Assembly (NCBI GenBank): GCA_036478295.1
Contig: JAZGDW010000030.1
Span: forward strand, 1 to 16,269
Reading direction: 5' to 3'
Source: Candidatus Krumholzibacteriia bacterium
GTDB taxonomy: Bacteria > Krumholzibacteriota > Krumholzibacteriia > WVZY01
Length of the DNA stretch: 16,269 nucleotides
Part shown: positions 1 through 16,269 of the stretch, in pieces
Layout of the letters: every line of letters begins with the position of its first letter
Position numbering within the stretch: position 1 is the stretch's first letter
Position numbers and translations under genes: made by a program
The notes under the pieces: generated by a model
Told to the model about the DNA's origin: nothing
The model's input: the letters and a program-made list of their open reading frames with translations, nothing else
Database searches by the model: none

Positions 1-471
1 GAAGAACGGCGGGCCGACTGGCTGCCGAAGCGCGTCGTGCGCGTGCCGGAGGGCAGTCGCGCGGTAACGCTGTTCTTCGCCGACCCCGAGGACCAGGCGC
101 TGGTGACCGAAACACGTCTGGTCGCCATCAGCAAGGAATTCGTGGAGCAGATCCACCAGGTCGTGGAGGCCCTGCTCGACGGGCCCGAGCAGACCGGGGT
201 CAGCACCATCGCCGAGGGGACGCGGCTGCTGGACGCGTTCTACGACGCGGAGAGCGCGACGCTCTACCTGGATTTTACGAGCGAGATCGTCTCGGGCCAT
301 CCGGGGGGCAGCTCGGCAGAGTACTTTACGATCGCGGCGATTGTTCGTACAGTATCCCAGAACTTTCCGGAAGTGCAGGCGGTGCAGATTCTGGTCGAGG
401 GACTGCAGATCGGCACGATTGCCGGCCACATCGATGCGTACGAACCGTTTCTCGTGAGCGAGTGGCGGTAG
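1..471 (+). CDS. GerMN (sporulation/spore germination) domain protein, 5' end outside the window
   Basis: Frame is open from base 1 to TAG at 469-471. Motifs VTLFFAD, LLDGP, T.LL, LYLDF..E, AIVRT, V..VQILVEG and GHID are typical of GerMN. Position upstream of murI is a common context. Confidence 0.85.
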   Translation, partial: EERRADWLPKRVVRVPEGSRAVTLFFADPEDQALVTETRLVAISKEFVEQIHQVVEALLDGPEQTGVSTIAEGTRLLDAFYDAESATLYLDFTSEIVSGHPGGSSAEYFTIAAIVRTVSQNFPEVQAVQILVEGLQIGTIAGHIDAYEPFLVSEWR

Positions 472-487
472 AACAGGACGAGAATTG

Positions 488-1282
488 ATGAATAACGGCG
501 CTATCGGAGTTTTCGACTCAGGCATCGGCGGGTTGACCGTTCTCCGCGAGCTGCTCTCGCGCCTGCCCGGTGAAAACTTCATCTATTTTGGCGACACCGC
601 GCGGGTGCCGTACGGCAACAAAAGCTCAGACACGGTGCTGAGGTTTTCGCGCGAGAACGTTTCCTTCCTGATCGACCAGGGAGTGAAGTTCATCGTCGTC
701 GCATGCAACACCGCTTCCGCGGAGGCCGTGCCGGTGCTCGTGGATGAGTTTCCACTGCCGATTCTCGGGGTCATCGAGCCCGGTGTGCGCGCTGCGACGC
801 GGGTGTCGAAGACCTCGAAGATCGGTGTCATCGGTACGGCGGGCACCATTCGTTCCGGGGCCTACCAGAGGGGGATCGAGACCGTCAGCCCGAAGGCACA
901 GGTCATCGCCAAAGCCTGTCCCCTGTTCGTGCCGCTGGTGGAGGAAGGATGGGTCAGCGGTGATATCACGAAGGCTGTGGCGGAAAGCTATCTCGCCGAG
1001 TACCGCGATCGGTCGATCGATGTCCTCGTGCTGGGGTGCACGCACTATCCACTGTTGACGGATGTCATTTCGGGTGTGGTAGGTGACGGCGTGACCCTGG
1101 TGGATTCGGCGGTGGAAACGGCCAATGAAGTGAAGCGCCGGTTGCAGGACGGGGGACTGCTGCGCGAGGACGCGGGCGGCAAATTTACGGTTTTCTTGAG
1201 CGACATCGCACCGAACTTCAAAGAGGTGGGTGAGCGGATCCTCGGCCGGCCCATCCCGGACGTGCAATTGCTCGCCGTTTAA
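488..1282 (+). CDS. murI: Glutamate racemase
   Basis: IGVFDSGIGGLTV, YFGDTARVPYG, and both catalytic Cys motifs (VACNTAS, LGCTHYP). ATG at 488; TTG at 485 is an alternative start. Confidence 0.97.
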   Translation: MNNGAIGVFDSGIGGLTVLRELLSRLPGENFIYFGDTARVPYGNKSSDTVLRFSRENVSFLIDQGVKFIVVACNTASAEAVPVLVDEFPLPILGVIEPGVRAATRVSKTSKIGVIGTAGTIRSGAYQRGIETVSPKAQVIAKACPLFVPLVEEGWVSGDITKAVAESYLAEYRDRSIDVLVLGCTHYPLLTDVISGVVGDGVTLVDSAVETANEVKRRLQDGGLLREDAGGKFTVFLSDIAPNFKEVGERILGRPIPDVQLLAV

Positions 1283-1295
1283 GGCGGTCACCTGA

Positions 1296-1465
1296 GCCGG
1301 AGTGGCGGAATGGGGGTTCTCAGGCGAGTTCTTGAGTACCTTCAGTCAGCCATAATGAGCGAAATGCTGCCGCAGTGCGCAGGCGCGCAACCAATACTCC
1401 ACGTGCACGAGGCTCGTGCGCCGAGGACTGTCTGACCATGAGAACCCCCGTTCTGCCGCTCCGGT
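1296..1465 (+). ncRNA. Structured non-coding RNA candidate (6S-RNA-like size and closing stem; family not established)
   Basis: 1297-1322 pairs with 1439-1464 as an uninterrupted 26-bp stem (23 Watson-Crick + 3 G-U). The G-U pairs form only on the + strand. Further internal helices: agttctt/gaggact, gagta/tactc, tgcgc/gcgca, gcacga/tcgtgc. Confidence 0.55.
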
Positions 1466-1517
1466 CGCCGCACCCACCGGCGAGCGATGGCCGGGGAGGA
1501 AAGAAAGGATAAAGTTT

Positions 1518-2222
1518 ATGCGCGTTGACAGCAGGGCGTCAGATGCAAAAAGATCGGTGGCCATCCACCGCGGGTACCTCAAGAACGCGGAAGGGTCGGC
1601 GCTGATCGAAATGGGCAACACGCGGGTTATCTGCTCGGCGACCATCGACAAAGGCGTGCCCAGGTTTCTCTACGGAAAGGGCGAAGGCTGGCTGACAGCT
1701 GAGTACGGCATGCTGCCGCGCTCGTCTCATCAACGTATCACGCGCGAAGCGGTACGTGGACGGGGCGGTCGCACCTATGAGATTCAGCGGCTCATCGGCC
1801 GGAGCCTGCGGTCGGCGACGCAGCTCAATCTTCTCGGTGAGGTCACCGTCATCATCGACTGCGACGTCCTCGAAGCGGACGGCGGAACACGCTGCGCGGC
1901 GATTACCGGCGGCTGCGTGGCGCTCTACGACGCCCTGTCGAAGCTCAACATGGACACGCACCCGATGAACTTCTTTGTGTCCGCCATCAGCATCGGCGTG
2001 GTCGACGGGCAGATCCTGCTCGACCTCGACTACGAGGAGGACTCGAGCGCCGATGTCGATCTCAACGTGGTGATGAGCGAGAGCGGGTTGTTTATCGAGG
2101 TGCAGGGAACGGCGGAGAAAGTGCCCTTTACCGGCGAACAGCTGCAGCAGATGCTCGCGCTGGCTCACAACGGTTGCATGGAACTCATCGACGCCCAGAA
2201 GCAAGCTCTTGAACTCGTTTAA
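1518..2222 (+). CDS. rph: Ribonuclease PH
   Basis: AEGSALIEMGNTRVIC, GWLTAEYGMLPRS, GRTYEIQRLIGRSLR, DCDVLEADGGTRCAAITG, LDLDYEEDSSADVD, IEVQGTAE. Start placed at ATG 1518 behind an AAAGGA RBS rather than at the track's 1416. Confidence 0.97.
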   Translation: MRVDSRASDAKRSVAIHRGYLKNAEGSALIEMGNTRVICSATIDKGVPRFLYGKGEGWLTAEYGMLPRSSHQRITREAVRGRGGRTYEIQRLIGRSLRSATQLNLLGEVTVIIDCDVLEADGGTRCAAITGGCVALYDALSKLNMDTHPMNFFVSAISIGVVDGQILLDLDYEEDSSADVDLNVVMSESGLFIEVQGTAEKVPFTGEQLQQMLALAHNGCMELIDAQKQALELV

Positions 2223-2314
2223 TCACCGAATGTCTTGCGGCCGAAGCGAGTACCCTCGCCCCGGCCGATTCGTAACGCTGGTTCTGATGTTGCGGTAGCG
2301 CCGTCACCGGGCCA

Positions 2315-3031
2315 ATGGAAATCGCTCTCGCCACACGAAACACCGACAAGATCAGGGAGATCGAAGCCATTTTGGTATCGCTCGACGTCGTGCTCGTTCC
2401 TGTCGACCGCTTCGAACACGTCCCGGAAGTCGTAGAAGACGGCGAGACGCTCGAGGAAAACGCGCTCAAGAAGGCGCGGGCGGTCCGGGACGCCACCGGT
2501 CTGTGCGCACTGTCCGACGACACCGGTCTGGAAGTGGACGTACTCCGCGGAGCGCCGGGCATCTACTCGTCGCGATATGCCGGCGATAATGCAACCTACG
2601 AGGACAACGTGCGCAAGCTGCTCCAGGCCATGCAGGGGGTGCCCCTCGAGCCGAGAGAGAAGCGGTCGGCCCGCTTTCGCTGCGTGGCGGCGCTGGCGCT
2701 CACGCCGCCCGTCGCCGTCCGCTTTCAAGAGTATTTGCAAAAGCAATCCAACGCCGAGTCGGTTATGATGCTCGGGGGGAACGGCGCGGCGGCCGCCCGC
2801 TCCACCGGCCCCGATGCGCTCGTAGCAGAGGGGATTCTCGAGGGCCGCATTGCGGAGGCGCGCCGGGGTACGGGCGGTTTCGGGTACGACCCCGTCTTCG
2901 AGATCGGCGTGTCGGGCAAGACTCTGGCCGAGGTGGGCCTCGAGGAGAAGAACCGTATTAGCCACCGCTACCGGGCGCTGGTCGAGATGCGCGAACTCTT
3001 GTTGCGTTGCAGCCTCTGTCGCGAGCGTTGA
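2315..3031 (+). CDS. rdgB: RdgB/HAM1 family non-canonical purine NTP (XTP/dITP) pyrophosphatase
   Basis: ATRNTDKIRE, EDGETLEENALKKA, DDTGLEVD, GAPGIYSSRY, GFGYDPVF, KNRISHR. Directly follows rph. Confidence 0.95.
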   Translation: MEIALATRNTDKIREIEAILVSLDVVLVPVDRFEHVPEVVEDGETLEENALKKARAVRDATGLCALSDDTGLEVDVLRGAPGIYSSRYAGDNATYEDNVRKLLQAMQGVPLEPREKRSARFRCVAALALTPPVAVRFQEYLQKQSNAESVMMLGGNGAAAARSTGPDALVAEGILEGRIAEARRGTGGFGYDPVFEIGVSGKTLAEVGLEEKNRISHRYRALVEMRELLLRCSLCRER

Positions 3032-3085
3032 ATCAATTGGTGCAAACTGCGTTTCTGAACGACCGAACCTCAGGTTGGTGTTGGA

Positions 3086-4021
3086 ATGCCTGAACGCGGG
3101 CCGATAGAGCGAAAAGTGGTGGCGGCGAGCCCGCTGGTGCAAATCCGCGACGTCACGAAGGCGTTCAACGGGACGCGGGCGGTCGACGGCATTTCGTTGT
3201 CCATAAAGAAGGGCAGCATCTACGGCCTCCTGGGACCCAACGGCGCCGGCAAGACCACCCTTATCCGCATGATAATGCGGATTATCTACCCCGATACCGG
3301 TGATATCCAGATATTCGGCTTGCCGCTTACGGAGGCCAGCAAGGACCGGATTGGATACCTTCCGGAAGAGCGCGGCGTCTACCGCAAGATGAAGGTTCTC
3401 GACCTGCTGACCTTCTTCGGTGAAATCAAGTCGATGAAAAGGACCGACGCGCGTAGCGTCGCTAGCGAGTGGCTGGAACGCCTCAATCTTGCCGACGTGG
3501 CGCAGAAGAAGGCGGAAGAGCTGTCGAAAGGGATGCAGCAGAAAGTGCAGTTCATCGCAACGGTCATGCACTCGCCGGAACTCATCATTCTCGACGAGCC
3601 GTTCACCGGGCTGGACCCAAAGAACGCGGACGTGCTCAAAGACATCATGCTCGAGTTTCACCGCAAGGGGCACACGATTATTTTTTCGACCCACATGATG
3701 GACCAGGTGGAAAAACTCTGCCAGCGGATCTGTCTCATCGACAAGGGCAAGGAAGTGCTGGAAGGTACTCTGAGATCGATCAAGAAGAAATACGGCCACA
3801 ACGCCGTGACGATCCGCTTCGAGGGGGATGGCGCGTTTCTCCGCGAGCTGCCCGAAGTGGAAAGCGTCAACGATCGCGGGAACGAGCTGTTCTTGCGGCT
3901 GCGCGACGGCAGCGACCCGCAGAAAATCCTGGCCAAGGCGGCCCGCAAGGTGGCCATCCACAAGTTCGAGATCTCGGAACCGTCGATTCATGACATCTTC
4001 ATCGAACAGGTCTCCGGGTGA
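3086..4021 (+). CDS. ABC-2 type transporter ATP-binding protein (NatA/YhaQ-like)
   Basis: Walker A GPNGAGKT, GYLPEERG, signature LSKGMQQK, Walker B IILDEP, H-loop STH, C-terminal PSIHDIF. The start may be GTG at 3116. Confidence 0.93.
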   Translation: MPERGPIERKVVAASPLVQIRDVTKAFNGTRAVDGISLSIKKGSIYGLLGPNGAGKTTLIRMIMRIIYPDTGDIQIFGLPLTEASKDRIGYLPEERGVYRKMKVLDLLTFFGEIKSMKRTDARSVASEWLERLNLADVAQKKAEELSKGMQQKVQFIATVMHSPELIILDEPFTGLDPKNADVLKDIMLEFHRKGHTIIFSTHMMDQVEKLCQRICLIDKGKEVLEGTLRSIKKKYGHNAVTIRFEGDGAFLRELPEVESVNDRGNELFLRLRDGSDPQKILAKAARKVAIHKFEISEPSIHDIFIEQVSG

Positions 4022-5289
4022 TGGCGATGAAAGCGCATCTCATCATAAAACGCGAGTACATGGAAAACATCCGTAAGAAGAGTTTTCTCATCAGTACGAT
4101 CGTCGCGCCTATCCTGATGCTGTTGATTTATTCCATCCCGGTCCTGGCACTCTTCTTCGTGCCGGGAGACCAGGTGAGAATCGCCGTACTGGATCGAACC
4201 GGTGTGATCGCGCCCGAGTTCCTCGCGACTCTGACCGATACCCTCAAAGACGGGCAACCGAAGTATCTCGTGAGGGATGCCCGCCCGGTCGACGGGGATT
4301 TTGACCGGCTGCGGGAAGAGTTGATTGCAGACATCGCCGCCGACGAGCTGGACGTTGCCCTCGAAGTGCCCGCGGACGTGCTGGAGGACGGCAAGGTCGA
4401 CTATATCTCGAAGAACGTACTGAACGAGGATATCACGCGTTCACTCAAGAGCAGGCTCACACCGGTTGTTATCAAGCAGCGGTTTGCCCGCGAGGGGATT
4501 GACTCCGATCGCATCGCCGCGCTTACGCGGGGAGTGCGTTTCAACGAGCAAAAGATAACGAAGTCCGGCATCCTCGAGGAAAAGGAAGTTGCCGGTGACC
4601 TCATTATCGCGGTCGTGTTCGTCATGATTCTCTACTTTATGCTCATCTCCTGGGGCGTGGCCGTCCAGAGAAGCGTCATCGAGGAGAAGAGCTCGCGGGT
4701 CATCGAGGTGATGTTGAGCTCGGTCGAGCCCCGCGACCTGTTCATCGGCAAGATCTTCGGTCTCGGCGCGCTGGGCTTTACGCAGATCGGCATCTGGTCG
4801 GTCATCATGCTGGCCATCGGGTTCTCGTCGTCGATGATGACGGCGCAGATAGCGAGTTTTATTCAGATTTCACCGACCGAGATACTCTACCTCGGCGTGT
4901 ATTTTGTGCTGGGATTTCTCCTGTACGCGGCGATCTTTACAATTATCGGCGCGGTATGCAGTACGGAACAGGACGCCCAGCAGCTGCAGATCTTCGCGAT
5001 GCTTCCGCTCATCCTGCCGCTGATGCTGATGTTCTTTGTGATCGAGTATCCGGACTCCACGGTGGCCACGGTGCTCTCCCTAATTCCATTCTTTACACCG
5101 ATGCTGATGCTGGCGCGGATCTCGGTGGCCGAGCCCCCAATGTGGCAGATACTGCTTAGCATCGCTCTGCTCGCCGTCTCGATCTGGGGGGTCATCATCT
5201 TCAGTGCGAAGGTGTTCCGCGTAGGGATTCTTATGTACGGCAAGCGGCCCGGGTTGAAGGAAATCTGGCGCTGGTCGCGGTACGCGTGA
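4021..5289 (+). CDS. ABC-2 type transporter permease (NatB/YhaP-like)
   Basis: N-terminal TM helix, large extracytoplasmic loop, EEKSSRVIEVMLSSV, GKIFG, several C-terminal TM segments and IPFFTP. Start overlaps the ATPase stop (TGATG). Confidence 0.93.
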   Translation: MAMKAHLIIKREYMENIRKKSFLISTIVAPILMLLIYSIPVLALFFVPGDQVRIAVLDRTGVIAPEFLATLTDTLKDGQPKYLVRDARPVDGDFDRLREELIADIAADELDVALEVPADVLEDGKVDYISKNVLNEDITRSLKSRLTPVVIKQRFAREGIDSDRIAALTRGVRFNEQKITKSGILEEKEVAGDLIIAVVFVMILYFMLISWGVAVQRSVIEEKSSRVIEVMLSSVEPRDLFIGKIFGLGALGFTQIGIWSVIMLAIGFSSSMMTAQIASFIQISPTEILYLGVYFVLGFLLYAAIFTIIGAVCSTEQDAQQLQIFAMLPLILPLMLMFFVIEYPDSTVATVLSLIPFFTPMLMLARISVAEPPMWQILLSIALLAVSIWGVIIFSAKVFRVGILMYGKRPGLKEIWRWSRYA

Positions 5290-5308
5290 GGGGGCTACGG
5301 GCGGTGCA

Positions 5309-5411
5309 CCGGTTGACTGTTTCCTGACCCGCGCTCCACTTCGTTCGGCTACACCTCTGGGGGGCGCCGGTTGTATTGTTTCCCTCGCCGCGCTCCGCTT
5401 CGCTCGGCTAC
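5309..5411. repeat. Two-copy ~44-bp imperfect direct repeat (58-bp period), REP-like
   Basis: ccggttgactgtttcctgacccgcgctccacttcgttcggctac (5309-5352) and ccggttgtattgtttccctcgccgcgctccgcttcgctcggctac (5367-5411). Both end in CTAC (GTAG on the minus strand). Confidence 0.75.
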
Positions 5412-5440
5412 CCCGCTACGCGGGGTGATCCTCGCTCGCT

Positions 5441-5721
5441 CCCGCAACGGCTCTGTCAACAACCCAACCGACGCCCCCCTGCTTGTTCCCCGCAACGGCT
5501 CGGTCAACAACCCAGCAGCACGCCACCACCTGTACCCGCGACGGTTCCGTCACCAACCCAACCGCGCACCGCCACCTGCACACCGACGGGTCCGTCAACA
5601 GCCAACCGGTGCGCCACCCACCGAGTCTCGCGACGGTTCTGTCAACAATCCACCGGCGTACCGCCCGCTCGTTCCCGCGACGGCTCTGTCGACAACCCAA
5701 CAGCACGCCGCCTCGCTGGCT
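5441..5721. repeat. Six-unit degenerate tandem repeat array, ~26-bp conserved core plus 19-22-bp variable linker
   Basis: Core cccgcRacggYtcYgtcaacaaccca starts at 5441, 5489, 5535, 5580, 5627 and 5674 (periods 48, 46, 45, 47, 47). It contains the dyad GACGG-NN-CCGTC, perfect in copies 3 and 4. Confidence 0.9.
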
Positions 5722-5805
5722 CCCGGATCGTGTTAAGCGATAACATCTTTAGTGTCAAAGTTTTATGTTGTTGCTCTGAACTGTCGTGAAGTGGTGCATA
5801 ATGTT

Positions 5806-5833
5806 TTGCATTTTTTCCGTGCCTGGTTATACT
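5806..5833 (+). promoter_or_regulatory. Putative sigma70 promoter for the GT4 fusion gene
   Basis: TTGCAT (5806-5811), 16-nt spacer, TATACT (5828-5833), in an AT-rich patch ~30 nt upstream of the first ATG. Confidence 0.5.
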
Positions 5834-5851
5834 GAACGGGTAGAGCTATTG

Positions 5852-5914
5852 GGGAGGGGGAAGATGCTAGACGGGAGGGAAGATATGCTAGACGGGAGGG
5901 GAGATATGCTAGAC
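5852..5914 (+). repeat. 3 x 21-bp tandem repeat, each containing a GGAGG RBS and an in-frame ATG
   Basis: gggagggggaagatgctagac / gggagggaagatatgctagac / gggaggggagatatgctagac, with ATGs at 5864, 5885 and 5906. Confidence 0.92.
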
Positions 5915-8179
5915 GCCCACGACGACGTGCGGCATTTCCGGGGCATTGCTTTTATCGGGACCTACATTCCTAGAGCCTGCGGTATTGCTACATTTACCCA
6001 CGACCTTGCCGAGGCGACCGCGCGTTTGTCCGGCCCGGAACAGCCGGTCATCGTCACCGCAATGAACGAGCGCCCTCAGGGCTACCCGTACCCGGACAGG
6101 GTCAAATTCGAAATACGCCAGGACTACCAGGTCGATTACTCGCGCGCGGCGGACTTTCTCAACTTCAGCCGCCTCGACGTCATCAGCTTGCAGCATGAGT
6201 ACGGCATCTTCGGTGGTGAGTGGGGTGCCAACGTGCTTACGCTTCTCCGTGATCTCCATCCTCCTCTGGTTGTGACGTGTCACTCGGTGCCCAAGGAACC
6301 GGACCCCCTTCAAAAGGAAGTTTTCAGCGAAATTGCCGCGATGGCCAAGAGGATCGTCGTGATGAGTGCGAAAGCGTTCGAGTTGTTGGAAAGCGTGTAT
6401 GGGGTTCACCGCGATAAGGTCGTTCACATCTCCCACGGGATACACGACGTGCCGTTCGTCGATCCGAACTTCTACAAGGACAAATTCGGTGTGGAAGGAC
6501 GGCGGGTCATTCTTACCTTTGGCCTCCTCCATCGCGAGAAGGGCCTCGAATACATGCTCGAAGCGCTGCCGGCCATCGTCGAGCGACATCCGGACGTTGT
6601 CTACGTTATACTCGGAGCCACCCACCCGACCATCGAGGCTGAAGAAGGCGAATCCTACCGGCTGAGCCTCCAGCGGCGGGTGCGGGAGCTCGGGATCGAG
6701 AACCACGTGCTTTTCTATTCGCAGTTCGTGAGTTTGAAAGAGCTGCTTGAATACCTCGGTGCTTCGGACATCGTTGTGACGCCGTACCTCAACATCGATC
6801 GCATAACGAGCGGTGTCCTGGCATACGCGATAGGTTCGGGCAAGGCCGTCGTGTCCACTCCATACTGGCATGCCCAGGAGCTTCTCGCGGATGGCCGCGG
6901 CTGCCTGGTGCCGACACGTGATTCGAGGTTGCTCGCACAGCGGATCATCCAGCTGCTCGATGACGAACGCGAACTCAGCGCGATTCGCAAGAGAGCTTAT
7001 GAATACTCTCGCCACATGACCTGGCCGAATGTCGCAAAGAGTTATCTTGCACTCTTCGATGAAGTTAGAAGCCACGTTGCGACAAAGTGGCCCGCAGCAT
7101 CAGAGACGCGGCGTCCCATTACGGCGACGAACCTGCCGCTGCCCAAGCTCGATCACCTGGTCCGGTTGAGCGATGATACGGGGCCTTCCCACCACGCGCG
7201 GTTCACGCTGCCGGACTGGAGTTTTGGCTACCATCTGGAGGATGCTGCCGCGGCGCTCGTTGCCAGCTGCGAGTATCACAACATCCTTGGCGCGACGGAG
7301 GCGGTCCGCCTGTCCGGGACCTTTCTTGCCCTGCTACAGAATCTCATCCGTAATGGCCGGGACGTTGCGCAAGCACTCGACTACACCCGCCACCGCAAGG
7401 GTCGCGCATCCGAAGTAGCCCTGGGCAAGGCGGTGTGGGCGCTTGGACACGGCGTCAACCGGGGCCCGTCCGTGCTTGCCGCGGCGGCCAACGATCTCTT
7501 CCATCGTCTCCTGCCCCACGCACATTTCACCAGTCAATGGGGAGCCGCTTACGCGGTGCTCGGTGCGGTCCACTACCTCACGCGTTTCCCTGGAGCGACG
7601 GAAGTGCGGCGCTACCTGGCCGAGAACGCAGGCGAGGTCGAACAGGCATGCCGGCAGGCGGACTGGATCGAGCGCTGGCGGGCACCGGACTGGCCGGTGG
7701 CCGCCCAGGCGCTGACGATGGCCGCTTCGAGTCTCGGGCAGGATGGAATGCGCGTGCTCTCCTCGGAGCTCATCGCCAATATTCGCACAGCGACGGTTGA
7801 AGGCACTGTCTTTCTGAGGCGAGGAGACAACCCCGAGGAAGAGGAACTGCCTACCACGGCCTCCGCGTTCATTACCGCCCTCGACGCGGCGTACCAGACC
7901 GGCAGGGACAATGAGTTACTGCGGCCGATCCGCTCGGCGGCCGATTGGTTCCTTGGCGCGAACCGTATGGAAGAGACAATGTACGACTTTTCGACCGGCG
8001 GGTGTCACGACGGGCTGACGGCGAGCGGCGCCAACCGCAATCAGGGGACAGCGGCGACGGTTCATTGTCTGCTGGCTTTTCTCACGCTGCACCGGCTGGC
8101 CGGCTCAGACGCCACTTCGGTGTCGAACGGTAGTAATGGCGTCGAACATGAGCATCCCGAATTTTCCGAACAACATTAG
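5864..8179 (+). CDS. Glycosyltransferase family 4 protein with C-terminal six-hairpin-glycosidase-like domain
   Basis: N-terminal GT-B motifs GTYIPRACGIATFT, LQHEYGIFGG, TFGLL..KGLE, GATHP, TSGVLAYA, VVSTPYWHAQE. C-terminal HLVRLSDDTG, WFLGAN, GGCHDGL, NRNQG. The start may be 5864, 5885 or 5906. Confidence 0.88.
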   Translation: MLDGREDMLDGRGDMLDAHDDVRHFRGIAFIGTYIPRACGIATFTHDLAEATARLSGPEQPVIVTAMNERPQGYPYPDRVKFEIRQDYQVDYSRAADFLNFSRLDVISLQHEYGIFGGEWGANVLTLLRDLHPPLVVTCHSVPKEPDPLQKEVFSEIAAMAKRIVVMSAKAFELLESVYGVHRDKVVHISHGIHDVPFVDPNFYKDKFGVEGRRVILTFGLLHREKGLEYMLEALPAIVERHPDVVYVILGATHPTIEAEEGESYRLSLQRRVRELGIENHVLFYSQFVSLKELLEYLGASDIVVTPYLNIDRITSGVLAYAIGSGKAVVSTPYWHAQELLADGRGCLVPTRDSRLLAQRIIQLLDDERELSAIRKRAYEYSRHMTWPNVAKSYLALFDEVRSHVATKWPAASETRRPITATNLPLPKLDHLVRLSDDTGPSHHARFTLPDWSFGYHLEDAAAALVASCEYHNILGATEAVRLSGTFLALLQNLIRNGRDVAQALDYTRHRKGRASEVALGKAVWALGHGVNRGPSVLAAAANDLFHRLLPHAHFTSQWGAAYAVLGAVHYLTRFPGATEVRRYLAENAGEVEQACRQADWIERWRAPDWPVAAQALTMAASSLGQDGMRVLSSELIANIRTATVEGTVFLRRGDNPEEEELPTTASAFITALDAAYQTGRDNELLRPIRSAADWFLGANRMEETMYDFSTGGCHDGLTASGANRNQGTAATVHCLLAFLTLHRLAGSDATSVSNGSNGVEHEHPEFSEQH

Positions 8180-8213
8180 CAGTGCAGCCGTATGACGAAC
8201 GTCGTTGTGACTG

Positions 8214-11200
8214 TCACGATCCGCGTCCGTTGAGCACGGGAACGAGATCACGCAGCTTTCCTTTGGCCACGCCAATCGACGTGTCCGCCGCGCCGTAGTA
8301 GACGAAAATCTCGTCCTCTGGTTCGATGACGGCCTTGTCCACGGCGGGAACGGCGCCGCAAGCAAAGACAACGTGGGGTACCCAGTAGTCACGCTCTTCA
8401 TGCGTGCCTATTTCGAAATCGGTTTCCGGCGCCAGAATCGGGTTGGGCGATTGATAGATCACGCGAGCAGGGTCGGCAAGATCCATAAACAGGACACCGA
8501 GCCGATAGGTTCTCTCGTAGTCGACACCGTGGTAGATGTTGAGCCAGCCATGCGTGGTCTTGATCGGCTGGGCGCCGGCGCCGATCTTGATTCCATCCCA
8601 CATCATCCCCGACCGTGGCCCGGTTACGATCTGCTGTCCGGTTCTGGGCCACGGGCAGGTGAGGCTCTCCAGGTACGACACCCACATATTGGGATCGATA
8701 CGGTGGTAGACCACCCAGGACCCGTCGAACTTCTCGGGGTAGAGAACAGCGTCCTTGTTGGCCAGACCTGGAAACCCGAGACCGTGGCGTTCCCACTCCT
8801 CGAAGCGTCGCTCGATGAAGGCCTGCACCGGGATAGACGCCATCGCGATCTGCGCGATTTTCTTATCCCAGGCAGTGTAGAGCATATAGATGCGGTCACC
8901 AATCACGGTGACACGTGGGTCCTCACATCCGGCGGCCTCCGTGGCGTCAACGGGTTCGAAAATCGGGCGATCGCAACGTCCGTCGATGTGGACACCGTCA
9001 TGGCTCCACGCGAGACCGATGCGCGACACTTCATCTTCACCGAAGGCGCGGTAGAGGATGTAAACGGTGTCGCCGAGCCGTAGAGCGGCGGGGTTGAGCA
9101 CGTAACGGGACTCCCACGCGTGTTCGGGAACCGGCTCGAGCAGCGGCCCTTTCCCCATGCGTGTAAGCGCGCCCGAGGCCGGTGGCATGCTGCTCGGCGC
9201 CTGCGCGACCACGAGCTGATCGGGGTCGACCCGCACGTCCAGGAGGTGGTCGCGAAGGTTCTCCGATTCACGTCCCTCGCCCATGAGTTCCATGATTTTC
9301 TGGTCGATCGTGTTCTCGGCTCCCAGTCCCGCTCTTTCCATATAGAGGGTAAGAAACTCGCGCGTGCTCCAGTCCCGTTCGACGAGTGACGACAGCGGCG
9401 TGGGCGGCCCCATCCCTCCACGCGCGCTGAAACTGGCCCACGTCCACGCGGACAGCGGCACGAACGTGGCATCGGGCAGTGTAATCGACAGGTGATAGAC
9501 TTCCATGGCCGCTCTTAGAAAACGCGCCGCTTCCGTTTTTTGGGAATGAGATTCTTCGTCGAGGCCGGCGGCGAAGCGTTTGATCCGATCGACGAGAATG
9601 CGCTGGTGCCGGTTCTCGAACGCATTGTGTGCGCTCAAAACGTGCCGCCCCCAGTGCCCGCGGATGGACGAGACGACACGGGTCCGGAAATCCTTCTCGG
9701 CGGCGAAGCTCTCCCAGACTTCGGAGAACAACTCGACGCCGATGATACTCTGAATGAGTTTGAGGAAAAACCATAGCTTCGGGAACTCGCCCCCGAGCCC
9801 GGGCTGGAGATTCACGACCGCCATGCGTCCGGCCAGACGCGCCAGACCCGCCGTGCCGCTGAGCTCCGTTGCATAACCGAGATACTCGAGGCCGACAACA
9901 ACCGACCTCATCGGCGCCCGGTGGAACCATGTCGCGTCACCTTCCTTGGCGAAATAGTCCATGACACGCTGCAGATAATTCTGCTGGTCTGTCCAGGCCG
10001 CCGTGGCGAGCGCGTCGTTGGGATCGAACTGATCGAGCAGGGAACGGACGTTGTCGCAATGGGTGCGCATGAGGAGATTGTTCGGGGGTATCTGCGTAAG
10101 CAGATTCTCGGCGGCTTCCGGTGTCAGCTGAAAACTCTTTCCATCCCCCCGGCTCCCGCTGACAAATCGCCGGCAGATGTCTTCGGTTATCTGCCGTGTT
10201 CCGTCCACCGTTGTCAGGTTCTGAGGAAAGATGTCGCTGTCCAGCGCGCGGTCCAGCCCGTGCATGAACTGGTGCACCCGCTGCAGAATTTCGGAAGAAG
10301 CCGCCGCCTCGACAACGCCGAGATGTTCAGAAATAAACCCGGTGAATTGATTGCGGTAGCGGTCGATGAGTTCCTGGTAGATCTGGCTGGCCCACACCGA
10401 GCCGCCGTCCTTCTTGGTAAGCTCCTGCGGCACGATAACGCCGACGTTCGGGACGAATTCCCATGCACCGATCCGCGGCAAATAGGAAGCGGCGGAGCTC
10501 TTGCGCTCCAACCACGCCTGCCGAAACTGCGGCCACTGGTCCACAAAACGGTCTGTCTGTTTCTCGATGACGTATTCGGTTTCCCGTCTTACCACGGCAT
10601 CGGCCGCGGTGGCCCGCAAGAGCTTGCCGGCGTGGAAGGTTTTCTCGAACGCCGTAACCTCGTCGATGGATCGGGCCAGCCGGGCAAGGAAAAAAGCGAA
10701 CAGGCCGTCGACGATATCGTCCGGATGGAACTCACTCTCGAAACCGTAGGCGAGCACGAATTCACGCACGATCTCGATCCATTCTTCATCGTCAAGGGCA
10801 AGGTGGACCGCCCCCTGGTCGGCGAGCCGCTCCATTCTTTTCAGGAGATCGCCGGGCACAATCTTGGGAAAGAGCGTGTGGTCGTAATGATTGAACTCGA
10901 GTTTGAAACGCCGCCGCAAGGTGTCCGGCGTAAAGTGCAGCTTGTGCGGCGCGACGTCCAGCATGGGGCCAAAGACTTGTGGCCTGGCCACCGGCGCGGG
11001 TCGATCGATCCATGACCGGTCGTGCAAGACAACCTGGTGTAAGAGCGCCTGCGCCACCTGGTGAAAGACTAATTTGAGCTTGCCCACTTCGTGACGGAAA
11101 GAGGGAACTCCGAGGGGCACCTCGCAGATCGTCAGACCCTCCGCGAGCGCGCGGCAAATGGGCCATGGATCGAACCCGTACGTACCTGTTTCCTCCGACC

Positions 11201-11873
11201 ATGTGTCGGCGTCGGGAAGGCAGCCGCGAACGAGCTTGTGCGACATCGCGAAGACACCGGGCGTCGGTTGCCTCAGGTGGAGGCCAAATACGCCGGTCAG
11301 CATCGGGAAGGCAAGGAGGGACTCCACGGGATGGGCGAGCGGGTTGAGACTGAACCGGGCGAGTGCCAGGTCCTGTCCGTGTTCGCAGACTGGTTCCAGG
11401 AGTTGGGTGACCCACAGTGGTGAGAAGCCGCGCCCGGGCTTCTCGACTTTGCCCGCCTGCGGGACGAGGTTGGGTGCAAGTAACAGCAGAGGCGCTGCGA
11501 AGCGCGAGGCGGCCTCCATGACGGCGTTGATTGCCCATCCGCGGCCTTCGAGATGGCGGGCGTGCAGAAAAAAACGCGTCGGGACCTCCGGGCGTCCCCG
11601 CTTGCCTCGAAGCGCGGAGCGGAGCGTTGTCGCATGCCCTTCCGGTCCTACGCAGAGTACCAGCGCACGCTCGGACAGCCCGGCCCGCTCGAGCCCCCGT
11701 ATCGCCGTCGTCACCACGCCGCGCAGCGTGTCGGCTTCCCCGTGAAACGGTATGCCGACCACGATGTCGATCCCGTCCAGATCTGCCAACGACTCCAGAC
11801 CGCGGGTCACATCGGTCTTGAACCGGTCCCGACGTTTTTCCTCTGAGTGGCTTGCCTGTTTTTGCGTCCGCAA
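8214..11873 (-). CDS. Multidomain protein: glucosylglycerate-synthase-like GT-A domain + unknown central domain + GH130 glycoside phosphorylase/hydrolase
   Basis: TTG start with a GAGGTG RBS. N-terminal DIVVGIP, LRQP..G.F and YGFDPW. C-terminal WESRYVLNPAA, LYRA, GCEDPRV, NKDAVLYPEK, YHRI, KIGAG, YHGV, VPHVVF, YYGAAD. Confidence 0.85.
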   Translation of the reverse strand: MRTQKQASHSEEKRRDRFKTDVTRGLESLADLDGIDIVVGIPFHGEADTLRGVVTTAIRGLERAGLSERALVLCVGPEGHATTLRSALRGKRGRPEVPTRFFLHARHLEGRGWAINAVMEAASRFAAPLLLLAPNLVPQAGKVEKPGRGFSPLWVTQLLEPVCEHGQDLALARFSLNPLAHPVESLLAFPMLTGVFGLHLRQPTPGVFAMSHKLVRGCLPDADTWSEETGTYGFDPWPICRALAEGLTICEVPLGVPSFRHEVGKLKLVFHQVAQALLHQVVLHDRSWIDRPAPVARPQVFGPMLDVAPHKLHFTPDTLRRRFKLEFNHYDHTLFPKIVPGDLLKRMERLADQGAVHLALDDEEWIEIVREFVLAYGFESEFHPDDIVDGLFAFFLARLARSIDEVTAFEKTFHAGKLLRATAADAVVRRETEYVIEKQTDRFVDQWPQFRQAWLERKSSAASYLPRIGAWEFVPNVGVIVPQELTKKDGGSVWASQIYQELIDRYRNQFTGFISEHLGVVEAAASSEILQRVHQFMHGLDRALDSDIFPQNLTTVDGTRQITEDICRRFVSGSRGDGKSFQLTPEAAENLLTQIPPNNLLMRTHCDNVRSLLDQFDPNDALATAAWTDQQNYLQRVMDYFAKEGDATWFHRAPMRSVVVGLEYLGYATELSGTAGLARLAGRMAVVNLQPGLGGEFPKLWFFLKLIQSIIGVELFSEVWESFAAEKDFRTRVVSSIRGHWGRHVLSAHNAFENRHQRILVDRIKRFAAGLDEESHSQKTEAARFLRAAMEVYHLSITLPDATFVPLSAWTWASFSARGGMGPPTPLSSLVERDWSTREFLTLYMERAGLGAENTIDQKIMELMGEGRESENLRDHLLDVRVDPDQLVVAQAPSSMPPASGALTRMGKGPLLEPVPEHAWESRYVLNPAALRLGDTVYILYRAFGEDEVSRIGLAWSHDGVHIDGRCDRPIFEPVDATEAAGCEDPRVTVIGDRIYMLYTAWDKKIAQIAMASIPVQAFIERRFEEWERHGLGFPGLANKDAVLYPEKFDGSWVVYHRIDPNMWVSYLESLTCPWPRTGQQIVTGPRSGMMWDGIKIGAGAQPIKTTHGWLNIYHGVDYERTYRLGVLFMDLADPARVIYQSPNPILAPETDFEIGTHEERDYWVPHVVFACGAVPAVDKAVIEPEDEIFVYYGAADTSIGVAKGKLRDLVPVLNGRGS

Positions 11874-11976
11874 CGGTCCACCTCATACAAGGCCACGGCG
11901 GCGTAATATACCGTGCCGCCTCGCTGTCGGGGATAGAATGCAGCAACAATGAGAGGGTTTCAAGACGAACCGCTTC

Positions 11977-12921
11977 CTAGGTCTTATGGGCCGTCCAAAA
12001 AATGCGGGGAGCATCCGCATAGAGAAGAAAATAGGCTCGTAGAACCTCGCGGATGGCCCGCCACGACAGGCGGCTCGCCGCGTGAAGGAGCCGTATCAGC
12101 GGCTCCAGGAGAAGTGTGCCCGCCATCAGCCCGCCGGCCTGCCAGCGGTCGAAGTGCTTATAGCCGTACAAAATGCGACTTCGCAGGGCATAGAACATGC
12201 GCCTTGCTTTCACCTGCTGCGACGTACCGCCACTCCTGTGATACGCCTTCGCCGATGCCAGATAATAACTGCTCCATCCCGCCTGATGCGCCCGGTACGA
12301 GAAATCCAGGTCCTCGAGATAGACAAAAAACCGCTCGTCGAACCCCCCCAGTTGTGCAAAGAGCGATCCACGGACGAGGTAGAACGCGCCCATGACGTGG
12401 TCGACGGTCCTGTCTTCATCATGATCCCAGTCCGTTACAAAATGAGTCCTGAAAAGCCTGGGGCCCAGCTTGTCCAGACCCGCCATCTTGTTAAAGAACA
12501 GGGCCGGGGTGGGAAAGCGCGCGCAGGTCTTGCTTATTTGCTTGTCATCATCGACCAGCTGAATCCCGCAAATACCCACGCGACTGTTATTCTCTTGTTC
12601 CATGAAGCCGATCGGCTTGTCAAGCGACGCCTCGAACAGGCGCATGTCCGGATTGAGAAAGAGAACGTAATCTGCCTCGCTATGTCCCGCGCCCTGGTTA
12701 CAGGCGGCTCCGAACCCCACGTTTTCAGGATTGCGTATGGTTGTCAGGGGCAGGGCGCTTTTGTCCAGCGCGTCCATGGAGCCATCGGTCGACGCGTTAT
12801 CGACGATGATAACCTGGCGTAGGGTGAAGTTGTGGCGCGTTGCGTCGCGAATCGATTGCATGCACTCCCGCAACAGATCGCCGGCATTCCAGTTGACGAT
12901 AACGATATTCATAGTCGGCAA
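11977..12921 (-). CDS. Glycosyltransferase family 2 protein (WbbL/rhamnosyltransferase-like)
   Basis: IVIVNWN, VDNASTDGS, NVGFGAACNQG, LFLNPD, GAFYLVR, GGFDERFFVYLEDLD. Start is TTG 12921 or ATG 12912. Confidence 0.92.
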   Translation of the reverse strand: MPTMNIVIVNWNAGDLLRECMQSIRDATRHNFTLRQVIIVDNASTDGSMDALDKSALPLTTIRNPENVGFGAACNQGAGHSEADYVLFLNPDMRLFEASLDKPIGFMEQENNSRVGICGIQLVDDDKQISKTCARFPTPALFFNKMAGLDKLGPRLFRTHFVTDWDHDEDRTVDHVMGAFYLVRGSLFAQLGGFDERFFVYLEDLDFSYRAHQAGWSSYYLASAKAYHRSGGTSQQVKARRMFYALRSRILYGYKHFDRWQAGGLMAGTLLLEPLIRLLHAASRLSWRAIREVLRAYFLLYADAPRIFWTAHKT

Positions 12922-12939
12922 GATCGCACGTCCAAATTG

Positions 12940-14328
12940 CTAATGTTGCGGGCCCACCGGAGCATCGCAAACCGTCATGACTTCGTTCATGAAGATGTTT
13001 CTCAGGTGGTCCTCCGAGTAAACGTCCGGCGTGTGCGCCTCGTACTCGCCCGTCGTACACGCCTCGAGGAAACGCTTGACCACGGCGATCGATTCCGCCG
13101 GCGTCCGATAATCCGCGAGGAACATTTGTGGAACATCGTCAGCCACGCGCCATACCGCACCCGCCTTCTGTGTCACGGCCAAAATGGGTTTCTTCGCATG
13201 AATATATTCAAATAGTTTAAGGGGAATCACCCCTCGCAGTACGGAAAGCAGCAGCAGTCCATCTGCCTGCCGCAGGATCTCGAGCGTTTGTTTTCGTGTT
13301 ACCGCCGGTTCACATTGCAGCGCCCAACCGGTGCGTCGAAGCGGAGTCTTCCAGCGATCCACATCCCGCAGGTCGTCGCGGTTCAAATCTCCCAGCAGCG
13401 TAATGGTCCCTCCGCTCTTGTATTGTTCCGTTGCGCTGGATAGCAGGCCGAGCAGGTGACGTGGTGCGCGTGCGTTACTGGAGCTGGTGAAACGACCGGC
13501 GTGAACCAGGTGTATCGCGCGGGTTTCATCGGGATCGAGCGGATCCGGGTTTTCCGCAGTGACCGCGACGCCGGATCGTCCACGGTGTCTCGCGGTCGCA
13601 GCGTCATCCTTCACGGCATCACGCGGATTTACACCGCTCGTATCGCTCCCGGCGAGCGGATACGCATTCGTTACAACAACAGTCTTGTCGCGTGTGAAAG
13701 GCAGCCGGGTGCCAAGCAATTCGTTCCACACCGGTGACGTGACGACGATCTTGTCCGCCTGCGCGAAGACTCGCCTCTCCAGCCGGCCTTCGCGCCACCT
13801 CTGTAGTCTGTATTTTTGCAGCAGGGGCTTGTGCGGCTCGTCGAGCCAGCCGTCCCTGAGGTCGATACAAAGCCTCGTGCCCAGCCGTTCGGCGATCCGG
13901 CTCGAGGCGAGGTGAATCGATTCCGGCGGGCTGGAGGAGAGCACGCAGGCGGCACCCCGTCCATACTCTTCGACCAGCGGGTGTGTAACCACGCGCCGCA
14001 CCCATGCAATTGTCGGGTCCGGATTGAACATCAGGTATGCCAACAGTCTCCGGTACCTGTTGGGTTTCCTTCTGGTATTGGTTGTCGTCTGCGCGTCCGT
14101 ATCGCGATAGAGGCCCAGGGGATCGCGGATCGTTAATTCATGACCGAGACTTGTCGTCTCCACAGCGTCGGTCGAGCCTGCCCTGACGATAACGACGTTA
14201 TACCCCGCCTGCGACAGCCAACGCGCATACCTGTCGACCCGGTAATGGCCCACGTGGCCGGCGTGGCGCCAGTATGGTGCGATAATGAGGATCGTATTCT
14301 GGGTCGGTCGCATGGGTCTGTTTGCCAT
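12940..14328 (-). CDS. Glycosyltransferase family 4-like (GT-B) protein
   Basis: SSSPPES.HL, DLRDGW, ADKIVVTS, TNAY, HAGRF, ADGLLL, IPLKLFEY..AKKPILA. Co-oriented with the GT2 gene. Confidence 0.82.
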   Translation of the reverse strand: MANRPMRPTQNTILIIAPYWRHAGHVGHYRVDRYARWLSQAGYNVVIVRAGSTDAVETTSLGHELTIRDPLGLYRDTDAQTTTNTRRKPNRYRRLLAYLMFNPDPTIAWVRRVVTHPLVEEYGRGAACVLSSSPPESIHLASSRIAERLGTRLCIDLRDGWLDEPHKPLLQKYRLQRWREGRLERRVFAQADKIVVTSPVWNELLGTRLPFTRDKTVVVTNAYPLAGSDTSGVNPRDAVKDDAATARHRGRSGVAVTAENPDPLDPDETRAIHLVHAGRFTSSSNARAPRHLLGLLSSATEQYKSGGTITLLGDLNRDDLRDVDRWKTPLRRTGWALQCEPAVTRKQTLEILRQADGLLLLSVLRGVIPLKLFEYIHAKKPILAVTQKAGAVWRVADDVPQMFLADYRTPAESIAVVKRFLEACTTGEYEAHTPDVYSEDHLRNIFMNEVMTVCDAPVGPQH

Positions 14329-14513
14329 CCGGGGGACGCACCGCTTTGCAAGACTCGTCGTACGGCGCAGATTCTACAGCATTTTCCAGAGTCTGGGCAC
14401 TCAAAGAAGTAGGTGCCGATCGCCGCAGTTGTCGTTCGTGGACGGGGCAGCGTGCAACCCGCGACCGTCACCCGGTTAGTGGGTAACCGACCCGTACCGT
14501 CGCTTGCCCGCGC

Positions 14514-14544
14514 TTGACAACGCACTCTATTTCGTGTTTATACT
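14514..14544 (+). promoter_or_regulatory. Putative sigma70 promoter of the tRNA-Pro locus
   Basis: TTGACA (14514-14519) and TATACT (14539-14544), 19 nt before the tRNA 5' end. The 19-nt spacer is longer than optimal. Confidence 0.55.
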
Positions 14545-14563
14545 CGCATTTACGGCATTCCGT

Positions 14564-14610
14564 CGGGGCGTAGCGCAGTCCGGTTAGCGCACCTGCTTTG
14601 GGAGCAGGAG
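14564..14610 (+). pseudogene. tRNA-Pro(TGG) 5' fragment lacking the T-arm and 3' acceptor strand; probable att site
   Basis: CGGGGCG-TA-GCGC-AGTCCGGTTA-GCGC-A-CCTGC-TTTGGGA-GCAGG-AG gives the acceptor 5' strand, D-arm and anticodon arm (TGG at 14599-14601). Unrelated AT-rich sequence follows, with no GTTC loop. Confidence 0.88.
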
Positions 14611-14846
14611 TTTTGTTAGTGTAACGTCCAATTTATGAATGAGTTACAGCCTGTTGTAACGCTTGCGAACATTGTTACGAACCGCGGAATGCAGGGGTGA
14701 TTGAGGGTATTAACGGGGCCTCATAGCTTGCGCGGACAGTCACGAAATTTATGTTGTGCGGAGTGCCTCGGAACTGTGCGCTTCAAGCTCGTTCCGAGTA
14801 TATTCCCGCTTGGAAGGTCATCTGCGCCATGGAGTCTTTTCCCCGA

Positions 14847-14874
14847 TTGACAAGAATTCACGAATTGGTACAAT
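14847..14874 (+). promoter_or_regulatory. Strong sigma70-type promoter
   Basis: TTGACA (14847-14852), 16-nt spacer, extended -10 TGnTACAAT (14866-14874). Confidence 0.75.
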
Positions 14875-14880
14875 ATTATT

Positions 14881-15095
14881 AGCAGCAATGCAGTCATCAC
14901 CGGTTTGACTCTCGCTGCATCGCGTGCCGGTGGAGGGCTATCATCCCTCAACTGGAGACCCGGAAAACGGTCAACCCTCTTCAGGGTTGCCTTACCGCCT
15001 ACCGGGCAACCCACACTGCCACGCCACTACACGTGGCAAGGCAGGGCAAGGAACCGGTGTTGGAGCCGTCTGTTCAGACGGCTCCGCTTTTTTTT
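14881..15095 (+). ncRNA. Unassigned structured sRNA or leader RNA (~215 nt)
   Basis: Bounded by the promoter above and an intrinsic terminator. Contains a chain of hairpins and no plausible RBS-led ORF. Confidence 0.6.
15062..15095 (+). terminator. Rho-independent terminator
   Basis: GGAGCCGTCT-gttc-AGACGGCTCC perfect 10-bp stem, then GC and T8. Confidence 0.85.
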
Positions 15096-15143
15096 GGGGG
15101 ACAGGATTAGGAGGGCGAATAATCTATTCTTACATCTGCTGTT

Positions 15144-15166
15144 GGCGGCGGGAATCGAACCCTGTC
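15144..15166 (-). mobile_element. Degenerate tmRNA/tRNA 3'-end fragment, att-site remnant
   Basis: Minus strand reads GACAGGGTTCGATTCCCGCCGCC, a T-loop plus the 3' strand typical of ssrA ends (GGGTTCGATTCCCGCCGCCTCCACCA), without the rest of the gene. Confidence 0.55.
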
Positions 15167-15487
15167 GTAGTGCAAACCTTAACCTAATGGTGGCGTGCGA
15201 TTTCGGTCACTACCGCTTCAGGAAACTGGAGTTACTCCGCCGCCACTTGTCCTCCACAGTCCTCCCGAATCCACTGCCGTCCACCCCAGTCATGGAGATA
15301 TATTGGAGACGCTGCCGGAGCAGCCGATCCGTGGCGAAGTGTTTGTCATCGGTCACATAATCTTCTGGCGCTCAGCCGCGCTCTATCACTTCGCCTCGCC
15401 GCCGCCCAGTGCGTTCAACCGCTGCTGTGCATCCGCCACTTTTTTGTAGCAGTCAGTCTTTGGGGTGTTTGGGGGAGCGCTCCGGGT

Positions 15488-15679
15488 GTGCTGGAGATTC
15501 GCGGGGATCTAGATTCCCTACTAGACGACATCCCCCCTGCTGTTATCGACGGACTGCGAAACTGGCACAAGCTGCCCGAGAATATTCGGAGAGCCGTGGA
15601 GGCACTGCTCGGGGAAGGCGAAGACCTGACCGAATCCAAGCCGACGAAGGGATCACACGCTAGGCAGAAAAGGAGGTAG
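15488..15679 (+). CDS. Small hypothetical protein or remnant (63 aa)
   Basis: GTG preceded by GGGGGAG. Helical W.KLPE.IR.AV.ALL segment, of a kind I recall from small mobile-element proteins and integrase tails. Confidence 0.4.
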   Translation: MLEIRGDLDSLLDDIPPAVIDGLRNWHKLPENIRRAVEALLGEGEDLTESKPTKGSHARQKRR

Positions 15680-15686
15680 GCACAGA

Positions 15687-15717
15687 GGAATCGAACCGCC
15701 GACACACGGATTTTCAG
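15687..15717 (-). mobile_element. tRNA-Phe(GAA) 3' fragment, att-site remnant
   Basis: Minus strand CTGAAAATCCGTGTGTCGGCGGTTCGATTCC covers the anticodon loop through the T-loop of a typical tRNA-Phe. The 5' half and acceptor end are absent. Confidence 0.8.
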
Positions 15718-15905
15718 ATGAGTTGGTCGCCCAGCGGGAAGACTACCCATTAACGAATCGGTCTGCAGCTGGATTCGGACTCACAGGGTTAGTTCGGCTG
15801 AGAGTTCGAGACCACTTTGGGGAGCTACGGCCGCCTTGCCACACCCTTGGCCGACTGGCCTACAAATTGCACATTCCCCGATGACTCCTGCCAGGGGAAT
15901 GTGCT

Positions 15906-16269
15906 ATGAAGAAGTCTTTGATATTGCTTGTCTTGCCGCTCTTACTCGCCGGAGGCTGCGGAGACGACAATCGCCCCGTCGACGCGCAGCCGTTGCTTGA
16001 TGACCTCGTCATAGCCAATTGCTACGCGCTTCGAGACTCTGTTGAGGCATACGCCACCCAGAACGGCGAGTATCCAGATTTTACCCCTTGGAGGCCCTGG
16101 TTCAATAACCCTTTCACCGGCAACCTGACCCAACCCGTACAAACGTTTGCTCTCAATCCCGGTGAAACCGGTTATGTTCCGTACTACGTGGGACAGAAGT
16201 ATGAGGGATACCTGATTACGGGTTTCGGGGAAACCAATCAGATAATCAGTCTGAAGAGGAACTATCCCG
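15906..16269 (+). CDS. Predicted lipoprotein with pseudopilin/GspG-like motifs; 3' end outside the window
   Basis: Manual translation: MKKSLILLVLPLLLAGGC-GDDNRPVDAQPLLDDLVIANCYALRDSVEAYATQNGEYP...NPFTG...YLITGFGE... Signal peptide with lipobox Cys18, AGGGGA RBS, and no stop in 121 codons. Confidence 0.8.
   Translation, partial: MKKSLILLVLPLLLAGGCGDDNRPVDAQPLLDDLVIANCYALRDSVEAYATQNGEYPDFTPWRPWFNNPFTGNLTQPVQTFALNPGETGYVPYYVGQKYEGYLITGFGETNQIISLKRNYP

Follow-up and report, generated by a model that had tools for sequence, protein, structure and literature searches.

A predicted RNA transcription unit in a tRNA-Pro island

The window, by which is meant the whole stretch of 16,269 nucleotides analysed (contig JAZGDW010000030.1 of the Candidatus Krumholzibacteriia assembly GCA_036478295.1), contains near its right end an extended sigma-70 promoter, a predicted structured RNA, an intrinsic terminator and a Shine-Dalgarno-like word, flanked by fragments of tRNA and tmRNA genes (Table 1). 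The motifs quoted in an earlier note on this DNA were all recovered where it had placed them or at most one base away. The promoter that it had called near-consensus matches 11 of 12 consensus positions, with a TG before the -10 box, and the spacer includes a 12-base palindrome (14855-14866) that is a possible operator. There are 73 sites of this promoter class in the 3.5-Mb assembly, seven of them with a strong terminator within 330 bases, and the terminator of the unit is the most stable of the seven; it has a probability of 1.0 in the folding ensemble. The AGGAGG described as an orphan is indeed there, with 27 bases between the T run and the expected start position, but is not unusual, as an SD-like pentamer lies within 35 bases of six of the 72 strong terminators of the genome, four of the six without a start codon.

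Table 1. Features of the unit and of the surrounding island (positions in the window)
Feature	Position	Strand	Basis and remarks
tRNA-Pro(TGG) 5' fragment, island left end	14564..14610	+	Rfam tRNA, 25.8 bits; T arm missing
Island arm, short repeated motifs	14611..14749	+	Repeat and similarity to genome G008
Extended sigma-70 promoter	14847..14874	+	Consensus match
Predicted RNA, ~215 nt	14881..15095	+	Start predicted 7 bases behind the -10 box
P1, early hairpin; 9-nt loop 14897-14905 with self-complementary hexamer	14882..14918	+	Folding
Long-range helix, 5' strand, 9 bp	14898..14906	+	Partner 15051-15059; probability 0.94-0.99
P2, hairpin, most variable part	14927..14955	+	Folding; four listed differences here
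P3, 16-bp nested hairpin with 4x4 internal loop and 4-nt bulge	14959..15006	+	z -4.0
P4, 5+5-bp hairpin with 2x2 loop	15016..15044	+	Folding
Long-range helix, 3' strand	15051..15059	+	Folding
Intrinsic terminator, 11 bp and 8 T	15061..15095	+	Signal scan
Shine-Dalgarno-like word, no ATG/GTG/TTG behind	15109..15114	+
Attachment scar: decayed tmRNA 3' end (15144-15162) and arm module	15144..15311	-	Sequence match
tRNA-Phe 3' fragment, another attachment scar	15687..15717	-	97% to tRNA-Phe on contig C197

The 3' part of the tRNA-Pro(TGG) gene was not found in the assembly. The gene is intact at the syntenic site of the same-genus genome G001, and the genome G008 has the same fragment together with an intact copy that adjoins a tyrosine integrase. 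Positions 14562-14749 are 72% alike to a stretch on contig C1 of G008, which has a second copy of it, and the repeats in the arm are probably integrase arm sites. Behind the fragment and a 150-base arm, G008 continues with a tmRNA-type module, the RNA being missing there. On comparison of these sequences, the island is one that displaces the 5' part of a tRNA-Pro gene. This is the less common class: of the 3919 islands in the Islander paper (PMC4383910), 159 have a 5' fragment. Close relatives of the G008 integrase are present in three more of 208 genomes, with none in the assembly of the RNA itself, and one relative lies in a viral contig that resembles a phage satellite, based on gene functions read by eye.

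On the other side of the unit, the tmRNA-type scar matches the tmRNA 3' end on contig C256 and four copies on contig C184, and scars of this type are found in 15 of the 207 other genomes of the phylum. The suspected mobile region is borne out by two elements that the earlier note had missed, the tRNA-Pro fragment on one side of the unit and the tmRNA-type scar on the other; the RNA is accessory, a cargo lying between them in an insertion hot spot. In 16 of the 208 genomes (including 15144-15441 of the window), modules of ~168 bases made of a tmRNA end and an arm occur in stacks with single cargo genes between them, and short tandem repeats of the tmRNA end also occur at loci L121, L123 and L125. 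In G008, the tRNA-Pro island end and the tmRNA-type module are paired twice, inverted and 22 kb apart (L054-L056; C1:59-514, C1:22062-22544 and C72:925-2353), and the stretch between the inverted pairs holds its own integrase and an IS110-like gene.

Several other features of the window and genome were recorded. A block of ~9 kb with glycosyltransferase and glycoside phosphorylase genes (5480-14528) lies between an ABC permease and the tRNA-Pro promoter and is absent at the syntenic place in G001 and G008, and the gap behind the permease gene has several imperfect repeats (5371-5760), part of which matches G001. Ahead of the gene at 15906 stands a word of 23-26 bases (15800-15824) that is found again on contigs C85, C313 and C13; the gene itself matches nothing in Pfam, and contig C25 carries a paralogue of it. 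The sole complete tRNA with a TGG anticodon in the assembly (L023, G000 C150:10823-10910) is called Pro(tgg) by ARAGORN, with an 88-base body and a long variable arm like that of tRNA-Leu or tRNA-Ser, and may represent a mismatch of body and anticodon.

Predicted fold and the question of a switch

Positions 14880-15096 fold well beyond chance (z -4.33, equalled by none of 200 shuffles), as does the RNA body without the terminator (z -3.56, none of 300), and 220-base controls from the flanks are not folded (z +0.94 and -1.32); the opposite strand of the RNA folds equally well (z -3.8 to -4.1). The dominant fold consists of P2, P3 and P4 together with the 9-bp long-range helix, with ensemble probabilities of 0.94-0.96 for P3 and 0.92 for P4, and the helix encloses 144 nt and is flanked on its inner side by G14907 and G15050. 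P1 is present in all growing-chain folds up to 15045 except one and is weak by itself (z -1.9, with 13 of 300 shuffles as good); the first hairpin of the earlier note is better drawn at 14882-14918. The complementarity that had been noticed between its loop and the stretch before the terminator is well supported, an 8-bp head-to-tail helix arising by chance in only 24 of 5000 shuffles.

The folding program scores no pseudoknots, and P1 and the long-range helix appear in it as two pseudoknot-free states 1-3 kcal apart. By established RNA geometry, a 9-nt loop cannot pair all of 8-9 bases with its stem closed, and the model suggests that in the finished RNA the P1 loop can pair with the 3' tail through a partial pseudoknot or by the opening of P1. 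Alternative partners of the loop are 14926-14933 or a second copy of its own sequence. A resemblance of P1 to the D arm of tRNA-Pro was rejected as being at an estimated chance level. The loops of P3 (14977-14984) and of the terminator (15068-15077) share a nearly identical 8-base word, possibly a repeated protein-binding hairpin.

The mutually exclusive helices proposed in the earlier note proved to be minor sub-states of the nested P3 and P4, with ensemble probabilities of 0.04 for the 14984/15012 helix, 0.025 for the ccg-gaaaa-cgg hairpin and 0.08 for the tgccacg/cgtggca hairpin, 4-6 kcal worse than the dominant fold, and a change at 15011 in three metagenome copies (X1, X3 and X6) breaks the 8-bp competing helix. 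What could still act as a switch is the pair formed by P1 and the long-range helix, which would decide termination in a riboswitch or attenuator whose gene has been lost. The two differ by 1-3 kcal and, when fully formed, are mutually exclusive, the 5' strand of the long-range helix can reach the 5' arm of the terminator and a ribosome-site word follows. However, the best antiterminator gains 5 kcal, and 168 of 300 shuffled arms do as well; the terminated state is 12-15 kcal better. Because no antiterminator exceeds chance, the terminator looks constitutive in this model. The earlier note had recognized no riboswitch consensus, and no riboswitch family appeared at E 10 in three Rfam scans. No regulated gene follows the unit here, although the X6 sequence may fork just behind the ribosome-site word; a gene lost from this place is possible, and the Shine-Dalgarno-like word is weak evidence of one. 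The RNA was not found in searches of the phylum, in which one would expect to meet a metabolite sensor repeatedly. The attenuator or riboswitch suggested earlier is thus improbable.

Homologue searches and natural variants

Within Rfam 15 no family, with riboswitches, 6S, raiA, abiF, C4 and HEARO among those covered, reached its gathering threshold, the best score over the RNA being 15.5 bits against a threshold of 37, and three scans to E 10 returned nothing for the RNA. T-box, SAM-I, glycine and cobalamin riboswitches, CsrB-type RNA, group II intron domain V, IS110 bridge RNA and 6S RNA were rejected by inspection against their consensus features, the genome's own 6S lying elsewhere. BLAST returned 10 short matches (18-44 bases) from 100 relatives, either coding or not extendable, and four short matches but no homologue from 207 genomes of the phylum; phage records gave two chance matches only and plasmid records none. 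A covariance model, weak by construction as it is built from a single sequence, gave one partial match (E 0.05) among 149 relatives, none among 38 relatives and one among 307 genomes of other phyla (5 + 151 + 151), the last of which looks on inspection like the opposite strand of a tRNA gene and was discarded. The model gave nothing under E 0.08 next to the tmRNA scars, next to the integrase or next to 30 loci of the phylum that encode a reverse transcriptase.

In viral contigs, pattern scans yielded 0, 0, 36, 5, 57 and 0 stretches, none supported by the model, and in GTDB they yielded 0 and at least 120 stretches, 80 of which were scored with the model (best E 0.2). One viral and at least three metagenome loci from translated-frame scans, the metagenome scan being weak, were set aside as unrelated coding DNA. 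The homologues found in these searches come down to near-identical metagenome copies, and covariation is absent as a result. With searches of a kind that misses diverged relatives, the spread appears very narrow, with one genome of 208 and the near-identical metagenome copies. The literature search returned nothing joining Krumholzibacteriota with noncoding RNA and nothing on the element, the supplements of retron surveys lying outside it.

Variants were drawn from four metagenome runs (X1, X2, X3 and X6) of three studies, with near-identical copies in three marine runs. The X1 copy covers 14740-15116 with five letters differing, the X6 copy 14845-15118 with six letters differing and three gaps, and the X3 copy 15007-15137. 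Among the differences listed, all five substitutions inside the RNA are at positions unpaired in the model (P about 0.007, with 60% of positions pairing), as are seven of the eight substitutions and indels (P 0.008), in a test that comprises eight listed differences in low-depth contigs of related organisms; the pattern is support for the fold and not proof of it. The variant at 15030 falls in the P4 loop, and no substitution among the differences listed falls in P3. One X3 contig skips 14972-15006, which is most of P3, and X6 is one base short in the lower P2 stem. No RNA sequencing runs were listed among the matching runs, which says nothing about expression.

At its 5' side, the X6 match stops at 14845, at the -35 box, with other DNA upstream. 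At its 3' side, the RNA-bearing X6 contig extends to 15118 and overlaps by 30 bases with the next contig, which begins at 15089; depth across the break is about half (2.75 in the next contig and 5.12 in the RNA contig). The next contig is identical over 15089-15162 and continues into the tmRNA-type core. The break may resemble an assembly-graph fork just behind the ribosome-site word.

Some of these observations would fit a remnant in decay, or a barrier against read-through from the upstream tRNA promoter, with folding as a leftover: the unit sits among three attachment scars, was found in one genome of 208 and has lost most of P3 in one X3 contig. We consider this hardly probable, as the promoter is intact and near-consensus, the folding persists without the terminator (z -3.6) and the differences avoid stems. 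The unit looks genuine and apparently maintained by selection, and it is very probably a real RNA gene. The earlier suggestion of an undescribed sRNA in a mobile region accords with the lack of an Rfam match, the island context and the position of the variants in loops.

Possible roles and likeness to known RNA systems

What lies at the end of the island looks to be a structured RNA that is undescribed and has a narrow spread, and not the helix switch that had been proposed. One role open to it is that of a self-sufficient trans-acting sRNA or scaffold (a base-pairing regulator, a sponge or a raiA-like RNA) that never needed a neighbour gene. It has a strong promoter and terminator of its own, the X6 unit begins at the -35 box with different DNA upstream, and X6 has the same gene-less 3' flank with differences that stay in loops. 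Such a role is possible but somewhat unlikely, given that no target exceeds chance (the longest antisense match in the genome is 15 nt, a length reached by 167 of 200 shuffles), that no Rfam family matches and that the spread is very narrow, unlike that of raiA RNA (PMC12968392).

The opposite strand bears on a further reading, in which the RNA would be the antisense antitoxin of a type I locus. The mRNA would run on the minus strand from ~15114, with a structured leader and a 58-codon frame (14897-14721) inside which the plus-strand promoter lies. The frame opens with a short hydrophobic run, and its start adjoins the long-range helix. Folding of the minus strand is good, with P3-P4 folding better on it as RNA, and the AGGAGG, placed at the 5' end of such an mRNA, would serve as an anti-SD, as has been described for type I toxin-antitoxin loci. 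This reading is very doubtful: the signal scan has no minus-strand promoter or terminator there, the ribosome site is weak, the AT-richness of the start region accounts for the ~11-residue hydrophobic run, no protein relative was found among proteins of at least 31 residues (Pfam best E 0.048) and the X6 match ends after codon 18.

With neither switch logic nor an antisense target exceeding chance nor support for a small protein, a role based on shape is the likeliest. The explanation that we tentatively favour, by analogy, is that the RNA forms one half of a protein-RNA cassette and that the gene for its protein partner has been lost or lies elsewhere. An independently transcribed and constitutively terminated RNA of ~215 nt, part of the cargo of the tRNA-Pro island at its left end, would be abundantly made, with P1-P4 folding during transcription and the long-range helix closing the 5' and 3' ends once the RNA is complete. 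It would then act by its shape, partnering a protein of a mobile defence or addiction cassette in the order promoter, RNA, leaky terminator, ribosome site and protein gene known from AbiF/RCd22 and type III systems, or, in a second flavour, would be the template for a retron-type reverse transcriptase. The partner gene would formerly have stood behind the terminator, to be displaced by tmRNA-type cassettes, or would lie in an unassembled part of the island.

The layout, with its 27 bases from T run to would-be start, is that of RCd22-abiF, and the location at the cargo end of an island, with an integrase relative in a phage-satellite-like contig, points the same way, as do the lack of a long antisense target and of switch logic, the unpaired position of all listed substitutions in the near-identical copies and the fork-like break of X6 just behind the ribosome site. 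Against the cassette stand the absence of any partner gene in view, with the X6 contig also running into the tmRNA-type core, and the absence of Abi_2, reverse transcriptase and TROVE genes from the 91% complete assembly (no reverse transcriptase gene being contiguous with the RNA); ToxN was likewise not found in the assembly, in a search without a positive control. In addition, ribosome-site words are common behind terminators, no distant homologue was found that would provide covariation, the variant test is small at eight listed differences, with the lower stem of P2 one base shorter in X6, and folding is equally good on the opposite strand. A free-standing RNA cassette that has its own promoter and terminator, moves among island hot spots without any protein gene and acts in trans on another element's protein is unlikely; it would be an orphan retron-type template, or else a spare antitoxin or decoy by which an RNA-controlled defence system is disarmed.

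Structured RNAs of mobile islands have repeatedly proved to be parts of defence systems, including retrons and the type III and AbiF antitoxins. The RNA described here matches no family, and its lineage has been studied very little; its shape bears signs of selection although no gene stands beside it. Its partner, once found, could reveal a new RNA-protein module, and if it is truly alone it would be a mobile RNA-only cargo. The narrow spread and the absent covariation keep its present value moderate.

With respect to known systems, the flanks correspond to the displaced fragments of the tRNA and tmRNA islands in Islander (PMC4383910), which leave the RNA itself unexplained. The RNA shares with the raiA motif RNA a length of ~200 nt, a closing 5'-3' helix, several stems and a possible pseudoknot, but the raiA RNA is widespread (PMC12968392), whereas the RNA here is narrow, lies in a mobile scar and has no Rfam match. 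Other orphan structured RNA motifs are similar in size (~200 nt) and in having a closing helix, several stems and a possible pseudoknot.

Retron msr-msd RNAs have paired ends that enclose hairpins, with a bordering G on both strands (PMC13402713 and PMC7736814). The a1/a2-like pairing here has 9 bp with G14907 and G15050, and two such G would occur by chance about 1 time in 10, by estimate. In a retron, one long msd stem adjoins the 3' repeat and a reverse transcriptase gene is contiguous with the RNA, whereas the predicted fold here has two hairpins in place of that stem, and a terminator takes the place of the gene; as DNA, both strands of P3-P4 fold equally (-26.1 and -25.6) into two hairpins rather than one. 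A retron-like locus of the same order (L338, G031 C10:155212-159018) has a 153-nt RNA with an end repeat of ~19 bp, against 9 bp here, and then a 420-residue reverse transcriptase whose gene starts 12 bases behind the RNA.

The RCd22-abiF locus of Clostridioides difficile comprises a housekeeping promoter, a structured RNA, a strong intrinsic terminator and a ribosome site, and AbiF/RCd22 and type III toxin-antitoxin systems share with the unit this order and the setting in mobile DNA (bioRxiv 10.1101/2025.04.15.648962). The AbiF/RCd22 RNA is given there as 132 nt, against ~215 nt here, and these systems have a toxin gene downstream, where none stands directly behind the terminator of the unit. 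The RNA also has neither tandem repeats nor the abiF motif (no match to RF03085), which counts against the cassette reading. Although a member of none of them, the RNA may by analogy work in the manner of the AbiF, type III or retron systems.
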